The notes under the pieces are model-generated. The model was not told the DNA's origin. It searched no databases and saw only the letters and a list, made by a program, of their open reading frames with translations. 64,000 nt of DNA from a virus, in the IMG/VR virus record IMGVR_UViG_3300023196_003249, positions 1 through 64,000 of that record. One strand, written 5' to 3'. This document shows, in pieces, positions 1 through 64,000 of the stretch (position 1 is its first letter; the number at the start of each line of letters is the position of its first letter). A program made the translations under genes and the position numbers.

Positions 1-262
1 TAGCTAATAATTTTGAGAATACTCTTCTCACGATTGGAAATACAACCGTTTCGAAAGAACCTGAGCTTGAAGCGTCAGTTGACTCGTTCAATAAGTGAGA
101 AGCTTCGTTCTCATATAATTGTGCGATGTTTTCTTTCACGTGACCTTTAAGACCCTCTAAGAATCCTAGGCTATCCCATTTAGAGATAGTGTTTTCACGT
201 ACTTGTTTCATATGGTTTAATCCGATGTTTCCGATTTTACCTGATGTTAAAAAATGTGACAT
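1..262 (-). CDS. major capsid protein, T4 gp23-like (N-terminal 87 codons; gene runs off left edge)
   Basis: ATG at 262-260. My translation MSHFLTSGKIGNIGLNHMKQVRENTISKWDSLGFLEGL..NIAQLYENEASHLL..FETVVFPIVRRVFSKLLA resembles the gp23-family N-terminus. Lies after the scaffold and gp21-like protease, as in T4. Confidence 0.75.
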   Translation of the reverse strand, partial: MSHFLTSGKIGNIGLNHMKQVRENTISKWDSLGFLEGLKGHVKENIAQLYENEASHLLNESTDASSSGSFETVVFPIVRRVFSKLLA

Positions 263-317
263 AATTTATTTTTGTTTTTGTTTTTATTAATTTTTATTGT
301 TTAGATTTATTAATAGA

Positions 318-2192
318 TTATCTTTTAGTTCTATTAATTAAATCCATTATTCTACTTTGTGCTGGGTCAACGTAAGTTCTAGTTTCATTCAGCTGAGCTG
401 ATTGGCTAGTACTTTGTTCACTCACAATTCTACTCTCAACTGATTCAACCATAGGTTTTTTATTACCTAATTCTGAAACGATTGATTTGTACAACCTTTT
501 TGATTCTCCAATCGTGTTAACTTCGTCATCGAATCTATTTAAGATTACTTTTTTCTCCTCACTAGTCGTAGAATGCTCTAAGAATAGTTTAGTAACGTAA
601 GTTAAGTTTGAATTGAATACAGCAGTTTCACCTAGCATTTTTCTAAATCCAACAAGAGATTCTTTTATTTTATCGCTCTCTTCTTTAATTTTGATTGCTT
701 CAGCTAACAGCTTATTATATTTATTTGCAGCTTCTTTTAATTTAACGCTTTCATTTGCATATGCTTTTCCTCCAGCTCCATCAGGTGCTCCGAACTTATC
801 AGCTCCTACCCCTTCTTGTCTGAATTTTTGTGCCATACCTACAGCAATTTGCTCTTCAACAGCATCTTCTTCAACAACTTCTTCAGTTATTTCAGCATCT
901 TCTACAATTTCAGTTTCTTCAACAGCTTCAACACTTTCTTCAACAACTTCTTCAGTTATTTCAGCATCGTCTTCATTAATTTCAGAATCATCTTCAACTA
1001 CTATAGGAGCCTTTTGACCTTCAATATCTCCACTTGGCATTGAGCCTCCTTTTGATAATTTGTCTTTAGTTGCTGCGTTTTTAATCACATCATCTTCCAT
1101 AATATGGTTAGCGTGATTATCTCCCGTACCGTTTTGAGCGTTATCATCAAATCCACCTTCAAGATTATCTCCTGAATCTGAATCTTCTGGCGCTGTTTGA
1201 CCGTCAATGTCACCTGTGTTAGGAGCTTTCGCTTCTTTACCCATAGTTACATCGCTAGTTGCGGTTCTTGGTTTACCATTTGCTGTTTTACCGATTAAGG
1301 TATCTTCAGTAATATCGTCACCATCTTCTGATAACTCTACTTCGTAAACTACACTTTCTCCTAATTCATCGTCATCATCATCTGAATCATCATCACCTAC
1401 TGGCGCTTCTGTTTCATCTGATTCTGCATCAAATTCTGCTTCTTCTGGTTCAGCAGCTGGTTCCCCAACTTCTTCTCCACCTGCATCAGCACCTAATTCA
1501 TCACCACTAATGTCAATATCAACTTCTGGCTCTGCACCAACTTCAGCACCTAATTCTGCGCCAAAATCATCAGCTGGCTCTTCACCACCTAATTCTCCTG
1601 CCATATCCATAGGACCTTGGTCTAGCATACTATCGCCTCCACCTAATTTAACATTGTACTCTGAACCGGATACCGGGTCTTTAATAATTACTTCACTTGG
1701 TGATACAACTTCTATTTCGTCTTCTCCGCTTAATTTTTTATAAACTGAGATAACATCCTCGTCTGATGCGCTAGTCATGTCCATTTCGTAGTCTACGCTA
1801 CCTTCATCTGCTCCGAGGTCTAAACCACCTTCCACAGAGTCCAAGCCCATGTCATCAATTCCAAGTTCTTCAGAACCACCTAATTCAGGTGAGTCTCCAA
1901 CTGGTAATGCGTCAACGTCATCTCCCATATCTAGAGCACCCATTTCTGAGTCTTCCATTCCTGGTTCAATACCGTCAACTGGTAATGCGTCAATGTCTCC
2001 ACCATCGCTATCGATATCCGAGATTTCATACTCGTCTTCGAAATCATCCTCTCTCAAGGATTCGTTTAGCGCATCTGTAATATCTTCTTTTGCTACTGCA
2101 CGAAGTATTTCTTTAGAATTGGAATTTAACGCCCCTTCAATCAGTTTGTATTCCTTTATCGCTTCTTCTATAATAGAATCTTTTCTATTCAT
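318..2192 (-). CDS. prohead scaffolding/core protein (gp22-like by position), extremely acidic
   Basis: 624-aa D/E/G-rich ORF between the prohead protease and the capsid gene. Contains an internal AEITEEVVEE duplication and a helical basic C-terminus. Confidence 0.6.
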   Translation of the reverse strand: MNRKDSIIEEAIKEYKLIEGALNSNSKEILRAVAKEDITDALNESLREDDFEDEYEISDIDSDGGDIDALPVDGIEPGMEDSEMGALDMGDDVDALPVGDSPELGGSEELGIDDMGLDSVEGGLDLGADEGSVDYEMDMTSASDEDVISVYKKLSGEDEIEVVSPSEVIIKDPVSGSEYNVKLGGGDSMLDQGPMDMAGELGGEEPADDFGAELGAEVGAEPEVDIDISGDELGADAGGEEVGEPAAEPEEAEFDAESDETEAPVGDDDSDDDDDELGESVVYEVELSEDGDDITEDTLIGKTANGKPRTATSDVTMGKEAKAPNTGDIDGQTAPEDSDSGDNLEGGFDDNAQNGTGDNHANHIMEDDVIKNAATKDKLSKGGSMPSGDIEGQKAPIVVEDDSEINEDDAEITEEVVEESVEAVEETEIVEDAEITEEVVEEDAVEEQIAVGMAQKFRQEGVGADKFGAPDGAGGKAYANESVKLKEAANKYNKLLAEAIKIKEESDKIKESLVGFRKMLGETAVFNSNLTYVTKLFLEHSTTSEEKKVILNRFDDEVNTIGESKRLYKSIVSELGNKKPMVESVESRIVSEQSTSQSAQLNETRTYVDPAQSRIMDLINRTKR

Positions 2193-2242
2193 TTTCTTTT
2201 GTATTTAATTTTTTCGTATTACTGTACAATATAATTCATACA

Positions 2243-2257
2243 TTTAGTAATAAATAT
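2243..2257 (-). promoter_or_regulatory. late-like promoter motif ATATTTATTACTAAA
   Basis: Member of the recurrent ATATTTAT(T/A)AATAAA family, upstream of the scaffold gene. Confidence 0.35.
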
Positions 2258-2325
2258 GAATCGCTTTATCAAAAAAACCTTTTTTCATAAAAAAAAGGTA
2301 TATTTCTTTGTTTTTTTTAATTTTT

Positions 2326-3018
2326 TTACAATAAAAACTTATTAAGATTGTCTATTAATAAATTACCACCTTTAATTTTTGACTCCATAAATGGTTGAGC
2401 CTCAGCCCTTTTATTAAACATATATGAGCCAGGAGTACTAGGACTAGTAACAATATCCCAACATATCAATTCAAAATCATCTTGAACAATTAATTTATCA
2501 CCCATTTCATCTAACGAACCAACACCTCTTGAAGATACACCTACTCTAATACCCTTTCTAAGCATATTAGCAATATTATCACCTTCACAAGATATAATAC
2601 CCATGTTAATAAATCCTGGAGACATTAAGATTTCAATCTCACCAACTAAGGTATGTCCTTCCCACCAAATCTTTTTAATTTCATGTGATACCCTACTGTT
2701 AGAAATAACAGATGTTTCCGGATGGTCACTCTCACCAATAGCAGACCTACTATCTATTAGTTTTTGATATTCGATTGCTTGTTGTCTAAGAACAGCTTCA
2801 GGATATATTCTACCATTTTTATTCTCAACTCCATATTTTTGTAGAATTACAAATAAAATTAATGGCTCAACCATAGCAGGTGTTCCAGTACCAACCTTAC
2901 TCATTTCAGTTATGAATGGTTTATTTCTTATATCTTTAGGCTCGATGTATCCTGCATCACCTTCTATAAGTATTCCAAATCCAGGCTTACCAGCTCTAAT
3001 AGTTTTATATTCTGACAT
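2326..3018 (-). CDS. prohead core protease, T4 gp21-like
   Basis: NKNGRIYPEAVL, GESDHPE, KIWWEG and VGVSSRGVGSL match the gp21 blocks NRNKRLYPKRIL, GELNHP, MWWKG and PGVSSRGLGSL. Confidence 0.85.
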   Translation of the reverse strand: MSEYKTIRAGKPGFGILIEGDAGYIEPKDIRNKPFITEMSKVGTGTPAMVEPLILFVILQKYGVENKNGRIYPEAVLRQQAIEYQKLIDSRSAIGESDHPETSVISNSRVSHEIKKIWWEGHTLVGEIEILMSPGFINMGIISCEGDNIANMLRKGIRVGVSSRGVGSLDEMGDKLIVQDDFELICWDIVTSPSTPGSYMFNKRAEAQPFMESKIKGGNLLIDNLNKFLL

Positions 3019-3026
3019 AAAATCGT

Positions 3027-3041
3027 TTTATTGATAAATAT
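3027..3041 (-). promoter_or_regulatory. late-like promoter motif ATATTTATCAATAAA
   Basis: 8 nt upstream of the protease ATG. Confidence 0.4.
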
Positions 3042-3061
3042 AACAGAAAACGAAAAAAAGC

Positions 3062-3541
3062 CTAATCTTTATGATTAAGCTTGTTTAAATATTTTTTTGC
3101 GTCTACCTTTTTTTTATAAAATGTGAAAAATTCATTTTCACTAAGTACATCATTTATTATGTTTTTACATATATCATTTAACTCTGTTAGTATAAATTCA
3201 GAATTTATTAAATGTTTTTCATATTGATATAATGTTATCTCACAACACATATAACTAGGTTTACCATATGTAATACCAGAATCCCTCATATCCATATCAA
3301 CCATCGTTTTATTTTGATTGAATTTATTGGTGTTGATTGTATTGTAAATTAAAGACTTAACCCTTTTATCGATTCGCCTAATTATCCTGATATAATTTTC
3401 ATCATTCTTTGATATTGGGTTACCCCAACCACTTATCTTTATGTATAAAGATTTAGGAGTTTTCTTATCAATAGCCCCTATAGATATGTTAAAATTATTA
3501 TAATTATTTAACTTTATCTCTGTTCCTCTACTATATTTCAT
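3062..3541 (-). CDS. hypothetical protein
   Basis: ORF in the head-module block. TTG-N20-TAtaTTTG promoter just upstream (about 3557-3590). Confidence 0.55.
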   Translation of the reverse strand: MKYSRGTEIKLNNYNNFNISIGAIDKKTPKSLYIKISGWGNPISKNDENYIRIIRRIDKRVKSLIYNTINTNKFNQNKTMVDMDMRDSGITYGKPSYMCCEITLYQYEKHLINSEFILTELNDICKNIINDVLSENEFFTFYKKKVDAKKYLNKLNHKD

Positions 3542-3636
3542 TTATTTTATTTTACGCAAATATACGTAAAAGAATAGTAAAAGTCAAGTGTTAGAAGCTC
3601 TGACTACCAGGTATTAAGTAAATAGTTAACCTGGTA

Positions 3637-4134
3637 TTATGCGATTTTAGGCTTATGAATATACTTTTCACCTAAAAAAGGTAAAACATAATCTTCATTG
3701 GTAGTTAATACATTATGAACTAAACACCCAGTACTAGAAGTTAAATAGTGAATTTCCTCTGGAGTGAAAAAGTATTCATCACCAACAGTGTACACAGCGC
3801 CATCTAACTTATTGGTTAATTCTCCTTTTATAATTCTACCTATTTCAAATTCTTTAGTATGTCTGTGAGGGGTTATGTACGAATTAGGTCTATAATCAGT
3901 TAATAAACTCTTAGCACCACCTTTATCTTTACCTAAAGCCATAATTCTAACCCCATGGGCAACAGAATTAGGTAACAACTCCCATTTATCTTTTATGAAA
4001 AGAATCTCATCCGGAGTTACATCTGGAAACGCAATTGCAAAACATTTTAGTTGTTTCTTAACCTTTTTAAGACCAACTTTAGCTTTGTTATAATTATCAT
4101 TATTACTTAGTAGAAAGTTATCGAATACACCCAT
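3637..4134 (-). CDS. cupin-fold protein (putative)
   Basis: PHRHTKEFEIGRIIKG fits the cupin motif HxH-x4-E-x6-G. A second beta-rich block VGDEYFFTPEEIHYL follows. Confidence 0.45.
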   Translation of the reverse strand: MGVFDNFLLSNNDNYNKAKVGLKKVKKQLKCFAIAFPDVTPDEILFIKDKWELLPNSVAHGVRIMALGKDKGGAKSLLTDYRPNSYITPHRHTKEFEIGRIIKGELTNKLDGAVYTVGDEYFFTPEEIHYLTSSTGCLVHNVLTTNEDYVLPFLGEKYIHKPKIA

Positions 4135-4422
4135 TTAATTATTTTTTTCTTCACTATTATTTTTTACCAACATCTTAATGTCCCGTAATAATTCAAGTAT
4201 CTGTTCTTTAGTTTTCTCACTCGCATCTCCAATCTTATCACTTTTTTCTTCCCATAACGTAGCCACCTTGATTACGTCTTTAGATAGTTCATCTTTTTCG
4301 GTTTCTGATTTGTTCAACCTATTAGCTAACCAATAAATAACCACACCCATCAATACAATTACTGGGGCTTGTTCGATTAACCATGCACCTATTTCAACTG
4401 CTAGTAAAATTGTCGTAATCAT
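4135..4422 (-). CDS. small membrane-anchored protein
   Basis: Two N-terminal hydrophobic helices followed by a charged helix. Abuts its neighbours. Confidence 0.5.
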   Translation of the reverse strand: MITTILLAVEIGAWLIEQAPVIVLMGVVIYWLANRLNKSETEKDELSKDVIKVATLWEEKSDKIGDASEKTKEQILELLRDIKMLVKNNSEEKNN

Positions 4423-4429
4423 ATCTTTT

Positions 4430-5206
4430 TTATAATAAGTCGCCTTTTAAAGCTATGATTTTTGTAATTTCAGACACGAAATTATCTTCAGAATAATTAT
4501 ATCTTAATAATCTATCCTTTACTTGTAGTAAAGTATCTTTCTCATCAATGGTACACTCACTAAGTTGTTCATTAACTAAATCAATACACTCACCAATAGT
4601 TTCAGTATAAACTTTTTGTTGACCTTCAACATCTTTAGCTATGATTAACTTAACAATATTAAACTCCCCTTCATTAATCTCAGAGAATTTATCATTAAAC
4701 TTATCTTGAGCTGCCTCAAGGACCATATCACTTTTAAAGATTTCAGGAGTTTCAGCTTTAACAACAACTTTATTGTTATTTATATAGTCCGATATGAAAT
4801 AAGTAGATTCTAACAATTTGTCGATATTACTACTAGTTTTATCTTTAGTTGCTAATGTATTAATGTTTTTGTGTAATTCTTTTTTATCATAATCTTCTTT
4901 AATAACTTCATAGCCATGTTTGGTTAAGTAGTTTACTAGCTTATTATTTTCAGATATGATATTATCCTTACCCAATCCTTTTAACACATCAATAGCCTCT
5001 TTCACATAGTTGTTGGACTTAAAACTGTCCACTTCAACCATACTCTCAAGTTTATTATATATGTGATACTGAGCTCTTAAAACATTACTTTCTTTAAGCG
5101 TTTTAAAGTATGCTTTAAATACCTTTTTACCTTTATTATCCTTATCCCTAACAGAGTCAGCGAAAATGTTTTTAAAGGTCTCGTTTATTATACCAAAATT
5201 TTGCAT
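4430..5206 (-). CDS. hypothetical protein
   Basis: ORF between the portal and protease genes (the position of T4 gp67/gp68-like genes). No motif recognised. Confidence 0.55.
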   Translation of the reverse strand: MQNFGIINETFKNIFADSVRDKDNKGKKVFKAYFKTLKESNVLRAQYHIYNKLESMVEVDSFKSNNYVKEAIDVLKGLGKDNIISENNKLVNYLTKHGYEVIKEDYDKKELHKNINTLATKDKTSSNIDKLLESTYFISDYINNNKVVVKAETPEIFKSDMVLEAAQDKFNDKFSEINEGEFNIVKLIIAKDVEGQQKVYTETIGECIDLVNEQLSECTIDEKDTLLQVKDRLLRYNYSEDNFVSEITKIIALKGDLL

Positions 5207-5213
5207 GTATTTC

Positions 5214-5228
5214 TTTTAATATAAATAT
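5214..5228 (-). promoter_or_regulatory. late-like promoter motif ATATTTATATTAAAA
   Basis: 7 nt upstream of the ATG at 5206. Confidence 0.35.
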
Positions 5229-5229
5229 A

Positions 5230-7284
5230 TTATTCTTTAGGTAAAGACGACTCATTAGATAAATTAGTATCAATTTCATTAATCATTGAGTTAATAGTAT
5301 TGTTAACTATTAAACTTTTATCATATATTTTAACACTCTCTTTAACGAATTCCTCTTCTATTTCTAACCCTTTAGCCAATTCATTTAAATAGTTAGAACG
5401 CTTAATCGGTCTTCTTCTTTTACTACCTTTAAGTTTTCTACTTTCTTTAATAATGTTACCTTTCTTTCTAGCAATTTCAGCCATTTCAGCGTCAACTCCG
5501 ACATCGGCAGTATCTTCATCATCTCCAAAATCAGTTTCACCACCTAAATCAGTTTCACCAAATGGGTCATCACCCTCAGTATCTAAAGATTCATCATCCA
5601 AATCTAAATCAGGAGCGTCAAATCCACCACCGAAACCGCCACCGCCTCCAGCACCGCCAGAACCGCCTCCACCTTCAGGGTCTTCTTCTTCAAGTTGTCC
5701 ACCTTTCTTAGCCATTTCCATATCACCATAAATTCTATCAACTTTATCGTACATACCAGTGTACTTAATAACGTTAGCAGTATTTTCAAGTTCTGAAGCC
5801 GCAGCTTTCTCCATACGTTGCTCAATAAGGTCTTGTTTGATTTCATCATCCGACCAACCTAAGATTTCACGCTTACCTCTTGTCATAGACATTGTACCAA
5901 ATCCATTACCAGCATCAGCAACAGCATCTTTATATAAACTAACTTTAGCCGCCATATGTTCAACCTTAAGCATTTCCGCTTGAGTTGATGGATTGTTAAG
6001 TGTAAGTGTGAAATTATCTAAATCATCTTCGAACCCTAATAAGTATAAGTGTATAATTGCAATCTTATTTAATTCATGAAGCATTGCTTGTTGAATTCTA
6101 TTAATTGTTCTTGAGAATCTAATATCTTGTAACGCTAAGTTTTTCCCTTCACCAGTTGGTTCTTCAAACCCTAAGAAAGGTTTAGGTACTCTTAACGCAG
6201 TAAATAATTTTCTTTGTAAATATTCAATATCTGCAATTTGGTCTAAGTTCTGAGCTCCAGGCAATGTATCAATTGGTGTTGGAGAATCCTCACTCCTAAC
6301 TGGTACAAATATATCTTGGTCTAAACCTAACTGATTATAACGCAAATCCATTTGACCTGTTTGAGGGTCCACCAATGGAGCACGTTTAAATCGATTAGCA
6401 ATCTCATTTACGTACTGTTCTACATCTTCGTTATCAATGTTACCCACAAATATCTTGTATACACGTCTTTCTGGCGCTCTGGTTACACGATATACTAGCA
6501 TTGCATCCTCAGACAGTATAAGTTGCTTCCAAATCCTTCTAGCCTTTTCTAAGAAGCTCGTACCGTATGGTAACTTCCTATCATCACCTAATAATCTAAA
6601 GTGGGCTACTTGCCAAGAATTGAAAGTAACGTCTTTACCTTTCCAAAAGAATTTAGTTTTATTTTTTGTATCATCCTTATTAACCCCTTCTAATTGAGCT
6701 GGAGAAATAATACCATGAATATCATTCTCTCTACGTTCAATCTCAAAGTTAGGTAATTGTCTAGCACCTATAACTCCACCTTTATCGTCAATATTTAGGT
6801 GAACGAAATTATCACCATACTTACAAGTGTTTCTAGTCCACATTGGTAAAGCGGTGTGAATATCTAATCTATTTACAAATAAATCTTCAAGAATTCTTTT
6901 TACACGTTTACTTCCAGAGTAAATGTTAATTATATCTCCTTTATCATTTGGAGTCGTAGACTCTTCCATCATAACATCTAAAGCTGCTGAAATCTCTGGA
7001 TAAAATTCCATTGTTTCGAAATCAGAATACGAACCAACTCTTGTAGTTTCATAATGAATAGCTTGTTGATACAACTCACCATCCACTTTAGTCCACATGT
7101 TAGCTAAGTACTTAGTTTGTTGTGCTTGTAATTTAGCCGTTTCAAACTCTTCTTTAGAAGTAGTTTTAAGTATCTCGGTGTTACCCATTGAATACCTATT
7201 ACTTCTCTTAGCATGAGGATTAAGACCTTCTTTTCCAAAAACATTATTAAGCTTTTGGTATACAGTCAATTTATTTTTTGCCAT
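5230..7284 (-). CDS. portal protein (gp20-like) with long Gly-rich/acidic/basic C-terminal extension
   Basis: 684-aa ORF immediately downstream of TerL, in T4 order. The size of the core fits a portal. The family call rests on synteny plus general resemblance. Confidence 0.7.
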   Translation of the reverse strand: MAKNKLTVYQKLNNVFGKEGLNPHAKRSNRYSMGNTEILKTTSKEEFETAKLQAQQTKYLANMWTKVDGELYQQAIHYETTRVGSYSDFETMEFYPEISAALDVMMEESTTPNDKGDIINIYSGSKRVKRILEDLFVNRLDIHTALPMWTRNTCKYGDNFVHLNIDDKGGVIGARQLPNFEIERRENDIHGIISPAQLEGVNKDDTKNKTKFFWKGKDVTFNSWQVAHFRLLGDDRKLPYGTSFLEKARRIWKQLILSEDAMLVYRVTRAPERRVYKIFVGNIDNEDVEQYVNEIANRFKRAPLVDPQTGQMDLRYNQLGLDQDIFVPVRSEDSPTPIDTLPGAQNLDQIADIEYLQRKLFTALRVPKPFLGFEEPTGEGKNLALQDIRFSRTINRIQQAMLHELNKIAIIHLYLLGFEDDLDNFTLTLNNPSTQAEMLKVEHMAAKVSLYKDAVADAGNGFGTMSMTRGKREILGWSDDEIKQDLIEQRMEKAAASELENTANVIKYTGMYDKVDRIYGDMEMAKKGGQLEEEDPEGGGGSGGAGGGGGFGGGFDAPDLDLDDESLDTEGDDPFGETDLGGETDFGDDEDTADVGVDAEMAEIARKKGNIIKESRKLKGSKRRRPIKRSNYLNELAKGLEIEEEFVKESVKIYDKSLIVNNTINSMINEIDTNLSNESSLPKE

Positions 7285-7311
7285 TATATATCTTTTTATT
7301 AATTATAATCA

Positions 7312-7326
7312 ATTTATTATAAATAT
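7312..7326 (-). promoter_or_regulatory. late-like promoter motif ATATTTATAATAAAT
   Basis: 27 nt upstream of the portal ATG. Confidence 0.3.
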
Positions 7327-7344
7327 CAAGGGTTTATCGTATAT

Positions 7345-9159
7345 TTACTTTGTACCACTGAATAACCACATATATTTACCAGTTGGGTCTTGCATATTTT
7401 TAGCAACAGTACTATGGAAATTAGGTTTTTTAGTTGATTTTTTACCTCTATCTTTTCTAGATACGAAGTTTTCACCTTGGTAGAAATCTTCTGAAGACTT
7501 ACCACCAGTCATAACCCAACCTTTAAGCATAGCTTTAGTCGCAGCTTTAGATTCTTTTAATTTCTTAAATGAACTCTCAGCAACCCACAAAGCATAACCT
7601 AATGCCATTAATAAATCATCATGATACCCATCCATATGGTCAGCACGACCACTTTTAAATACAAAGGTTCTCATTTCACTAACCAACCTTTTTGAACGAA
7701 CTATAACTCCATTGGTTCTAATCATCATCTCTAAGTGTCCAATCAAAGGTGTTCTTACACCAGCTGCACAGTTAAATCCAGGATACTTACCTTCATCAGT
7801 ATAAGTGGTTATCTTACTTGTAACCTTATCCAATGGTCTATTAGTTGCATCACCATAATACAAGTTAGGAGTTCCCAATGTTTTTAAAACATTAATACAT
7901 CCAACACCCCAACCACCAGTTATATCAACAACAACCATAGCGTCATAAATTCTAGCATACTCATCAACAAAATAACCTAATAAATCTGATTGAACTTTTC
8001 CTTTATATTCCATAACTTGAGTCATAGTTGTAAAATCTAATACAACTATGGTAGATGAATCCTCACCATCACCTCTAGCAACATCGGCCGATAATATATA
8101 TTGATGCCCATCAACAGGTTCTTCCCATATCCAAAATTCATCATCTTCACCAGAAGTAAATTTAGGAACTTCTACATTATGCTTCTCTTGATGTGAAATG
8201 AATTTATCATCGATAACGTTACCCCCAGAACCTAAGAAAGAAACATCTAACTCTTGAGCAATTCTACGTTTATCCCAGTTCATTGCTTCACACATCTCCA
8301 CATACCACTTAGCCGTAGGACTATAACCATCCTTAACTTTTCTAGCATATGACTCAAAAGTCCATTCTACCTCCTCAATAACATCATCAGTTTCATCATG
8401 AACCCATTTTAACCCAGGATTATATCTAGGGTCTTGATACCATTTCATTTCTATGATATTATACTTATTCTTACCAGCGATTGATTGCTCATAAGTTTTA
8501 TGGTATAACTCATCCATACCGTTAGGTGTGGAAATCAATATACATTTACCCCCAGTACCTAACGAGGTAATAGCTGCAGCATATAATTCTGCCCCCTTCT
8601 CAACGAAAGCTGCCTCATCAAATATTAAAAAGGTTGGTGTAAATCCCCTCAAGGCATCCGTAGATGTTGCAACCGCAATTACTGTACTACCATTTACCAA
8701 TTCTAATTCAGTTTGATTTTTAGCAATGAAAATATCTTTAGCTTCATTCTCCTTACTACCACAATACTCTTCACCCCATACCCATCTAGGATATTGAATC
8801 AAGTACTCTTTAATACCTTTAAGGAATTTTTGTGCTAATTTTAATTTATTAGCAATGACTAAAATAGTCTCAGGGTTTTTAGGGTCAGCAAATGCTATCT
8901 TAGTAGCCATATAAGCCTGTGTAACGGTTGATATCCCAGCCTGTCTTGGTTTGGTTACAATATTATATCTATGGGTCTCATAGTCTTGTATAATCTCACT
9001 CTGTTTTTTAAATAAATTAAAAGGTACGAAACCTTCTTGCGTTTTATCAAAAGTTGTCAAATAATTCTTAATAGCATATTCCGGGCTAATTAAGCAATTA
9101 GTGTACTCCATTAATATTTCTTCACCTGTTAACATATAGTTTTTAATAATAAATATCAT
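7345..9159 (-). CDS. terL: terminase large subunit (gp17-like)
   Basis: Walker A-like KPRQAGISTV and Walker B LIFDEAAF. RNase H-like nuclease block ADVARGDGEDSSTIVVLD. The start could instead be an internal Met at 9135 or 9111. Confidence 0.9.
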   Translation of the reverse strand: MIFIIKNYMLTGEEILMEYTNCLISPEYAIKNYLTTFDKTQEGFVPFNLFKKQSEIIQDYETHRYNIVTKPRQAGISTVTQAYMATKIAFADPKNPETILVIANKLKLAQKFLKGIKEYLIQYPRWVWGEEYCGSKENEAKDIFIAKNQTELELVNGSTVIAVATSTDALRGFTPTFLIFDEAAFVEKGAELYAAAITSLGTGGKCILISTPNGMDELYHKTYEQSIAGKNKYNIIEMKWYQDPRYNPGLKWVHDETDDVIEEVEWTFESYARKVKDGYSPTAKWYVEMCEAMNWDKRRIAQELDVSFLGSGGNVIDDKFISHQEKHNVEVPKFTSGEDDEFWIWEEPVDGHQYILSADVARGDGEDSSTIVVLDFTTMTQVMEYKGKVQSDLLGYFVDEYARIYDAMVVVDITGGWGVGCINVLKTLGTPNLYYGDATNRPLDKVTSKITTYTDEGKYPGFNCAAGVRTPLIGHLEMMIRTNGVIVRSKRLVSEMRTFVFKSGRADHMDGYHDDLLMALGYALWVAESSFKKLKESKAATKAMLKGWVMTGGKSSEDFYQGENFVSRKDRGKKSTKKPNFHSTVAKNMQDPTGKYMWLFSGTK

Positions 9160-9183
9160 AAAACTATCGTTTAGGTTATAAAA

Positions 9184-9214
9184 ACAGAAAAGGAGAGCGT
9201 TAGCCCTCCTTTTT
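9184..9214. terminator. hairpin AGGAGAG..CCCTCCT with flanking T/A runs
   Basis: Sits between the stop of 9235..10467 and the terL start. Confidence 0.45.
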
Positions 9215-9234
9215 ATATAATTTAAATTTGGTTA

Positions 9235-10467
9235 TTAGAACCAATCTTCATCGTCAATATTATCCAAATCTTCAGGTGTGAAGAAATCATCATCACTTAT
9301 GTGACTCATAGCATCATCAAATTCATCACTCTTAAGTTCATCAATAACCTCATCGATAATTTCTTGAACTTTAGCCTTACCACTTCTAGTACCCAACATG
9401 ATTTCTCTCATAACTTCATTAAACTCATCAACAGGTAGAGCTACTAACTCAATATACACGTGATGCTTAAGAGCAAAATGTTCTGGTGGGATAGATTCTA
9501 AGAACTTCTCCCAAATTGGTGGACCTAATCTCATATCCCAAGTTTCAGCGTTCATAAAGTCAGCCTTACCCATTGCATACTTAGCAACACCTGGCTCTTT
9601 AGGTAATCCATGAGCAGAAAGTATTTCCATAACACCTTTAACTAATTCATGAATCAAAACTGGAAACGTCATAGCCTCGGCAGTTATTTTAGGGATATCC
9701 CCTTCACCTTTAGGAAATTCAACACTCACACCACCACCAGCAATTTTAGGTGTATTACCATCCTCCATCATGTAAGCATAATCAGCTCCTGACATAATCT
9801 TAGAATAGTTATGTGGTAATTGAGGGTCCATATCTTGTAATTCTGTATCAACCATATGAAACATGTGGTTAACTTTTTTAGCCGACCCTTGAATCATAGC
9901 ATTGATAAACCTACGTTTATATACCTCACCATTTGCTTTAACAAGTTCTGCGTGACTATCAAATTTACTATCACCATCAGCATCCGGGGTTAATTTAGGT
10001 GGATTCTTATTAATCTCTAATTGAGAAAAATCTGTAGTTAAATTAGCAATGATTTCAACTTCACTTTCGTCAATATCATATTCATCTCTTACAAGATTAA
10101 TAGCTAATTGTTCTAATTCCTCTTTATGTCGTTTTTCAATTTGAACTGTACCCATTAACATTTGACCTTGTTCTTGGTAAAATGATTGTAAATCAGCAAC
10201 TTCAGTTCCGTGATGTCTTTTAAATGTTTTTAAAACATCAGCAAATCGTTTAGACATTAGCTTCTCTTCAAAATGAGATTCATCACTCTCTGGAAAGATA
10301 GGATGAGTACCAAGTGAATGCGCTCTGTCTCTTAATTGTTTAGCTAATCTAGGGTTTAATCTTTCAGCATGACTATCTTCATAAGTCATACGACTTTCGT
10401 TTAGATTGTTTTCCCCACTTTTTTTAGCTAATGCTCTAGCGGCAATATCTTTATACTTGTCAGACAT
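9235..10467 (-). CDS. hypothetical protein
   Basis: 410-aa ORF upstream of terL. No motif recognised. Confidence 0.6.
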   Translation of the reverse strand: MSDKYKDIAARALAKKSGENNLNESRMTYEDSHAERLNPRLAKQLRDRAHSLGTHPIFPESDESHFEEKLMSKRFADVLKTFKRHHGTEVADLQSFYQEQGQMLMGTVQIEKRHKEELEQLAINLVRDEYDIDESEVEIIANLTTDFSQLEINKNPPKLTPDADGDSKFDSHAELVKANGEVYKRRFINAMIQGSAKKVNHMFHMVDTELQDMDPQLPHNYSKIMSGADYAYMMEDGNTPKIAGGGVSVEFPKGEGDIPKITAEAMTFPVLIHELVKGVMEILSAHGLPKEPGVAKYAMGKADFMNAETWDMRLGPPIWEKFLESIPPEHFALKHHVYIELVALPVDEFNEVMREIMLGTRSGKAKVQEIIDEVIDELKSDEFDDAMSHISDDDFFTPEDLDNIDDEDWF

Positions 10468-10468
10468 A

Positions 10469-10810
10469 TTATTTGTTTTTAATGTAGTTAACTAAATCTT
10501 TCTTTTTGATTCTAGGTTTAACATCTTCCTTAATGGTAACTACGTGTTTATTTTTATCTTCTAATTCTTTCATAACTGCATCAAACCCTTCATATTGAAT
10601 TCCATGTTCAATTGAGTTATTAGCTTGGTCACCACCACTTAATTGGTCAATTTCAGCCTTATCTTTAGCATCATCTTCTTCTCCCTCAGTTTGAACAATA
10701 TTTATTTCAGCATCTGGTGTCACATCTACTAACTTCTTAACCTCATCTTTTTGGTCAATAGCAGTATCTATTGTCATATTGTAATCCTCTTCTTTAATTT
10801 TTTTAGCCAT
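10469..10810 (-). CDS. hypothetical acidic protein
   Basis: ORF abutting its neighbours. Confidence 0.5.
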   Translation of the reverse strand: MAKKIKEEDYNMTIDTAIDQKDEVKKLVDVTPDAEINIVQTEGEEDDAKDKAEIDQLSGGDQANNSIEHGIQYEGFDAVMKELEDKNKHVVTIKEDVKPRIKKKDLVNYIKNK

Positions 10811-11216
10811 CCTTTTGTGTTTTTTCGTATTTTATATTTATATCGTTAGCATATAATAAATCACTAACTTCCTTTATCGGCATACCAAAATGAAATACTA
10901 ATCTTTCATCTGGATAATCTTCTAATCCTTCAATATTTTGCCAAGCCAATGGCATTACTTTATCCATTGCATCCCACATTGAAAACTGTTCATTATGTTG
11001 TGCCAATGTTAATCGTATTCCAGTGCTAATATCACCAACTTGCTTTATAAGTTTTTTATACGGTGGGTGTGGATTACCCCCTGCTGGGTATGTATCCCAT
11101 TCCTCACCATCAATATCCTCAGTTGTATCAGAAAATATAAATTGATAGGTGTAATTACCTTTATAGTCTTGTGACCTATCATGTATATAAATTAGAAATA
11201 ACTTACTCATTACCAA
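10803..11216 (-). CDS. hypothetical protein
   Basis: ORF with 8-nt and 14-nt overlaps to its neighbours. Confidence 0.55.
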   Translation of the reverse strand: MVMSKLFLIYIHDRSQDYKGNYTYQFIFSDTTEDIDGEEWDTYPAGGNPHPPYKKLIKQVGDISTGIRLTLAQHNEQFSMWDAMDKVMPLAWQNIEGLEDYPDERLVFHFGMPIKEVSDLLYANDINIKYEKTQKDG

Positions 11217-12279
11217 GCTCTGTTATTGTAGGTTCAGATTCACTAAATCCTAATAATTCTAAATTCTGAAGAGGGTGACCATAAAAATCAACATCAACCG
11301 CATATCTTTTACCATCTACTATATCAGAAACAAATTGATAAACCCAAGGTTCATTATAATCTTCTGGCTTTTGAACTATCTCATTACTATTACTAAATAA
11401 AACTTCTTTAGCCTCTCCATTAACTCTAAACTTAATAACTACTTCTTCTTTTTCATCTTGACCACTAAATCTAGTGCTATCAATATACTCAAGTTCTTTA
11501 CCCTCAGCTTTAGGCTCTGGGTCTGGAATACCCTCTGGAACTATAGTCCAAGGTTTACTTCTCCTGCTAGGTTTAACCGCTGGTTTTGTAGTTGGTTTTG
11601 TAATTGGTTCAGCTGGTGAACTATCTAATCTTAAACTTTCTCTTACCATATCTTTAATATTTGAAGCAAAGATACGACTTTTATTTTGATTTTCCAAGTT
11701 TAAATACTTATTTTCTTCCATACCACCATCTTCAACACCTAAAGAAGGGTCCTCAAATACCGTCTTACCTAGATAATTAGGGTTATGACCCTCTTCCATA
11801 AATTCTTCTTCATCAGCAGGAACTGGAACTCCACCATCCATATTATCATTGCTACTATCAATAGCTTCTTCACCAGCCATATCACCAGCCATATCACCAG
11901 CACCTTCACCACCACCATTAGTACTTGATGATTTAACTTTATTAATAATATCGGTTTGGTCTTCTTGGTCCATAGAACCAGAATTAGTTGCGGATAAAAC
12001 AGAGTTTATTGCAAACTTCTCTAAATCATAATCAGGTTCACCTACAGTTTCAGTATATTTCCTAAGACTTTGACCTAATTTTCCAGATAATTGTTGTATG
12101 TATTTTTCAGGAGATTCTTCCTCACTAGCTTCTACACCAGCATCGAATGGCTCATCATCAAAAGGTTTATCACCACCCATATCTTCACCACTCATATCTT
12201 CACCACCAAATGGGTCATCTGACATCTCTGGTTCTGGGAACGGCTCTTCTTGAACCTCAGAACCCATCTCTGGAGCCAA
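11203..12279 (-). CDS. acidic Pro/Glu-rich protein; probable downstream part of a -1 fusion with 12327..13076
   Basis: The annotated start is TTG and the first ATG is at 12267. The frame stays open upstream to 12342, inside an A10 run. Confidence 0.55.
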   Translation of the reverse strand: MAPEMGSEVQEEPFPEPEMSDDPFGGEDMSGEDMGGDKPFDDEPFDAGVEASEEESPEKYIQQLSGKLGQSLRKYTETVGEPDYDLEKFAINSVLSATNSGSMDQEDQTDIINKVKSSSTNGGGEGAGDMAGDMAGEEAIDSSNDNMDGGVPVPADEEEFMEEGHNPNYLGKTVFEDPSLGVEDGGMEENKYLNLENQNKSRIFASNIKDMVRESLRLDSSPAEPITKPTTKPAVKPSRRSKPWTIVPEGIPDPEPKAEGKELEYIDSTRFSGQDEKEEVVIKFRVNGEAKEVLFSNSNEIVQKPEDYNEPWVYQFVSDIVDGKRYAVDVDFYGHPLQNLELLGFSESEPTITELGNE

Positions 12280-12326
12280 TGGTTCAGGAGATGGGTTATC
12301 TAATTTAAGTTTAAACTTGGTTTCAG

Positions 12327-13076
12327 TTATTTCTTTTTTTTTTCAGCGCTATGAACTCCTTTATCTATATTACCAAGGGCAGTACTAATACTTAACTTGT
12401 TTTCAATAGGAGTTTGCTTAACTTCAGTAAGTTTTCTAACCTCAAGAATCATTCTATCGATAGCTTTCTCAGTTTCAGTTAATTCAACATCATTTTCTTC
12501 TAATGTTTCTTCACCTTCAACAACATCTTCTTCTTCAACAACAGGTGGAGTATCCACATCCGGGTTACCAGTTTCACCAGTGTCAGTAATGATTTCCTCT
12601 TCATGACCTTCATTTTTACCTGGAGTTTTAACAGTACCCATTAATTTGTCTGGTTGACTTGGTTTGATAGGGTCACTATAAGACTCAAAAGATTCAGTCA
12701 TTAAATTATCATTCTTAAGAATGTTAATCATAGCATTAGCACCTAAAGCTTCATTAAGACTAATGAATTTAAGGTTAAGTTGTTTAGCAGCTTTAGCGTA
12801 ACTTTCGAATACAACTTCAGCTTTATTTTGTAGCCCACCAATATAGTTAAAATCTTCAGCAACTAAGTTTTCTTTTTTGCTTGAAATTTTAATAAAATAT
12901 TTATGATTTTCTCTAACGATACCGTAAACATTTCCGTCAGGTCCTAATTTAGTTAACTCAACTACTGAACGTTTTACGTTTTCATTGATAGGTGTGATAC
13001 CCATCAAACTTTTCATTCTATTTACTTGAGAATTACCTTTTAAACCAGTTGGTTTTACATTATTCGATTTTTCCAT
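12327..13076 (-). CDS. hypothetical protein (upstream partner of candidate -1 fusion)
   Basis: 249-aa ORF ending HSAEKKKK-stop, two codons after the slippery heptamer. Confidence 0.6.
   Translation of the reverse strand: MEKSNNVKPTGLKGNSQVNRMKSLMGITPINENVKRSVVELTKLGPDGNVYGIVRENHKYFIKISSKKENLVAEDFNYIGGLQNKAEVVFESYAKAAKQLNLKFISLNEALGANAMINILKNDNLMTESFESYSDPIKPSQPDKLMGTVKTPGKNEGHEEEIITDTGETGNPDVDTPPVVEEEDVVEGEETLEENDVELTETEKAIDRMILEVRKLTEVKQTPIENKLSISTALGNIDKGVHSAEKKKK
12333..12343 (-). promoter_or_regulatory. candidate -1 recoding site: A10 run containing in-frame A_AAA_AAG
   Basis: Minus strand reads GCT GAA AAA AAA AAG AAA TAA. The -1 frame is open from the run into ORF 11203..12279. Confidence 0.45.
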
Positions 13077-13087
13077 TTATATTCTTT

Positions 13088-13306
13088 TTATAGTATTTGT
13101 GATGGCAATTTGATTGTTTTGTTACCTAATAAATAAACACCAGCAGCTCCAGTAATTGAAGTTACTATAATCTCAATTGAAGCACTTTCAGCCATTACAA
13201 CTGAGATACCGTTAAGGGTTATAGTCCCTGCAGTACCACAATATACTTGAGTATATGTGTAGTTTTCTAAGTCAGCATCAGTTGATAAGTGTATTACTCT
13301 ATTCAT
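13088..13306 (-). CDS. hypothetical protein
   Basis: 72-aa ORF with a late-like motif 9 nt upstream. Confidence 0.45.
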   Translation of the reverse strand: MNRVIHLSTDADLENYTYTQVYCGTAGTITLNGISVVMAESASIEIIVTSITGAAGVYLLGNKTIKLPSQIL

Positions 13307-13315
13307 CTATTTAGT

Positions 13316-13330
13316 TTTCTTAATAAATAT
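13316..13330 (-). promoter_or_regulatory. late-like promoter motif ATATTTATTAAGAAA
   Basis: 9 nt upstream of the ATG at 13306. Confidence 0.4.
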
Positions 13331-13368
13331 AAGAAAAAAAGGTAAAAATCTTTATTTGTGTATAAAAC

Positions 13369-13821
13369 TTAAAATGATAGTATTGCCGACTTAACTTTAA
13401 AGGTTAACTTAACACCAGCCAAACTATCATCTTTAAAATCTAAAGTGCAAAAATCTATATTTTTTATTTTCCCAGTAAGAATCCATTTCTCAACACATAT
13501 ACCAGTCGGGTCTAACATTTCAACTTCAATATTCATTTCAGATGGCTTACCATCTCTCTTTTTACCTTTAAGAAGTTTTAACATCTCTAATTCTTGAATC
13601 CCATCCATTAGAACTTTACTAGTTGATGGAGAAATTCCATCATGTAATTCAAATACAATGTCAGACCACTTACCTTTTATGGCGTTATAAGTTGGGCGAC
13701 TCGCTTTATGTGTTAAACATCTACCATCTTCAAATTTAAAAACGTCAGGGTATTTTACAATAAATCTATTCTTTCTCTTGAATTCAATTTGGTTGGGTAC
13801 TTTATGTAATAATTCACTCAT
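13369..13821 (-). CDS. hypothetical protein
   Basis: Start moved to Met11 (MSELLHK), because the ATATTTATTAATAAA motif at 13831-13845 lies inside the longer ORF. Confidence 0.55.
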   Translation of the reverse strand: MSELLHKVPNQIEFKRKNRFIVKYPDVFKFEDGRCLTHKASRPTYNAIKGKWSDIVFELHDGISPSTSKVLMDGIQELEMLKLLKGKKRDGKPSEMNIEVEMLDPTGICVEKWILTGKIKNIDFCTLDFKDDSLAGVKLTFKVKSAILSF

Positions 13822-13830
13822 ATCTATTTG

Positions 13831-13845
13831 TTTATTAATAAATAT
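13831..13845 (-). promoter_or_regulatory. late-like promoter motif ATATTTATTAATAAA
   Basis: 9 nt upstream of the ATG at 13821. Confidence 0.4.
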
Positions 13846-13861
13846 GAGCAAATCAATTATT

Positions 13862-15193
13862 TTAGTTAGATAAAGGCGCTTTTATTGAATCATGAGATTT
13901 ATAACCTTCAATAATAAAATCGTCAATCTCTAAATTATCTATCCAATAATTAACTCCATCAAGTGTAGACGTATCTCTATCATGATTCCAAAACTCATCA
14001 TTAATAATCAATTCAGGTAATGTAAAAGGTTCTCTACTTTTTAATGGTAATGTAAGTTTAGATAATTCTACCTTTAGTACCTGTTCCCTATCCCTTATTT
14101 CGGCTGCAGCCTCATAACGTTGCTCTTTAATAAGTTCCAATTTTTTCTTTTGAACACTAACATACTCTCCATACGTCTCAGGAGACAACTCTTTTAATAT
14201 TATATTTAATTGATTATCAGATAATTCAGACCCTATTTGTTCCCTAGCTTGGTCTATATGATTTAAGTATAAATGAGTATCACCCAAATTACCAATCAAT
14301 TCTCCTGGAATCATATTTACTTCCTTGGCAAGTATCTCTAATAACAAACCGTATGACGCAATGTTAAATGGTAACCCTAAGAACGTATCTACTGAACGTT
14401 GATTCCAACTTAATGATAATTCTCGTTCTGGAACACTTGATAAATCTATATTATCCATACTATTCTCTGGACTTACTTGGTGTAAATACCTGCTATCCCA
14501 TATTTCTACTCGTTCTTCTAAACTTAACTCTCTAGTATAACATTGAAATCCGTAGTGGCATGGTGGTAACGTCATTTGATTTAACTCTCCAACGTTCCAT
14601 GCGTTAACCATCAACCTCCTTGAATCAGGATTGTTTTTAAGGTTATGAATTAATTCTGCAATTTGGTCAATATGTGGCTTTTTAAAGTCATATTTAAATT
14701 CACCACTAGAATATGTTTCACCAGTTTTAAATGATTTATAATCCCCATATTCCCAATGTCTCCATTGCTTACCATAGATAGGACCTAACTCACCCCACTC
14801 TTCAGCAAACTTATCATCAGTTTTAATCTTTTCAACAAACTCTTTCATCGATAAAATGTCAAATCTATTGGAATGTATTGTTGGATGATTATTATGATAA
14901 CGTGTATAAGCTTTATAAGCATCACCATTCCAAATGTTACACCCATTCTCTACAAGATACTTGATATTAGTATCGCCACGTAGAAACCATATTAATTCTG
15001 TTACTATAACTTTCCATGGCATTTTTTTAGTTGTAAGTAATGGAAAACCATCAGCCATGTTATGTCTTATAGTTCTACCGAAAACTGATTTAGTTCCAGT
15101 TCCGGTTCTATCTTTCTTCACCACCCCTACCTCTAATATGTCCTGCAGAAGGTCTACGTATTGTTTATCTAATTTATTTATTTTTTTCTCCAT
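13862..15193 (-). CDS. thyA: thymidylate synthase (ThyA type) with unusual in-frame insertions
   Basis: DRTGTGTKSVFG, LPPCHYGFQCY, NQRSVDTFLGLPFNIASY, DTHLY.NH and a C-terminal GY..H..IKAP. 443 aa, against about 264-320 for typical ThyA. Confidence 0.9.
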   Translation of the reverse strand: MEKKINKLDKQYVDLLQDILEVGVVKKDRTGTGTKSVFGRTIRHNMADGFPLLTTKKMPWKVIVTELIWFLRGDTNIKYLVENGCNIWNGDAYKAYTRYHNNHPTIHSNRFDILSMKEFVEKIKTDDKFAEEWGELGPIYGKQWRHWEYGDYKSFKTGETYSSGEFKYDFKKPHIDQIAELIHNLKNNPDSRRLMVNAWNVGELNQMTLPPCHYGFQCYTRELSLEERVEIWDSRYLHQVSPENSMDNIDLSSVPERELSLSWNQRSVDTFLGLPFNIASYGLLLEILAKEVNMIPGELIGNLGDTHLYLNHIDQAREQIGSELSDNQLNIILKELSPETYGEYVSVQKKKLELIKEQRYEAAAEIRDREQVLKVELSKLTLPLKSREPFTLPELIINDEFWNHDRDTSTLDGVNYWIDNLEIDDFIIEGYKSHDSIKAPLSN

Positions 15194-15503
15194 CTCTTTC
15201 TTTTGGTATTCCCATTGTTTTTTGTAATTCTTCAGCTAAAAGTCTAAGTAATTCAGTTTGTTCGACTATACCATGATACATAGTAACATCTTCTGCCAAT
15301 TCTCGTGTATATGTTATTGGACTATCTAGGTAAGTGAGCCAAGATTCGGCATCACTATAATACCAATACCAAACCCACATAGTTCTTACCTTACCCCAAA
15401 CACCAACATAGAACATGTTTCTAACTGTCATTCTGATTTTCCTAACCTCTGATTTTACGGTCACCTCATCTAATTTGAAACTTACCTCTGGAATATCTTC
15501 CAT
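15174..15503 (-). CDS. hypothetical protein
   Basis: ORF overlapping the thyA start by 20 nt. Confidence 0.5.
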   Translation of the reverse strand: MEDIPEVSFKLDEVTVKSEVRKIRMTVRNMFYVGVWGKVRTMWVWYWYYSDAESWLTYLDSPITYTRELAEDVTMYHGIVEQTELLRLLAEELQKTMGIPKERDGEKNK

Positions 15504-15506
15504 ATA

Positions 15507-15935
15507 TTATAGTAATGTTTTATAAACTTCGAATCTAGCGGTCAAATCATCTAACTTATAAAGGTCTATAGTATCTGTTGCACCAACATCATCAATTATC
15601 TTAGCCATGTCACTCATAATACTAGTTAAATATTCTACAGCTTCATTCTTAATCGCTTGATTAAGTTCCTCTTTAATTAACTTGGTATCAACTTTACCAT
15701 CATTGATAGTTTCATATACATCCTTTATATACTTGTTAAAAACCACACCTTGACTTGAATCGGTTTCAAACCTAGTATAATCTGTCATAGGTACGTTATT
15801 ATACGTATATTGCCCACCATAATTGAATGTGATTGTTAACGCCTGTGTTTTTAGGTTGTAATTTGACGCTAAAATGTTAGACGATTCATAAATTCCTCTG
15901 ATGTTTCCATCTTTTTGTACTCTTTTTTTTATCAT
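15507..15935 (-). CDS. hypothetical protein
   Basis: ORF with a TAtcTTTG promoter box upstream (about 15964-15971, minus strand). Confidence 0.55.
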   Translation of the reverse strand: MIKKRVQKDGNIRGIYESSNILASNYNLKTQALTITFNYGGQYTYNNVPMTDYTRFETDSSQGVVFNKYIKDVYETINDGKVDTKLIKEELNQAIKNEAVEYLTSIMSDMAKIIDDVGATDTIDLYKLDDLTARFEVYKTLL

Positions 15936-15993
15936 AATATCATTGTTTTTAATATGTTAAGCAAAGATACTGAAAAAAATTCACCTAAACAAC

Positions 15994-16023
15994 TTGTTTA
16001 TTAAATAATTTTGTGTATATTTG
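15994..16023 (+). promoter_or_regulatory. Bacteroidota-type promoter TTG-N19-TAtaTTTG for the clpC-like gene
   Basis: TTG at 15994-15996 and TATATTTG at 16016-16023. Confidence 0.55.
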
Positions 16024-16045
16024 CAGTATAATTAAATAATCGAGT

Positions 16046-18496
16046 ATGAAATGCGACATTGGTCCAAAGGTTAACGAAATAGTACAAAATGCAATAAACG
16101 AGGCACACTCTTATGATGATACCGAGTTATTGCCAGAACATATATTATTGGCTTTAATTTTAGATGATACTAATGAAGCTATTGAGGCATTACGTAAAAG
16201 ACATGTTGATGTTGATAAAATGTTTGAAACTTTATCGTTGTTTTTGAAAAGTAACACATATAGAAAACGTAACGCTTATTCAGTTTCAGATTTAAAACCT
16301 AGCGTTGGTGCAACATTCATCATCAATCAAATGGACCACGAATGTGATAGGTTAGGTGATAAGATTGTAGAACCTAATCATTTAATGTTAGGGATATTAA
16401 AAGGTAAATCACAAGCACAGAGATTATTAATGAAAAATAATATAAATTATATAACTTTTAAAAAGGAAATTATGGGAGAATATGAAAACGATGATATGGA
16501 AGAACAAAGTCCAATCAGACCTAGGAAAACTAGAAACGTTCAAGAACAAACAAGTAAAACACCAGGGTTAGATAAATTCTGCGTAGATATTTCAAAAGCC
16601 GCAGCCGATGGTAAATTAGACCCAGTTGTTGGTCGTGAAAAAGAAGTTCGTAGAGTTACTACGATACTAGCACGAAGAAAAAAGAACAACCCAGTACTTA
16701 TTGGAGAACCAGGAGTTGGTAAAACTGCAATAGTAGAAGGGTTAGCATCACTTATACACAGTGGTGATGCACCTCAACCACTTTTAAATAAAAGAATCTT
16801 CTCATTAGATTTAGCATCAGCAGTTGCTGGAACTAAATATAGAGGTCAGTTCGAGGAAAGAATGAAACACATTTTAACTGAATTAAAAGCGAATAAAGAT
16901 ATTATCTTATTCATTGATGAATTACATACAATCGTTGGTGCTGGTAACGCATCCGGTTCATTGGATGCATCTAACATCTTCAAACCTGCTTTAGGTAGAG
17001 GTGAAATACAAGTTATTGGTGCAACTACTCTAGATGAGTTTAGAGAAAATATAGAAAAAGATGGTGCTTTAAATAGAAGATTTCAACAAGTATTGGTGGA
17101 AGAACCAACATTTGAAGAAACAGTTGAAATCCTAGAGAACATTAAAGGAAATTATGAAAACCATCACAATGTTATTTATAGTTCTGATATTATAGCTGAA
17201 ATTACTAAGTTAGCTGACAGATATATTCCAGAAAGAGCCATGCCAGATAAAGCCATCGATGTTTTAGATGAGGTTGGTGCAGCTACAAAAATAGATATTA
17301 AAGCGCCAGATGATATTGTAGAACTTAAAGGTGAACTTGCTAAAAGTAGAGAAGAAAAGATGCAAATCGTTGCTGAACAACGTTACGAAGAAGCGGCCAC
17401 ATATTTGAAGAAAGAAGAAGAAATCATGGCTGAAATCGGTAAATGGGAAGATGGTATTAAAACTAATATTACCACTATTACTCATGACATGGTAACTAAA
17501 GTAGTGTCAACTACAACAGGAATTCCATTAGATAAACTTTCAACTACTGAAAATAACACACTTAAAAACTTAGATAAAGATATCAAAGCGACTGTTATCG
17601 GTCAAGATGAGGCTGTTGATAAAATCTCTAGAGCAATTAAGCGTAGTAGATTAGGTGTTAAGAGTCAACATAAACCAATTGGTTCATTTATGTTCTTAGG
17701 TTCAACTGGTGTAGGTAAAACTCACCTTGCTAAAGTATTGGCTGAACAAGTATTCGGTGATGCTGAAGCCTTAATTAGAGTTGATATGTCAGAATACATG
17801 GAGAAACATGCAATGTCTAAATTGATTGGAGCACCTCCAGGATACGTAGGATACGGTGAGGGTGGTAAATTAACTGAAGCGGTTCGTAGAAAACCTTATT
17901 CAGTAATATTATTTGATGAGATTGAAAAAGCTCATGATGATGTATTTAACTTATTATTACAAGTGTTAGATGAAGGTCATTTAACAGATTCAAATGGTAT
18001 AAAAGTGAATTTCAAAAACACTATGATTATCATGACATCTAATATTGGTGTGAAAGAATTATCACAATTTGGTGGTGGTATTGGATTTGAAACTGGTAAC
18101 TCAATAGTTAATGAGGAAAGCAGAGCTAAGAGTATAATCAAAAAAGCTCTTAAGAAAAAATTCAAACCAGAATTCTTGAATAGAATTGATGATACTATTA
18201 TCTTTAATGGCTTACAACCAGAACACATTGAAGTTATCATCAAGCATGAGTTAAATGAAGTTAAAAAGCGTATCGCTGAATTAGGTATTGCGTTAACGTT
18301 AACTAAAGATGCAATGACTTTCATAGCAAAAGAAGGTTACCATAAAGAGTATGGTGCAAGACCTCTTAATAGAGCAATACAGAAGTATGTAGAGGACCCT
18401 ATTGCTGATGCCCTTATCAACGGAGATTTAGTTGATGGTGGTAAAATTAAGTTAGGATATAGTGAGAAGAAAGGTGTCACTAGTACCATTTCGTAA
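16046..18496 (+). CDS. clpC: ClpC-type class I AAA+ unfoldase (Clp/Hsp100 family)
   Basis: Two Clp_N repeats ([16 protein letters not shown]). D1 has [15 protein letters not shown] and ILFIDELH. Short UVR-like middle segment [10 protein letters not shown]2 has [12 protein letters not shown] and [14 protein letters not shown] loop at the position of the ClpP-docking tripeptide. Confidence 0.9.
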
Positions 18497-18831
18497 TGGT
18501 AGAACTAATGGAAGAAGAACATGGTAAATGTCATAGTTGCAACGCTACCGCTGAAGGTCAGTGTGAGCGTTGCTACCAAGGCGTTTGTATCGATTGTATA
18601 GTTCCATTCACATATATGAATCAAATTGATTATACCGTATGTAATGATTGTAATGATGATTATGAATATATGCGTGGAGAGTTATTAGAAAAAGAGCAAG
18701 CTGAAAATATTAAAATGAATAGATTTATTGAAAAATATGGTAGCATCGAAAAAGGTATGGCGAGGTATTATAAACAAAAAAAAATAATTAGTTCTATTAA
18801 CAAATATGTGGATAATGATATAAAACCCTAA
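18496..18831 (+). CDS. Cys-rich zinc-finger protein, translationally coupled to clpC
   Basis: TAATG stop/start overlap. Four CxxC pairs (CHSC, CERC, CIDC, CNDC) followed by a charged helix. Confidence 0.6.
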   Translation: MVELMEEEHGKCHSCNATAEGQCERCYQGVCIDCIVPFTYMNQIDYTVCNDCNDDYEYMRGELLEKEQAENIKMNRFIEKYGSIEKGMARYYKQKKIISSINKYVDNDIKP

Positions 18832-18847
18832 ATTAGGGTTTTTTTTA
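18824..18847 (+). terminator. rho-independent terminator AACCCTA-aat-TAGGGTT + T8
   Basis: Stem-loop plus T run overlapping the stop codon. Confidence 0.75.
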
Positions 18848-18871
18848 TGTCTTTTTTTCATATTTATTAAC

Positions 18872-19282
18872 ATGGAAACACTTTCAGCAAAACAAAAAAT
18901 ATTACTTGAGGACTTAAAGGACGATATTCTTCTTTATAAAGAAGAGTTAGGTGGTCAAATTTACACTCACAAACTCGGCATAGTCATTGGCGCTATTGTT
19001 GCGGTTATATTTTGTGGTATATTAGTGTTTTACCCAGAGTTTATCACTAAATTACAAACAGTATCAGAACATATGGGATTAATAACTGGTTTTGTCGGAG
19101 AAGTTTTACCAGTGGCATATATAACAAAATCAGCCAACAGTTCAAAAGCCCAATCAAAAAAATTAAAAGGGTTACGTTTATTCGAAAAGAATATCCAAAG
19201 AATGGAATATTCAATAATACCAAATGATGAAGATGATATTATTGCTCTAGAAATGGACTTATCAATTTACGTAACCACTTAA
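18872..19282 (+). CDS. membrane protein
   Basis: Central hydrophobic helices (IVIGAIVAVIFCGILVF, LITGFVGEVLPVAYI). Confidence 0.5.
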   Translation: METLSAKQKILLEDLKDDILLYKEELGGQIYTHKLGIVIGAIVAVIFCGILVFYPEFITKLQTVSEHMGLITGFVGEVLPVAYITKSANSSKAQSKKLKGLRLFEKNIQRMEYSIIPNDEDDIIALEMDLSIYVTT

Positions 19283-19293
19283 GAAATAATATT

Positions 19294-20019
19294 ATGAGTG
19301 AAATAAGACAATTAATTAGCGAAACAATAAAAGCATCTAAAAGAAATAGGATGATTAATGGAATACTTTGGGTAGTAGTCTTTAGCTTACTAGGTGTCGC
19401 TCTATATACAACCTTTTTATCAATAGAATCTAAAGAAGAGGCTGTTAAAGAAAGAGATGCTAAGAAAGAATTACTAATAGTGTCAGATAGTTTACGTGTT
19501 AAAGCCGAAATGTTGGTACTTGATTTAGAAGTTTCAAAAGAAAATCTTAAAGGAGAGAAAGCTAAATTAGAGGAAATTAAAATTTTATACGATTCACTAA
19601 GACAAGTTCAACTAGAACAAATGGTACTATTGACACAAATTGATGATAGGGATGAATTATGGGATTACGCAGTGAAATTAAATACAGTCCAATCATATAC
19701 TGATTATATAAAAATTAAAGGTACTAATAATAAGGTGCATAACAAACTTAAAACATTACTTGATAAAACAGGGTATGTTCAGATTCAAGAATCAAATGGT
19801 AAAATGTTAATACAAGAAGTAGACGCTCAATTTGATTGGGGAGAATTCGGATTATGGACATCAAAATCAGCTCGTAGTATTAGAAATGGTGTAATGGGAT
19901 TAAAAGAATATCCAAACACCAACCGTAATGGTGATGTAATACTAGAAGGTCAACCATTTGTTATCATTCAAGATAGTATTATGAGTGGTAGAACTCGTTG
20001 GGCTAAAATAAAATATTAA
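19294..20019 (+). CDS. membrane-anchored coiled-coil protein
   Basis: N-terminal TM helix (ILWVVVFSLLGVALYTTFL), a heptad-rich middle and a beta-rich C-terminus. Confidence 0.5.
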   Translation: MSEIRQLISETIKASKRNRMINGILWVVVFSLLGVALYTTFLSIESKEEAVKERDAKKELLIVSDSLRVKAEMLVLDLEVSKENLKGEKAKLEEIKILYDSLRQVQLEQMVLLTQIDDRDELWDYAVKLNTVQSYTDYIKIKGTNNKVHNKLKTLLDKTGYVQIQESNGKMLIQEVDAQFDWGEFGLWTSKSARSIRNGVMGLKEYPNTNRNGDVILEGQPFVIIQDSIMSGRTRWAKIKY

Positions 20020-20023
20020 TAAT

Positions 20024-20623
20024 ATGAGTACAGAAAATTTTAAAGGTGGTTTAGCCGATGGTAAATCGATTAAAGATATTGTAGCACACCATGGAAAAGA
20101 ATCTTGGGCTTCAATTCAATTTGAATCACTAGAAAAGATAGTGAATAGAAACCTAGAAAACGGTATTAAGGTTGAAAAAGAGCATACAGATAATGAAAGT
20201 GAAGCTAGAGAAATAGCAATGGACCATTTATGGGAAGACCCTAAGTACTACGATAAATTAGAAAAGATTGAAGAGTCTAAGAAACTTATCGCTAAATTAA
20301 TCAAAGAAGAAATCGACTTACTAATTACCGATGAAAGTCCAGATACTATTGAAGTGTTGGTGAAATATAATCAAAGAAACGCCGGGGTCATTCGTGTTAC
20401 ACCAGCCAACTCTGAAAACACTATGGAAATAGTAGGAGTTCAATTTAGAGAAGATTATGATAATTTATTCATAATCAAAGAAGCTATCCAAGCCCTATGG
20501 TATGAATTCAAAGAAATCAATACATTTATTGTAGCACCAAAATTAGAAAGTGTTCAATATTGGAACAAATTAGGATTCTCAAGAATCTCTCCAAATTATT
20601 TAATTTCAAATAGAGGACATTAA
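20024..20623 (+). CDS. hypothetical protein
   Basis: Conserved-looking N-terminal block GGLADGKS..VEKEHTDN..A.EIAMDHL. The C-terminus ends YWNKLGF, which resembles a GNAT tail, but no Q/RxxGxG motif is present. Confidence 0.5.
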   Translation: MSTENFKGGLADGKSIKDIVAHHGKESWASIQFESLEKIVNRNLENGIKVEKEHTDNESEAREIAMDHLWEDPKYYDKLEKIEESKKLIAKLIKEEIDLLITDESPDTIEVLVKYNQRNAGVIRVTPANSENTMEIVGVQFREDYDNLFIIKEAIQALWYEFKEINTFIVAPKLESVQYWNKLGFSRISPNYLISNRGH

Positions 20624-20673
20624 ATTTGTCTAATTAAATTTTTATACGTATCTTTGCTCAAAGAAAATAAGAT

Positions 20674-21192
20674 ATGTTAAAAGAAGTTCAAATTGCCAAT
20701 TATTACGCTACTAAAGCGCACGCATCCGTAAATCATACGTATGACGGAAAACCTTATTCATTCCATTTAAATATGGTGTATAACTTTGGGGTTAAATTTC
20801 AACACTTATTACCTGAAGATAAAGTTATTATTACACTATCCGCTTGTTGGACACATGACCTTATTGAGGACTGTAGACTTAGTTATAATGATATATCTAA
20901 AAAATTCGGAGTAATCGTTGCTGACATTACTTATAATCTAAGTAATAACAAAGGTAAGACTAGGGCTGAAAGAGCCAACAATGAATACTATCAATACATA
21001 TCTTTTTGTAGATACTCCACATTCGTTAAAATTTGCGACAGATTAGCTAATGCGACTCATTCAAAGAATAGTGGTAGTAGAATGTTTGAAATGTACAAAA
21101 AAGAAAATGAAAACTTTAGAAATAATTTATATACCTCAGAACTTCAAGAAATGTGGGATGAGTTAGATGATATTTTTGGAATAGAAAGATAA
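20674..21192 (+). CDS. RelA/SpoT-type HD-domain hydrolase (small alarmone hydrolase-like)
   Basis: KAH..H.YDGKPY.FHL, THDLIEDC and VKICDRLAN align with the SpoT/Mesh1 blocks AH.GQ.R..GEPY..HP, LHDvvEDT and VKLADRLHN. Confidence 0.7.
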   Translation: MLKEVQIANYYATKAHASVNHTYDGKPYSFHLNMVYNFGVKFQHLLPEDKVIITLSACWTHDLIEDCRLSYNDISKKFGVIVADITYNLSNNKGKTRAERANNEYYQYISFCRYSTFVKICDRLANATHSKNSGSRMFEMYKKENENFRNNLYTSELQEMWDELDDIFGIER

Positions 21193-21206
21193 TAAAACTA
21201 TATATT

Positions 21207-21578
21207 ATGAGCGATTACGAACACCAAAGAGGTAGGATGATTAAAGTTGAGGCAGAGCCTGGAACTACATTAGAAGAACAATGTCTAACAATATTTAAAG
21301 AAGCCGGAATAGAACCAGCAGATTATTTTGATACCATTGCTGAAGCATTGGTTGATGAGTTTTATAAAACATATGTGCATTTAGATGGTGAATTATATAA
21401 ATTCATTGAACTAGTCAATGAGGACCCATACGGTTCATTCGTTAATCTTGATGAGGATGCTTTTGGGATTTACACATTCAGTACTAGATATTATAATGGT
21501 GGGTGTGGTTTAAGTGAAATGTTAGAAGATGGTATAAAACGATTAAAAAGGGAAAATGAAACCAAAGGAAATAGCTAG
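21207..21578 (+). CDS. hypothetical protein
   Basis: ORF in the plus-strand island. Confidence 0.5.
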   Translation: MSDYEHQRGRMIKVEAEPGTTLEEQCLTIFKEAGIEPADYFDTIAEALVDEFYKTYVHLDGELYKFIELVNEDPYGSFVNLDEDAFGIYTFSTRYYNGGCGLSEMLEDGIKRLKRENETKGNS

Positions 21579-21771
21579 GAGGATTTATCATAAAGATACT
21601 TGCTACGGCATGTATGATGATAAAGACCCAACAGATAAAGAGTTGATAGAATACTTCACCACATGGATTGAAGATTACGCTCGTGAATTTCATGAAGAAC
21701 AATCAATTAAAGATGTTGAAATTAAAAAAGAAGAGGATGAAAATAAATTAAGATGGTGGAATAATGCTTAG
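21556..21771 (+). CDS. hypothetical protein
   Basis: ORF overlapping the previous one by 23 nt. Confidence 0.4.
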   Translation: MKPKEIARRIYHKDTCYGMYDDKDPTDKELIEYFTTWIEDYAREFHEEQSIKDVEIKKEEDENKLRWWNNA

Positions 21772-21938
21772 AAATATTTTAAAATGTCTATTTGGGTTAG
21801 ACATAGATAAAAAAAGGTAAATAATTTACCACCAATAGTGTTAACTCAAGAACAAATAGAACGATACACTAAAGAATTAGCATCAGATAAGTGGAAAGAG
21901 TGGAAACCTTCTAATGATAGATTTGATTGTTTTCGATA

Positions 21939-22121
21939 ATGAAAATTTATACACATTATAATATAGAAACTGGTGTAACTGAATATGTGGATGTACCACA
22001 AAATAGGGTAGATGCGGTTAATTATTGGATGGAAAATGTTAAATCGGACAACTTACCTTTAGATAAGGTAATAGAAACATTTAATAAATGGTACGCAAGT
22101 GTTATGGGATTAAAGTCCTAG
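21939..22121 (+). CDS. hypothetical protein
   Basis: Start set to the ATG at 21939, because the TAgaTTTG box at 21918-21925 lies inside the TTG-started track ORF. Confidence 0.4.
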   Translation: MKIYTHYNIETGVTEYVDVPQNRVDAVNYWMENVKSDNLPLDKVIETFNKWYASVMGLKS

Positions 22122-22523
22122 ATACTCGTGACTAAAACATACTCGCTTACTATCAAAGTAATGATTCTTAAAGATATTGTCAATGGCAATATCTTTTCTT
22201 AGTCTACGATTCTTTGTAGTTGGCTTCCATAACTCTGAATGCTCTCTATGAAAACCCATTCTAGGATGTGCAGTTCTAGAATAATACCTATACCCATCAT
22301 CTACGTGCATTTGCGCTATCATATCTGAAAATGCAACACCTATACCCATTCCCTGGAAATCGGGCAGTACAACCGTCCTATGACCCCTCCACGCATTCTT
22401 TACTAATCCATTAGGCATAGCAATACTAGCCCCAAAACAAACTACTCGGTCATCCCATACACCAACCCAACATCTAGAACCTCTAGATATCTTGCCACTT
22501 AAATAGTGATGACTTTTAAACAT
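22110..22523 (-). CDS. GNAT-family N-acetyltransferase domain protein
   Basis: VVLPDFQGMGIGVAFSD is the acetyl-CoA-binding motif Q/RxxGxG/A. The frame is open 24 codons upstream of its ATG. Confidence 0.65.
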   Translation of the reverse strand: MFKSHHYLSGKISRGSRCWVGVWDDRVVCFGASIAMPNGLVKNAWRGHRTVVLPDFQGMGIGVAFSDMIAQMHVDDGYRYYSRTAHPRMGFHREHSELWKPTTKNRRLRKDIAIDNIFKNHYFDSKRVCFSHEYLGL

Positions 22524-23185
22524 TGACCAGATACTGTAGTTTGCTCGATATATTTCGAGATTGATATCTGGTCGTTTGTAAAATCCCCATCATAGACTTC
22601 ACCGTTATTGGTATTTACCACCCAATCAGGCTCAAGCCAATCCAAAACATCCTCATGACAAGTGGAAATTACAACATTCTTAATGTTATTCCTTTTTATA
22701 TACTTGGATAACGCCATTGAAGACGCTTTAGCGACATTCCTATCCACTACTGAACTAAATTCATCTACTACCGCCCCAGAATAAATAGAACGACTTAAAT
22801 CGGCTCTAAATCGTTCTCCATTGGATAATACATCATAAGACTTATACCAACTAGGTATAGAATTCAATCCAACGGCAGATAATTTATTAATTCCATCGTC
22901 AGGACTATCGAAATGTGATATGATTGATTTGTTATTATCCCAAACTTGGACACTTGGACACCCAAATTGTCCAAGCAAGGTAGTTTTACCACTCCCGGAA
23001 GTGCCATATATTACACCTATGTTGTAATCTTTAGGTATTTTGGTGGGTTTTTCCCATGGAAAGAAGGTTGAGGTGCCATTAAATGCACAATCGAATGCTT
23101 TTTCACTAGCTTTGATGTATTCATCGTGAACCACTGTAGAAGTTAGTGGAATGTCACTCTTTTTTAATTGTTCAATTATATTCAT
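22499..23185 (-). CDS. ABC-like P-loop ATPase
   Basis: Walker A GTSGSGKTT, signature-like LSNGERFR and Walker B AVVDEFS. Confidence 0.7.
   Translation of the reverse strand: MNIIEQLKKSDIPLTSTVVHDEYIKASEKAFDCAFNGTSTFFPWEKPTKIPKDYNIGVIYGTSGSGKTTLLGQFGCPSVQVWDNNKSIISHFDSPDDGINKLSAVGLNSIPSWYKSYDVLSNGERFRADLSRSIYSGAVVDEFSSVVDRNVAKASSMALSKYIKRNNIKNVVISTCHEDVLDWLEPDWVVNTNNGEVYDGDFTNDQISISKYIEQTTVSGQCLKVITI
22580..22588 (-). promoter_or_regulatory. possible -1 junction (GGGGATTTT) between the ATPase and GNAT frames
   Basis: The GNAT frame opens at a TGA just upstream of this point. One extra base here would fuse the two ORFs. Confidence 0.3.
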
Positions 23186-23219
23186 ACCAAAATATAAAGA
23201 TAATAAAAGAAATGTAAAT

Positions 23220-23245
23220 AAAAAAAGACTAACTTTCGTTAGTCT
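23220..23245 (-). terminator. hairpin AGACTAAC-tttc-GTTAGTCT with T7 on minus strand
   Basis: Immediately after the stop of 23260..23475. Confidence 0.65.
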
Positions 23246-23259
23246 TTATAATTTTATTA

Positions 23260-23475
23260 CTAATATATATCTTCCCATCCATCTACACCACCTGAAACGT
23301 TCCTACTATTTTGTGTACGCTGAATCTCACTATCAATATACTGTTTTATTAGTTTTGAATATATTTTATCATGCGCTTCTGGTCCATATTCATCATACCC
23401 ACTACCGTTATCACCCCTCCTATTAATCTTGACACCATTTGAAAATTCAAAATCATAATGAGGGTCTCCAGCCAT
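23260..23475 (-). CDS. hypothetical protein; frame open upstream to the A10 run of the preceding gene
   Basis: The 24 codons upstream of the ATG (KKKLIRENNGSEIVKIIKVTPRGG) contain no stop and end at 23547. Confidence 0.45.
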   Translation of the reverse strand: MAGDPHYDFEFSNGVKINRRGDNGSGYDEYGPEAHDKIYSKLIKQYIDSEIQRTQNSRNVSGGVDGWEDIY

Positions 23476-23534
23476 ACCACCTCTGGGGGTAACTTTTATA
23501 ATTTTAACAATTTCTGAGCCATTATTTTCTCTAA

Positions 23535-23753
23535 TTAGCTTTTTTTTTTAACGTTAAGTACTCTTCCAGTTTTAACCAATTCAGCCAATTGACTTTCAGT
23601 GACAGTCACCTTTTTAGTTTTTTTAACCGCTGGTTTCTTTGTTAATTCACCCGCTTCTACTCTTTCTGCGATAGTTTTTTCAACTATGCTATGTATTAAG
23701 TCAACTAACTTCCCTTCAGCAATTGTAACTTTTTTGATTTTTTTATCTGCCAT
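23535..23753 (-). CDS. small basic protein with two KK.KKVT(I/V).E..L..L repeats
   Basis: Internal duplication KKIKKVTIAEGKLVDLI / KKTKKVTVTESQLAELV. Confidence 0.5.
   Translation of the reverse strand: MADKKIKKVTIAEGKLVDLIHSIVEKTIAERVEAGELTKKPAVKKTKKVTVTESQLAELVKTGRVLNVKKKS
23540..23549 (-). promoter_or_regulatory. candidate -1 recoding site: A10 run containing in-frame A_AAA_AAA
   Basis: Minus strand reads GTT AAA AAA AAA AGC TAA. The -1 frame runs into ORF 23260..23475. Confidence 0.4.
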
Positions 23754-23783
23754 TTTATTGTTATTTAAGAATATATTTTTATT

Positions 23784-23798
23784 TATATTAATAAATAT
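23784..23798 (-). promoter_or_regulatory. late-like promoter motif ATATTTATTAATATA
   Basis: 30 nt upstream of the ATG at 23753. Confidence 0.3.
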
Positions 23799-23825
23799 GT
23801 CAAAATAGAGTAAAAAACTTTAAAA

Positions 23826-24620
23826 TTACCCACCATTACATAATTTATCCGCTCCAGATGAAGCAGCGTAAGCGTCTTTTCCTTTACAATTATCAAAATG
23901 CCATCGCTTACCATTACCCTTATCAACCATTTTATTACAATGAGGGCACTCAGTTTTTTCCATCTTAACTCCTTTATTCCAACTTGGTGGTAAATCAGAT
24001 TTACCTTTATTCCAAGGTGTACAACCTTTACTATGGTGTTCTTGATTTTTAAATCGTTCTTTTAACGTGTTAGATATATCTTTTTTTTGTTCCTCTGACA
24101 TAGGGCCTGTCGATAAACCTTTATTCCAAGCTTCTTGTACGCCTACCTTACCTTTATTCCAAGGCTCAACATTTTTTAAGTGGTGTTCTTGATTCTTATA
24201 TAGTTCCTTTAAAGTCTTTGATATTTGTTTCTTCTGTTTATCGGTAGCAATATAAGGGGCGGTATATCTAGATATTATTTCACCACTTACATATTTCTCT
24301 TTTAAAGTATTGGAAATTTTAACCTTTGATTCATCTGATAAAAGACCTGAAGATTGTCCACCAGTTTTTAAATTATAATTGGACCTATCTTTAACCCATT
24401 CTTCATTAACCAACCCCTTCTCAACTTCTAGTAGTTCGTCAAATGAATCATGATAACTTAATATTTCTCTTGTGAAATTTTCTTTACCATATTTCTTAAT
24501 CGCCCTCTTTAAAGCAACCCCACTACCAAGATACCCATCATCTATATTATTAGTGTGGTGGATACCAATGTAAGTTTTATTGTTAATTGTGTTTGTTGTT
24601 TTATATACAAAATATGTCAT
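23826..24620 (-). mobile_element. free-standing GIY-YIG homing endonuclease gene (Seg/I-TevI-like) with NUMOD3-like repeats and C-terminal zinc finger
   Basis: YFVYKTTN..NKTYIGIH and YLGSGVALKRAIKKYGKENF. Repeats ISNTLKE..KNQEHH.K...PWNKGK occur three times. CPHCNK..RWHFDNC. The last 15 aa duplicate the tail of the neighbouring gene. Confidence 0.85.
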
Positions 24621-24627
24621 AATATTA

Positions 24628-24642
24628 TTTATATATAAATAT
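24628..24642 (-). promoter_or_regulatory. late-like promoter motif ATATTTATATATAAA
   Basis: 7 nt upstream of the endonuclease ATG. Confidence 0.35.
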
Positions 24643-24676
24643 GCGGTAACCTGTGTAGAAGATAGATTATTTAAAT

Positions 24677-24702
24677 AAAAAACACCCTAATAGGGTGTTT
24701 TT
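24677..24702. terminator. bidirectional terminator A5-ACACCCT-aat-AGGGTGT-T5
   Basis: Perfect 7-bp stem flanked by A and T runs, between the DUF458-like gene and the endonuclease gene. Confidence 0.75.
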
Positions 24703-24711
24703 ATAATGTAA

Positions 24712-25242
24712 CTAACCGTTACACAGTCTGTCAGCTCCTGAACTTGCGGCATACGCAAACGGTTTTATTTTACAAGTGAATCCCATCGCTTTAATGTACC
24801 CAACACTTTGTTCTAAAGCAACGTTAGAACCCGCTTTAGGGTCTGGATTAACATCGGCATGAATTTCAAATTCAATCTCGTATAATTCAAGTAATGGTAA
24901 AATGTTATAACCAACATCAATAGATAATTGTACCTCTTTAAGCATTCTAGCTTGAATCTTCATAGGAGTTCTATCTAAGAATACTCCTGAGATTACTTTA
25001 GCACCTCTACCAATATAAGTCATTTTACCATATACCATACCCATAGGCTCTTTAACCTCACATAAAATTGCAGTTGCAAATTTGTAAGCTTTACCTTTCT
25101 TTTGTGAATCGGTACCAATACAGATTTTTACTTTGTTTCCTTTTTCTTGCTCGATTTCGATTAATTTTTCTAAATAATCGATTAATGGTTCGTTAATCAC
25201 TCCGTGGTCAACCCTCCTCCAAGTCATTTCATTTGCTTTCAT
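24712..25242 (-). CDS. DUF458/YkuK-like (RNase H-fold) protein
   Basis: ICIGTDSQ block, FEIHADVN and the C-terminal IKPFAYAASSGADR tail resemble the YkuK family (recalled from memory, not searched). Confidence 0.55.
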   Translation of the reverse strand: MKANEMTWRRVDHGVINEPLIDYLEKLIEIEQEKGNKVKICIGTDSQKKGKAYKFATAILCEVKEPMGMVYGKMTYIGRGAKVISGVFLDRTPMKIQARMLKEVQLSIDVGYNILPLLELYEIEFEIHADVNPDPKAGSNVALEQSVGYIKAMGFTCKIKPFAYAASSGADRLCNG

Positions 25243-25301
25243 TTTATTTTATTTTTATTTGTTAAAAACGTAAGCATAAAGAGGGTCTATGATTACATTT
25301 A

Positions 25302-26765
25302 TTATTCCGCAGTGTATTCCACTACGTCTACTCTAGGTAATAGGGTTTTAAGTTTTTTAATTGTTTCATCACTCACTAACCCCTTACTTACTGATAGTCT
25401 ACTTAACGAGCCTCCATTTGACATATCTAAATTTTTAATCTCATCTGGAATACTCTCTATTGCATTACCAACCAAATTTAACATAATCAATTTTTTAGAA
25501 AAACATAGACTTCTAGGTATTTCTTTTAATTTATTATGTGGAACGGCTAATAAACAAAGTTCTTTTAACTCTCCTACTGATTCATGCCATTCAGTTAACC
25601 CAACATCTTTTAAATATAAAGAAGTTAAATTTTTAAAATTACTAATATCTGGTAACTTAGCAATTTTTTCGTTAGACAAATTAATAGTACTAACTTCCGG
25701 GTCAATAACTTCGAATAAAATATCTCCAAATCCAAAGTTAACTAAATGCTTTACATACTTGTTATCAGTACTAACATTCTTACTAGCCCTGGCAAGTTTT
25801 ATTAATAAATCATAAAAGTATTCTTCAATACCCTCACTCTTATCTAATATCTTACCTCTTATGTCTTGTTCAGTACCATTACCCTTATGCATGGTTTGGT
25901 TACTCTCAAAATGAAACTGCCATAAACCATCTTCATACTCAGGGTGACCTTCACCATGAAAGAAGTTATTATTAACTATAATGTATAGTTGAGAACCAGT
26001 ACCGTATGAAGTCTCCTGCTTTCGGTAACTCTCAAAATAACTCCCAGAACTAGTCGTACACCAACTAGCAAATGGATTGAATATTTTACTAGAATCCAAA
26101 CTTAATGGAGTGAAAACTGTAAAATGCCTATCATGAAAAGGAATTGCAGCTTCACCAATAGAAACAAACCTCTTCATTTCCAACTCTAACGTTGACATAT
26201 CTTTCTCAATATAAGGGTCAACAGCATCAAATAACTGTGACAAATTCTTATACTGATTGATATCCGATGGGTCTTTAATTCTATTAACCGCAAAATTACT
26301 TTTACATAATTTTTTAAATACCTTCTTATACTTATTCTCTTCAAATAAAGTTAAGTATTGATTGGCTTGACCTAAATCTTCAGTAGCAAACCTTAATGCA
26401 TGCTCATTATCTCCATCACGCACATAACGATTAAAAACATTCAACATCCATTGAACGTGAATCTTATTATGTGTCGGGTCCGCATCTACCATTTCAGTAA
26501 ATACCTTCTCACTAACACCAATCCAACTGATAACACATCGATTACCACGATAAATAGGTAAACCCTTTTCATCAACTTGTACGGTGTACAAAGCAATTAC
26601 ATTTTCATGCGTTTTTTCAGGTAAACCATTCGCACTCGGTGTAGAGATTGCAATGTATTTATTATTCATTGCACCGCTAGTCATTAACGTAAAGTCTTCT
26701 TCAGTGAAAACGTTAAATTTTTGAGCTAAAAATGCTATTCTTTCTAGTGATTTCTTCTGTTCCAT
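25302..26765 (-). CDS. leucine-rich-repeat (LRR) protein with unknown N-terminal domain
   Basis: The C-terminal ~130 aa shows LxxLxLxxNxLxxIP periodicity (NLTSLYLKDVGLTEW, LKELCLLAVPHNKLKEIPRSL, LIMLNLVGNAIESIPDEIKNL). Confidence 0.7.
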   Translation of the reverse strand: MEQKKSLERIAFLAQKFNVFTEEDFTLMTSGAMNNKYIAISTPSANGLPEKTHENVIALYTVQVDEKGLPIYRGNRCVISWIGVSEKVFTEMVDADPTHNKIHVQWMLNVFNRYVRDGDNEHALRFATEDLGQANQYLTLFEENKYKKVFKKLCKSNFAVNRIKDPSDINQYKNLSQLFDAVDPYIEKDMSTLELEMKRFVSIGEAAIPFHDRHFTVFTPLSLDSSKIFNPFASWCTTSSGSYFESYRKQETSYGTGSQLYIIVNNNFFHGEGHPEYEDGLWQFHFESNQTMHKGNGTEQDIRGKILDKSEGIEEYFYDLLIKLARASKNVSTDNKYVKHLVNFGFGDILFEVIDPEVSTINLSNEKIAKLPDISNFKNLTSLYLKDVGLTEWHESVGELKELCLLAVPHNKLKEIPRSLCFSKKLIMLNLVGNAIESIPDEIKNLDMSNGGSLSRLSVSKGLVSDETIKKLKTLLPRVDVVEYTAE

Positions 26766-26833
26766 ATATCTTAAAATTATTTATAGAGCAAATATATAGA
26801 TAATAATTGAATTAAACAACTAAAAATATGAAT

Positions 26834-27163
26834 TTATTTGAATAAATTCATTATGTCTTGGTCTAAGTAGTGTTGGATAGTACTTTTGTGATAACCTAGG
26901 GTTGATAGAGTTTCCGAATTTCTAGTAATAATATCCATCAGAATTTCATTTACCATTCCATCTGAATTAAAACTATCCTGAACTTCCTGATAGTAATCTA
27001 AATATTCTAAATCTATTAAATCTTCAATTATAGCGTTGTACGTTATAATGCGTTCAATCTCCGTGTCATCCCAAAATGTTAAAGAACTCTTGTTGAAGTT
27101 ACGGGCCGCTTTAGTTAAGAACTTCGTTCCCGTTAAAGCTGTGTCGTTGTTTCTTACTCTCAC
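26834..27163 (-). CDS. hypothetical protein
   Basis: ORF with a GTG start in the track. Confidence 0.4.
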   Translation of the reverse strand: MRVRNNDTALTGTKFLTKAARNFNKSSLTFWDDTEIERIITYNAIIEDLIDLEYLDYYQEVQDSFNSDGMVNEILMDIITRNSETLSTLGYHKSTIQHYLDQDIMNLFK

Positions 27164-27299
27164 AATTATTAATGTTTATTAGTATTAATGTACTTACTAT
27201 AAATATCAATAACATCACGTTACATCTACCATACAAACAAAAAAAATCCTATAAGCTTGAATTTAGGCCAATAGGATTGATTATTCTTTGAAAATAAAA

Positions 27300-27623
27300 T
27301 TATTTCTTTTTCCTCATACCTATTTCTTCATCAAAATCATCCATAAACCACCCCTCAATCGAATCATTTATCTCAGTCTTACTAATACCATCATACTTGT
27401 TCGTCATATACTCAGCTAACGCCCTGGGTGTGATGAATGTACCATCTACTTTCTTCTTAACCAACGGAGTTTTGTAAAATTCATTACTAATCTCTTTAAC
27501 ACCACTAGCTGGCTCATAATCATCCTTTAAAAAACGATGCATCTGACCTCTTAACCTAACGTTAGCTTCGGTCTCACTTATCATGGTGGTAATCAATCTT
27601 AATTGATTCTCTGTTATTTTCAT
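27300..27623 (-). CDS. hypothetical protein with N-terminal ITENQL motif
   Basis: Start set to MKITENQL, 9 nt after the late-like motif. The track start is 27635. Confidence 0.5.
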   Translation of the reverse strand: MKITENQLRLITTMISETEANVRLRGQMHRFLKDDYEPASGVKEISNEFYKTPLVKKKVDGTFITPRALAEYMTNKYDGISKTEINDSIEGWFMDDFDEEIGMRKKK

Positions 27624-27632
27624 TATTTGACT

Positions 27633-27647
27633 CATACTAATAAATAT
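27633..27647 (-). promoter_or_regulatory. late-like promoter motif ATATTTATTAGTATG
   Basis: Overlaps the track ATG at 27635. Confidence 0.3.
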
Positions 27648-27659
27648 ACTCTTTAATTG

Positions 27660-27682
27660 AAAAAAGCCCCTAATTAGGAGCT
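27660..27682 (-). terminator. rho-independent terminator after thioredoxin
   Basis: Minus strand reads AGCTCCT-aatt-AGGGGCT + T6. Confidence 0.7.
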
Positions 27683-27688
27683 TTTAGT

Positions 27689-28000
27689 TTACTTTAAAGA
27701 ATTAATCTTATTCTGTAGCATAACCTCGGATTGTACTCCAATGGCTTTGTCTACTACTTGCCCATTCTTGAAAAATAATAAAGTCGGTATGTTTCTAATA
27801 CCATACTTAGTCGCTAAACTACTAACATCATCAATGTTAACCTTACCAATTGATACATCATTATTCTTCTCTGACAGATTATCAATAATAGGGATTAGCA
27901 TCTTACATGGTCCACACCAATCTGCCCAAAAATCCACAACTGTAATCTCATTCTCATTTAATACGCTACTAAAATTAGCGTCCGTAATCGTTTTTACCAT
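27689..28000 (-). CDS. trxA: thioredoxin
   Basis: FWADWCGPCKM active site. 103 aa, with IPTLLFFKNG. Confidence 0.9.
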   Translation of the reverse strand: MVKTITDANFSSVLNENEITVVDFWADWCGPCKMLIPIIDNLSEKNNDVSIGKVNIDDVSSLATKYGIRNIPTLLFFKNGQVVDKAIGVQSEVMLQNKINSLK

Positions 28001-28023
28001 AATTTAATTTAATTTATAATTTG

Positions 28024-28374
28024 TTAAGTGTTGTCCATATGAAAATGGTCACCAAAATATTCAGCATTAGCCCTAACCGCAGGGAAAGTTCTATGCCATA
28101 AACGGTTCTTGAAAAATATAAGTAGATATGACGTAGCTTCATCAATACTTAATGCGTAAAGGTTCTCTAACCTAACATAAACAGAATCAAGCTCAAATAT
28201 GATTTTCTCAATTGAACTCTTATTCCCTGATATTATGAAATTACGTATATACTCACACCATACGATTTCCGTGTCAAATTTACCGACTTTAGCAGCCGAA
28301 AGACACTTCTCGCTTATGGTTATGTGGATATGCATTTCCAAATCAGTTTCAATTATGTATTTACTTTCTTTCAT
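28024..28374 (-). CDS. hypothetical protein
   Basis: ORF with a TAtaTTTG box upstream on the minus strand. Confidence 0.5.
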   Translation of the reverse strand: MKESKYIIETDLEMHIHITISEKCLSAAKVGKFDTEIVWCEYIRNFIISGNKSSIEKIIFELDSVYVRLENLYALSIDEATSYLLIFFKNRLWHRTFPAVRANAEYFGDHFHMDNT

Positions 28375-28452
28375 CGTTATTTACATTTAATGCAAATATA
28401 CTATTTTTTTCATTATGAAACAAATATTTATATAATATAATTATCAAAAACT

Positions 28453-28716
28453 ATGGCACAAAGTCTAAATAATATGCTCGAAAAATTCTTATCAAACGAA
28501 TTCCCAGTGAAAAGGGTGAAAAATAATTTGGGTAAGTGGTCAAGGGTCATGATTATAACCGGAGGGTATATTCGAAATACTAAAAAAATCTATAACTATA
28601 ATAAAAATTTAGATAGAAATTTGATTGCCGCAGACCTTACTTTAGTACTAGTATATGTGTTCGCTTGTAGAAAGAGTGAAGCACTAAATGCAGTGCTAGA
28701 ACATATAGATGGTTAA
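28453..28716 (+). CDS. hypothetical protein
   Basis: Lone plus-strand ORF in a minus-strand block. Confidence 0.4.
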   Translation: MAQSLNNMLEKFLSNEFPVKRVKNNLGKWSRVMIITGGYIRNTKKIYNYNKNLDRNLIAADLTLVLVYVFACRKSEALNAVLEHIDG

Positions 28717-28994
28717 TCACAACAATCACACCCATCAACACATTCCTTACAAGCCAACCTGTCATTCAAAAACTCAGTCAATGTGAAGTCAACATTATGA
28801 GCCTTACTAGCCGTCTTACCTAAAATGTAATACCTAAATAATAAGTATAATAACATTATACCATGAGTGATAGTCCCAAATATAAAAAAAGGGTCGAATA
28901 TGATACAATATACTTGACTTAATATCATCAGAACTAAAAATATCTTATAAGCCGATACAGCTTTATCTACTTTTCTTTTTTTTACTTTACACAT
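28713..28994 (-). CDS. membrane protein with Cys-rich C-terminal tail
   Basis: Two TM helices and a CKECVDGCDCCD tail. Late-like motif 11 nt upstream. Confidence 0.45.
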   Translation of the reverse strand: MCKVKKRKVDKAVSAYKIFLVLMILSQVYCIIFDPFFIFGTITHGIMLLYLLFRYYILGKTASKAHNVDFTLTEFLNDRLACKECVDGCDCCD

Positions 28995-29005
28995 TATATT
29001 CAGGA

Positions 29006-29020
29006 TTTATTAATAAATAT
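29006..29020 (-). promoter_or_regulatory. late-like promoter motif ATATTTATTAATAAA
   Basis: Consensus copy. Confidence 0.4.
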
Positions 29021-29056
29021 CTTGCCATTCTGGTAAATTTTAAGTATCTTTACATT

Positions 29057-29521
29057 ATGATAATAAATACTTTTGAAAAATTTAATATAGACCTAATCAC
29101 TGGTGAAGCTGGTGAAGACGTAGTAAGAAAATTACTTGAAGATAACCAATACTCATTCATATCAAATAATAAAGATTATAGATACGATATTATTATGGAA
29201 CGTAATGGTAGACAAAAAAAATTTGAAATTAAAACCGATACCTTCTGTAAACCTAATGATGATTCAGGTAACCTATTCGTTGAAAATGAATGTAGAGGTA
29301 AAGAGTCTGGAATCATGGTTACCGAAGCAGATTGGTTCGTAACATATTATCAATACCTAAACGAAATATGGTTCATACCACCAAAAAAACTTATAAACAT
29401 TTGTTGTTATAATCTAGGGATAAGAGATATAGCAAGTGGTGGTGATTTTGGCTCTAATACCAAAGGTAAACTAGTGCCAAGAGAAAGATTTAGAAATCAG
29501 TTTATCGTAGTTAATCTTTAA
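29057..29521 (+). CDS. PD-(D/E)XK nuclease-fold protein (Hjc/restriction-endonuclease-like)
   Basis: GEAGEDVVRKLLEDN..YDII..KKFEIKTD fits the G..GE..V..L, D and ExK core. Confidence 0.55.
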   Translation: MIINTFEKFNIDLITGEAGEDVVRKLLEDNQYSFISNNKDYRYDIIMERNGRQKKFEIKTDTFCKPNDDSGNLFVENECRGKESGIMVTEADWFVTYYQYLNEIWFIPPKKLINICCYNLGIRDIASGGDFGSNTKGKLVPRERFRNQFIVVNL

Positions 29522-29976
29522 ACTTCAATAGGACCCGAATCACCGAAATAATCACTGTAATTCTCATCATAACCCTCATGAGCTGGCTCTTTAAGGTTAT
29601 TTAACCTATATAATAAACTCTCAATAGCCATACGCTTATCATCAATCTTATTCTTCATAGTGTCAACGTCTGACTCATATTCATGATAATTTAACCTATC
29701 ATAATCCTCTTGACTAACAGATTGTAATTCATTAACTATTTGCTTATACGCCTTGTAAATGTAATCATTTATACTTTCAGAATTGTCCTCAAAGGTGTTA
29801 AGACTAACTTCACCACTTAATACTTGTTGAATAGAATATGATGTCAAATCATTCCAAAGCCCATTCAGTTTACTCTTAGCACTATTAACTTCCCTATAGA
29901 ATATAGATATCCTATCCGTTACCGACCCCTCGGTGATTAATTTATTTAATTGAGATTCAGTTAATTTTAATTTCAT
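29518..29976 (-). CDS. hypothetical protein with N-terminal LTESQL motif
   Basis: Starts MKLKLTESQLNKLITEG. Confidence 0.5.
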   Translation of the reverse strand: MKLKLTESQLNKLITEGSVTDRISIFYREVNSAKSKLNGLWNDLTSYSIQQVLSGEVSLNTFEDNSESINDYIYKAYKQIVNELQSVSQEDYDRLNYHEYESDVDTMKNKIDDKRMAIESLLYRLNNLKEPAHEGYDENYSDYFGDSGPIEV

Positions 29977-29984
29977 CCTTTTTG

Positions 29985-29999
29985 TTTTTATATAAATAT
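29985..29999 (-). promoter_or_regulatory. late-like promoter motif ATATTTATATAAAAA
   Basis: 8 nt upstream of the ATG at 29976. Confidence 0.35.
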
Positions 30000-30009
30000 T
30001 TATTAATAT

Positions 30010-30594
30010 ATGAAAAAACCAAAATTAACAATAGAATTAATACCTAAGACCACTCATTATACCAACGTTAGAAGTATATTGTCCCAATCAATATGGGATA
30101 AGTTAAGAAAAACGTCCTACAAAAAAGCAAACTTTAAATGTGAAATATGTAAAGAAAAAGGAACTAATCAAGGATATAAACACGACCTAGAATGTCACGA
30201 AGTATGGCAGTACACCACAAACGGTGTCCAAAAATTAAAAAAATTAGTGAGCCTATGCCCTAGATGTCACCAAGCTAAACACATAGGTAGAGCTCTAGCA
30301 ATGAAAAGAAAAACAGAAATATTTAACCATATGATGAGAATCAATAAATGGACCAAGGAAACTATAGAACTATACGTAGGCTCATGCTTTCAAGACCATA
30401 AAGAACGCTCTAAAATAAAATGGATAATCGATATCCGAATCCTAGGTGAGAAATATGGTGTCGATAAAACACTTATCAAAGAAAATATAACTCCTGATAA
30501 AAACCTTAAACCTGCCTGGAAAGCTAAACGTAAAAAAAAGAAAGCAACCAAAAAAAGAAAAGTAGCCGCAAAAAGACCTACTAAAAAGAAATAA
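30010..30594 (+). CDS. HNH-like zinc-ribbon nuclease (putative) with Lys-rich tail
   Basis: CEIC..LECHEVW..LCPRCHQAKH pattern. The C-terminus is KRKKKKATKKRK. Confidence 0.4.
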   Translation: MKKPKLTIELIPKTTHYTNVRSILSQSIWDKLRKTSYKKANFKCEICKEKGTNQGYKHDLECHEVWQYTTNGVQKLKKLVSLCPRCHQAKHIGRALAMKRKTEIFNHMMRINKWTKETIELYVGSCFQDHKERSKIKWIIDIRILGEKYGVDKTLIKENITPDKNLKPAWKAKRKKKKATKKRKVAAKRPTKKK

Positions 30595-30828
30595 TTATAA
30601 CCACTTTGGTGGCTCATTATTAGTGGTAAACCTTATAACCGCATCAGTTATTAAAAAAAGAAGTAAAACAGGTAAAGCTAATGGCCAAAGAAGACCTACT
30701 AGAAATTTAACACCAATCATAGACCAACCCTCTAACAGGTCATCCTCATCACTATCCATTCTTTTTAAAAACCATGGTAATGAATAGTAAACCGCTAATA
30801 ATATTAATATGTAAATTAATGCTCCCAT
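30595..30828 (-). CDS. small membrane protein
   Basis: Two to three hydrophobic helices. Confidence 0.45.
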   Translation of the reverse strand: MGALIYILILLAVYYSLPWFLKRMDSDEDDLLEGWSMIGVKFLVGLLWPLALPVLLLFLITDAVIRFTTNNEPPKWL

Positions 30829-30835
30829 AATTTTA

Positions 30836-31033
30836 TTATATATAATGTTTTACCCAAAATAATAGTGGAACCACTACTCCTATAAATGCAACTAACCTAA
30901 CCAAAAGAGCCGCCAATTTGTGACTTACCGTTATCTCAGCCACTAAAAAAAATAGTGAATACAAAAAGCATATCACCATCGCTATGTTTACCAATACCAT
31001 CATATGTATATCATTTATAATGCAAATATACAA
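30836..31033 (-). CDS. small membrane protein
   Basis: Hydrophobic throughout. The start is uncertain. Confidence 0.4.
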   Translation of the reverse strand: MYICIINDIHMMVLVNIAMVICFLYSLFFLVAEITVSHKLAALLVRLVAFIGVVVPLLFWVKHYI

Positions 31034-31060
31034 TTAATAATTTAATTAAACAAGTTTATC

Positions 31061-31339
31061 TTAAATAATTTTTCTGTAATCTAATATGATGTCGTAATCG
31101 GATGCCAAATGTAGTAAGGTATCATATAATCTAGGGGCTGAACCATTTATGTAAACTCCACCATTATAGCGAACCAAAGGAAATAACTCCTTATCCAAGC
31201 AAATTGAATATACATAAATAAATAAATCGTCAGTTAAGTCGGTGTAAGAATCATTACCATAATTTAAAACATAAATATCCTTCTCAATACACCTGGTTAA
31301 CGCTTTCATACGATTCTTAGCAATTAAATGATTCTCCAT
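31061..31339 (-). CDS. hypothetical protein
   Basis: The late-like motif abuts the ATG at 31339. An alternative start is Met11 at 31309. Confidence 0.45.
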   Translation of the reverse strand: MENHLIAKNRMKALTRCIEKDIYVLNYGNDSYTDLTDDLFIYVYSICLDKELFPLVRYNGGVYINGSAPRLYDTLLHLASDYDIILDYRKII

Positions 31340-31351
31340 ATTAATAAATAT
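31340..31351 (-). promoter_or_regulatory. late-like promoter motif ATATTTATTAAT
   Basis: Directly adjacent to the ATG. Confidence 0.3.
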
Positions 31352-31512
31352 CCAATAATTGTCAATTCTCTAAAAAAAATCATCCATTTTTATGTCAAAT
31401 TCAATACTTTACCAAATATATAACCTTTAACACCATTCATATATTAAACCATACCGTTTACAATCTAATTTAAATTTAAAGAAATTTTTTTTTATAATCT
31501 ATTGCAAATCAG

Positions 31513-31836
31513 TTAATTATCTTTTCGGCACTTTTCTAACTCATTTCGAATGTTATTACTGATTAAATTAGCATAAGCCTCAAACGTCATAAACATCCTT
31601 TGACCAGTACCATCCTTAGACTCGTCATTCTGTACGCAATGTAATGTCCAATCAGCAACTCGTATGTTATTAATCAATTTACGGTTTAAATAAAACATAA
31701 AAACATCTTGGAACTTCTCGTGAACCCTAATACCAAGCTCATAGGCAAGTGAGTCAGTAGATATCTCATACGTAACCTCACCACCAAGACTAGCAGTTAA
31801 ACTAGCACAAAATTCATCAATCCTGCTTAAGCCCAT
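31513..31836 (-). CDS. hypothetical protein (distant member of the ELCYLL paralog family?)
   Basis: The N-terminus IDEFCASLTASLGGEVTY resembles IELCYLLSIDLGVRVKY. Confidence 0.5.
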   Translation of the reverse strand: MGLSRIDEFCASLTASLGGEVTYEISTDSLAYELGIRVHEKFQDVFMFYLNRKLINNIRVADWTLHCVQNDESKDGTGQRMFMTFEAYANLISNNIRNELEKCRKDN

Positions 31837-32188
31837 CTAAATAATCTTTTTTGTTGGAAGTCCTAGCTCCACCAATATATTGACTCATAGCCGCATCCCA
31901 AGCTTTCTCAATGTCATCAATCGTATATAACTTCTTCTTAGGGTAAAAATCAGATAACAAATCCGGATAACAACCATCCCTATTTAATATGTTACGTTGA
32001 AAGTCATAATCCTCACCATCACCAACCCACCTTAAGTCAACATCATCAATGTCAAAACCTAACTCCTTAGATAACCTTAATAAATATAAATAAGAATCAC
32101 CCTCACCTAACTCATGGTCTTGATTGAGAATCTTACCATCAATGTAAATCCCATCCCAATCATCACTGCGTACTATTACTACTTTCAT
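31817..32188 (-). CDS. hypothetical protein
   Basis: ORF in a chain of overlapping genes. Confidence 0.5.
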   Translation of the reverse strand: MKVVIVRSDDWDGIYIDGKILNQDHELGEGDSYLYLLRLSKELGFDIDDVDLRWVGDGEDYDFQRNILNRDGCYPDLLSDFYPKKKLYTIDDIEKAWDAAMSQYIGGARTSNKKDYLDGLKQD

Positions 32189-32517
32189 ATATCCCTATTT
32201 TTAATAAACATTTCATCAAATGCCTCAACCGCCAAATCAGCGCCAGCTTTAACATCCTTTATGTTGCTATAATTACCGCTACCAGCAACATAACTGTCAA
32301 TCCATAACTTCTTCATAATCTTCTCATTCTCCCTCTCAAGCTCCCTAATCTGAGTCAATGACTCAGAACGAATATCCGTACTGTAAAAATCCAATACCCA
32401 CTCAACTACAGCCTCAACACCAGTACCATTAACCCTGTCGCTATTCTGATACTCTTCAGCCTTTTTCTTTATGTGACTAGTCAATAACTCTTTGCGTCTC
32501 TCTCTATCCATTGTCAA
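32185..32517 (-). CDS. hypothetical protein
   Basis: ORF whose C-terminus KAGADLAVEAFDEMF is similar to that of the small ORF upstream. Confidence 0.5.
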   Translation of the reverse strand: MTMDRERRKELLTSHIKKKAEEYQNSDRVNGTGVEAVVEWVLDFYSTDIRSESLTQIRELERENEKIMKKLWIDSYVAGSGNYSNIKDVKAGADLAVEAFDEMFIKNRDI

Positions 32518-32674
32518 TCATTTGAAATGATGAATAAAATGCTTCTACTGCCGCATCAGCCTTAACAGCCGATTGTACAACGTTGTAAGCCTCCTGTTTC
32601 ATTACAAAGGTAGTCCTCCATAATTTCATTGCGTTTTCCCTTTTGGCTAATGCCAATCTTTCATTGTATTCCAT
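32504..32674 (-). CDS. small hypothetical protein (56 aa), paralogous to the C-terminal half of 32185..32517
   Basis: My translation: MEYNERLALAKRENAMKLWRTTF..KADAAVEAFYSSFQMIDNG. Below the track cutoff. Confidence 0.3.
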   Translation of the reverse strand: MEYNERLALAKRENAMKLWRTTFVMKQEAYNVVQSAVKADAAVEAFYSSFQMIDNG

Positions 32675-32726
32675 ATTATTTATCTTTTATTATTATTAAT
32701 TCTTCCTTAAAATTACGAAGAAACAT

Positions 32727-32903
32727 TTATAAAACCTCACCCCAATCCGTCACCAAGTGTTCAGAAATTTCCACACATAAATTAGTAGTATTACCATTTA
32801 TTATTAAATGAGCAATATCATTATTATCTATTTTATAACTTACCTTAACTCCTAACTCATAAGTCAGAATGTAACATAACTCTATCAATGTCTCTTTAGT
32901 CAT
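32727..32903 (-). CDS. small protein, fourth member of the tandem ELCY(I/L)L paralog family (58 aa)
   Basis: My translation: MTKETLIELCYILTYELGVKVSYKID... Below the track cutoff. Confidence 0.45.
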   Translation of the reverse strand: MTKETLIELCYILTYELGVKVSYKIDNNDIAHLIINGNTTNLCVEISEHLVTDWGEVL

Positions 32904-32907
32904 AAAC

Positions 32908-33159
32908 CTATTTTATCATTACTCTTCTGGTACTTACCATATCTCTCCTAAAACTTATAAGTAACCTCTTCAATACATCATTCCAATTATAACCCAATAT
33001 ATGTACCCCATTCCTATCGTTTATTGTAGCGTAACTCCTACTATTAAATCCATCTATCGTGAAACGAACACGGTCATTAGAATACTTAACGTAATCAACC
33101 TTAACCCCTAACTCATAAGTTAATATATAACATATCTCTTTTACTGTCTCTATTGTCAT
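32908..33159 (-). CDS. ELCY(I/L)L-family small protein
   Basis: Starts MTIETVKEICYILTYELGVKVDYV. Confidence 0.55.
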   Translation of the reverse strand: MTIETVKEICYILTYELGVKVDYVKYSNDRVRFTIDGFNSRSYATINDRNGVHILGYNWNDVLKRLLISFRRDMVSTRRVMIK

Positions 33160-33419
33160 AAATAATATTCTCTTATATGGTCACCAATGAAACGAATAAG
33201 ACTCCTGAACATCTCACCCATAACAATCTCATCATCCTTCACTTCATCCGAAAGAAACCAATATACCTCACTCAACTTAGAACCAAAAATCAATGTCCCA
33301 ACATCATTAATTTCATCGTTATTATCCTTCTTAAGCCCAGTAACGTAAGTTACATTAATCCCTGTGTCTATGGTCAATAAATAACATAACTCATGTATCG
33401 TTGATATATGCATTAACAC
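33156..33419 (-). CDS. ELCY(I/L)L-family small protein
   Basis: Contains ISTIHELCYLLTIDTGINVTYV. Confidence 0.55.
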   Translation of the reverse strand: MLMHISTIHELCYLLTIDTGINVTYVTGLKKDNNDEINDVGTLIFGSKLSEVYWFLSDEVKDDEIVMGEMFRSLIRFIGDHIREYYL

Positions 33420-33700
33420 TCCTCTTTTAAATGTTCACGTATCTCTGCCATCATAGCATAAAATCTATCTGAACAAACAACCAACTCACCACTTTCAGTG
33501 TTATCATCAATAGCCCAACACTCTTTCAACCCTTCACCATCATATATCAATTGCCCAACCAATTCCTCACCATCAATATCAATGTCAGCACTAGGGTCCA
33601 ATGTAATAACTTCACATCGCTTTACCCTATGATATTTAACCCTAACCCCTAAATCAATAGATAATAAATAACATAACTCTATTATTGTACTCTCATGCAT
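33413..33700 (-). CDS. ELCY(I/L)L-family small protein
   Basis: Starts MHESTIIELCYLLSIDLGVRVKY. Confidence 0.55.
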   Translation of the reverse strand: MHESTIIELCYLLSIDLGVRVKYHRVKRCEVITLDPSADIDIDGEELVGQLIYDGEGLKECWAIDDNTESGELVVCSDRFYAMMAEIREHLKEEC

Positions 33701-33704
33701 AAAA

Positions 33705-34058
33705 TTATAAATTACTTATTACTTCCCTAATGATTCCATCAAACTTTACTCGCTCACCATCCGTTAACTCAGAATCAATAGCACTCATACTTCGTAAATC
33801 ATAAACACTTATCATTTTACTATTATCCTTGCTCTTCTTCACAGGGACGCTCTGTACGCCACTCTTTTTCTCTTTTGATGTGTCACCACCTAAATATTCA
33901 TAAAGCTCCAACAAAGGTATCTTAAGCGTTCCTCCGCTTCTATCTCCTTTTAATTTTAACTCTATACTCTGGTCTGCACAAATACTAACCATAAGATTCT
34001 TATCATTTACCTTATCAGTACTCTCCCTAACTAAATTCTTATTTAATATTGTAGCCAT
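33705..34058 (-). CDS. hypothetical protein
   Basis: ORF in the operon-like chain. Confidence 0.5.
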   Translation of the reverse strand: MATILNKNLVRESTDKVNDKNLMVSICADQSIELKLKGDRSGGTLKIPLLELYEYLGGDTSKEKKSGVQSVPVKKSKDNSKMISVYDLRSMSAIDSELTDGERVKFDGIIREVISNL

Positions 34059-34060
34059 AT

Positions 34061-34243
34061 CTATCCTTTTAATATTTTTTCTAAATCCTCTTTTAACTTC
34101 CTATTGGTAGAAACAACTTCGAATGTATTGGTTAATAGAAATGTCTTACCATCTATAGTAACTTCCTCATTTAATTTAATATTACCAAATTCCTTTCTAA
34201 TCCTCTTGGCTAATAAACTTACCTTTGGTTCCATATTAAGCAA
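34061..34243 (-). CDS. hypothetical protein
   Basis: Short ORF in the chain. Confidence 0.4.
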   Translation of the reverse strand: MLNMEPKVSLLAKRIRKEFGNIKLNEEVTIDGKTFLLTNTFEVVSTNRKLKEDLEKILKG

Positions 34244-34547
34244 TAAGCGTTAAATCTTCTATTGTTCGTAAACTTTCAGAACCATCATACTCCTCAACTT
34301 CAAAGGCAGTACCAACAGGTAACCAAAGAATTATTAAATCTTCCGCACCACCACAGTAAACACCTTCTATACCTAAATTCTCTTCTAACCATTCTTCAGT
34401 TATATCACCACCTTTATCTTGAGATACCATCTCAACTAATTTAGGACTAAATAATAATTCTTCATTACTATTCCAACTATACCAACCAGCTCCAAAACCT
34501 GGAGATATTAATACCGCCACATTACCATCCCTAATCACTTTATCCAT
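34236..34547 (-). CDS. hypothetical protein
   Basis: ORF in the chain. Confidence 0.5.
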   Translation of the reverse strand: MDKVIRDGNVAVLISPGFGAGWYSWNSNEELLFSPKLVEMVSQDKGGDITEEWLEENLGIEGVYCGGAEDLIILWLPVGTAFEVEEYDGSESLRTIEDLTLIA

Positions 34548-34549
34548 AC

Positions 34550-35038
34550 CTATATCTTTTTATTATTTAAACTTACAAACAACTTTGCATGCCTACTCCT
34601 ATCTATAGCAATACTCTCTAAAATATGGTCACTACCACCAGCACCATCATCAACATGAAGAATATTGCATAAACTAATACTATACCCATCATCAACATAG
34701 ATAGCATCACTACCATAAATCCGTAAGATAGACATAATAAAACTATCATAATCAAACATTAAATCTAAACAATAACGCTCCCAAATAGCCATGTAACCAT
34801 CAATGCAATCTTTTATTATTATATGAGTGCCATTTATTGAAGGATGCTCTATGATATAAGCCTCCAACTTATCATCCATAACATCTAATAACATATCATT
34901 TAACTCCATAGCAATAATCTTAGGATTATCCCCAATAATCTCATAGGTAATATCACTTAAATCATCAACAAAACTAATTGTGAAATTAGCCTTGGAATTA
35001 TCTTTAATGTTTCGCTGATAATGCCTAATAGTTTCCAT
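34550..35038 (-). CDS. hypothetical protein
   Basis: ORF in the chain. Confidence 0.5.
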   Translation of the reverse strand: METIRHYQRNIKDNSKANFTISFVDDLSDITYEIIGDNPKIIAMELNDMLLDVMDDKLEAYIIEHPSINGTHIIIKDCIDGYMAIWERYCLDLMFDYDSFIMSILRIYGSDAIYVDDGYSISLCNILHVDDGAGGSDHILESIAIDRSRHAKLFVSLNNKKI

Positions 35039-35272
35039 CTATATAAACATTATAAATAATAAACCTACAATCAAAGCCACCAACACAAAACGTTTACTCC
35101 TAAACTTATAATAACCTATCTCTCCACCATTACCCAAAGCAGACCTACCATATGTACCAAAACTACCCTTACCAAAGGATATCCACTTATACCAAAAATC
35201 CCTCCATCCAGTTTTAACCCCTACGAAAAATCCTGTAGGTTCTTTATCATCATAATAATCTCGGTGTGCCAT
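35039..35272 (-). CDS. small protein with C-terminal TM helix
   Basis: Start moved to MAHRDYY, because the TAtcTTTG box (35294-35301, minus strand) lies inside the longer ORF. Confidence 0.5.
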   Translation of the reverse strand: MAHRDYYDDKEPTGFFVGVKTGWRDFWYKWISFGKGSFGTYGRSALGNGGEIGYYKFRSKRFVLVALIVGLLFIMFI

Positions 35273-35404
35273 ATAATTCAGTTTTATTTTAAGCAAAGAT
35301 AGTCATAATAATCCATATAGACAAACTATTAACAAAAAAATTATAAAAAAATATTTTTAACCATAGACACATAACCCTTTTTTTGCTCGAAAAATTAGAA
35401 AAAA

Positions 35405-35510
35405 ATTTGTCACACAGGTCCGACCGCCACCTGTGGGCAGCGCCAGGGGGCCTATATAAGAGGGGTAACGGGGCCAGGGGTACAGAGGGGAGCCCTATGG
35501 GAGGGGTGCT
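35405..35510 (+). other. G-rich island: 7-bp hairpin plus seven G3-5 tracts (G-quadruplex-type motif)
   Basis: CACAGGT(35413-19)/ACCTGTG(35429-35). G tracts at 35446-50, 35462-65, 35470-73, 35477-80, 35487-90, 35499-501 and 35503-06. Confidence 0.5.
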
Positions 35511-35643
35511 CTTAGAAACGCTTATATGGATTATGGATTTTCTCTATATTGTAATGGTCGTACTATAAGAAAATTCGATAATAACTTTTTACTATGTTAT
35601 AAATTTATACTATCGATAAATACAATAGGCTAAAATTGAGCAC

Positions 35644-35676
35644 AAAAAAAGGTATAAACTTTTACATTTATACCTT
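35644..35676 (-). terminator. rho-independent terminator AAGGTATAAA..TTTATACCTT + T7 (minus)
   Basis: 10-bp stem after the stop of 35696..36457. Confidence 0.7.
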
Positions 35677-35695
35677 TGCTTTTTATCCGATATTT

Positions 35696-36457
35696 TTAAA
35701 TATCGATAGCCAATTCAGAACCATCAAATTTTCGTTTGTAAGCACTTATTAAGTCAGCACGACCAATTATATAGTTTCTGTATTTAGTACTCTTAAAACC
35801 TAATTTAAAGAAGTCTTGAGCGATAACCAAAGCACCATTTTTAGTTTCTTTTACTTTTCCTTTCGTAATTACTTTTTTACTTTCAGTTTTAGCATAAATG
35901 TAAATAGTTTCGTTTGCCTTATGAAATTTTATCGTATTGTTAATTGGCTCGTATGTTTCAGTTTGTGCTTTTGAATATACACTTGCAACTTTAATACTTC
36001 TATCTAACTGCTTTTCGCCAATTCTAACAACTGAATTATACGCTTTCTCGTATGCTTGATACATCAAGTCCTCTGTAAATTTATCACTGCTTAAAATAGC
36101 CTTAAAATGATTAATAGTACTTTCTTTAGCATTATTTTCTATTAAGTAGTTTATTTTAGATTTGATAAAACTTTTAATTGAAATTGTAAAGGTATTAAAA
36201 TAAGTATGAATATTTAAGTCTTTCAATCCTTTCAAGTCTTTATCCATTGCATTGGCATATCTAAAGTTTAAATTTACTTTATGGTTTGCAACTTCGCCAC
36301 TTGTTTTAGCCGTATAACTGTTTACGTATGCAAATGCGTTACCGTTTTCGTTTTCCGTAGTTACCATAAGGAAATTTAATAAGTCTACTGAAAGTCCTGT
36401 TTTCTTTGATGTTTTGTTTACGTCATTCATAATATTGAGATATTTTAAGGTTTGCAT
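35696..36457 (-). CDS. hypothetical protein
   Basis: 253-aa ORF, the last gene of the leftward block before the divergent switch. Confidence 0.6.
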   Translation of the reverse strand: MQTLKYLNIMNDVNKTSKKTGLSVDLLNFLMVTTENENGNAFAYVNSYTAKTSGEVANHKVNLNFRYANAMDKDLKGLKDLNIHTYFNTFTISIKSFIKSKINYLIENNAKESTINHFKAILSSDKFTEDLMYQAYEKAYNSVVRIGEKQLDRSIKVASVYSKAQTETYEPINNTIKFHKANETIYIYAKTESKKVITKGKVKETKNGALVIAQDFFKLGFKSTKYRNYIIGRADLISAYKRKFDGSELAIDI

Positions 36458-36535
36458 AGTTGCTTACCGAGTGCAATATACAATGCATTATTAGATAAAC
36501 AATACTTTTTTTCGTTTTTTTTTAATTTATTTTTG

Positions 36536-36557
36536 CATTGAGCGGATCCGCTCAATG
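36536..36557. repeat. perfect 22-bp palindrome CATTGAGCGGATCCGCTCAATG
   Basis: Self-complementary. Centred in the divergent intergenic region 36458-36666. Confidence 0.9.
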
Positions 36558-36666
36558 GTAGCAAGGGTTTCAGCCGATAATTATTTTTGTTATTTTATTA
36601 ATTTTAAAAAAGTCTTGTTTATATCAATTATTTTATATAGTATTGCAAATGTAAGCACGTCACTAT

Positions 36667-36888
36667 ATGGCGTACATAAAATATCACAATATGAAAAACA
36701 TTATTCGAGAATTGCAAGTATGGGAATTTTTCACTGAAACAGAAAATGGTGAAGTTTCAATAGTTACTGAAAAAGAATGTAAATCACCTAAACGTACTAA
36801 GATATGGAAAGAATTACAACAAGGTTTAAATTCTGAAGTATATCATAGTGTAGGTTATCAAGTTAAAGATTTTGACCCATTAGATTAA
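36667..36888 (+). CDS. hypothetical protein
   Basis: First ORF of the rightward block. Confidence 0.45.
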   Translation: MAYIKYHNMKNIIRELQVWEFFTETENGEVSIVTEKECKSPKRTKIWKELQQGLNSEVYHSVGYQVKDFDPLD

Positions 36889-36918
36889 TCATTAAATTAA
36901 CAATAAAATAATAATATT

Positions 36919-37128
36919 ATGACAACTAAATTTTTAGAGTTACTAATGGAATTGGGTGACACGGCAAATGCTGATGAGTCACACGGTGAAGGTGTGGACA
37001 CTATCGACAGAGCACAAGACCACATAGAGTATTATGATGAGCGGCTGAAGTTGGTAATGGATGAGCAGAAAAGGATTAAGGCAGAACTGAAGAAGCAGTT
37101 TCCAGAGCTAGAGATGGATACGCCTTAG
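36919..37128 (+). CDS. hypothetical protein
   Basis: ORF. Confidence 0.45.
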   Translation: MTTKFLELLMELGDTANADESHGEGVDTIDRAQDHIEYYDERLKLVMDEQKRIKAELKKQFPELEMDTP

Positions 37129-37150
37129 TGGTGAGTCCAGGAAGCCGATG

Positions 37151-37164
37151 TACACAAATGTGTA
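37151..37164 (+). promoter_or_regulatory. ACACAAATGTGT box (TACACAAATGTGTA)
   Basis: Copy 1 of 11. Confidence 0.5.
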
Positions 37165-37222
37165 GTGTGGATTAGGATATGTCATCTATAAGCACTACAT
37201 TCACCACCTAAAGTTTATCCCT

Positions 37223-37408
37223 ATGAAGATACATACATTATTCGAGTTACAGAGTTACCAAGGTTATCACATCTTGAAGCACATATTGAATGAGGCAGAG
37301 TTACAGATATATTATAATACGCCATCTTGCAAGCGTGCTGAGATGTTAGCGAATAAGAGCGTGGTTAAAGTTGCTGAGAGGGTTGTGGTCGAGGCAGACA
37401 AGGAATAA
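37223..37408 (+). CDS. hypothetical protein
   Basis: ORF flanked by two ACACAAATGTGT boxes. Confidence 0.4.
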   Translation: MKIHTLFELQSYQGYHILKHILNEAELQIYYNTPSCKRAEMLANKSVVKVAERVVVEADKE

Positions 37409-37417
37409 AAATCAATG

Positions 37418-37431
37418 TACACAAATGTGTA
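37418..37431 (+). promoter_or_regulatory. ACACAAATGTGT box
   Basis: Copy 2. Confidence 0.5.
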
Positions 37432-37447
37432 GTTAAAAACAGATAAG

Positions 37448-37663
37448 ATGGATTTAAGAGTTACAACAGACCAAGAGAGAGAAGTATTAGAATGGTTGAA
37501 TGATTTAAGAGAGAAAGGAACAGTTGATATGTTCTTAGTAATCATGACCATTCAATATAAGTTTACCGTTTCTAAAGATGAGGCTAAGAGATTATTGGCG
37601 TTATGGGTTAGGAATTTCAATGATTCAGGGGCTTATGAGGATGTTATAAAAGATTGTAAGTAA
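37448..37663 (+). CDS. hypothetical protein
   Basis: ORF. Confidence 0.45.
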   Translation: MDLRVTTDQEREVLEWLNDLREKGTVDMFLVIMTIQYKFTVSKDEAKRLLALWVRNFNDSGAYEDVIKDCK

Positions 37664-37667
37664 AATA

Positions 37668-37699
37668 TTAGGTTATGTCAAATATATGTCATAAGTTTG
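37668..37699 (+). promoter_or_regulatory. TTAGGTTA-N16-TAagTTTG promoter subclass
   Basis: 32-nt architecture shared with five minus-strand copies. Confidence 0.45.
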
Positions 37700-37900
37700 C
37701 AGAGTGAAAGATATAAAGGATAGTATCTAAGTAAGAGGAAAGGATTTAAATCGATTCCTATTTCGCAAATAGTCGTAAAGTGTATTGGTATTACACCATT
37801 AGCTTGAATTACAAGTGTACATGACACCAAACGAAGTGTAAGAGCTTTATAAGCGATATAAATAAAAGCTATTCTTTTTAAAATATATTGTTGTTGTTGT
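37700..37900 (+). ncRNA. candidate small RNA (promoter to AGCTTT..AAAGCT hairpin and T run)
   Basis: 320-bp stretch with no credible ORF, a promoter at 37668-37699 and a terminator-like end near 37850-37880. Confidence 0.2.
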
Positions 37901-37917
37901 TGTTTTTTTAAGATTGG

Positions 37918-37981
37918 AAAGAGTGGGTTGTGAGATATCCCACTCTTTTTTTGTTTATATGAATTATTATGTTTACCTTTG
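37918..37981 (+). promoter_or_regulatory. terminator-promoter cassette family 2 (AGAGTGGG..CCCACTCT-T7-GTTTAT..TAccTTTG)
   Basis: Copy 1 of 3. An ATG follows 4 nt after the -7 box. Confidence 0.6.
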
Positions 37982-37985
37982 ACGT

Positions 37986-38174
37986 ATGAAAGATAATATA
38001 AAGAACCACATCGTAGTATTAGAGGGAGAACCAACTGAATGGTTAGTACTAGAAGATAACGGAGATAGAGTACTTGTTAAGGCTATCAACACTAAGTTAT
38101 CAATCCCACCAACAGAAACTTGTAACAAGAAGTTTATTATAAAAGTATCAGAAGAACCTATAAATATCAAATAA
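37986..38174 (+). CDS. hypothetical protein (leaderless-type start)
   Basis: ATG 4 nt after TAccTTTG. Confidence 0.5.
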   Translation: MKDNIKNHIVVLEGEPTEWLVLEDNGDRVLVKAINTKLSIPPTETCNKKFIIKVSEEPINIK

Positions 38175-38725
38175 TGAATATCACAGCAACAGAAACAAGA
38201 GTAGACATCGATTCACTAAGGGACATGGCATTAGATTTAATTGACACATCATATAGATATGGTAGTGATGATTATAAACTAACTGATATGGGTTGGAAGT
38301 TTAAATTCAACGATAGAAAGAGAGCGTTTGGTGTATGTAATCCGAGTAACAGAACAATTTACTTATCAACTTATTTACTAGAAACTACCGAAAGGGAAAT
38401 GAGTGGTTGGAAGAATACAATGATTCATGAAATTGCTCATGCAATCAATCATCATTTAGGTGGTAGAGGTCATGACTATCAATGGAGAAATATATTCTTA
38501 CATTTAGGTGGTAGTGGTGAAAGATGTTCGAGGGATGCAAAGAAGATTATTTCACTTGAGAATCCTACATCTAAATACACATTATCATGTGAAGAGGGTC
38601 ATTTATTCGCTAAACATAAGATGTCAAGAGGTAGTAATACTTGGTCTTGTCCTAAGTGTACCAAAGCACATGGATTAAGAGGTTATCAAGCACAATTCCC
38701 TTTAACTGTAACTAAAAACTATTAA
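38174..38725 (+). CDS. SprT-like zinc metalloprotease
   Basis: KFKFNDRKRAFGVC..IYLS, HEIAH (HExxH) and a C-terminal zinc ribbon C..GH..WSCPKC. Confidence 0.7.
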   Translation: MNITATETRVDIDSLRDMALDLIDTSYRYGSDDYKLTDMGWKFKFNDRKRAFGVCNPSNRTIYLSTYLLETTEREMSGWKNTMIHEIAHAINHHLGGRGHDYQWRNIFLHLGGSGERCSRDAKKIISLENPTSKYTLSCEEGHLFAKHKMSRGSNTWSCPKCTKAHGLRGYQAQFPLTVTKNY

Positions 38726-38726
38726 G

Positions 38727-39077
38727 ATGAAAGTAATTGTAAAGCAAATGTATCCAATATTAGAGGACTACTTTAGTTTAGGGGAAGAGATAACAATAAC
38801 CACTCATTTATATGAGGAGGATACTATAATAGTTCATCCAACTTATGTTACAACTTGCGATAGAGCATACAGAATTTCATATTCCACATACAAACTACAA
38901 GAAAGAATTGATAAAGGTGAGGTTGTAATGTTAGACCCACCCACCATAGCAAAAAAGGGTAGTTATAAAGACGCATCATTCACCAATGCAAAAGGAAATA
39001 CCTATGAAATTGATAGGTTGGTTGGGTTATTGGGTTATAATCGTGGCTCATTATCACATTTATTTGAAAAGTGTTAG
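38727..39077 (+). CDS. hypothetical protein
   Basis: ORF. Confidence 0.5.
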   Translation: MKVIVKQMYPILEDYFSLGEEITITTHLYEEDTIIVHPTYVTTCDRAYRISYSTYKLQERIDKGEVVMLDPPTIAKKGSYKDASFTNAKGNTYEIDRLVGLLGYNRGSLSHLFEKC

Positions 39078-39081
39078 GACA

Positions 39082-39318
39082 ATGGTAAAGGAATTACATT
39101 ATATGGAGGCTGTACATTTTCACCCAATGGATGATAATGGTAATGTAAGATGTCTTAATGGTTCGGCTCATATTAGGGCTACTAGAGACATCGAGGCTGT
39201 TACTTGTACCAAGTGCAAGGATAAGAACCACGCCAAGAACTTTTGGGCTGAGAAAGAGGCTGAGAAGCGAATGGGTAAGGTTGAATGGGCTAGACAAAAG
39301 AAACTATTGAATATATGA
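39082..39318 (+). CDS. hypothetical protein
   Basis: Start set to MVKELHY (Met33 of the track ORF) to avoid overlap with 38727..39077. Confidence 0.45.
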   Translation: MVKELHYMEAVHFHPMDDNGNVRCLNGSAHIRATRDIEAVTCTKCKDKNHAKNFWAEKEAEKRMGKVEWARQKKLLNI

Positions 39319-39431
39319 AAACCTTTAAGGAATTACTAGTAGAGGCTCAAAGTGATGATGAGGCTACTAGATTAGAAGCCCAAGCTGAAATAACAAAACG
39401 CCTCGATAAAATAGAGGCATTTGATAAATAA
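39315..39431 (+). CDS. small hypothetical protein (38 aa)
   Basis: ATGA overlap with the previous stop. Ends at the family-1 hairpin. Confidence 0.3.
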   Translation: MKTFKELLVEAQSDDEATRLEAQAEITKRLDKIEAFDK

Positions 39432-39474
39432 GACTATCATTTATTTGGTAGTCTTATTTTTTGTTGTATATTTG
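39431..39474 (+). promoter_or_regulatory. terminator-promoter cassette family 1 (AGACTATCA-tttatt-TGGTAGTCT, T run, TAtaTTTG)
   Basis: Copy 1 of 9. Confidence 0.65.
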
Positions 39475-39501
39475 CCTATCATTAACCGTTAAACCATTAT
39501 T

Positions 39502-39732
39502 ATGAGTATTACAAATTTCACACCACTTGAAAATGAATTATTTGAATTAGCTTCTGAATCAGATGTTATTCAAGATTATGATGAGAACTATTTAGCTCCA
39601 TTGAAAACCGTTGTTATCATTGACATCTGTAAAATCATTGCATCAGATAACACTGACAAATGGGGAATGATTGACTATGGAGATATCGAGAGAGTCGCCA
39701 AGGAAGTTACAATGATTGCCATTCATTCATAA
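39502..39732 (+). CDS. hypothetical protein
   Basis: ORF between two family-1 cassettes. Confidence 0.5.
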   Translation: MSITNFTPLENELFELASESDVIQDYDENYLAPLKTVVIIDICKIIASDNTDKWGMIDYGDIERVAKEVTMIAIHS

Positions 39733-39748
39733 CTTAATATTAATATAT

Positions 39749-39800
39749 TTGAAATAACTCTATCATTTATTTGGTAGGGTTATTTTTTTGTTTATATTTG
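39749..39800 (+). promoter_or_regulatory. terminator-promoter cassette family 1 (TTGAAATAACTCTATCA-tttatt-TGGTAGGGTT)
   Basis: Copy 2. Confidence 0.65.
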
Positions 39801-39829
39801 CCTATCATTAATCATTAAAATATCATATT

Positions 39830-40096
39830 ATGACCACAGAGTACACATATTGGGAAACAGAAACACATCAGGAAAAACAAGACAGATTAAGATTACTACC
39901 TTTTAGGGGTTCAACCATTAACTTAATTGATAAGAGTGGTAAAACCTCAGATGATGAGTACAGCCTTTTACACACCTTACCTTATTCAATTGGTGACTAC
40001 ATTACAAGCCACGACCAAACTTATAAAATAGTAGAGATAGATTGGTGTTTAGACAACCAACGCCAATACGTAACAGCCCACAAAGTAAAACGTTAA
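39830..40096 (+). CDS. hypothetical protein
   Basis: ORF followed by a terminator. Confidence 0.5.
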   Translation: MTTEYTYWETETHQEKQDRLRLLPFRGSTINLIDKSGKTSDDEYSLLHTLPYSIGDYITSHDQTYKIVEIDWCLDNQRQYVTAHKVKR

Positions 40097-40113
40097 CCTC
40101 AACACACTTAACA

Positions 40114-40138
40114 AGCCTCCTTTCTGGGGGCTTTTTTT
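40114..40138 (+). terminator. rho-independent terminator AGCCTCC-tttct-GGGGGCT + T7
   Basis: 7-bp stem with one G-U pair, then a T run. Confidence 0.7.
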
Positions 40139-40139
40139 A

Positions 40140-40640
40140 TGCCCGATAGTTACATAGCCTGGGGAAGAAAATTCCCTGATGATATATTGCCGGATGTTAC
40201 CAGATAAGGTTCCTTCCCGGAGGCTTCCCCCAATCAGGTTGACCTGGTAATCGGGGTCCTTCCAGTGCGGGAACCTTCAGCATTTGCAGGTCCTGCAGCA
40301 GGTTTCCCTGATGGTCCCAGCTCCAGAATTCCCGGCACCGCTTCCCTGATGAGGGTCCTGATGATATGCCAGATATTGCCGGATGTTGCTGCTTCCCGGT
40401 GCCTGACCAGCTCCAGCGGCAACCAGGTTAAGGTCCTGATGGTTCCTGCTCCGGGTATTAGGCTTCCCGGTGGTCCTTTGCCGGGCTTCCTAGCTCCAGG
40501 TCCTTCGTCCTGATGTGGGTCCTGATTCCCGGGTGGTCCTGACCAGAGTGGTTCCTTCCGGCGGACCTGATTCCTGACCAGAATAACCTGATAATCAGGT
40601 TGGCCGCCCCTGATGAGGGTCCTGAAAGAAATATACGATT
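40140..40640 (+). repeat. GC-rich ORF-free island dense in same-strand GGTCCT, CCTGA(T/C) and CCGG words
   Basis: About 9 GGTCCT, about 14 CCTGA and about 12 CCGG in 500 bp, all in plus orientation. Two of the three plus frames carry several stops; the third is open for ~102 low-complexity Pro/Gly-rich codons with no ATG at its 5' end. Confidence 0.8.
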
Positions 40641-40698
40641 TTCCTTGTGGGTTAATTAGGAACCACTTATATTTGTAATATCTTAAAACAACGATATT

Positions 40699-41028
40699 AT
40701 GACAGTAGCAACAATTATCAAAGAAGACGAAGACAACGGAAGTTTAATTTTCAATTATGGATTAATGCATAATTTAGCACAATTCGGAGCCGTTAGTGCT
40801 TATGCGGGAATATGTGGAGGCGGTTATGAGGCTGCATTTCAATGGGCAGACCATAACGTGGCAGACATTAACGAAGTAGAAAACAGCAAGTACAAAGGTT
40901 GGATTATTACAGATTTAATGGGAGTCGAAAGAAAGGTTTATATCAAAAAATCAATTTTAAATATCAAAACAAATAATTGGAAATATGCATTTAATCTTTT
41001 CAAAAAATATCTAACAGTAAAACAATAA
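40699..41028 (+). CDS. hypothetical protein
   Basis: ORF. Confidence 0.5.
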   Translation: MTVATIIKEDEDNGSLIFNYGLMHNLAQFGAVSAYAGICGGGYEAAFQWADHNVADINEVENSKYKGWIITDLMGVERKVYIKKSILNIKTNNWKYAFNLFKKYLTVKQ

Positions 41029-41064
41029 TTATCATTACATTTACAATATCTTAAAACAAACATT

Positions 41065-41442
41065 ATGAACATTGAAACACTTATCGACAAATTAGTAGAG
41101 AACGGAAACAAAGCAACCTTGAAAGGTATCGAGCAGACACTTGAACAAGCAACCTATGAGGCATCATGTGGTAATGAGGTCGAGGCTATAACCCGCTTAA
41201 TTAATCGTATGTATCCAAGTAAACTTTTGGTAATAGCAAAAGAGATTGGGGCATTTTATGGAGCAGTAACCAAAGATGGTTATGAGGCATATTATTCGGC
41301 TGAGGATGCTATTAACGAAGAGTTTATGGAGTTTGTTGACCTTAAAACTAATAAGCCTCATCTGTTTCTTGAGAAAGAGGCTGATGATATCAGAGCAATC
41401 TATCCACAGTTCTTCGAGGCTGAGGAGGTCGAGGCTGAATAG
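41065..41442 (+). CDS. hypothetical protein
   Basis: ORF. Confidence 0.5.
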   Translation: MNIETLIDKLVENGNKATLKGIEQTLEQATYEASCGNEVEAITRLINRMYPSKLLVIAKEIGAFYGAVTKDGYEAYYSAEDAINEEFMEFVDLKTNKPHLFLEKEADDIRAIYPQFFEAEEVEAE

Positions 41443-41529
41443 TTAGAGAGAATAGGTATAAGGTAACCCCTAATCATTTAAAAGTGGTTAGGGGTTGTTT
41501 ATTTAACGAAATAGTAGTATATTTGCATT

Positions 41530-41742
41530 ATGAGAGAAATTATAGATTATAAGATAGTAACAAACAAGTCACCTTCAGAATTAACTACGAAGGTATTAGA
41601 CTTGATGAAGGAAGGTTGGAGTCCAGTAGGCTCACATCAAGCACTAACCACAGAGAGTTATGACCAGTACTCAGGTAACCAGCACCGTGCAATCAAATAC
41701 ACAAATGTGTATAGCCAGACGGTAGTAATGTACGCAGAGTAA
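41530..41742 (+). CDS. small protein, possibly DUF1737-like
   Basis: IDYKIV...L...EGWSPVG pattern (from memory). Contains an ACACAAATGTGT box. Confidence 0.4.
   Translation: MREIIDYKIVTNKSPSELTTKVLDLMKEGWSPVGSHQALTTESYDQYSGNQHRAIKYTNVYSQTVVMYAE
41698..41711 (+). promoter_or_regulatory. ACACAAATGTGT box (intragenic)
   Basis: Copy 3. Confidence 0.35.
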
Positions 41743-42623
41743 TGAATGTACTATCAACCTTTAATGGAATGGGATGTATCTGGTTAGCGTTAGACCAGCT
41801 GGGGATTACAGTTGATACCCGGTACTCAAGTGAGATAGATAAGTATGCCAACCTGATAAACGATAAGAACTATCCGGATACTATCCAGCTGGGAGACATC
41901 CGGGACATCAGGGCGAAGGACCTGAACCCGGTAGACTTGCTGGTAGGCGGTTCCCCGTGTCAGAACCTGAGTCTGGCTGTAATAAACAACCTGATGCATA
42001 ATCAAGGCCTTGCCGGGGAGAAGTCTAAACTATTCTATGAGTTCTTACGCCTGAAGGAAGAAACTAACCCGACCTATTTCCTTCTGGAGAACGTGGGAAG
42101 TATGAAGAAGGGTGATATGGATGCTATTAGTTACGCTCTGGGTGTGGAACCTGTCCGGATTAACAGCAACCTGGTATCAGCGCAGGACCGTGACCGGCTG
42201 TACTGGACTAATATAGATGTGCCGGAAGGACCTGATGACCGGGGCATAAACCTAGGAGATATAGTTATGGCACCAGATCTGGTGCCAGGTAAGTATTGGT
42301 ACAATAAGCCCTTCGAATATAAAGGTCCTGATGCGAAGGTCCAAGCTATTCTGGGGATAAATGGCCATGATATACTCAAGAGGGTATATAACCAGTCCGG
42401 GAAGTGTGGTACCCTGACGAAGGTATCCGGTGGCTCCCAGCAAAAGAAGGTTTATCAGGACGGAAGGTGTAGGAAGTTGATGCCGGAAGAGTATGAAGCC
42501 CTTCAAACGGTACCATCAGGTTATACTGAAGGAGTATCAGACACCCAACGCTGGAATATGTTGGGGAATGGTTGGACGGTGGATGTCATCTCACATATAC
42601 TTTCTGGGATGTTAGGTTATTAA
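41742..42623 (+). CDS. dcm: DNA (cytosine-5)-methyltransferase
   Basis: Motif I FNGMGC, motif IV GGSPCQNLS, motif VI LLENV and C-terminal LGNGWTVDVI. GC-richer than its surroundings. Confidence 0.9.
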   Translation: MNVLSTFNGMGCIWLALDQLGITVDTRYSSEIDKYANLINDKNYPDTIQLGDIRDIRAKDLNPVDLLVGGSPCQNLSLAVINNLMHNQGLAGEKSKLFYEFLRLKEETNPTYFLLENVGSMKKGDMDAISYALGVEPVRINSNLVSAQDRDRLYWTNIDVPEGPDDRGINLGDIVMAPDLVPGKYWYNKPFEYKGPDAKVQAILGINGHDILKRVYNQSGKCGTLTKVSGGSQQKKVYQDGRCRKLMPEEYEALQTVPSGYTEGVSDTQRWNMLGNGWTVDVISHILSGMLGY

Positions 42624-42667
42624 ATATATTATACTTATCTTTGTTGCTTAATCATAAAACAATAAAG

Positions 42668-43204
42668 ATGAAATTATCAGAAAAAGCAAAAGAATGGGTT
42701 ATTACTATTGGAATAGTACTAGGCGTTATGTTAGTTTTCGCAGTAGGAGGAATTTGGATTATTAGAGCTGACAACATTAAAGATTCAGAGTTAAGAGTGT
42801 GTAGCTTTGAAGAAGATGGTAAGACCTATTACATTTACTTAGATGAGATTAGTGAATATCAGAATTATGTTCACCTTGGTTCTGTAATCGTATATCCAAA
42901 CGATAGTCTAACTAAGGATGAATATCAACTTTTACTTGCAGAAGAAAGAACAAAACGCTATGAGGAAGCAAAGACTACTAAACTATATCACTTTACGTTA
43001 AAAGAGGGCATATTACTTGACCATGTTGATTCGGAAACGATAATGAAACGTAAGGACGATACATTTAATCCAACTAATGACGCAAGAATTAACTTTATAG
43101 CAAATATATCTATTAGAGCGAATGAGAAGATATTTAGAGAAGCAGAAGCAAAGAAAAAGGAATTAGAACGTTTAAGAGAGGTTGAAGCGTTACAATGTGA
43201 TTAG
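42668..43204 (+). CDS. membrane-anchored protein
   Basis: Start set to MKLSEKAKEW after the TAtcTTTG box. N-terminal TM helix. Confidence 0.5.
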   Translation: MKLSEKAKEWVITIGIVLGVMLVFAVGGIWIIRADNIKDSELRVCSFEEDGKTYYIYLDEISEYQNYVHLGSVIVYPNDSLTKDEYQLLLAEERTKRYEEAKTTKLYHFTLKEGILLDHVDSETIMKRKDDTFNPTNDARINFIANISIRANEKIFREAEAKKKELERLREVEALQCD

Positions 43205-43220
43205 ATAATACCACATTAAT

Positions 43221-43273
43221 TTGAAATAACTCTATCATTTATTTGGTAGGGTTATTTTTTTGTTATAGATTTG
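43221..43273 (+). promoter_or_regulatory. terminator-promoter cassette family 1
   Basis: Copy 3. The -7 box is TAgaTTTG. Confidence 0.65.
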
Positions 43274-43277
43274 AGGT

Positions 43278-43370
43278 ATGGAAATTATATGCGAAATTAT
43301 ATTATGGACATTAGTGATAGGTTTGTTGATAACAGGTATCGTTGGTGTTGTAGGTAACGAAATGAATTAA
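43278..43370 (+). CDS. 30-aa hydrophobic peptide (leaderless-type start)
   Basis: ATG 4 nt after the -7 box. Translation MEIICEIILWTLVIGLLITGIVGVVGNEMN. Confidence 0.3.
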   Translation: MEIICEIILWTLVIGLLITGIVGVVGNEMN

Positions 43371-43384
43371 CTAAATAGATAAAC

Positions 43385-43603
43385 ATGAAAATTAAAGGAT
43401 TAAGCATTAAATTGCTAACATGGAGTAAAGTAAGAGATGAGTTCAACTATCCAAAAGAGGATGATAACGGTGGCTTCGAGCATGGTTTCGAGTTTATCGT
43501 TGAAGAGGATGAGTATAAACCAGATACTCAATGGTTTAAACTTGAAAGCGACATGTACACCTTTATAAATAGGAATGAATTAAAAGTTATAGTTGTTGTG
43601 TGA
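43385..43603 (+). CDS. hypothetical protein
   Basis: ORF. Confidence 0.45.
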   Translation: MKIKGLSIKLLTWSKVRDEFNYPKEDDNGGFEHGFEFIVEEDEYKPDTQWFKLESDMYTFINRNELKVIVVV

Positions 43604-43623
43604 TTATATATTGTAGATGTTTT

Positions 43624-43686
43624 GAGAGTGGGTCGTGAGATAGCCCACTCTTTTTTTGTTTATATGAATTATTATTTATATCTTTG
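43624..43686 (+). promoter_or_regulatory. terminator-promoter cassette family 2
   Basis: Copy 2. The -7 box is TAtcTTTG. Confidence 0.6.
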
Positions 43687-43690
43687 CTGT

Positions 43691-43975
43691 ATGGAAAACA
43701 CAATAAGAGAAATACTCGAAGACCAATTAAAGGATTTTACCGTTAGACAAATGGAACGCAGAGGCGTATGGTATAATAACCATATTGATAGATGCGTTAC
43801 TACCTACGATTACATTCAAATAGGTGCAAAGGTTAGGCTAAACATTAATAATGTATTAGAGATGCATACGGTTAAGGCTGTTGAGATGATACCACCAAGT
43901 TTTAGTGGTGATAGTATTCACGTTATCTTATCTAATGGGTATAGATGTCATTATTACGAATTATTACCAAACTAA
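43691..43975 (+). CDS. hypothetical protein (leaderless-type start)
   Basis: Start set to MENTIREIL, 4 nt after the -7 box. Confidence 0.5.
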   Translation: MENTIREILEDQLKDFTVRQMERRGVWYNNHIDRCVTTYDYIQIGAKVRLNINNVLEMHTVKAVEMIPPSFSGDSIHVILSNGYRCHYYELLPN

Positions 43976-43981
43976 CATATT

Positions 43982-44224
43982 ATGAAACAATTAGCATTAT
44001 TTTTAGTAACAAGTGGATTATCATTTCAATACTTTAGTACCACACATAGTTTTATATGGACTAAATATGACGGTGATAAGATTCCAAGAGGTGAATATTT
44101 CTTCGAGTTCAGAGAAGACGGTACTATTTACTATGTAATAAACAATAACGATTTACATACCTTTATCAAAATGGATGATGTAGGGGCTGTACAAGAGTTT
44201 ATCAAGGCGATAAATAACAATTAA
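43982..44224 (+). CDS. hypothetical protein
   Basis: ORF. Confidence 0.45.
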   Translation: MKQLALFLVTSGLSFQYFSTTHSFIWTKYDGDKIPRGEYFFEFREDGTIYYVINNNDLHTFIKMDDVGAVQEFIKAINNN

Positions 44225-44225
44225 G

Positions 44226-44384
44226 ATGAAAAAGAAAATAGGGACGGTAACAGTAGAACAGCAAATGAAAGCCATTAAGAAAGGCAATAGAGAGGCTGAA
44301 CTCGAACAAAGTCCAGGATGGGTGGCTAAACATAAGGTTCACGCCTCAGATAAGACATATACACGTAAAAAAAAACATAAATAA
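44226..44384 (+). CDS. small basic protein (52 aa)
   Basis: My translation: MKKKIGTVTVEQQMKAIKKGNREAELEQSPGWVAKHKVH.. Below the track cutoff. Confidence 0.35.
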   Translation: MKKKIGTVTVEQQMKAIKKGNREAELEQSPGWVAKHKVHASDKTYTRKKKHK

Positions 44385-44420
44385 TTAGGTTGGTAATTAA
44401 ATATAGTTTACATTTGATGT

Positions 44421-44957
44421 ATGGAAACAACAATATCACCTTCAGTTTTAACTCACTCATTCAATTATAACGGTTTTATCACCAACCACATTAGCACTAT
44501 GTACGGCAATACGCCTTATGGTGACTACCTACGAATGAAAGATGAGTTTGCAACCATCGAATCAGAATGGTTAAAGAAATTCAGCCTACCACCTTTAAGT
44601 AAGAACCCTGCTAAACGCCTTAAACAGATACCTAAACGTGAGCAGTTGCTATTCAACACTCAACACGTACACGGTGAATTAGATAGATGTGGTTCATTGA
44701 GATGTGTATTCTGTGGGAAGCAGAACTTAGTTATATACAGATGGGATGATAAGAATAAGAACCTCAACAACATGGCGACCACTGACCATTTCAACCCTAA
44801 AAGCAACGGTGGTGCAGCAAAAGATTTAAAGAACTGTGTTGTGGCGTGTTATAGATGTAACCGTAAGAAACTATCAAACAAGTGGAGTATAAGAACATTA
44901 AGGTATTTAAGTCACTATGGAGATTTTAAAACATTAGCAAAACAATTAATTTATTAA
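44421..44957 (+). CDS. HNH endonuclease
   Basis: CVFCGK..TTDHFNPKSNGGA..NCVVACYRCNRKK. ATG 4 nt after TAcaTTTG. Confidence 0.75.
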   Translation: METTISPSVLTHSFNYNGFITNHISTMYGNTPYGDYLRMKDEFATIESEWLKKFSLPPLSKNPAKRLKQIPKREQLLFNTQHVHGELDRCGSLRCVFCGKQNLVIYRWDDKNKNLNNMATTDHFNPKSNGGAAKDLKNCVVACYRCNRKKLSNKWSIRTLRYLSHYGDFKTLAKQLIY

Positions 44958-44960
44958 GAT

Positions 44961-45122
44961 ATGAGTAGTAACTTAACAATAGACCAAATACGATTAAAGG
45001 GTAAGTTTGCAGAATATAGGTTAAAGCAAATAAAACACGTAGACCCTGAAGTTAAACAAAAGGCTATAAGTCTTATCGATGATTTTTTAGATGAGATGGA
45101 TTTAGAAACAAAAAACGGATAA
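44961..45122 (+). CDS. small hypothetical protein (53 aa)
   Basis: My translation: MSSNLTIDQIRLKGKFAEYRLKQIKH.. Fills the gap. Confidence 0.35.
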   Translation: MSSNLTIDQIRLKGKFAEYRLKQIKHVDPEVKQKAISLIDDFLDEMDLETKNG

Positions 45123-45146
45123 CATTAACCATTTAAACCAAATATC

Positions 45147-45341
45147 ATGACAAGAGAAGAAGAAATTATTTTAGTATTAAAAGACTTATTACGTAATACC
45201 GATGACTCTATCGATAATAACTACATGGCACATGCTGATACTAAAGACGCAATTAAATCATGTGAAAAGATTATTGAAATCTCAAAGGAGATAGGAATGT
45301 ATTTAAATGAATTAGAAAGATTAATCGAATTAAGCCAATAG
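45147..45341 (+). CDS. hypothetical protein
   Basis: The 24-nt leader AACCATTTAAACCAAATATC-ATG is identical to that of 47398. Confidence 0.45.
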   Translation: MTREEEIILVLKDLLRNTDDSIDNNYMAHADTKDAIKSCEKIIEISKEIGMYLNELERLIELSQ

Positions 45342-45343
45342 AT

Positions 45344-45739
45344 ATGGGAACTGTATGGATATTAGTAGCATTATTAGCATTGTGGGTAATCTTTTATAAT
45401 AGAGATTCGTTTATCAAAGAAGAAGTTAAGGTAGAGCCAAAGGTTTACGAACCTACATTCATACTTAAAGTCGAGGGTGATAGTAAGTTATGTAAGTTAA
45501 TCGACCATAGCGTTGATTGGACTATTAACCATCTTAAGCAAACTTGGTTTCATTGTGATAAGACTAATATTTGGACTAATCAGATTCATACCTTTCAATT
45601 ACAATGCAAAATGGAACGTATGGTTAAGTTGAACTATACTCACATGACCGAAGAGAAAGGTAAAGAGATGGTAAGACAGATAATAAAGATGTATCATTTA
45701 AGAACTGTTGAAAAATATCCAGAATTAAAGGAGTATTAA
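45344..45739 (+). CDS. membrane-anchored protein
   Basis: N-terminal TM helix VWILVALLALWVIFY. Confidence 0.5.
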   Translation: MGTVWILVALLALWVIFYNRDSFIKEEVKVEPKVYEPTFILKVEGDSKLCKLIDHSVDWTINHLKQTWFHCDKTNIWTNQIHTFQLQCKMERMVKLNYTHMTEEKGKEMVRQIIKMYHLRTVEKYPELKEY

Positions 45740-45782
45740 AAATAAAAGTTGTATCTTTGTATTGAACTTAAAATTATATATT

Positions 45783-45875
45783 ATGAAGAAAGTATTTAAA
45801 TTTATTGTAAAACAAGTAAAAGCATTTTTTTCTAATTGGGAAGTAGGAACGGCTTTAGGAGCATTAAATCATTAG
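45783..45875 (+). CDS. 30-aa peptide
   Basis: Follows a TAtcTTTG box. Weak call. Confidence 0.2.
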   Translation: MKKVFKFIVKQVKAFFSNWEVGTALGALNH

Positions 45876-45932
45876 GTAAAACGTATATGGTTCGCTACAC
45901 CTAAACAAAAGTAGCATCTGTGTTTTATGGTT

Positions 45933-46011
45933 GAGAGTGGGGTTTTGTGATATTTTCCCCACTCTTTTTTTGTTTATTATTTTGTAGTTACAATTATTAT
46001 GTTTACCTTTG
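45933..46011 (+). promoter_or_regulatory. terminator-promoter cassette family 2
   Basis: Copy 3. ATTATTATGTTTACCTTTGA is shared with copy 1. Confidence 0.6.
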
Positions 46012-46034
46012 ATGTAACCTAAAACAAATATATT

Positions 46035-46280
46035 ATGGCAACGAAAGTAAAATTATGTAAAAGAGACCAAGATTTAATCGATTCATTAGAGGTTGGCACT
46101 AAAAGCGAGACAGTAGTAAACCCTTGGTCGAAAGACTCTTGTGAATTAGAGGCACAAGCGGTGGCGTTGTATGACTACATACAAGGAGCTGAAAGGCTGA
46201 ATTGGCAAAAGGAGTTGAGAACAGGCTTAACCCTCTTCAGAAAGCTTTATCCGAATGAATACATGGTGCTATTAGATTAG
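46035..46280 (+). CDS. hypothetical protein
   Basis: ORF. Confidence 0.5.
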   Translation: MATKVKLCKRDQDLIDSLEVGTKSETVVNPWSKDSCELEAQAVALYDYIQGAERLNWQKELRTGLTLFRKLYPNEYMVLLD

Positions 46281-46306
46281 CATTAAACCCAAAGCAATTT
46301 ATAATA

Positions 46307-46352
46307 AGGCTATCATTAATTTGGTAGTCTTATTTTTTTTGTTATATATTTG
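46307..46352 (+). promoter_or_regulatory. terminator-promoter cassette family 1
   Basis: Copy 4 (AGGCTATCA-ttaatt-TGGTAGTCT). Confidence 0.65.
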
Positions 46353-46377
46353 CAGACATAACTTTAAAACCATAGAG

Positions 46378-46761
46378 ATGAAAGCAAAAGATTTAGCAGC
46401 TATCCTGCTGCAGCACCCGGAGAGAGATGTAATATTCTGGAACGGGACCGACAACGTTGACATAGACAGCGCAACCCCGGATGAATGTAATGATGTTGAA
46501 GTGGTCCTGTGTAATGTGCACCAGACCAATAACCCGGAGCCTGATGTAACCATTGCCACCCTGATGGCCAATTCAATACTGGAGAATGAGGATTATCGTC
46601 AGGTAGAACTGGAGCCTCAGGAAGCGAAGGACCTACTATACCTGTGTAATATGTGGGAGGACCGAGACAGCATAGAGATAGAAATCAACCAGTTCCTGAA
46701 CAGGAATGGCTATTGCTTCGATGATGAAGAGTGTAGCTGGTATAACCCTTTAAAACAATAG
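46378..46761 (+). CDS. hypothetical protein (GC-rich codon usage)
   Basis: Start set to MKAKDLAAIL after the cassette promoter. Confidence 0.55.
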   Translation: MKAKDLAAILLQHPERDVIFWNGTDNVDIDSATPDECNDVEVVLCNVHQTNNPEPDVTIATLMANSILENEDYRQVELEPQEAKDLLYLCNMWEDRDSIEIEINQFLNRNGYCFDDEECSWYNPLKQ

Positions 46762-46763
46762 AT

Positions 46764-47111
46764 ATGGGACGAGAAGTAAGCGTAGAGTTTAGACACTGGG
46801 AGTTTGATACTGGGAAGGACCTGGAGCCTCAGCTGGTGCAATTCCCGTTCGATGAGGACTGGAGGACCAATGAAGATTACTTTCAGGGAGACACTCTGGA
46901 GCTGGGGTTCGAGAATGAGGCCCAGAGACTGGCTAGTGAATGGCTCCAGGACCATCAGGTCAGGAACCAGAAGGACCTAGAAGCCTGGATAAAACATCTG
47001 GAAGCCCAGGTATATGAATCTGATACATATTATTCAAGCTGGGAGTTTTCCCTGATAGCTATAGGCTCCGGGAAGTTTGCTGTGGCCTGCTGCATTACGA
47101 CCCGATGGTAA
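46764..47111 (+). CDS. hypothetical protein (GC-rich codon usage)
   Basis: ORF with the same k-mer flavour as dcm and the 40.1-40.6 kb island. Confidence 0.55.
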   Translation: MGREVSVEFRHWEFDTGKDLEPQLVQFPFDEDWRTNEDYFQGDTLELGFENEAQRLASEWLQDHQVRNQKDLEAWIKHLEAQVYESDTYYSSWEFSLIAIGSGKFAVACCITTRW

Positions 47112-47143
47112 GGACCTGATGAGGTTCCACCCGGATAAATAAC

Positions 47144-47172
47144 CCCGGCTATTAATTTAGTCGGGCTTTTTT
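47144..47172 (+). terminator. rho-independent terminator CCCGGCT..AGTCGGG + T6
   Basis: 7-bp stem followed by a T run. Confidence 0.65.
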
Positions 47173-47199
47173 ATGTCCTAAAAGTTTTTTAAAAAATAG

Positions 47200-47242
47200 T
47201 TCACAATTTATTTGGTATTGTGAAGAATTTGTTTTACCTTTG
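47200..47242 (+). promoter_or_regulatory. hairpin-promoter TTCACAAT-ttatttggt-ATTGTGAA .. TAccTTTG
   Basis: An inverted copy lies at 62026-62068. Confidence 0.55.
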
Positions 47243-47260
47243 ACTTGGCGCACTGAGGTG

Positions 47261-47295
47261 GGAAGAGTAGACTCCACGGTACGCCATGTTTTCCT
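47261..47295 (+). repeat. conserved 35-nt core GGAAGAGTAGACTCCACGGTACGCCATGTTTTCCT
   Basis: 32/35 identical to 61965-61999. Both lie about 20-50 nt downstream of a TAccTTTG box. Confidence 0.8.
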
Positions 47296-47397
47296 GATGA
47301 ATTAAATGTGAAAAGTTTTATTGTTTTATTTGGTGGTGTTGTTTATTATATGTAAATTTGCCTATATCATTATTATAAACCATTTAAACCAAATATC

Positions 47398-48111
47398 ATG
47401 AATACCTTACCATTTGAACAAGTACAAATTTTTCAATCAAACGATTATTCCAGATTCTCATTTTTCGATTTCAATCGTAAAGTTGATAAATCACACGTTA
47501 ATAAGTTAAAAGACTCAATGACCATTAGAGGGTTTTTAGGGTGTATTATTGTAGTTAAATTTGAAGACACTTATAAGATATTAGAGGGTCAACACAGGTT
47601 CACTGCCGCCATGGAATTAGACATTCCATTTAAATTTGAAATACATGAGATTGATAATAAGAGAGAGTTAGCATTATTCATTGCGACTGTTAATAATAGC
47701 GCAAAAGCTTGGGGTACTAATCAATTCTTAAACGTATGGTCCAAAATGGAGATTAAAGAGTATATTAAACTTTTGAAAATCCAGACTGAGACTAAAATAC
47801 AAATTACACCATTAGTAAGTGCATACACTGGGAAAAGTAATATGAAGGATTTTAGAGGTGGTGTGATTAAATTTAATGATGAAGCAGCTTCAGATATTAT
47901 TATTGAACAAATAATGGATTTAAAAGATATATTACCTAATAAAGCTTTTTGTAGAAGAGCCATTATTAAAGTTATGCGTAATAAAGCTTACAACCATACT
48001 AACATTAAACCTTATATTGATAGACGTTTCAGGCAAGTTGGGTTTTCAGAGAATGAAAATGAGTTGTTAAAAGAATTAGAAATGTTAATGAAAATATCTA
48101 ATAAAAAATAA
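47398..48111 (+). CDS. ParB N-terminal-domain (ParB/Srx-fold) protein
   Basis: NRKVDKSHVNKLKDSM..G....IIV...YKILEGQHRFTAAMEL fits the ParBc motif. Confidence 0.65.
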   Translation: MNTLPFEQVQIFQSNDYSRFSFFDFNRKVDKSHVNKLKDSMTIRGFLGCIIVVKFEDTYKILEGQHRFTAAMELDIPFKFEIHEIDNKRELALFIATVNNSAKAWGTNQFLNVWSKMEIKEYIKLLKIQTETKIQITPLVSAYTGKSNMKDFRGGVIKFNDEAASDIIIEQIMDLKDILPNKAFCRRAIIKVMRNKAYNHTNIKPYIDRRFRQVGFSENENELLKELEMLMKISNKK

Positions 48112-48123
48112 ACACAAATGTGT
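48112..48123 (+). promoter_or_regulatory. ACACAAATGTGT box 8 nt upstream of a -33 element
   Basis: Copy 4. Confidence 0.55.
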
Positions 48124-48130
48124 ACAGATA

Positions 48131-48162
48131 TTTGCACAGTAAATAAATAAGTTATAAATTTG
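48131..48162 (+). promoter_or_regulatory. promoter TTTGCACAGTAAATAAATAAGTTATAAATTTG
   Basis: TTTG-N20-TAaaTTTG. The core TTGCACAGTAAATAAATAAGT recurs five times. Confidence 0.6.
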
Positions 48163-48197
48163 ACTATTATTAATTATAACCATTAAACCACAATACC

Positions 48198-49166
48198 ATG
48201 AAAGTATTAAAAAGTAAACTTAGATTAAAATTAATTGAAACACCTAAGTTATTAAAGGGTAATTTTGCAGGATTATCAACGGCAGACTTTGCTTCTACTA
48301 AATCAAGTGTAAATATACAACGACAAAAGTTAGGTCGTTTGGTTGCATCTAAAAATGTTACTAGAACTGAATTAGCTAAACAATTAGGGGTTAAAACTAC
48401 TATCTTAAATAACTTTATTAATAGTACAAGCATTAAAACTATCAATGCAAAAATAATTGCAAATAATGTTATTAAGGTTATTGATAGTAACGATATACCT
48501 AAAAAAGAAAAAGCACCTAAAAAAGAAGTTACTATCAATGCAACTAACTTTACAGGTAGTGAAAAAGGTAGGATTAGAGATTTGTACATTTCAAGGTTGG
48601 ATAAGACTACTATGAAGAAAAGTGGTAAATTCTTCTCACTACCAAGTGCTGAATGTTTATTTGAAATTCAATTAAATAGTGAAATCGATAATAGTTTCAA
48701 ATATGATGTAGTTGAATTTAATCGTAAAAAACCTAATATTTACAATGAAATGTTAAATAATATTGTTAGTAACAATATTAAAACGAGTTCAATATCAAAT
48801 TGTTTATCAAGTGAGGTTATTTTAAATAAAACATCTGACACGTATTCACATATCTTTGCTGATTGGTGTGCAACGTATTCAACTCTTGAAAAAGAAGTTA
48901 GACATATAATTTATAATAATTTAGTTGAAGTTGGTGGACTTGTAGGCTTCACATTTTCATTAAGAGATGAAAAAGGTATGGGGTTTCATAAATCAGTCTT
49001 AAATGATGATAAGATTGCTTCTAAGTATGGTATTAAAGCAAATGTTAAAGACGGTATCTACCTTAAATTTGTGAATATGTGTTATAATGATTATGATATA
49101 ATTGAGTTTGAACCTTATCATGACTCTAGCGCAATGTTATTTGTATTGCTTAAAAGAATTAGATAA
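48198..49166 (+). CDS. helix-turn-helix DNA-binding protein with unknown C-terminal domain
   Basis: VTRTELAKQLGVKTTILNNFIN is a classic HTH. Confidence 0.5.
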   Translation: MKVLKSKLRLKLIETPKLLKGNFAGLSTADFASTKSSVNIQRQKLGRLVASKNVTRTELAKQLGVKTTILNNFINSTSIKTINAKIIANNVIKVIDSNDIPKKEKAPKKEVTINATNFTGSEKGRIRDLYISRLDKTTMKKSGKFFSLPSAECLFEIQLNSEIDNSFKYDVVEFNRKKPNIYNEMLNNIVSNNIKTSSISNCLSSEVILNKTSDTYSHIFADWCATYSTLEKEVRHIIYNNLVEVGGLVGFTFSLRDEKGMGFHKSVLNDDKIASKYGIKANVKDGIYLKFVNMCYNDYDIIEFEPYHDSSAMLFVLLKRIR

Positions 49167-49174
49167 TTAAAAGA

Positions 49175-49220
49175 AACCCTATCATTAGTTTGGTAGGGTT
49201 ATTTTTTTACCGTATATTCG
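49175..49220 (+). promoter_or_regulatory. terminator-promoter cassette family 1
   Basis: Copy 5 (AACCCTATCA-ttagtt-TGGTAGGGTT). The -7 box is the variant TAtaTTCG. Confidence 0.6.
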
Positions 49221-49224
49221 CATC

Positions 49225-49410
49225 ATGGATAGATTTAGAATACAACACAGAGAGATGTCAGCAGACGTAATTGAAGAGAACATTGGTACAGAAGCGAAGC
49301 CTAAATGGGCTGTACGTGTGTGCCCTACATTTGGTAGGTTCGATACAATGGCACATGACCTTTGCGACTTCTTGAACCAACGAGAGAATGAAGTAAACCA
49401 AAACTGTTAA
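49225..49410 (+). CDS. hypothetical protein (leaderless-type start)
   Basis: ATG 4 nt after the -7 box. Confidence 0.45.
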   Translation: MDRFRIQHREMSADVIEENIGTEAKPKWAVRVCPTFGRFDTMAHDLCDFLNQRENEVNQNC

Positions 49411-49412
49411 TC

Positions 49413-49643
49413 ATGACTGAAGTAAAAAGTAAAGCAGACATTATAGTTGACAAATGTCTAACCATTAGCAAGTGGGCTTTTAGTTGTAAGACATTAGAAC
49501 AACTAACTACCGTTGAGAATAACTTAGAGAAACTCTCAACTAGTTGTTATGGTACTAGCAATGCTAGAATAACATATAACCTAGGAATAGCTCAGGGCTA
49601 TATCTTCTGTATTAAAAAGCAATTAACCAACGAAAACGAATAG
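49413..49643 (+). CDS. hypothetical protein
   Basis: ORF. Confidence 0.45.
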   Translation: MTEVKSKADIIVDKCLTISKWAFSCKTLEQLTTVENNLEKLSTSCYGTSNARITYNLGIAQGYIFCIKKQLTNENE

Positions 49644-49649
49644 AACTTA

Positions 49650-49793
49650 TGACATTTAATGAATGGCTAGTAGATGAAGGACACGTATCTGACGCATCTT
49701 GTATCGAATTTGAACTTAGTGCTAGTGAAGTTTATGTACTGTACCAGGAGTGGACAGATGAGACAGGAGGCACCGGGAGTGGTCTATTTTAAT
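49650..49793 (+). CDS. small hypothetical protein (47 aa)
   Basis: My translation: MTFNEWLVDEGHVSDASCIEFELSASEVYVLYQEW.. Fills the gap. Confidence 0.3.
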
Positions 49794-49800
49794 TAATTAA

Positions 49801-49812
49801 CACAAATGTGTA
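49801..49812 (+). promoter_or_regulatory. ACACAAATGTGT box 8 nt upstream of a -33 element
   Basis: Copy 5. Confidence 0.55.
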
Positions 49813-49820
49813 CAAAGACT

Positions 49821-49851
49821 TGCACAGTAAAAATAAAAGTTGTATATTTGC
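49821..49851 (+). promoter_or_regulatory. promoter TTGCACAGTAAAAATAAAAGTTGTATATTTG
   Basis: TTG-N20-TAtaTTTG. Confidence 0.6.
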
Positions 49852-49887
49852 AACTCAATTTAAATTTAATCTTTAAAACCAATCATT

Positions 49888-50403
49888 ATGAGAAAAAATG
49901 TATTTATGAAATTAGTAATGTTGTTTATGTTAGCAAATGTACTGATGGCTTCCAGTTGTCTTACTGAAACACAAACGGCCGACAAACAACAAGCGGCTAA
50001 AAGTCGAGCTGTATTGAATGAAGCTGCCGCAGAAGTAGGCTTCCCTGCAATTCAAAACTTTACTGAACTAAAACAGTTCAAACAAATTCTAGAGCTTCGA
50101 GACCAAGCTAATTTAGTTACTTATACTTATATGGAGAATGCTATGGATGGTTCCATTGGACAATTCTTAGGTAAGAGTATAGGCTTCGGTATTCCAGCGG
50201 CTACTCAATTTACAAATCCACAACGAAGAGATTGGTCTAGCAGTCAAGGTGGCGTAGGTTATCTACCCCAAGCAGACCCCAATGGTTTGTTCATGCCTAC
50301 CTCTACCGATGCAACGTGGGTTATACTAATCGACCCAGAAGGAAATTTAGCCCCTTCATATATCGAATCAAAGATATTGGTCTTCACCTTTAAAATTAAA
50401 TAA
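49888..50403 (+). CDS. putative lipoprotein
   Basis: Signal peptide MRKNVFMKLVMLFMLANVLMASSC with Cys at the lipobox position. Confidence 0.55.
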   Translation: MRKNVFMKLVMLFMLANVLMASSCLTETQTADKQQAAKSRAVLNEAAAEVGFPAIQNFTELKQFKQILELRDQANLVTYTYMENAMDGSIGQFLGKSIGFGIPAATQFTNPQRRDWSSSQGGVGYLPQADPNGLFMPTSTDATWVILIDPEGNLAPSYIESKILVFTFKIK

Positions 50404-50404
50404 C

Positions 50405-50779
50405 ATGAAAGCACATGGTAAATTATTTGGCTATATAGCCTTAGTTATTATCGCAATAAGTCTATTGGGCTTCGTTGGGAATGGAATGGGGTTGATATCC
50501 TATAAGATATTCGGTCCAGCGTGGGAAGATGCTCGAAGAGATGTGTATGAGAATACCAACAGCTTCACTAAAGCTAAAGTCCAGGAAGCAACCAAACTAC
50601 GGTTGGAATACTTGAAGAGCGATGACCCGGCAGTTAAAAACGCTTTACAATCAACCATTCAAATGTCCTTTGCTGACTTTGATGTAGACAAGTATGTCAA
50701 GAATGATGAATTAAAGAGATGGGTGAAAGCTATGCTTAATAAACCTCCAATAAAAATAGATGTCCAGCATACTGAATAG
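50405..50779 (+). CDS. membrane-anchored protein
   Basis: N-terminal TM helix YIALVIIAISLLGFVG. Abuts the lipoprotein gene. Confidence 0.5.
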   Translation: MKAHGKLFGYIALVIIAISLLGFVGNGMGLISYKIFGPAWEDARRDVYENTNSFTKAKVQEATKLRLEYLKSDDPAVKNALQSTIQMSFADFDVDKYVKNDELKRWVKAMLNKPPIKIDVQHTE

Positions 50780-50801
50780 GATAACTAAAATATACTAGGA
50801 A

Positions 50802-50829
50802 AGCCCATGTCATTTGATGTGGGCTTTTT
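50802..50829 (+). terminator. rho-independent terminator AGCCCAT..GTGGGCT + T5
   Basis: Stem followed by a T run. Confidence 0.6.
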
Positions 50830-50833
50830 GTTA

Positions 50834-50847
50834 TACACAAATGTGTA
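50834..50847 (+). promoter_or_regulatory. ACACAAATGTGT box upstream of a -33 element
   Basis: Copy 6. Confidence 0.55.
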
Positions 50848-50854
50848 CAGATAC

Positions 50855-50885
50855 TTGCACAGTTAATATATTATACTTACATTTG
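50855..50885 (+). promoter_or_regulatory. promoter TTGCACAGTTAATATATTATACTTACATTTG
   Basis: TTG-N20-TAcaTTTG. Confidence 0.6.
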
Positions 50886-50912
50886 TCTCATATTAATCAT
50901 AAAACCAATATT

Positions 50913-51245
50913 ATGTCAAAAGAAAAACTAACAGAAGTAAAACCATTTAAGACCCATAACGATGACATCGACCAAGACGGTGGACATTACCAAGGGCGTA
51001 TTCAAACAGACTATCAAAACTTATGTAGAGTGTTCGGGGAACCTCAGGAATCTGGTTATAAAAGTGATGCTGAATGGTATGTGAAATTTGATATTGGAGT
51101 TGAAGGTTATATCTATAATTGGAAGAATGGTAAGAACTATTTAGGTTGTGATGGTATGTCAGTAGAGGATATATACACTTGGAATGTAGGTGGTATGGAA
51201 AGTGGTATTGTTAGACTAATCAAAGATGCACTTAAAAGGTTTTAA
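50913..51245 (+). CDS. hypothetical protein
   Basis: Start set to MSKEKLTEV, downstream of the promoter. Confidence 0.5.
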   Translation: MSKEKLTEVKPFKTHNDDIDQDGGHYQGRIQTDYQNLCRVFGEPQESGYKSDAEWYVKFDIGVEGYIYNWKNGKNYLGCDGMSVEDIYTWNVGGMESGIVRLIKDALKRF

Positions 51246-51247
51246 TC

Positions 51248-51640
51248 ATGGAAATATCAAGAAAAACTAGATTTAAAGCATTAGGTTATACTCTTATGGC
51301 TTGTGGGGTAGTTAACCTTATTAGATACTGGGACACACCCGGCGAACCTATGACAATATTTATTATATGTCTTATGGCTGCAGGACTAGTAATGTTATAC
51401 TTCGCTTATGATATGGATAAGGAAAGTACTAGTAGTTATAAACCACCCCAACGTGGTAGTGAAACTCATAAGGCGTTTCTATTGGTTACTTATAATGAAT
51501 GTATAAAGAATGAAGTTACCACAACCTACGAGAAAGAAATATTCAAAAGAGGTATTAGGATGGCCGAGAATGATATGTGCCCTATTAAAGTTGAAGATTG
51601 GGTTGAAGCCACTATTAAACAATGGCGTAAACTTATATAA
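51248..51640 (+). CDS. membrane protein
   Basis: Two TM helices. Confidence 0.5.
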   Translation: MEISRKTRFKALGYTLMACGVVNLIRYWDTPGEPMTIFIICLMAAGLVMLYFAYDMDKESTSSYKPPQRGSETHKAFLLVTYNECIKNEVTTTYEKEIFKRGIRMAENDMCPIKVEDWVEATIKQWRKLI

Positions 51641-51645
51641 TCAAC

Positions 51646-51657
51646 GCACAAATGTGT
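51646..51657 (+). promoter_or_regulatory. ACACAAATGTGT box (GCACAAATGTGT) abutting a family-1 cassette
   Basis: Copy 7. Confidence 0.45.
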
Positions 51658-51660
51658 ACA

Positions 51661-51706
51661 AAGACTATCATTAATTTGGTAGTCTTATTTTTTTATTATA
51701 CATTTG
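51661..51706 (+). promoter_or_regulatory. terminator-promoter cassette family 1
   Basis: Copy 6 (AAGACTATCA-ttaatt-TGGTAGTCTT; TAcaTTTG). Confidence 0.65.
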
Positions 51707-51735
51707 CCTCATATTAATCATTTAAAACCAATATT

Positions 51736-52299
51736 ATGTTAAAATTAGGAAATCTATTAGACAGTAAAAAAGGAAGAGACTTCATCTCTCAATTCAACCT
51801 TAAAAGGGTTGTAGCAGGGCGTGGACATGACACTATGGGCTTAATCGCTGACCTATACATCAAAGGTCGTAAGATAGCTCAATTCAATGATGATGGTTGG
51901 GGCGGTGAACCTATTATTGAATTTGAGTCAAGTGCTAAAGAGGCTGAACTTAAATCCATGGTAGAGAAAGCTGACTTCGGACAGCAATTATTCGATGATG
52001 GTTGGGACTTTATGGGAACAGTTGATAAAATTGACTTCCACACTCAAGTATCTCAAATAGTTGAATTAGCTTTTGCTTTACATGAAGAGGCTAAGATAAT
52101 GAAGAAAACTAAAGGTAAGTTAATAATTACCGATGGTAACTCTTATAGAGAACTATCTTGGAAAGGTGTTAGAGACCTAGCACAACTACCAACCCATTCT
52201 CTTCAAATCGTGCATGATAAGTATAAGAAAGAGTTTAAAGATGGTGAAAGCTACTTGAATACCGATGAACAATTACTTGGACTAGGAATTAAACTCTAA
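51736..52299 (+). CDS. hypothetical protein
   Basis: Last ORF of the rightward block. Confidence 0.55.
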   Translation: MLKLGNLLDSKKGRDFISQFNLKRVVAGRGHDTMGLIADLYIKGRKIAQFNDDGWGGEPIIEFESSAKEAELKSMVEKADFGQQLFDDGWDFMGTVDKIDFHTQVSQIVELAFALHEEAKIMKKTKGKLIITDGNSYRELSWKGVRDLAQLPTHSLQIVHDKYKKEFKDGESYLNTDEQLLGLGIKL

Positions 52300-52321
52300 T
52301 TCTTACCCTCGACCTCGTATA

Positions 52322-52344
52322 AGCCCTTTTAAGGGCTTTTTTTT
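52322..52344 (+). terminator. rho-independent terminator AGCCCT-ttta-AGGGCT + T8
   Basis: At the convergence point of the plus and minus blocks. Confidence 0.75.
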
Positions 52345-52371
52345 ATGTCTTAATGTTAGGAGACCACCCTA

Positions 52372-52385
52372 TACACAAATGTGTA
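52372..52385 (+). promoter_or_regulatory. ACACAAATGTGT box in the convergent intergenic region
   Basis: Copy 8. Confidence 0.4.
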
Positions 52386-52471
52386 TCAGACAGCCTCCTG
52401 GTAACTCCTGGACATAAGAAAGCCCTAAAGATTATTACATCTCTAGGGCTTATGTTATTAAAGCTTGGTAC

Positions 52472-52924
52472 CTATGACCAATAACCTATAGCTATGTAGT
52501 CTATTTTAATAGGTCCATATTTATTCTCGTAATACTCAATATATTTTTTATATTTAATCTTGAACACAAGAAGTACAGCTGGAATATTCAGCTTGGATAT
52601 TGATTGCCATCCACCACCATCATCACTATCAATATTATAAGACCCACTATTACATAGGAATATATTAGTATTCTTATCTCCACAATATTCTGGAGACCAG
52701 AATTCATCCTCATTTAACTCACTATCCTCATCAATCCAAGCATCCGGCTCTTGAGTTATTACTTCTGTTTTAGTTATTATTTTATTCTCTCTACCTGTAC
52801 TAGGGTCAAACTTATTGTTTGTTTCCTTCCCAGTCTCATCTACCCGGACATCCCTGTCTATTGGTCCTGTTCTTTTCGGTACCATTAATGCAGGTCCTAT
52901 GTATACGCTGTGACTCACTCCCAT
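52472..52924 (-). CDS. hypothetical protein
   Basis: ORF. Confidence 0.5.
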   Translation of the reverse strand: MGVSHSVYIGPALMVPKRTGPIDRDVRVDETGKETNNKFDPSTGRENKIITKTEVITQEPDAWIDEDSELNEDEFWSPEYCGDKNTNIFLCNSGSYNIDSDDGGGWQSISKLNIPAVLLVFKIKYKKYIEYYENKYGPIKIDYIAIGYWS

Positions 52925-52926
52925 AA

Positions 52927-53130
52927 TTATGCTATTTTAAATAAGTTAATATATTCTGGATACATCTCTTCGTACATCCCTATGTTTTCACCTTTCAGCC
53001 GTGCGAACTTCCTATTCAATTCTTCAGAAGCCTCTAGTTTGGTTACTTTTTTAGTTTTCACCTTCTTCATTAGTCTTTTAATGTGTTGAATATTGTATTC
53101 ACTTGCTGTTCTGGGTCTCCCGTAGTTCAT
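52927..53130 (-). CDS. hypothetical protein
   Basis: ORF. Confidence 0.45.
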   Translation of the reverse strand: MNYGRPRTASEYNIQHIKRLMKKVKTKKVTKLEASEELNRKFARLKGENIGMYEEMYPEYINLFKIA

Positions 53131-53151
53131 AATTTATAGTTTTAAGGTTAG

Positions 53152-53349
53152 TTAATCAATTATATTAGCTGGATAGGTCCATGTATTGGCGCTATGCTTG
53201 CTAATTAGTTTCTCCTGACTCATCAATAACAGCCAAGCCCTCCACAATTCGCTTCTAGCCTCTAGATTCAGGTCACTATAGCCGTCATCCAGAACTGTAA
53301 GTTTAAATTTGCATGCTGCGGTCTCTTTATTGAAGTACTTCTTACTCAT
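53152..53349 (-). CDS. hypothetical protein
   Basis: ORF. Confidence 0.45.
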   Translation of the reverse strand: MSKKYFNKETAACKFKLTVLDDGYSDLNLEARSELWRAWLLLMSQEKLISKHSANTWTYPANIID

Positions 53350-53942
53350 AATGCTAATGCTAGCTGGATGTTAACTGGTGGCACCGGAAGCGGCATTAAT
53401 TTAATGTGGTTCCTGCTTACGCCATACCTAACTCTCTTCAGTTTATATACGTAGATGTCCACAGTGTGGGTATAAGTGGCCACAATGGTGCCAACCTTCC
53501 CTGTAACGTAACAATTTCTAGTATTAAGACTCATATCCAGTTTGTATTTCTTATATCTAAATAAATAATCCAGCGTACTCTTACGCCTCCATCCTTGAGG
53601 ACCACCATTCCATATTCGAACAATGTCTTCTTCAGTTGCTTCTCTGGCTTCTCGCTTCTCCAGCTTACCTGTCCAGTGCTTAATGTATAATTCAAATATT
53701 TCTTCAGAACATTCAATGTCAAATGCATCTGCGTGCACATAACTCGTCCCATATATTCGATTAACATCAGTTATCGCTCCTTGCTGTATCTGTAGTATAC
53801 CATATGAATCACCTCCATCTCCAATTATCGAAGGTCTATGGTCGGTCTCCACATGTTTCAGTATATCTCGAATCTCATGCAAGTTATTCGAACCCATCAT
53901 AAGGTTCGTAAATAATAAAAGTAGTATAAATAGCTTTCTCAT
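53346..53942 (-). CDS. secreted lysozyme-like / lytic transglycosylase-like protein (putative endolysin)
   Basis: N-terminal signal-like helix LFILLLLFTNLMMG. VETDHRPS..GDGGDSYGILQIQ resembles an SLT/lysozyme catalytic Glu block. TAtaTTTG box 4 nt before the ATG. Confidence 0.45.
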   Translation of the reverse strand: MRKLFILLLLFTNLMMGSNNLHEIRDILKHVETDHRPSIIGDGGDSYGILQIQQGAITDVNRIYGTSYVHADAFDIECSEEIFELYIKHWTGKLEKREAREATEEDIVRIWNGGPQGWRRKSTLDYLFRYKKYKLDMSLNTRNCYVTGKVGTIVATYTHTVDIYVYKLKRVRYGVSRNHIKLMPLPVPPVNIQLALAL

Positions 53943-53978
53943 TCGCCAAATATACTACTTTTATCTCATATAAACAAA

Positions 53979-54656
53979 TTAAACTTTGTCTATGATGTAA
54001 TACAACCCCTCATAATCACCACGAGTTACCTCTGTACCCTCTACAATTTCACTTCTCCAAGCTCCTTTATCAAGGTATAAATACGCTTTATACCCTACAA
54101 GTTTGATTACAACGTAATCAGCGAAGAATTCAATATTACCATTAAGTAAAAGGGTAAAGATATTACCTCTAACATCACCATTTAGAAACACTTGGTCCAT
54201 TACGGCTTTAGGTATTTGATTGTAAACTGGCTCATTAGGTTCAGTAGCTTTACGAATAATGTTTCTAACCTCATCATTACCACGCTCAAAAGTTTCTGAA
54301 TTGTTTACAACGTCCAAATCAATGTCCGTACCATCAACATTGAATACTTTAGCAGTGCTATCCGCTGATTGAACCATTTCCAATGCTAATTTAGCAGCTT
54401 CTTCTGGGGTATTGGCAGATAAATCAATTTCCCATTTGATTTTGTACTCCTTTTCAACCTCCTCTACATTTACAAGTGTAGTTTGGTCATTTTGCAATTT
54501 GAAACTTTCAAATAACTGGTCAAGAGCTTGTGACCCATCATAACGCTCAATAAGGTACTCTCTTACCTCTTGGTTCGTTAAGTTGCTTGGCACTTCAACT
54601 GTAGCCGTAGCTTCTTTAACAAACGTTCTTTGTACTAATACTTCTACTTTTTTCAT
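53979..54656 (-). CDS. hypothetical protein
   Basis: ORF downstream of a family-1 cassette. Confidence 0.55.
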   Translation of the reverse strand: MKKVEVLVQRTFVKEATATVEVPSNLTNQEVREYLIERYDGSQALDQLFESFKLQNDQTTLVNVEEVEKEYKIKWEIDLSANTPEEAAKLALEMVQSADSTAKVFNVDGTDIDLDVVNNSETFERGNDEVRNIIRKATEPNEPVYNQIPKAVMDQVFLNGDVRGNIFTLLLNGNIEFFADYVVIKLVGYKAYLYLDKGAWRSEIVEGTEVTRGDYEGLYYIIDKV

Positions 54657-54685
54657 CTATATTGTTTTAAATGATTAATAATATT

Positions 54686-54738
54686 CAAATTTACAACAAA
54701 AAAATAACCCTACCAAATAAATGATAGAGTTATTTCAA
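54686..54738 (-). promoter_or_regulatory. terminator-promoter cassette family 1 (minus orientation)
   Basis: Copy 7. The reverse complement reads TTGAAATAACTCTATCATTTATTTGGTAGGGTTATTTTTTT..TAaaTTTG. Confidence 0.65.
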
Positions 54739-54752
54739 AATCGGGGGTAATT

Positions 54753-55295
54753 TTATTCTGAAAGGTCAAATACTAATGATTTATACCCTTTAGGTTTTAC
54801 TTTTTCAATTGAAATCTCATCTCTTGCCCAAGTACCAACGATACCTCTCTCATTCCCTCGGAAGTCTCCACCACCGCCACCGTTACCCTCACAGGTTAAC
54901 AATGGTAAAGGATGGATTCTCATTGGCCAATCCTCATCATCAGGGTCGATTAAATCAACCGTTGTTTTATCAACATATAATTTCTTTGAATGGTTTACAA
55001 CAAACTTGTAAATCTCCGAATCAATCATTTCAGCGTTAGGTGTAACTTTGTTTTTCTCATTACATCTGTCATATACAATTGATGACATGCCATTACATTG
55101 ATTTGCGTAATCACCAGCCCAGACTAGTCTTTGAGGGTTTTCTACTAATAAACTTTCCATGGCATTAACGTAAGCATTCCCTATGTAGGAATGTTCCATC
55201 AATTTAAGCCCATTGCCATAATCCCAACTGTAAACCCATTCTTTAACAGTTTTTTTGTTTTTCTTTAAAATTGCCGCATTATAATACTGACCCAT
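54753..55295 (-). CDS. hypothetical protein
   Basis: ORF. Confidence 0.55.
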   Translation of the reverse strand: MGQYYNAAILKKNKKTVKEWVYSWDYGNGLKLMEHSYIGNAYVNAMESLLVENPQRLVWAGDYANQCNGMSSIVYDRCNEKNKVTPNAEMIDSEIYKFVVNHSKKLYVDKTTVDLIDPDDEDWPMRIHPLPLLTCEGNGGGGGDFRGNERGIVGTWARDEISIEKVKPKGYKSLVFDLSE

Positions 55296-55324
55296 AATAA
55301 TATAGTTTAATGATTAATAATAGT

Positions 55325-55356
55325 CAAATTTACAACTTATTTATTTACTGTGCAAG
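55325..55356 (-). promoter_or_regulatory. promoter TTGCACAGTAAATAAATAAGTTGTAAATTTG (minus)
   Basis: Same core as 48131-48162, without the upstream box. Confidence 0.55.
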
Positions 55357-55548
55357 TTTTTTTAATCGTTTTTTAAACACTTGAAAAAGTTTACATGACA
55401 ACGCCATGGCCCTTTCTTCAACCCCTCTTTCACTAACTGGACAATCTACCCAATAGTCATTTATTTTATCCTCACAAAACTCTAAGGCCTCCGCATTAGT
55501 CTCACCAGTAAAGCCTAACTCTTTTAATTCTTTTATTATTTCTTCCAT
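55345..55548 (-). CDS. hypothetical protein
   Basis: Start moved to MEEIIKEL, because the -7 box at 55552-55559 lies inside the track ORF. Confidence 0.45.
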   Translation of the reverse strand: MEEIIKELKELGFTGETNAEALEFCEDKINDYWVDCPVSERGVEERAMALSCKLFQVFKKRLKKLAQ

Positions 55549-55551
55549 GCT

Positions 55552-55583
55552 CAAATGTACCACTTATTTATTTACTGTGCAAG
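55552..55583 (-). promoter_or_regulatory. promoter TTGCACAGTAAATAAATAAGTGGTACATTTG (minus)
   Basis: ATG 3 nt after the box. Confidence 0.55.
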
Positions 55584-55591
55584 TTTTTAAC

Positions 55592-55622
55592 AAAAAAAGA
55601 TGTCCCGAACCACCAGGACATC
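55592..55622 (-). terminator. rho-independent terminator GATGTCC..GGACATC + T7 (minus)
   Basis: 7-bp stem followed by a T run. Confidence 0.7.
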
Positions 55623-55672
55623 CACCATCATTATTAACCATGGTCATTTTAGTTGGCTGACCAAACCGTGTA

Positions 55673-55954
55673 TTATAATGGAGCACCTACATTGGTTAAT
55701 GTAATATCTCCATGTTTTTCTTCAAAGAATTCAATTGTCGCTTCTCCACCATTCTCCTCAACCGTCATCTGGTGTTCAACCTCATAAAGGGTCTCACAGC
55801 CGTGACTGCTTCCTACCTCTTCAATCAAATCACTACCATTGGTAATGATACCTTCTTTAATCTTGCGCTTGATTTCTGCTATATCTTCTTCACTGAGTTC
55901 ATCAGTATCCAATGTATGTCGCTCCCAAGTGGTAACCTTAAAATCTACGTGCAT
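55673..55954 (-). CDS. hypothetical protein
   Basis: ORF. Confidence 0.5.
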   Translation of the reverse strand: MHVDFKVTTWERHTLDTDELSEEDIAEIKRKIKEGIITNGSDLIEEVGSSHGCETLYEVEHQMTVEENGGEATIEFFEEKHGDITLTNVGAPL

Positions 55955-55957
55955 AAC

Positions 55958-56335
55958 TTATATTTTAGTTTGAGTTATAGTTCTTTTTTGCTTCCAGTAC
56001 CATGGTGAAATGTAAACCTCTTCACCTGCACGACCTTCATAACATGGGTATTGTTCAAATCCTTCACCAATACCATCGGACCATTGGCCACTAGTATAGT
56101 CTTCAACAATTGCTAACTCTTCTTTAGTTAACTCTCTAGATGACTCATAAGTCGTTACCGACCATAATTTACCGTCTTCAAATATAAATTGAAGATGACC
56201 TCCTGTTACGGCACCATCACAATTCTCAATTATATCCATATAATCAGAAAAACAATCATGACAATCAATACCGTCCAACTCTTCTTTGAATTTATATGAT
56301 GTTTCCGCTTTACCTCTTACTACTACGTTATACAT
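55958..56335 (-). CDS. hypothetical protein
   Basis: ORF. Confidence 0.5.
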   Translation of the reverse strand: MYNVVVRGKAETSYKFKEELDGIDCHDCFSDYMDIIENCDGAVTGGHLQFIFEDGKLWSVTTYESSRELTKEELAIVEDYTSGQWSDGIGEGFEQYPCYEGRAGEEVYISPWYWKQKRTITQTKI

Positions 56336-56357
56336 ATCTTTAGTTTTTATAGTTAAG

Positions 56358-56389
56358 CAAATTTATAACAAATAATCTAGACTACCTAA
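56358..56389 (-). promoter_or_regulatory. TTAGGTAG-N16-TAaaTTTG promoter subclass
   Basis: 32-nt architecture. Confidence 0.45.
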
Positions 56390-56415
56390 CATAATCTAGA
56401 TTATTTTAATTTATT

Positions 56416-57228
56416 TTAAACTAATTCTAATTCTTTGCTAACATCGATTAAAAAATCGTTATTATCAATGTTATCTTTGTTTTGGCCTTTAGTACCTTTG
56501 CCAGTCACTAACTTGTACTTAAGCCCTACAATAACATTCTCTTCATCTAAAAACCTTAAATCACTTTCGTCACCATTGATAACTTTAAATCCTTTATAAG
56601 TCTTAGGTAGCTCTTGTACGTTCTTTACGCCAAATACATAAGCAACATTAAAACCTCTATTCAACATATCAATGCTTTCAACATCGTTAGTCTCACTTCT
56701 AGAAAAAGTTAAGTGATAGTTTCTAGGTAATACCTTATCAAATCTTTTAGGATTTTTAGTATAGTCATAGAATTGAACAGTAGGAAAGTGTTCAAATAAA
56801 TTCTTACCGTTAACCTTAATCTTTTCAAATGGTATATCAGCTGTACCGTTTAATCTAATAGCAAAATTCTTATAACGTACTACTTTACCTGTACGTCCTA
56901 TTTGCTTTTCACCTACAACTTTTTCATGTAGATAAACAATTTTAGATATCTCATTGAATAACTGTAGCATAAATCCTTTCCTATCAGCTAAATAGTATTC
57001 AGTCTTATTCATTTTACCTAACTGAACATTGCTAAATCTAGCCGCTCCAGAATTAAATAAACAAGCTTTAGCACACCCTACAGAAGCATGGCTACATAGG
57101 TTTATACCTTTAGAGTTTTGCTTATGTGGTGCCAAATACATAATGTAAGTTGTATACCCTAACTTTTCACCTTTAATAGTCTTGCTATTGGTAGTTGATA
57201 ATAAATTGTTTGGTACTTTGTAATTCAT
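56416..57228 (-). CDS. conserved Cys-cluster phage protein (possibly GP88-like; function unknown)
   Basis: KTIKGEKLGY.T.I.YLAP....GINLC..AS.GC..ACL pattern. The family name is recalled from memory only. Confidence 0.45.
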   Translation of the reverse strand: MNYKVPNNLLSTTNSKTIKGEKLGYTTYIMYLAPHKQNSKGINLCSHASVGCAKACLFNSGAARFSNVQLGKMNKTEYYLADRKGFMLQLFNEISKIVYLHEKVVGEKQIGRTGKVVRYKNFAIRLNGTADIPFEKIKVNGKNLFEHFPTVQFYDYTKNPKRFDKVLPRNYHLTFSRSETNDVESIDMLNRGFNVAYVFGVKNVQELPKTYKGFKVINGDESDLRFLDEENVIVGLKYKLVTGKGTKGQNKDNIDNNDFLIDVSKELELV

Positions 57229-57258
57229 TGGTTTATAGTTTTAATGATTAATAACACT

Positions 57259-57303
57259 GCAAAGATAACTAAAAAAATAAGACTACCAAATTAATGATAG
57301 TCT
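57259..57303 (-). promoter_or_regulatory. terminator-promoter cassette family 1 (minus)
   Basis: Copy 8. Confidence 0.65.
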
Positions 57304-57318
57304 TTTTGTAAATTATTT

Positions 57319-57654
57319 TTAATCTCTAATTGAATTACCTAATGATATTAACTCATCAAGACTTAACTCATCCAACTCAAATTCCTCTTTATCATGATAA
57401 CCAATATCACTTATACCATAACCAACAATTAAACCGTCTTTAAGACTAGCAATAGCAAATACCATTTCTTCACCATGTCTAGAGTTACATTTTACCGTTG
57501 GTCCTTCAAGGATAATATCCATATCTTCTGGACCTATCTCATCTTCCATCCAGGCTACAACATCACCGTCAGTGATAAATGTCTGCTCTCTAGTTGATAA
57601 CTCTTCTTTAAGCGTTTTAATAGCCTTTTCAATACCCTCAATTAAATCCTTCAT
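57319..57654 (-). CDS. hypothetical protein
   Basis: ORF. Confidence 0.5.
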   Translation of the reverse strand: MKDLIEGIEKAIKTLKEELSTREQTFITDGDVVAWMEDEIGPEDMDIILEGPTVKCNSRHGEEMVFAIASLKDGLIVGYGISDIGYHDKEEFELDELSLDELISLGNSIRD

Positions 57655-57657
57655 ATC

Positions 57658-57876
57658 TTATAATTTTTCAGTGAAAACTTCTTCTATCCATGCTCTCTTA
57701 ATTTGATATTCCTCTTCAAGTAAATCATCAACTTCACTTAATTCAGCATCCTCATTATCCTCAAATACTTTATCAAAACATTCATTGAAACATTCTTGAG
57801 CATTAAGCCCATTCGGTACTCTATATAATCCTTGGTTAGCATCTAACCCTACTAATTGAACTAAATTTGTATTCAT
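57658..57876 (-). CDS. hypothetical protein
   Basis: ORF. Confidence 0.45.
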   Translation of the reverse strand: MNTNLVQLVGLDANQGLYRVPNGLNAQECFNECFDKVFEDNEDAELSEVDDLLEEEYQIKRAWIEEVFTEKL

Positions 57877-57879
57877 CTC

Positions 57880-58092
57880 TTATAATGTTTTATATGTTAA
57901 TGCCTTATCATCTACATCGAAAATAGCGATACTTGTCATACTAGCGTCTGAAACTTGTGGTGAAATACCATAATTCTCTGCCTCGGTAATTATAGCTGTT
58001 GCTATGTTCTCTGAAATTTCGTTAATCTCCTGGTCGTCATAGATTGAATCCGAAAACTCAATATCTAATTTAAAACTTATTGTTCTTCTCAT
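57880..58092 (-). CDS. hypothetical protein
   Basis: Start moved to MRRTISFK, because the -7 box at 58114-58121 overlaps the track start. Confidence 0.45.
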   Translation of the reverse strand: MRRTISFKLDIEFSDSIYDDQEINEISENIATAIITEAENYGISPQVSDASMTSIAIFDVDDKALTYKTL

Positions 58093-58113
58093 AATATATG
58101 GTTTAATAATATT

Positions 58114-58180
58114 CAAATTTACAACAAAAAAATAACCCCACCAAATAAATGATAGAGTTATTTCAAATTATTTCAAATTA
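58114..58180 (-). promoter_or_regulatory. terminator-promoter cassette family 1 (minus) with duplicated TATTTCAAAT
   Basis: Copy 9. The 3' arm variant is TGGTGGGGTT. Confidence 0.6.
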
Positions 58181-58183
58181 TTT

Positions 58184-59038
58184 TTAGATATGACAATCTA
58201 CCACTGTAAGGATTTCATCATCATCACATTCAGCAATCAATCTATCAAGCTCATCGGACCAAACTTTTTCATCCTTATCATTAGAGCTCATGCCCCACCA
58301 ACCCATTTGACCTTGCTCATGCCACTCATAGTCCTTGACCATAGCATAAGTCCTTAGACCAGTTAAATAAGCTACCGCAGCATACTCATCCTCTGTACAT
58401 TGATAATCACTTAAATCAAAGAAGAAGCCTAATTTACCCCCATTCTCTTTTCTCACTTCTTTAAGCCTAAGCATTGACGGTTGATTATGATAATACTCTC
58501 GCTTATCATCAGTAGTGCCAAGTTTTTCATCAGCTAAGCAATCTTCCCAACTTCTTTCAATCTGTGGTATCTCTCCACCAAACATTTCTTTTACATCTCG
58601 ATACGATTTAATGGCGGCAGCTTTATTAGCTTCTCGCATACCAATAAAATCAATATCAGATTTCATGGCACTGTCAACCTTATCACCGTTCTTTAATAAT
58701 AACATATTACTCCAACGACCACCAGCTACATACCAATCCCATTTTGATTCTGGGTTATATGTTGAAAACTCGGCCAACTCATCGTTATCATTCTTACGCC
58801 ATGAACTTCCATTCCATTCATCACCATAAATGGCATACAATCTTTCAAATGGTAATTTAACATGGGCTGGGTCTTTTAACTCATTTACCTTGTTTTTGGT
58901 ATAATACTCCATGAATTGTTTGATTTCATCTTCGGTAACTAAATCGTTCTCATACGATTCTACTTCAATGTTTTCATCAAATCCTTCTAATTGGTGGTCA
59001 ATACTGTCTCCTACTACTAATACTACAAAATGGCTCAT
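58184..59038 (-). CDS. hypothetical protein
   Basis: 284-aa ORF. No motif assigned. Confidence 0.55.
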   Translation of the reverse strand: MSHFVVLVVGDSIDHQLEGFDENIEVESYENDLVTEDEIKQFMEYYTKNKVNELKDPAHVKLPFERLYAIYGDEWNGSSWRKNDNDELAEFSTYNPESKWDWYVAGGRWSNMLLLKNGDKVDSAMKSDIDFIGMREANKAAAIKSYRDVKEMFGGEIPQIERSWEDCLADEKLGTTDDKREYYHNQPSMLRLKEVRKENGGKLGFFFDLSDYQCTEDEYAAVAYLTGLRTYAMVKDYEWHEQGQMGWWGMSSNDKDEKVWSDELDRLIAECDDDEILTVVDCHI

Positions 59039-59049
59039 AATTTTTATTT

Positions 59050-59280
59050 TTAATGGTTATCTAATAATTCTTCTTCTGAATGTATTCCTAATGTATTCTG
59101 TAAAATACCCTCTATGGTATCATATGTCTCATTGAACAGGTCCTGTGCCTCTTCAGTGTAACCACCAGTGTCTCCGTCAAAAACGACTGCAGCCTCACCA
59201 AAACGTTCATGAACTATCTTCTCAGCTATATCACATATAGCCTCCAAATATCTACTGTTATCTACGTATGTCTTTTCCAT
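59050..59280 (-). CDS. hypothetical protein
   Basis: ORF. Confidence 0.45.
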   Translation of the reverse strand: MEKTYVDNSRYLEAICDIAEKIVHERFGEAAVVFDGDTGGYTEEAQDLFNETYDTIEGILQNTLGIHSEEELLDNH

Positions 59281-59576
59281 TATCTATTAAGGTTTTGGAA
59301 ACTGTCAATGGTAGCATCTTTAAGCTCCGATTCCAGTTTAGTTATAGTACTCTCATACCCGATAATCAAAGACAAAGTATCTAACCTTGCATCTTCAGCT
59401 CTAAGCTGCTCTTCAAGTCCAACTAATTCCTTAGCTCTCTCGATAATCTCATGGGCTGTCAACTCCCCACCTTTTGCCAAGTCCTCAATGTACTCAACCA
59501 AATAGTTCTTACGGTCGGTGGCGTACTTAATCCTCCCTTGGATTTGTTCTAATTCTTCTTTAGTGTTTCTACTCAT
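59280..59576 (-). CDS. hypothetical coiled-coil protein
   Basis: ORF. Confidence 0.5.
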   Translation of the reverse strand: MSRNTKEELEQIQGRIKYATDRKNYLVEYIEDLAKGGELTAHEIIERAKELVGLEEQLRAEDARLDTLSLIIGYESTITKLESELKDATIDSFQNLNR

Positions 59577-59603
59577 AATATAGGTTTAACGATTAATAAT
59601 ATG

Positions 59604-59635
59604 CAAATGTAAACATAATATATTTAATAACCTAA
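59604..59635 (-). promoter_or_regulatory. TTAGGTTA-N16-TAcaTTTG promoter subclass
   Basis: 32-nt architecture. Confidence 0.45.
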
Positions 59636-59636
59636 T

Positions 59637-59846
59637 TTAAAATACATTTTCCCAAACAAGTTCATCGTATAACTCTTCACCTGAAATCTCTTCACCTAAT
59701 ACTTCATCTTCCAATACTAGAAAAGCTACAGCCTCACATAATTCAGTCATCGGGTTATCAGCATCCCAGCCTGAACCCATCGGGGCTCCTGCTTCCCATA
59801 ACTCATTAGCCCTAGCTATTATCTTATTTTTTTTAGTCTGCTCCAT
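59637..59846 (-). CDS. hypothetical protein
   Basis: ORF. Confidence 0.45.
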   Translation of the reverse strand: MEQTKKNKIIARANELWEAGAPMGSGWDADNPMTELCEAVAFLVLEDEVLGEEISGEELYDELVWENVF

Positions 59847-59849
59847 ATC

Positions 59850-60122
59850 TTAATCGTTTACGGCTTCCCAAATATCAAAATTATCCTCCTGTAACAACTC
59901 ACAAACTACACCATCAATCATGGCCGTCTCAACCTCATTCCAAAATCCATACTCACCAGTACCTTTGAAAAATAAGTAATCACTAATACCAAATCTCTTC
60001 TCAATTTCGGTATGCTCTTTTAACTCAAATCCTATTTCTAGGAATGCTTCCTTTTGTTTATCAGTGTAATTCTCAATCCAATAATTCTTTCCCGAAGCTG
60101 GGTTCTTACTAACACATTCCAT
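59850..60122 (-). CDS. hypothetical protein
   Basis: ORF. Confidence 0.5.
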   Translation of the reverse strand: MECVSKNPASGKNYWIENYTDKQKEAFLEIGFELKEHTEIEKRFGISDYLFFKGTGEYGFWNEVETAMIDGVVCELLQEDNFDIWEAVND

Positions 60123-60143
60123 ATCTTATAGTTTTTGTTTCAA

Positions 60144-60175
60144 CAAATATAAACATAATATATTTACTAACCTAA
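60144..60175 (-). promoter_or_regulatory. TTAGGTTA-N16-TAtaTTTG promoter subclass
   Basis: 32-nt architecture. Confidence 0.45.
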
Positions 60176-60180
60176 CTTTA

Positions 60181-61020
60181 TTAGACATATATCCTAGCTT
60201 TATCTTTTACTAACTCAACTCCATACTTAGGGTCCTTATACTTGGATATACGCTTCTTTGCCTCGGCCTTACTCCTGTATTTCAAATAAGGATACCCAGC
60301 ATATTGATAACCATACTTTAACTTCTTTACAAAATAAACATCGGCCACCGTTACCGTCCAATATTGGTCCACCTCAATTAAATTCTTAACTGCTTTTCTA
60401 GTCTTAGGAAAATACTTCTTACGTAACCATTTAGGCGTTCTCTCATACATACCACTTAAATTAATATGTAATGATACCTTGGTACCTTCATAATATCTTT
60501 GTAGGTCCTCATACTTCTCAATGAACTGCTCACCTGTATAAGGCGTAACAACCTCCTTACGCTTACCAATCTCTTCAAACGTATCATTGTATAAATAAGC
60601 ACTAATAGTAACCTCAATATTCTCCTCTTTCAATTGCTCAATAGTTAAGGCCTTAGCACATCCAGTAGTAAACATACCCTTAAACATCCCAAAGGTACTA
60701 CCTCTAGTCCCAGCACTACCAAAACTAATCGAACTCCAATATCCAAAATTAGAATCAATACCCTTAATATCATTATCATCCTTATAACGGTCAATAATCT
60801 CCTGTTTGTAATTATTGCAATACTTAACAAAATGGTCCTTGGTAGCCCATATCTTATTAGGTCCACAAGGGTAACCCCATACACTCCAACTCCTAGCACG
60901 TCTCTCACCACCTCCAGGTCCAAACTCCGTACAGTTATTACTACCCCAGTATAACATTGGTACATACCTATCTCCAGGCAACTTGATAAACTGTTTATCG
61001 TAAACTATTTCGTAACTCAT
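60181..61020 (-). CDS. hypothetical protein
   Basis: 279-aa ORF. Confidence 0.55.
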   Translation of the reverse strand: MSYEIVYDKQFIKLPGDRYVPMLYWGSNNCTEFGPGGGERRARSWSVWGYPCGPNKIWATKDHFVKYCNNYKQEIIDRYKDDNDIKGIDSNFGYWSSISFGSAGTRGSTFGMFKGMFTTGCAKALTIEQLKEENIEVTISAYLYNDTFEEIGKRKEVVTPYTGEQFIEKYEDLQRYYEGTKVSLHINLSGMYERTPKWLRKKYFPKTRKAVKNLIEVDQYWTVTVADVYFVKKLKYGYQYAGYPYLKYRSKAEAKKRISKYKDPKYGVELVKDKARIYV

Positions 61021-61048
61021 ATCTTTTAATTTAATGGTTAATGATACG

Positions 61049-61080
61049 CAAATATATAACTATATTATTTAATATCCTAA
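61049..61080 (-). promoter_or_regulatory. TTAGGATA-N16-TAtaTTTG promoter subclass
   Basis: 32-nt architecture. Confidence 0.45.
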
Positions 61081-61125
61081 TAAACACCAGTTATTTCAAA
61101 TAAAATAGTATTAATTCTTCCATAA

Positions 61126-61542
61126 CTAATCGAAATTTCTCATTGCTGCTTCATAACCTGACCTATTCAAACTAACCAGCTTAAACGTATCTGGGTTAAC
61201 TTCTAAATTAGAACTATACGCATACTCCGCAATAGCTCTTTCAATAGCCGTCTCCATATCTCCAGCCATCATAGTATTCCACCCACCTGACTTGAAGTTA
61301 AACATCCACTCCTTATTCTGACGTAAAAATAACCATTCCTCATTAAGCCCCTGATACATCTCATCCAAATGCTTACGGCTTAATTCGATTGCTTCCATAT
61401 CTGCACCCATGGACATATCGAAATTGTTCCATGCTCTATTAAGGACCGCCATCTTTGCTTGAATGTCATTCTCCTTTGCTTCCTTGATTTCTCTAGTCTT
61501 TAAAAACTCTAATAAATGTCTCATATCTAGTTTTCTTCCCAT
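61126..61542 (-). CDS. hypothetical protein
   Basis: ORF. Confidence 0.5.
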   Translation of the reverse strand: MGRKLDMRHLLEFLKTREIKEAKENDIQAKMAVLNRAWNNFDMSMGADMEAIELSRKHLDEMYQGLNEEWLFLRQNKEWMFNFKSGGWNTMMAGDMETAIERAIAEYAYSSNLEVNPDTFKLVSLNRSGYEAAMRNFD

Positions 61543-61730
61543 TCAAATTCTACTCCACCATAATCTGCCTCTAGAGAAGCATCTCCTAGCGCATCACTTA
61601 ATAAGAAGTCCTCATCTTCTAACTTCTCTAAATAAGAGTATACATCGTCCTCATGTATATCATCGGATACCTCCAACTCTACAACGGTAGACTTATAATA
61701 GGTTTTGGTAACTTGTACTGAAATTTTCAT
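61527..61730 (-). CDS. hypothetical acidic protein
   Basis: ORF. First gene after the long ORF-free region. Confidence 0.45.
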   Translation of the reverse strand: MKISVQVTKTYYKSTVVELEVSDDIHEDDVYSYLEKLEDEDFLLSDALGDASLEADYGGVEFEWEEN

Positions 61731-61756
61731 AATATTGGTTTTAAATTAATAACACG

Positions 61757-61788
61757 GCAAACATATAACTAATATTCCATATAACCTA
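61757..61788 (-). promoter_or_regulatory. TTAGGTTA-N16-TAtgTTTG promoter subclass
   Basis: 32-nt architecture. Confidence 0.45.
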
Positions 61789-61917
61789 ATCTTTTTTAAT
61801 AATCTTTTTTGACTTACTTTTTACCCTATAGAAAACCACGAATTTAATACTAAAATCAAAGTTTTTGAAAATAAATCAAAATATATTTGCAGGGGTCCTT
61901 TTTATTAGTTACCTTTG

Positions 61918-62010
61918 ACTTGTCATAGGGAAACTGCGACAGGGCGGCCAGATACACCAACTGGGGAAGAGTAGACTCCACCCTACGCAATGTTTTCCTC
62001 TTTTTTTTTT
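61918..62010 (+). ncRNA. candidate ~90-nt small RNA containing the conserved 35-nt core, ending in T10
   Basis: TAccTTTG box at 61910-61917, core at 61965-61999, GGAAGA/TTTTCC pairing, T10 at 62001-62010. No ORF. Confidence 0.3.
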
Positions 62011-62025
62011 AAAAGTGTGTCAACG

Positions 62026-62068
62026 CAAAGTTATAACAAATTCTTCACAATACCTAATATATTGTGAA
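62026..62068 (-). promoter_or_regulatory. hairpin-promoter (inverted copy of 47200-47242): TTCACAAT..ATTGTGAA .. TAacTTTG on minus strand
   Basis: Fires leftward, antisense to the candidate sRNA. Confidence 0.5.
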
Positions 62069-62130
62069 CTATTTTTTTTTAATTATTTTCACTTTTTATT
62101 TGGTGGTCTCGATAATTAGCCCTACCTTTG

Positions 62131-62220
62131 TAATACGATTCGGGGTGAACGCACCTCGGACATATCGCTGTGCCCGAAATTTCGAGGCCATACAGTGTAC
62201 ACCCGCTTGTCCTTGTTTTT
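62131..62220 (+). ncRNA. candidate structured RNA downstream of TTTG-N21-TAccTTTG (62098-62130)
   Basis: GC-rich segment with GGGTG/CACCC and CCTCG/CGAGG pairings and a T5 end. No ORF. Confidence 0.2.
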
Positions 62221-62630
62221 AATTAAACAAATTGGGCATCGGGATAAAACTGCCTAATTTTGAAAATAGGGTAGCGTATACGTGTGTCCAAAATTTTGAA
62301 GCACCCAGAAATTCACATGCCTAAATTCACCTGGCACCGTGATAGATGAATAGTACCTGGTAGTAACGAATCGAGCCGCTCGAAGGGTCCTAAAAAATCG
62401 GCCGAAAATTTTAGATTTTTAGTGAATGGGTCGCTCCGAAATAATCTGTGACGGAATTTCCTATGGGTCAAATGTGGGTCAAAGTGGCTTTTTGTGGTAA
62501 AACGTGGGATTTGCCCTATACATCGAAATAACCAAAGCGTGTCGTTCCCTGTGAGAAAAGATACATCAGATACCCTTTAGGACTCATTTTAAGCCTCTTT
62601 AGCACCATTTCAGAGGCTATTATATGTCCA

Positions 62631-62644
62631 TACACAAATGTGTA
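62631..62644 (+). promoter_or_regulatory. ACACAAATGTGT box
   Basis: Copy 9. First of three boxes spaced 62-63 bp apart. Confidence 0.5.
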
Positions 62645-62692
62645 TAGAAAGTGTCTTAGAGGGGGTGTGTGTGGGTTGTTTGTTTATGTCGG

Positions 62693-62706
62693 TACACAAA
62701 AGTGTA
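62693..62706 (+). promoter_or_regulatory. ACACAAAAGTGT variant box
   Basis: Copy 10. Confidence 0.4.
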
Positions 62707-62707
62707 T

Positions 62708-63370
62708 CTATGGTATGTATGTGTTGTGCATTACCATGCGTCTATCAGAATCAAGACACAAATGTGTACTGTATCTATATGTTAATAATTTTGTATATGG
62801 GAAAGGAATGTTCATTGATTTATTCCAATAGTTACCATCAGAGTCTTCGTATTGTATTCCTGGAATATATTTAAAAAAATTATTATCTGAGTCTATGTAA
62901 TTTGTATATTGTTTTATATTTTCGTCATAGGTATATTTGAAATGTATACCATTAGAGTCATTGTATTCTAGCGCATCTATTTTGTTAATCATATTAATAT
63001 TTTCTCCCCACGGATTATGTTCATTGATATCTCTTGAATGATGTTTGATATTGAACCATGGACCTTTATTGGATTTATATGTTTGTATTGTTTTAGCTGT
63101 TACGAATCCTTTGTTGTGATGAATTTGGTGAGTCATATCAATAATAGAGTTGTTATTGTCTATATATCTAGTGCATAGGTTATCTTCATCTCTTGTGAAT
63201 ACTTTCCATTGACCGTTAGAGTCTTCGGTTCTCATTTGATATCCATCGCTATTATATACGTTTCTTAGCCAATAGTCATTTTTGGTTTGATATACTATAT
63301 TACCACGTTCATCTCTAACGGTATATTCGTCATTTGATATAAATTCGTTATCTGCTACTATTCTTGCCAT
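62708..63370 (-). CDS. Y-[DN]-x-x-G repeat protein (YD/RHS-like or MORN-like short beta-hairpin repeats)
   Basis: YNSDGY, EDSNGQW, YNDSNG, YEDSDGNYWNKSMNIPFPY. The C-terminal ~30 codons run through the box cluster and may be fortuitous. Confidence 0.5.
   Translation of the reverse strand: MARIVADNEFISNDEYTVRDERGNIVYQTKNDYWLRNVYNSDGYQMRTEDSNGQWKVFTRDEDNLCTRYIDNNNSIIDMTHQIHHNKGFVTAKTIQTYKSNKGPWFNIKHHSRDINEHNPWGENINMINKIDALEYNDSNGIHFKYTYDENIKQYTNYIDSDNNFFKYIPGIQYEDSDGNYWNKSMNIPFPYTKLLTYRYSTHLCLDSDRRMVMHNTYIP
62756..62767 (+). promoter_or_regulatory. ACACAAATGTGT box
   Basis: Copy 11. Confidence 0.5.
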
Positions 63371-63615
63371 TTGTGTTGATTAGATACCATTCCCATTGTT
63401 TTTACGTAAGGTATTGGTATGTTCATATCTTTAGTCCAATAGTTACCATCAGAGTCTTCGTATTTCATTACTTTATTATTTTTATCATATTTTACTTTAA
63501 CCCACATTTCCATGTCTTGATAGAAAGTTACATTATTATCATTGTATGTTCTTTCTCTCCAAGTTCCATCCATGAATGTTGTTGTGGTTATATTGCCTAT
63601 GCGTGTATGAGTCAT
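63358..63615 (-). CDS. Y-[DN]-x-x-G repeat protein (paralog)
   Basis: Ends YEDSDGNYWTKDMNIPIPY.. Confidence 0.5.
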   Translation of the reverse strand: MTHTRIGNITTTTFMDGTWRERTYNDNNVTFYQDMEMWVKVKYDKNNKVMKYEDSDGNYWTKDMNIPIPYVKTMGMVSNQHKWQE

Positions 63616-63619
63616 GTTT

Positions 63620-64000
63620 TTATATGTTTAGTTTGAATACGTTGTACATGATATCAATATAGGGGTTTGTTATGTTCATTGATTGATTCCAGAAGTTACC
63701 ATCTATATCTTCATATGCTATAATATTTCCATATTTATCGTAATCTACTTTAATCCATCCGTTATTATTTTTATAGTATATTATATTATCATATTCACCA
63801 TATTTAATTTCAGATACTATCCCTTCATAGTTTTCGACAATGGTTCTATATCCTTTGTCATTGAATGATGTTTTTTCCCAGTTACCGTTATGGTCAATTG
63901 AGTGAATTATTTGTCCTTGTTTGTTATAGGTAAATTCTTGCCATCCACCGCTATCGTATTCGACTCTTGTTTTATTTCCTTTACGTGTTATAGTTTGTCC
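63620..64000 (-). CDS. Y-[DN]-x-x-G repeat protein (paralog; 5' end beyond window)
   Basis: My translation is open across 127 codons: ..VEYDSGGWQEFTYNKQGQIIHSIDHNGNWEKTSFNDKGY..YEDIDGNFWNQSMNITNPY.. Stop at 63622-63620. Confidence 0.5.
   Translation of the reverse strand, partial: GQTITRKGNKTRVEYDSGGWQEFTYNKQGQIIHSIDHNGNWEKTSFNDKGYRTIVENYEGIVSEIKYGEYDNIIYYKNNNGWIKVDYDKYGNIIAYEDIDGNFWNQSMNITNPYIDIMYNVFKLNI

What the first reader, a model, noticed from the sequence alone, without database searches (positions are those of the whole stretch)
12267..12347. A10 run with a dnaX-type A_AAA_AAG heptamer places the next ORF in the -1 frame (candidate programmed frameshift or hidden single gene)
On the minus strand the 249-aa ORF ends GCT GAA AAA AAA AAG AAA TAA (stop at 12329-12327). 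The ten-A run (plus-strand T10, 12334-12343) contains A AAA AAG in the zero frame (12339-12333). This is the heptamer used for -1 frameshifting in E. coli dnaX. The downstream 358-aa acidic ORF has no ATG at its listed start (TTG at 12279; first ATG at 12267). Translating its frame upstream gives 22 further open codons (KKKEITETKFKLKLDNPSPEPL), closed only by a TGA at 12345-12343 at the edge of the run. A tandem -1 slip would yield ..HSAEKKK-EITETKFKLKLDNPSPEPLAPEMGSEVQEEP.. The Pro/Glu-rich linker has the same composition as the sequence after the ATG, which argues that it is translated. Two readings are possible. Recoding (ribosomal or transcriptional slippage) would make a short form of 249 aa and a fusion of about 630 aa. 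Alternatively the true run is A11 and this is one gene. The same geometry recurs at 23540-23549.
Basis: partly seen in the sequence, partly recalled or inferred. Interest (0 to 1): 0.75.

Follow-up and report, generated by a model that had tools for sequence, protein, structure and literature searches.

The report
Conserved poly-A recoding site joining two phage genes
A run of ten A's between two genes of an uncultivated giant phage is a conserved slippage site, seen in about 100 distinct relatives, that lets the phage make a 249-residue protein and a 624-residue fusion from one stretch of DNA.

Summary
ORF1 (12327-13076, minus strand) ends GAA AAA AAA AAG AAA TAA. The A10 run is at 12334-12343. 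The -1 frame is open from the TGA at 12343-12345 into the 358-aa acidic ORF2.

It is not an assembly error or a chance layout. Among 104 distinct junctions from IMG/VR, JGI/Tara, ENA and GTDB contigs, 103 carry a run of at least 9 A's at this point. Of these, 94 are split with the downstream ORF in the -1 frame (A10 in 80, A9 in 10, A11 in 3, A12 in 1). One is split +1, and 8 are read through in frame.

The codons between the run and the first ATG encode a conserved peptide (xLTETKF/YKLKL) that changes mainly at third codon positions. In many relatives the -1 ORF has no ATG for 100-186 codons. The fusion must therefore be made by recoding.

The conserved element is the long homopolymer, which occurs in all three codon phases. 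The dnaX heptamer is in frame only in this subclade. No conserved hairpin is present, and the genome barely uses Shine-Dalgarno sites.

My best mechanism is RNA polymerase slippage adding one A (about 0.55). Ribosomal -1 slippage or sliding is the main rival (about 0.3). The protein's function is unknown; it lies in a T4-like head and packaging gene cluster.

The parts
12327..13076 (-). ORF1, 249 aa, zero frame, ending ...HSAEKKKK*. This is the short product. The conserved N-terminal domain (about residues 1-128, 12693-13076) is followed by an acidic linker and a conserved helix just before the run.
   Evidence: One search lists the ORF. Alignments A1/A2 give 44-46 invariant columns in the N-domain. 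There are 234 relatives in IMG/VR and 410 in JGI metagenome contigs. No Pfam, PHROG or NCBIfam hit.
12334..12343 (-). A10 homopolymer (T10 on the plus strand). This is the slippage site and the conserved element of the cassette.
   Evidence: A run of at least 9 A's sits at the homologous position in 103 of 104 distinct junctions: A10 x80, A9 x10, A11 x3 and A12 x1 in the split -1 state. It occurs in all three codon phases. Lys codons elsewhere in ORF1 are 22% AAG, and other KKK stretches are mixed in 12 of 13 cases.
12333..12339 (-). A_AAA_AAG heptamer in the zero frame. It is a possible ribosomal -1 slip site and is present in frame only in this subclade.
   Evidence: Phase-2 runs make up 7 of 62 distinct IMG/VR junctions.
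12327..12329 (-). Zero-frame stop TAA, two codons after the run. It overlaps the -1 frame codons ATA ACT (Ile-Thr).
   Evidence: In most relatives the zero-frame stop follows the run by 1-2 codons.
12343..12345 (-). TGA that closes the -1 frame immediately upstream. It confines any frame change to the run.
12268..12333 (-). The 22 -1 frame codons between the run and the first ATG (EITETKFKLKLDNPSPEPLAPE). They include the family-wide motif ETKFKLKLDNPSPEP (12280-12324). This stretch has no ATG and no GTG. Its only NTG codon is the TTG at 12279-12277, 4 codons before the ATG and downstream of the conserved motif.
   Evidence: The motif is conserved in 35 distinct sequences, with entropy 0.81/0.64/1.22 at codon positions 1/2/3. 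The ATG at 12267 has a GC-rich context, unlike the A/T-rich contexts of other starts.
11203..12267 (-). ORF2 body (354 aa from the ATG; stop at 11205-11203). It contains, in order:
- an acidic low-complexity region;
- a conserved helical domain (about 11920-12111);
- a Pro/Lys-rich motif;
- a C-terminal beta domain (about 11215-11493).
   Evidence: P0001 is a 100% match on a 360,451-bp contig. Alignment A3. AlphaFold2 gives pLDDT of about 90 for residues 281-373 of the -1 frame protein. No fold match at E<1e-3.
11203..13076 (-). Trans-frame coding region for the 624-aa ORF1-ORF2 fusion (...SAEKKK-EITETK...). This is the long product.
   Evidence: Single-ORF homologs cover both halves, for example P0007 (648 aa) aligning to query residues 1-613. 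They carry the run one A longer, in frame.

Best explanation
This is a conserved programmed recoding cassette in a late, head/packaging-region gene of an uncultivated giant phage with T4-like head genes.

The genome encodes the protein in two frames, joined at a run of ten A's.
- **Unaltered mRNA.** Standard decoding stops two codons after the run and gives the 249-aa ORF1 protein.
- **Slipped mRNA.** In a fraction of transcripts, RNA polymerase slips on the A10/T10 tract and adds one A. Ordinary translation then runs from ORF1 into ORF2 and gives a 624-aa fusion with the same N-terminus.
- **Result.** The run therefore sets a fixed ratio of a short form to a long form.

**Shown:**
- the geometry;
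- its conservation;
- purifying selection on the -1 frame peptide;
- the lack of any start codon in many relatives;
- selection for an unbroken homopolymer of at least 9 A's in any codon phase;
- the absence of the usual ribosomal frameshift stimulators.

**Inferred:** that the slipping enzyme is RNA polymerase rather than the ribosome; the ratio of the two products; and the role of the protein. A head-assembly or internal head role is a guess from gene neighbourhood only.

My confidence that some programmed recoding occurs here is about 0.9. My confidence that it is specifically transcriptional slippage is about 0.55.
For: 1. **The run length is reproducible.** Near-identical relatives from independent assemblies (ENA SPAdes contig L001, JGI L002) and divergent ones (L003, 51-67% aa identity) all show A10 followed by G and a stop. 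One variant is identical in five different metagenomes (L005, L007-L009, L018).

2. **The layout is conserved.** Of 104 distinct junctions, 94 are split with a -1 ORF of 150 to more than 700 codons opening at the run. One is split +1, 8 are read through in frame, and 1 has no run.

3. **The -1 frame region upstream of any ATG is protein-coding.** KKK-x-[LIV]-x-E-T-K-[FY]-K-L-K-L is conserved, with variation concentrated at third positions. Protein alignments to relatives begin at fusion residues 250-252.

4. **Independent initiation is impossible in many lineages.** The first ATG in the -1 ORF lies 100-186 codons past the run in about 33 distinct loci, and is absent altogether in L180. The window's own ATG has an atypical GC-rich context.

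5. **Single-ORF homologs exist and differ by exactly one extra A.** Examples are L100 TTA AAA AAA AAA AGT (A11), L102 A11, L101 A10 against the A9 split type, and L063/L070/L174 A11.

6. **The homopolymer itself is selected.**
   - The run is never shorter than 9.
   - It occurs in codon phases 1, 2 and 3.
   - Lys codons elsewhere are 22% AAG, and other KKK stretches are mixed in 12 of 13 cases.
   - Published work places bacterial RNA polymerase slippage at runs of about 9 or more A/T. This includes two-ORF dnaX genes with A10 in Chlorobi (PMC5009743; PMC3711429).

7. **The stimulators expected for dnaX-type ribosomal frameshifting are missing.**
   - The 60 nt downstream fold at -1.7 to -2.6 kcal/mol in this subclade, and the mean z is -0.4 family-wide.
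   - Shine-Dalgarno-like motifs occur at 3 of 64 starts.
   - TAnnTTTG is enriched, 129 against 91 +/- 8 expected. This fits a Bacteroidota-type host, whose ribosomes do not use SD pairing (PMC7797042, PMC10798248).

8. **ORF1 and ORF2 are likely co-transcribed.** No terminator-like site lies between them.
Against: - There are no RNA or protein data. Transcript heterogeneity and the junction peptide have not been observed.
- Any run of at least 7 A's contains an in-phase A_AAA_AAA/G heptamer, so ribosomal tandem -1 slippage cannot be excluded from sequence.
- Ribosomes are also known to slide on long A tracts (PMC4363877).
- KKK is conserved in the protein, which accounts for part of the run (9 of the 10 A's).
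- The host is unknown, and so is the RNA polymerase that transcribes this gene.
- The in-frame variants (5 of about 101 junctions sampled without bias) show that the DNA itself toggles between states. Some contribution from DNA-level variation is therefore possible.
Confidence: 0.55

Rival explanations
1. Ribosomal recoding. The mRNA carries A10 as in the genome. A fraction of ribosomes shifts to the -1 frame on the run, either by tandem tRNA-Lys slippage on A_AAA_AAG / A_AAA_AAA or by sliding on the poly(A) tract. The product would be the same 624-aa fusion.
For: - The window has the classic A_AAA_AAG in the zero frame.
- Every run of at least 7 A's offers an in-phase heptamer.
- All but one of the split junctions need a -1 shift, not +1.
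- The AAGGAG/GAAGGNG 12-15 nt upstream in this subclade resembles the dnaX SD stimulator.
- Ribosome sliding on runs of iterated AAA codons is documented (PMC4363877).
Against: - The dnaX-type heptamer phase is limited to one subclade.
- Seven A's would be enough for this mechanism, yet no junction has fewer than 9.
- No conserved hairpin or pseudoknot lies at a suitable distance.
- The SD-like motif is not conserved outside the subclade.
- The genome shows almost no SD usage.
- In Bacteroidia, SD-antiSD pairing is blocked, even at the prfB frameshift site (PMC10798248).
Confidence: 0.3
2. DNA-level phase variation. Replication slippage switches the genome between A10 (two genes, long form off) and A11 (one gene, long form on). 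The population carries both states and no RNA-level or ribosome-level recoding is needed.
For: - In-frame variants exist that are one A longer: L100, L101, L102, L063/L070/L174.
- One A9 variant with +1 geometry exists (L015).
- Homopolymers are known hot spots for polymerase slippage (PMC3711429).
Against: - The split state is the consensus in 94 of 104 distinct junctions. It is stable across deep divergence (48-95% identity), while ORF2 remains under purifying selection.
- A lytic phage at low multiplicity could not keep an essential conserved ORF2 silent in more than 90% of genomes.
- The in-frame states cluster in particular lineages rather than alternating among close relatives.
Confidence: 0.07
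3. No recoding occurs. ORF1 and ORF2 would be two separate genes, with ORF2 starting at ATG 12267, at TTG 12279, or by reinitiation. Alternatively, the locus is a frameshifted pseudogene or an assembly error.
For: - Gene callers annotate ORF2 from MGS... in this subclade, and the Met is conserved there.
- A Met (DGMSTGLF) also follows the run in another clade.
Against: - The peptide upstream of those Mets is conserved with synonymous substitutions.
- Many lineages have no ATG for 100-186 codons that still encode the conserved motifs.
- Start contexts differ from all other genes.
- The identical run appears in independent assemblies.
- Both ORFs are intact and conserved in hundreds of loci.
Confidence: 0.05

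Closest known systems
Programmed transcriptional slippage at A/T runs in bacteria: Thermus thermophilus dnaX (A9), two-ORF dnaX with A10 in Chlorobi, IS630/IS3-type transposases, Shigella spa13/mxiE (PMC5009743, PMC3711429)
   Same: - A homopolymer of 9-10 A's lies at the junction of two overlapping frames.
- The run length is conserved whatever the codon phase.
- No RNA structure is needed.
- A short and a long product share an N-terminus.
- In-frame and out-of-frame orthologs coexist, as with dnaX.
   Different: - The gene family is different: an unannotated protein of a giant phage in a head/packaging gene cluster.
- The mechanism is not shown experimentally here.
- I found no earlier report of this in a tailed-phage late gene. 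This is a limited literature search, not proof of absence.
E. coli dnaX -1 programmed ribosomal frameshift (A_AAA_AAG with upstream SD and downstream stem-loop)
   Same: - The same heptamer lies in the zero frame in this window.
- An SD-like AAGGAG sits about 15 nt upstream.
- Two products share an N-terminus.
   Different: - There is no downstream stem-loop.
- The heptamer phase and the SD-like motif are not conserved in relatives.
- The genome lacks SD usage.
- In dnaX the shift truncates the protein. Here it extends the protein by 376 residues.
Phage tail assembly chaperone G/GT (lambda) and E/E' (P2): conserved -1 frameshift in late operons
   Same: - A -1 frame change near the 3' end of a phage late gene gives an abundant short protein and a rarer C-terminally extended one.
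- It is conserved across many phages despite sequence divergence.
   Different: - The locus is not between a tail tube gene and a tape-measure gene. The downstream genes are 137, 113 and 410 aa, then the large terminase.
- There is no homology to chaperone families.
- The products are much larger.
- The slip site is a long homopolymer, not a G_GGA_AAG-type heptamer.
T7 gene 10A/10B and retroviral Gag/Gag-Pol
   Same: A fixed minority of a structural-module protein is made with a C-terminal extension through a frame change. This sets the stoichiometry without separate regulation.
   Different: - Those systems are ribosomal -1 frameshifts on heptamers with RNA structures.
- A structural role is not shown for this protein.
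Viral polymerase slippage or editing: paramyxovirus P/V and potyvirus P3N-PIPO (GA6)
   Same: A virus reaches an overlapping frame by adding a nucleotide in an A run during RNA synthesis.
   Different: - Those are RNA viruses using their own RNA-dependent polymerases on shorter runs.
- This is a dsDNA phage, presumably using a multisubunit DNA-dependent RNA polymerase.

Membership tests
Programmed transcriptional slippage (realignment) cassette | Homopolymeric A or T run of about 9 or more nt at the frame junction | tested here: met
   A10 at 12334-12343. A run of at least 9 is present in 103 of 104 distinct homologous junctions, and none is shorter.
Programmed transcriptional slippage (realignment) cassette | The run is conserved as a homopolymer whatever its codon phase, with no dependence on X_XXY_YYZ phasing | tested here: met
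   Among 62 distinct IMG/VR junctions the run starts at codon position 3 in 45, position 1 in 10 and position 2 in 7. AAG never interrupts the run, although 22% of other Lys codons are AAG.
Programmed transcriptional slippage (realignment) cassette | The mRNA population is heterogeneous in run length (A10, A11, ...) | not testable with these tools
   No transcript data were available.
Programmed transcriptional slippage (realignment) cassette | A trans-frame protein is produced and is functional | tested here: inconclusive
   The fusion is inferred from three observations: purifying selection on the start-less -1 frame region, single-ORF orthologs, and intact ORFs in hundreds of loci. No proteomic evidence exists.
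dnaX-type -1 ribosomal frameshift cassette | A_AAA_AAG heptamer in the zero frame | tested here: met
   It lies at 12339-12333. It is in phase only in this subclade.
dnaX-type -1 ribosomal frameshift cassette | Functional upstream SD-like stimulator about 10 nt 5' of the heptamer | tested here: not met
   AAGGAG lies about 15 nt upstream in this subclade only. Other clades have none. Only 3 of 64 gene starts have SD-like motifs.
dnaX-type -1 ribosomal frameshift cassette | Stable stem-loop or pseudoknot 5-9 nt 3' of the heptamer | tested here: not met
   The 60 nt downstream fold at -1.7 to -2.6 kcal/mol with z>0 in this subclade. The family mean z is -0.4.
Phage tail assembly chaperone (G/GT-type) | Position between the major tail/tube gene and the tape-measure gene | tested here: not met
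   The downstream genes are 137, 113 and 410 aa, then TerL and portal. A weak tube-like ORF upstream (PHROG 4542, E=3e-5) is absent from the relative L100.
Phage tail assembly chaperone (G/GT-type) | Sequence or profile similarity to known chaperone families | tested here: not met
   No Pfam, PHROG or NCBIfam hits. No PDB sequence hit of relevance. No fold match.
Phase-variable contingency locus (slipped-strand mispairing) | ON and OFF genotypes alternate frequently among close relatives | tested here: not met
   94 of 104 distinct junctions are in the same out-of-frame state across 48-95% identity. The in-frame states are lineage-specific.

The most novel reading that the evidence does not exclude
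These giant phages may use long A runs as a general, movable device. RNA polymerase slippage on the run would dose a long form of a head-assembly protein against a short form, in the manner of Gag/Gag-Pol.

In this reading, ORF1 acts as the assembly or targeting module. The conserved [LIV]-x-E just after the junction is a site for the T4 gp21-type prohead protease encoded at 2326-3018, which would release the ORF2 cargo inside the head.

The device sits at other junctions too:
- a second A10 site in the L180 lineage of the same protein family;
- possibly the site at 23540-23549 in this window.

Lineages also flip between A10 and A11, which would invert the ratio of the two products.
Probability: 0.15. 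Interest if true: 0.8.

Novelty: new member of a known kind. Interest (0 to 1): 0.62.

Why it matters
**Annotation.** Gene callers split this locus into two hypothetical proteins and start ORF2 at an internal Met. They therefore miss a conserved product of about 620-800 aa in hundreds of metagenomic phage contigs, several of which are 260-362 kb long.

**Recoding biology.**
- This is a large, natural comparative data set for poly-A slippage: about 100 distinct junctions, three codon phases, run lengths of 9-12, and both in-frame and out-of-frame states.
- The genomes appear to lack Shine-Dalgarno usage, so the classic ribosomal stimulators should not work in them.
- The locus is therefore a good place to separate transcriptional from ribosomal slippage experimentally.

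**Phage biology.** If transcriptional slippage is confirmed, it would add that mechanism to the ways tailed phages set the stoichiometry of late proteins.

Tried and rejected
**Similarity to cultured phages.**
- A nucleotide search of 10400-14000 and a protein search with the fusion both found nothing among 50,697 phage records.
- Only the portal finds distant relatives: Microcystis phage Mel-JY01 and Flavobacterium phage immuto, 38-39%.

**Function assignment.**
- Pfam, PHROGs and NCBIfam gave nothing for ORF1 or ORF2.
- PDB profile searches gave only spurious low-complexity hits.
- AlphaFold2 models had mean pLDDT of 61 and 56. Only the C-terminal beta domain was confident.
- Foldseek against PDB and BFVD gave no match at E<1e-3.

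**Stimulatory RNA structure.** Folding 60 nt downstream and 45 nt upstream of 62 junctions showed no conserved or unusually stable structure. An 8-bp CCCATCTC/GAGATGGG pairing about 37 nt downstream in the window is too far away. It also coincides with conserved NPS and EMG codons.

**SD stimulator.** Rejected because it is not conserved and the genome lacks SD usage.

**Tail-chaperone reading.** Rejected on gene order and lack of homology.

**Shared N-terminal leader.** I searched for other window proteins with the RMKxLMG leader, which would have suggested a capsid-targeting sequence. Only ORF1 has it.

**Prohead-protease site idea.** The [LIV]-x-E after the junction fits the T4 gp21 consensus, and a Peptidase_S77 gene is present. 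However, the [LIV] codon (NTA) plus the next base also forms the zero-frame stop TAA/TAG. The pattern could come from the stop codon, so I kept it only as speculation.

**Second site, 23540-23549.** No homolog of the -1 extension was found. The relative L103 reads the same A10 in frame. I do not count this site as support.

**Other scans.**
- tRNA scan: none found.
- Cluster-member names: none were informative.
Full report
**1. The observation**

On the minus strand the sequence reads ...CAT AGC GCT GAA AAA AAA AAG AAA TAA CTG AAA CC....
- ORF1 (12327-13076, 249 aa, ATG start) ends AEKKKK*.
- The ten-A run is at 12343-12334, and A_AAA_AAG is in the zero frame at 12339-12333.
- The -1 frame is closed by the TGA at 12345-12343. 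From there it reads KKKEITETKFKLKLDNPSPEPLAPEMGSEV... without a stop to 11203.
- The listed 358-aa ORF starts at the TTG at 12279, and the first ATG is at 12267.

All coordinates in the finding are correct. One extra A in the mRNA, or a -1 ribosomal slip on the run, gives a 624-aa fusion.

**2. Context**

The window is phage DNA with 33.5% G+C. On the same strand, downstream of ORF2, lie:
- ORFs of 137, 113 and 410 aa;
- a T4-type large terminase (7345-9159);
- a T4-type portal (5230-7284);
- further on, a T4 gp21-type prohead protease (Peptidase_S77, 2326-3018).

Upstream are a 72-aa ORF, a weak tube-like ORF and thymidylate synthase.

The exact ORF2 protein is on a 360,451-bp JGI contig, and relatives are on contigs of 260-362 kb. 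No cultured phage among 50,697 records has a homolog of ORF1 or ORF2. The closest cultured portals are from Microcystis phage Mel-JY01 and Flavobacterium phage immuto, at 38-39% identity.

Only 3 of 64 ORF starts have a Shine-Dalgarno-like motif, and starts sit in A/T-rich contexts. TAnnTTTG is over-represented, with 129 copies against 91 +/- 8 expected. These are Bacteroidota-like expression signals. The host is otherwise unknown.

**3. Comparative evidence that the layout is real and conserved**

A search with the conceptual fusion found 625 proteins.
- Most are either ORF2-like, annotated from an internal Met, or ORF1-like and ending ...KKKx.
- Some single proteins cover both halves, for example P0007 (648 aa, query residues 1-613).
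- Many alignments start at fusion residues 250-252. That is inside the 22 codons that have no ATG or GTG and whose only NTG is the TTG at 12279.

I fetched DNA for relatives from IMG/VR, JGI/Tara/ENA metagenomes and GTDB genomes. There were 234 matches in IMG/VR and 410 in the metagenome collection.

Among 104 distinct junction sequences:

| State | Count | Run lengths |
|---|---|---|
| Split, long ORF in -1 frame at the run | 94 | A10 x80, A9 x10, A11 x3, A12 x1 |
| Split, +1 geometry | 1 | A9 (L015) |
| Read through the run in frame | 8 | A11 x5, A10 x2, A9 x1 |
| No run | 1 | none |

Three of the eight in-frame cases were fetched deliberately.

Further points:
- The near-identical relatives L001 and L002 come from independent assemblies and have the same A10. 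So does L003, at only 51-67% protein identity.
- One variant recurs unchanged in five metagenomes.
- The in-frame versions differ from their split cousins by exactly one more A. Compare L100 (GCT TTA AAA AAA AAA AGT CTA ACT) with L098 (GCT TTA AAA AAA AAA GTC TAA CTG).

This rules out an assembly error at this locus.

**4. Evidence that the fusion is made**

- The -1 frame peptide after the run, KKK-x-[LIV]-x-E-T-K-[FY]-K-L-K-L, is conserved in 35 distinct DNA versions. Variation is concentrated at third codon positions (entropy 0.81/0.64/1.22 for positions 1/2/3).
- In many split lineages the -1 ORF has no ATG for 100-186 codons after the run. L180 has none at all. Yet these codons encode the conserved motifs.
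- In this window the ATG at 12267 is preceded by ccattggctccagag. This is unlike the A/T-rich leaders of the other genes.
- The -1 frame opens only 3-30 codons upstream of the run, so the frame change must occur at or very near the run.
- No terminator-like site separates the ORFs.

Together these make separate initiation untenable as the general explanation. ORF2 is expressed as an extension of ORF1.

**5. Which machine slips**

The conserved element is the homopolymer, not the dnaX heptamer.
- Among 62 distinct IMG/VR junctions the run begins at codon position 3 in 45, position 1 in 10 and position 2 in 7. Only the last group, which includes this window, has A_AAA_AAG in the zero frame.
- No junction has fewer than 9 A's, although 7 would be enough for a tandem tRNA slip.
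- Elsewhere in ORF1, 22% of Lys codons are AAG, and 12 of 13 other KKK stretches are mixed. The unbroken run is therefore selected.
- No conserved or unusually stable structure lies downstream or upstream. The mean z is about -0.4, and the free energy is -1.7 to -2.6 kcal/mol in this subclade.
- The AAGGAG about 15 nt upstream is confined to this subclade and coincides with conserved Glu-Gly codons.
- In Bacteroidia the anti-SD is sequestered, and SD pairing does not operate even at the prfB frameshift site (PMC7797042, PMC10798248).

Published work bears on both mechanisms.
- Bacterial RNA polymerase slippage occurs at runs of about 9 or more A/T and yields transcripts with extra bases (PMC5009743).
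- That work includes two-ORF dnaX genes with A10 in Chlorobi, predicted to use the same mechanism (PMC3711429).
- On the other side, any long A run contains an in-phase slippery heptamer.
- Ribosomes can also slide on poly(A) (PMC4363877).

My weights are: transcriptional slippage about 0.55, a ribosomal event about 0.3, DNA-level phase variation as the main route about 0.07, and no recoding about 0.05. Some form of programmed recoding comes to about 0.9.

**6. Evolutionary pattern**

The homopolymer is retained in lineages where it is in frame. L063, L070 and L174 have TTA AAA AAA AAA AGA TTA ACT, and L171 has A10 then G in frame. With a slippery run, both genotypes would make both products, but with the ratio inverted.

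In the L180 lineage the first run is in frame. A second A10 at the end of a 491-aa ORF leads into a 191-codon -1 ORF that has no ATG. The device therefore recurs at another junction of the same family.

**7. What the protein does**

The function is unknown. No family or fold match was found.

The long form contains, in order:
- a conserved N-domain;
- an acidic linker;
- a helix;
- KKK;
- the ETKFKLKL strand-like motif;
- acidic low-complexity sequence;
- a conserved helical domain;
- a Pro/Lys-rich motif;
- a confident C-terminal beta domain.

Its place next to terminase, portal and prohead protease suggests a head-assembly or internal head role. The [LIV]-x-E after the junction fits the T4 gp21 cleavage consensus (my own knowledge of T4). 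However, the NTA codon plus the next base also forms the zero-frame stop. I therefore treat this only as a hypothesis.

**8. The second site**

At 23540-23549 a 71-aa ORF ends GTT AAA AAA AAA AGC TAA, and the -1 frame stays open for 96 codons.
- Homologs match only the N-terminal 71 aa.
- In L103 the same A10 is read in frame into an unrelated C-terminus.

The geometry is real, but recoding there is unproven. A third A10 (62001-62010) does not sit at a coding junction.

**9. Verdict**

The finding is real and well supported as a conserved recoding cassette. It is a new member of a known kind: poly-A slippage that gives short and long forms of one protein. It lies in an unannotated gene family of widespread uncultivated giant phages.

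The dnaX analogy holds for the heptamer in this window but fails as a family description.

Noticed in passing
window 23538-23753 (-), run at 23540-23549: A second A10 has the same geometry. A 71-aa ORF ends ...LNVKKKS*, and the -1 frame continues for 96 codons (KKKLIRENNGSEIVK...). No homolog of the extension was found. The relative L103 (P0123) carries the same A10 but reads it in frame into an unrelated C-terminal module.
   Followed up: partly
L180 (MDTC01007576.1), second run 16 nt before the stop of the 491-aa ORF: In this lineage of the same protein family the first run is in frame. A second A10 (TTA AAA AAA AAA GAG AAG TAA) precedes a 191-codon -1 ORF with no ATG at all. The same device is therefore used at a different junction.
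   Followed up: partly
L063, L070, L174, L171 (P0051-P0064 lineage): Several distinct contigs have the run in frame. Three have A11 (TTA AAA AAA AAA AGA TTA ACT), and L171 has A10 then G. The fused state is therefore genuine in some lineages, and the homopolymer is kept there too.
   Followed up: partly
whole window; e.g. upstream of ORFs at 44-60 kb: Shine-Dalgarno motifs are almost absent (3 of 64 starts). TAnnTTTG is enriched (129 against 91 expected). A recurrent ttaaaac(c)a-like motif lies 10-15 nt upstream of many ATGs. The signals look Bacteroidota-type or phage-specific.
   Followed up: partly
window 62001-62010 (-) and 62072-62080 (-): A third A10 and a nearby A9 lie in a stretch with only short ORFs. 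They look intergenic, and their role is unknown.
   Followed up: no
window 13862-15193 (-): The thymidylate synthase is long (443 aa) and carries a C-terminal extension with a UvrB/UvrC (UVR) motif.
   Followed up: no
window 16046-18496 (+), 15507-15935 (-): A ClpB-like double AAA+ ATPase (816 aa) and a KTSC-domain protein flank the cluster. The same neighbours occur in the relatives L100 and L101, so the synteny is conserved across this phage group.
   Followed up: no
L185 (QCKH01000009.1, Prochlorococcus sp. AG-409-L21 single-cell genome) and L184 (PLXT01000052.1, Methanobacterium MAG): Relatives of ORF1 sit on 64-kb and 103-kb contigs filed under cellular genomes. These are probably phage contigs that were co-sorted or mis-binned. 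The Prochlorococcus one has an in-frame A9 and is the only host hint that differs from Bacteroidota.
   Followed up: no
window 12265-12296 (-): CCCATCTC (12296-12289) and GAGATGGG (12270-12263) could pair over 8 bp and cover the ATG at 12267. The pairing coincides with conserved NPS and EMG codons and has one mismatch in L003. I did not pursue it.
   Followed up: no

What the first reader, a model, noticed from the sequence alone, without database searches (positions are those of the whole stretch)
23476..23553. Second A10 run (A_AAA_AAA) two codons before a stop, again with the downstream ORF open in -1
The 72-aa basic protein ends GTT AAA AAA AAA AGC TAA (minus strand; A10 is plus-strand T10 at 23540-23549). 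I translated codon by codon upstream of the ATG of the next ORF (23475). That frame is open for 24 codons (KKKLIRENNGSEIVKIIKVTPRGG) and closes at a TAA at 23550-23548, inside or at the edge of the run. It is the -1 frame relative to the upstream gene. A -1 slip on A AAA AAA (23547-23541) gives ..LNVKKKKLIRENNGSEIVKIIKVTPRGGMAGDPHYDFEF.. The bridging peptide looks like ordinary protein sequence. Two independent A10 runs both sit 1-2 codons before a stop, and both are followed by an ORF that opens exactly at the run in the -1 frame. That is unlikely by chance.
Basis: partly seen in the sequence, partly recalled or inferred. Interest (0 to 1): 0.7.

Follow-up and report, generated by a model that had tools for sequence, protein, structure and literature searches.

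The report
Conserved poly-A frameshift site in phage gene
A run of ten A's at the end of a small gene of an uncultured marine phage is a genuine, evolutionarily conserved frameshift site that lets one gene make a short protein and a longer one with an extra tail; the trick is already known from bacteria, but this phage gene family is a new example of it.

Summary
On the minus strand the sequence reads GTT AAA AAA AAA AGC TAA. The -1 frame opens at the run and stays open for 95 codons, up to an intrinsic terminator.

Within the window alone this is not compelling. Three A10 runs are found against 2.95 expected.

Comparison with relatives is decisive. Eight diverged lineages of the same syntenic gene, from at least 14 metagenome contigs of different projects, all show the same layout. 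Each has an A9-A10 run, a TAA stop one or two codons later, and a 57-130-codon ORF in the -1 frame. It is never in the +1 frame. That ORF usually has no usable ATG and is under purifying selection.

Other lineages carry the same N-domain fused in frame to homologous C-terminal sequence.

The 12.3-kb A10 site is conserved in the same way.

So this is a real recoding site, not a sequencing error. It yields a 72-aa protein and a 164-aa fusion. The most likely mechanism is RNA-polymerase slippage adding one A, possibly with -1 ribosomal slippage as well. Sequence alone cannot separate these two.

It is a new member of a known kind; the closest analogue is tssM1 of Citrobacter rodentium. Protein function is unknown.

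The parts
23775..23803 (-). Promoter-like site upstream of ORF1: TTGACA, a 17-nt spacer, then AAAAAT. It overlaps the motif ATATTTATTAATATAA, which is also found upstream of the homologous gene in relatives.
   Evidence: consensus scan only. The motif was seen by eye.
23535..23753 (-). ORF1, frame 0. It encodes a 72-aa basic N-domain protein ending VLNVKKKS, with stop TAA at 23537-23535. This is the product of standard decoding.
   Evidence: Homologues appear.
23540..23549 (-). The A10 run (T10 on the + strand), which is the slippage site. It contains the in-phase heptamer A_AAA_AAA at 23547-23541.
   Evidence: It is conserved as A9-A10 in 8 out-of-frame lineages.
23548..23550 (-). TAA that closes the -1 frame at the 5' edge of the run. 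Any shift into the downstream ORF must therefore happen within the run.
23476..23547 (-). 24 ATG-less codons in the -1 frame (KKKLIRENNGSEIVKIIKVTPRGG) that bridge the run to the downstream ORF. They carry the conserved linker motif L-IR-E-N.
23260..23475 (-). C-terminal part of the -1 ORF. It is 71 aa if read from ATG 23475, with the stop at 23262-23260. This C-domain is an orphan, with no homologue found.
23224..23247 (-). Intrinsic-terminator-like hairpin (10-bp stem followed by a T run) just after the -1 ORF. There is no terminator between the two ORFs, so they form one transcription unit.
12334..12343 (-). Second A10 recoding site: GCT GAA AAA AAA AAG AAA TAA. It joins ORF 13076-12327 (249 aa) to the -1 ORF that runs to 11203.

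Best explanation
The A10 run is a conserved recoding site inside a single small phage gene cassette. The cassette consists of a promoter, a 72-aa N-domain, the A run, a -1-frame C-terminal extension and a terminator.

Standard decoding stops at TAA 23537-23535 and gives the 72-aa N-domain protein. In a fraction of expression events the reading frame changes by -1 within the run. This gives a 164-aa fusion (...VLNVKKKK-LIRENNGSEIVKIIKVTPRGGMAGDPHYDFEF...).

The most likely route is RNA-polymerase slippage on the T10 template, which makes A11 mRNA that is then translated normally. Ribosomal -1 slippage on A_AAA_AAA may add to it.

Shown here:
- the anatomy of the site;
- its conservation across lineages;
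- homology of the -1 peptide to in-frame relatives;
- purifying selection on ATG-less -1 ORFs in relatives.

Inferred, not shown:
- that both isoforms are made and used;
- the ratio between them;
- which machine slips.

My estimate is about 0.85 that this is a genuine recoding site. The confidence given below is for that claim together with the polymerase being the main route.
For: 1. Eight diverged lineages share the same layout: an A9-A10 run followed by G, TAA 1-2 codons later, and a -1 ORF of 57-130 codons.
 - window: GTT A10 GC TAA
 - L012/16/26/27: ACT A10 GT TAA
 - L017/33: GTT A10 GA TAA
 - L018: GTA AAA AAA AAA GTT TAA
 - L029: GTA AAA AAA AAA GGT TAA
 - L030/31: GTT A9 GGG TAA
 - L063: GTA AAA AAA AAG TCC TAA
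 - L064/65: GTT A9 GCT TAA
 These come from JGI, TARA, ENA and NCBI assemblies. All 8 need a -1 shift and none needs +1. Every contig within a lineage has the same out-of-frame run length.
2. In L012, L029 and L030 the -1 ORF has no Met at all, or only as its last residue. In L018, L063 and L064 Met appears only far downstream. Independent initiation therefore cannot explain them.
3. The -1 ORFs evolve as proteins. L029 vs L030 gives pN 0.21 and pS 0.47. L017 vs L018 gives pN 0.33 and pS 0.82.
4. In-frame relatives fuse the same N-domain to homologous sequence. L023 in frame 0 reads SLIKEGLP, and L030 in frame -1 reads RVIKEGIP. P0001-P0004 are single ORFs. The linker motif is present in 5 of 8 -1 peptides against a 0.5% background.
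5. Three of the four N-domain-only lineages without a long run (L011, L028, L061) break it with AAG; L067 reads AAA AAA GTT TAA. The window otherwise avoids pure-A KKK.
6. There is a single promoter-like site, and the terminator follows the -1 ORF.
7. No conserved hairpin or SD-like stimulator flanks the run. Only 4 of 109 genes have an SD-like motif. The only shared element is the run itself.
8. Bacterial RNA polymerase slips efficiently in vivo on runs of 9 A or T, which matches the 9-10-bp RNA:DNA hybrid (PMC5009743). An A11 run just before a stop does exactly this in C. rodentium tssM1 (PMC4256274).
9. The 12.3-kb gene shows the same conserved layout. Distant relatives encode it as one 549-630-aa ORF.
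Against: - There is no read, transcript or peptide data, so the run length in this particular genome is unverified and the existence of the fusion is inferred.
- The window's own C-domain has no homologue. Alone, its bridging peptide aligns only weakly (E = 1.3).
- The window's -1 ORF does have an ATG (23475) preceded by AGAGGTGG, so the C-part could also be made on its own.
- L066 keeps an A10 run although it has no extension, and its C-module is a separate gene with its own ATG.
- A run of at least 9 A's follows almost automatically from three Lys codons plus an in-phase heptamer. Run length therefore does not cleanly favour the polymerase over the ribosome.
- L062 differs from L023 only by A12 versus A11. 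Run-length discrepancies therefore do occur in assemblies.
Confidence: 0.6

Rival explanations
1. The same conserved recoding site, but the shift is made mainly by the ribosome. This would be programmed -1 frameshifting on the in-phase heptamer A_AAA_AAA, or ribosome sliding on consecutive AAA Lys codons. The mRNA would keep A10.
For: - An in-phase A_AAA_AAA or A_AAA_AAG heptamer exists in all 8 out-of-frame lineages.
- All lineages need exactly -1.
- L063, and the window's 12.3-kb site, have the classical A_AAA_AAG.
- Ribosomes are known to slide on iterated AAA codons (PMC4363877).
- At the 12.3-kb site many relatives have GGAG 10-14 nt upstream and a conserved hairpin downstream.
Against: - No conserved downstream structure or upstream SD-like element exists at this site. 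Fold z-scores are unremarkable and show no structure shared between lineages (mostly near zero, none below -1.84), and the 3' sequences are non-homologous between lineages.
- The genome hardly uses SD motifs, at 4 of 109 genes.
- Most lineages have AAA rather than the more shift-prone AAG in the A site.
- The 3' end of the run falls in three different codon phases.
- Efficient polymerase slippage is expected anyway on a run of 9 or more.
Confidence: 0.25
2. Two ordinary genes. The 71-aa ORF is translated only from its own ATG at 23475, the 24 open codons upstream are chance, and the A run is just a Lys-rich C-terminus.
For: - The ATG at 23475 is preceded by the purine-rich AGAGGTGG.
- Twenty-four open codons have roughly a 15% chance in this composition. 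This is my own estimate from base composition.
- Eight of 218 junctions show ATG-less leaders.
- In L066 and L067 the downstream module is a separate gene with its own ATG.
Against: - The bridging peptide carries the family's linker motif, and BLAST extends through the junction.
- Most other out-of-frame lineages have no usable ATG.
- SD motifs are almost unused in this genome.
- There is no terminator or promoter between the ORFs.
Confidence: 0.07
3. Homopolymer miscount in this assembly, or a DNA-level length polymorphism. On this view the true or major genome has A11, so the gene is simply a 164-aa ORF.
For: - Homopolymers of 10 are error-prone.
- L062 and L023 are identical over 934 nt except for A12 versus A11.
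- L023-25 have an in-frame A11.
Against: - At least 14 contigs from 8 lineages and several sequencing projects all have the out-of-frame length. The shift needed is always -1.
- Lineages with in-frame A10 (L001, L008/9/19/20) show that A10 is called consistently.
- The frame difference between the window and L023 lies partly outside the run (GCTAATT versus GCTTAATT).
Confidence: 0.05
4. A decaying gene: a recent frameshift mutation has inactivated the C-terminal part, which is now untranslated.
For: - The closest relative by neighbouring gene (L061) has lost the extension altogether.
- The window's C-domain is an orphan.
Against: - A 95-codon open frame ends exactly at a terminator.
- The same layout is maintained with purifying selection in other lineages.
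Confidence: 0.03

Closest known systems
Citrobacter rodentium / Yersinia pseudotuberculosis tssM1 transcriptional frameshifting (Gueguen et al. 2014, PMC4256274)
   Same: - A poly-A tract lies immediately before the stop codon.
- Added A's in the mRNA give a C-terminally extended protein.
- Both the short and the long form are made from one gene.
   Different: - tssM1 is a bacterial T6SS membrane protein with an A11 run, and the slippage was shown experimentally.
- Here the gene is a small phage gene of unknown function with an A10 run.
- The evidence here is comparative only.
- The extension is a different domain in each lineage.
Thermus thermophilus dnaX (tau/gamma) and Shigella spa13/mxiE transcriptional slippage (reviewed in PMC5009743)
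   Same: - Homopolymer run of 9.
- Heterogeneous mRNAs.
- Two protein isoforms at a set ratio.
- The in-frame A10 relatives (L001, L008) would mimic T. thermophilus dnaX: long form by default, short form after slippage because stops lie close in the other frames.
   Different: - Unrelated proteins.
- In this family the default frame toggles between lineages.
E. coli dnaX and IS3-family -1 programmed ribosomal frameshifting on A_AAA_AAG
   Same: - Lys-Lys slippery heptamer.
- A -1 shift.
- Short and long products.
   Different: Those sites depend on an upstream SD-like element and a downstream hairpin. Neither is found or conserved here.
Conserved poly(A)-tract frameshifts in AT-rich endosymbionts (Buchnera, Blochmannia; cited in PMC5009743; details from my own knowledge of Tamas et al. 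2008 and Wernegreen et al. 2010)
   Same: - AT-rich genome.
- Frameshifts retained over evolutionary time inside A runs of about 10.
- Rescue by polymerase infidelity.
   Different: Those cases are interpreted mainly as rescue of otherwise broken housekeeping genes. Here the run sits at a domain boundary and produces two sensible isoforms.
Phage programmed frameshifts that add C-terminal extensions (lambda G/GT tail assembly chaperone; T7 10A/10B)
   Same: A dsDNA phage gene gives a short product and a C-terminally extended product through a -1 shift near the stop.
   Different: - Those are ribosomal shifts on non-homopolymeric heptamers.
- They occur in structural genes at fixed genomic positions.
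- This gene lies in a variable, non-structural region and matches no PHROG or Pfam family.

Membership tests
Programmed transcriptional slippage at homopolymeric A/T runs | Uninterrupted A or T run of about 9 or more, the length of the RNA:DNA hybrid | tested here: met
   A10 at 23540-23549. The run is 9-10 in all 8 out-of-frame lineages. The threshold is taken from PMC5009743.
Programmed transcriptional slippage at homopolymeric A/T runs | Downstream ORF in another frame, opening at the run, without its own start, conserved in orthologues | tested here: met
   ATG-less -1 ORFs are present in L012, L029 and L030. Purifying selection is shown. In the window itself an ATG exists 24 codons in.
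Programmed transcriptional slippage at homopolymeric A/T runs | mRNA population heterogeneous in run length while the DNA is homogeneous | not testable with these tools
   No reads or transcript data are available. The only hint is L062 (A12) versus L023 (A11), identical elsewhere. The sample type is unknown (one search found nothing).
-1 programmed ribosomal frameshifting (dnaX / IS3 type) | In-phase slippery heptamer X_XXY_YYZ | tested here: met
   A_AAA_AAA at 23547-23541 in phase.
-1 programmed ribosomal frameshifting (dnaX / IS3 type) | Stimulatory element: a downstream hairpin or pseudoknot 5-9 nt away, and/or an SD-like sequence 10-14 nt upstream | tested here: not met
   - Folding of 70 nt downstream and 50 nt upstream in 9 lineages of this gene shows no shared structure. 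The z-score is +0.34 downstream and +0.13 upstream for the window.
- There is no SD-like motif at the right distance.
- SD motifs are rare in this genome.
Phage tail assembly chaperone G/GT-type frameshift | Gene pair located between the major tail protein and the tape measure protein, with chaperone homology | tested here: not met
   - The neighbours are an LRR protein, an RNaseH-like protein, a GIY-YIG endonuclease, an ABC-ATPase-like/acetyltransferase pair and a ClpB-like ATPase.
- There is no PHROG or Pfam match.
Sequencing/assembly homopolymer artefact | Frame disruption unique to one assembly, with relatives in frame at the same run length context | tested here: not met
   The same out-of-frame layout is found in at least 14 contigs of 8 lineages from independent projects.

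The most novel reading that the evidence does not exclude
The A run may be more than a frameshift site. It may be the fixed hinge of a plug-in system.

- A conserved, basic 70-aa N-domain is joined at the run to at least 10 unrelated C-terminal modules.
- The same C-module occurs behind different N-subtypes: L017 versus L018, and L001 versus L002.
- The same module can be fused in frame, fused out of frame, or present as a free-standing gene (L023, L030, L066).
- Because slippage on the run gives access to another frame, a newly captured module is expressed whichever frame it lands in. A +/-1 indel toggles which isoform is the default.

The N-domain could then be a targeting or packaging domain that delivers variable effector domains, comparable in logic to the hypervariable internal proteins of T4-type phages. 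That comparison rests on my own knowledge and was not tested.
Probability: 0.2. Interest if true: 0.75.

Novelty: new member of a known kind. Interest (0 to 1): 0.55.

Why it matters
- Gene callers split this gene, and the 12.3-kb gene, into a short ORF plus an orphan ORF or nothing. In the 50%-identity protein library, about nine of the twelve full-length family representatives are stubs of 68-78 aa. Recognising the site corrects the annotation of a whole clade of uncultured marine T4-like phages of roughly 200 kb.
- It adds a well-supported example of homopolymer-based recoding in dsDNA phages. Known phage frameshifts are mostly ribosomal and lie in structural genes.
- The natural series of in-frame, out-of-frame and N-only variants is a ready-made comparative system. 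It can be used to ask how isoform ratios are set and how modules are exchanged at a slippery hinge.

Tried and rejected
- Near-identity DNA search of the locus against GenBank phages found no match. tblastn of the fusion against phages also found none. TerL is only about 30% identical to T4-like phages, so there is no cultured relative.
- Pfam and PHROG scans of the N-domain, the C-domain, the fusion and the relatives' C-domains gave nothing above threshold.
- An exact DNA pattern allowing A8-A12 found no hits in the viral or metagenome collections. Exact-protein look-ups of both window ORFs found nothing on record. No second assembly of this very genome was found.
- A search for relatives of the window's C-domain found none.
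- A scan of genome contigs for prophage or host copies found none.
- AlphaFold2 on the fusion without an alignment gave pLDDT 38, which is unusable, so no fold search was run.
- Rfam searches of the whole window and of the 61.5-62.8 kb region found nothing.
- A search for RNA stimulators around the run found none conserved.
- I tried to learn whether JGI sample 3300006396 (the A12 variant) is a metatranscriptome and found nothing.
- Alternative genetic code was considered and rejected. The zero frame has further stops after the TAA, and all 8 lineages use TAA.

Full report
**1. What is in the sequence**

On the minus strand, ORF1 (23753-23535) encodes a 72-aa Lys-rich protein. It ends CTT AAC GTT AAA AAA AAA AGC TAA. 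The A10 run is T10 on the + strand at 23540-23549, and it is one of only three runs of 10 in the window.

The -1 frame is closed by TAA at 23550-23548, formed by the T of GTT plus two A's of the run. It is then open for 24 codons (KKKLIRENNGSEIVKIIKVTPRGG) up to the ATG at 23475, and continues through the 71-aa ORF to 23260.

A promoter-like site lies upstream of ORF1. A 10-bp-stem terminator with a T run (23247-23224) lies directly after the -1 ORF, and there is none between the ORFs.

**2. Is it more than chance?**

Within the window alone, only weakly.
- Dinucleotide shuffles give 2.95 +/- 2.4 A10 runs, against 3 observed.
- An alternative frame opening within 6 codons of a stop and running at least 60 codons occurs at 25 of 218 gene-end/frame combinations, because genes are tightly packed.
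- Only 8 of those 218 lack an ATG for at least 14 codons. Two of these eight are the two A10 sites.
- The genome otherwise avoids pure-A Lys triplets. Of 15 KKK windows, only this one is AAA AAA AAA, although AAA makes up 68.5% of Lys codons.

**3. Comparative evidence**

A search with the hypothetical fusion found four proteins. In each, the N-domain (...TESQLAELVKTGRVLNVKKK) continues in one ORF.

Their contigs show conserved synteny. The order is LRR protein, RNaseH-like protein, this gene, a 228+137-aa gene pair, then further on a ClpB-like ATPase and thymidylate synthase. These are therefore orthologous loci of one uncultured phage clade, with contigs up to 197 kb. The clade's TerL is only about 30% identical to T4-like phages.

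Scans of the viral and metagenome collections with an N-domain alignment, together with a profile search, gave about 30 loci. The junction was read codon by codon in each.

*(a) Out of frame: eight lineages*

| Lineage | Junction | -1 ORF |
|---|---|---|
| window | GTT A10 GC TAA | 95 codons, first Met at codon 25 |
| L012/16/26/27 | ACT A10 GT TAA | 72 codons, only Met is the last residue |
| L017/33 | GTT A10 GA TAA | about 60 codons |
| L018 | GTA AAA AAA AAA GTT TAA | about 57 codons |
| L029 | GTA AAA AAA AAA GGT TAA | about 121 codons, no Met |
| L030/31 | GTT A9 GGG TAA | about 130 codons, no Met |
| L063 | GTA AAA AAA AAG TCC TAA | about 90 codons |
| L064/65 | GTT A9 GCT TAA | about 78 codons |

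All eight need a -1 shift and none needs +1. All contigs within a lineage agree on run length. The assemblies come from JGI, TARA, ENA and NCBI.

*(b) In frame with a run*
- L001 has A10.
- L008/9/19/20 have A10.
- L023-25 have A11.
- In each of these, a -1 shift would hit a stop within 1-3 codons.

*(c) In frame without a run*
- L002-7 read AAT AAA AAG GTA.

*(d) N-domain only*
- L011, L028, L061 and L067 have no long run. In L011, L028 and L061 AAG codons interrupt the Lys codons.
- L066 keeps A10 but has no extension.

**4. The -1 sequence is real protein**

- L023 in frame 0 reads SLIKEGLP (AGC TTA ATT AAA GAA GGG). L030 in frame -1 reads RVIKEGIP. The window in frame -1 reads KLIRENNG, P0001/2 read KLVKEGDG, and P0003/4 read KLIPENGD and KVILENGD.
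- The motif [LV]x(1-2)E[GN] directly after the Lys run occurs in 4 of 5 in-frame lineages and in 5 of 8 -1 peptides. The background is 0.5% of 8-mers. The pattern was chosen after seeing the data, but the margin is very large.
- BLAST of the window fusion against P0002 extends through the junction to PHYDFEF/PHYEVDI. The C-part alone is not significant.
- The -1 ORFs are under purifying selection. L029/L030 give pN 0.21 and pS 0.47. L017/L018 give pN 0.33 and pS 0.82.

**5. The 12.3-kb site**

The other A10 run reads GCT GAA AAA AAA AAG AAA TAA in the window. It is conserved as TCA A10 GT(A/G)/GCA TA(A/G) in lineages L034-L050 and as GTA AAA AAA AAA GAC TAG in L051, which comes from a 274-kb contig. 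Each has a long -1 ORF (KKKSITETKFKLKLDNPSPEP...).

More distant relatives (L053-56) encode one ORF of 549-630 aa that matches both halves. The clade therefore uses A-run recoding in at least two genes.

**6. Mechanism**

A sequencing error, a pseudogene, or two independent genes cannot explain points 3-5. What remains is a shift within the run.

Two routes give the same 164-aa protein:
- RNA polymerase adds one A, making A11 mRNA.
- The ribosome slips -1 on A_AAA_AAA.

Arguments for the polymerase:
- The run is the only element shared by all lineages and by both genes.
- No hairpin or SD-like stimulator is conserved, and the genome barely uses SD motifs, at 4 of 109 genes.
- The 3' end of the run falls in three different codon phases.
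- Bacterial RNA polymerase is known to slip efficiently in vivo on runs of 9 A/T, which matches its 9-10-bp hybrid. Insertions of one or more A's are the pattern reported for T. thermophilus dnaX (PMC5009743).
- An A11 run just before a stop works this way in tssM1 (PMC4256274).

Arguments for the ribosome:
- An in-phase heptamer is always present.
- The shift needed is always -1.
- Ribosomes can slide on iterated AAA codons (PMC4363877).
- Three Lys codons plus a heptamer almost force a run of at least 9, so run length is weaker evidence than it first looks.

My estimates are about 0.6 for mainly the polymerase, 0.25 for mainly the ribosome, and 0.15 for the non-recoding rivals taken together.

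By inference, the in-frame A10/A11 lineages would yield the same two isoforms with the default reversed, as in T. thermophilus dnaX. The frame difference between the window and L023 is a single T outside the run (GCTAATT versus GCTTAATT).

**7. What the protein is**

This is unknown.
- No Pfam or PHROG family matches.
- The single-sequence AlphaFold model is unusable.
- The N-domain contains two copies of a K-V-x-[IV]-x-E-x-x-L-x-x-L motif.
- The C-terminal parts fall into 10 mutually unrelated types.
- The same C-type sits behind different N-subtypes: L017/L018 and L001/L002.
- One C-type occurs both fused (L023) and as a separate gene (L066).
- The locus lies in a variable region. In the window, a GIY-YIG endonuclease is inserted next to it.

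**8. Novelty**

The mechanism class is established, with tssM1, T. thermophilus dnaX, Shigella spa13, IS elements and endosymbiont poly(A) frameshifts as examples. I found no description of this phage family or of these sites. This is a new member of a known kind. Its most interesting feature is the modular, frame-toggling hinge.

**9. Limits**

- No reads, RNA or peptides were available.
- No second assembly of this exact genome was found.
- The window's own C-domain is an orphan.
- L062 versus L023 (A12 versus A11, otherwise identical) shows that run length can differ between assemblies. The cause in that case is undetermined.

Noticed in passing
window 22110-23185 (-); overlap 22499-22523: The 228-aa and 137-aa ORFs together cover one PHROG (11143, profile positions 5-209 and 217-350). 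They overlap by 25 nt, and ORF2 is in the -1 frame. A canonical in-phase heptamer T_TTA_AAA (TGT TTA AAA GTC) is conserved as T_TTA_AAG/A in L001, L002, L003, L064 and L065. ORF2 also has a conserved ATG, so either -1 frameshifting or translational coupling is possible.
   Followed up: partly
window 12327-13076 and 11203-12342 (-); run 12334-12343: This second A10 recoding site is conserved in at least 5 lineages, and distant relatives have a single 549-630-aa ORF. A conserved hairpin, CCCATCTCC...GGAGATGGG, lies about 38 nt downstream of the run (z = -2.2 to -3.3). Its 3' arm holds the ATG of 'EMGS'. An SD-like GGAG lies 10-14 nt upstream in many relatives.
   Followed up: partly
window 23826-23870 and 24712-24750 (-): The RNaseH-like protein and the adjacent GIY-YIG endonuclease both end with the peptide AYAASSGAD(K/R)LCNG(G). 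The two copies are encoded with different synonymous codons. This looks like a homing-endonuclease insertion that duplicated and recoded the 3' end of its neighbour. The same peptide precedes the target gene in L011 and L012, and it lies out of frame after the P0004 gene in L002.
   Followed up: partly
window 61730-62707: About 1 kb has no ORF longer than 52 aa. GC rises to 0.41-0.43 here, against about 0.30 in the flanks. The region contains the third T10 run (62001-62010) and a T9 run (62072-62080). There is no Rfam hit and no tRNA, so it may encode an undescribed structured RNA.
   Followed up: partly
L062 (JGI 3300006396, Ga0075493_1536249) vs L023: The two are identical over 934 nt except for A12 versus A11 in the run. 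In L062 this puts the C-terminal ORF in the +1 frame. This could be an assembly error, a true polymorphism or, if the sample is RNA, direct evidence of transcript slippage.
   Followed up: partly
window 23783-23798 (-) and upstream of the homologous gene in L001, L002, L008: The motif ATATTTATTAATATAA is conserved just upstream of the gene start. In the window it overlaps TATAAATA, the T4 late-promoter consensus. That identification is from my own knowledge. It may be a clade-specific promoter.
   Followed up: no
window 18776-18784 (+), gene 18496-18831: This is the only other in-gene A run of 9 or more. The zero frame continues for 15 more codons, and the -1 frame stops immediately (AAA AAA AAA TAA). 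Slippage here would truncate the protein.
   Followed up: no
proteins P0005, P0013, P0018, P0028, P0031: The N-domain motif KVTVTESQLxxL matches 'ITITESQITDLQ' repeats, 6-28 copies, in giant surface or fibre-like proteins. Several of these end in an Lcl_C domain. The meaning is unknown, and it may be only a short-motif resemblance.
   Followed up: partly
whole window: Only 4 of 109 predicted genes have an SD-like motif at -20 to -4, and GC is 33%. Together with the distant TerL hits to Flavobacterium and cyanobacterial T4-like phages, this suggests a host that does not rely on Shine-Dalgarno pairing, for example Bacteroidota.
   Followed up: no
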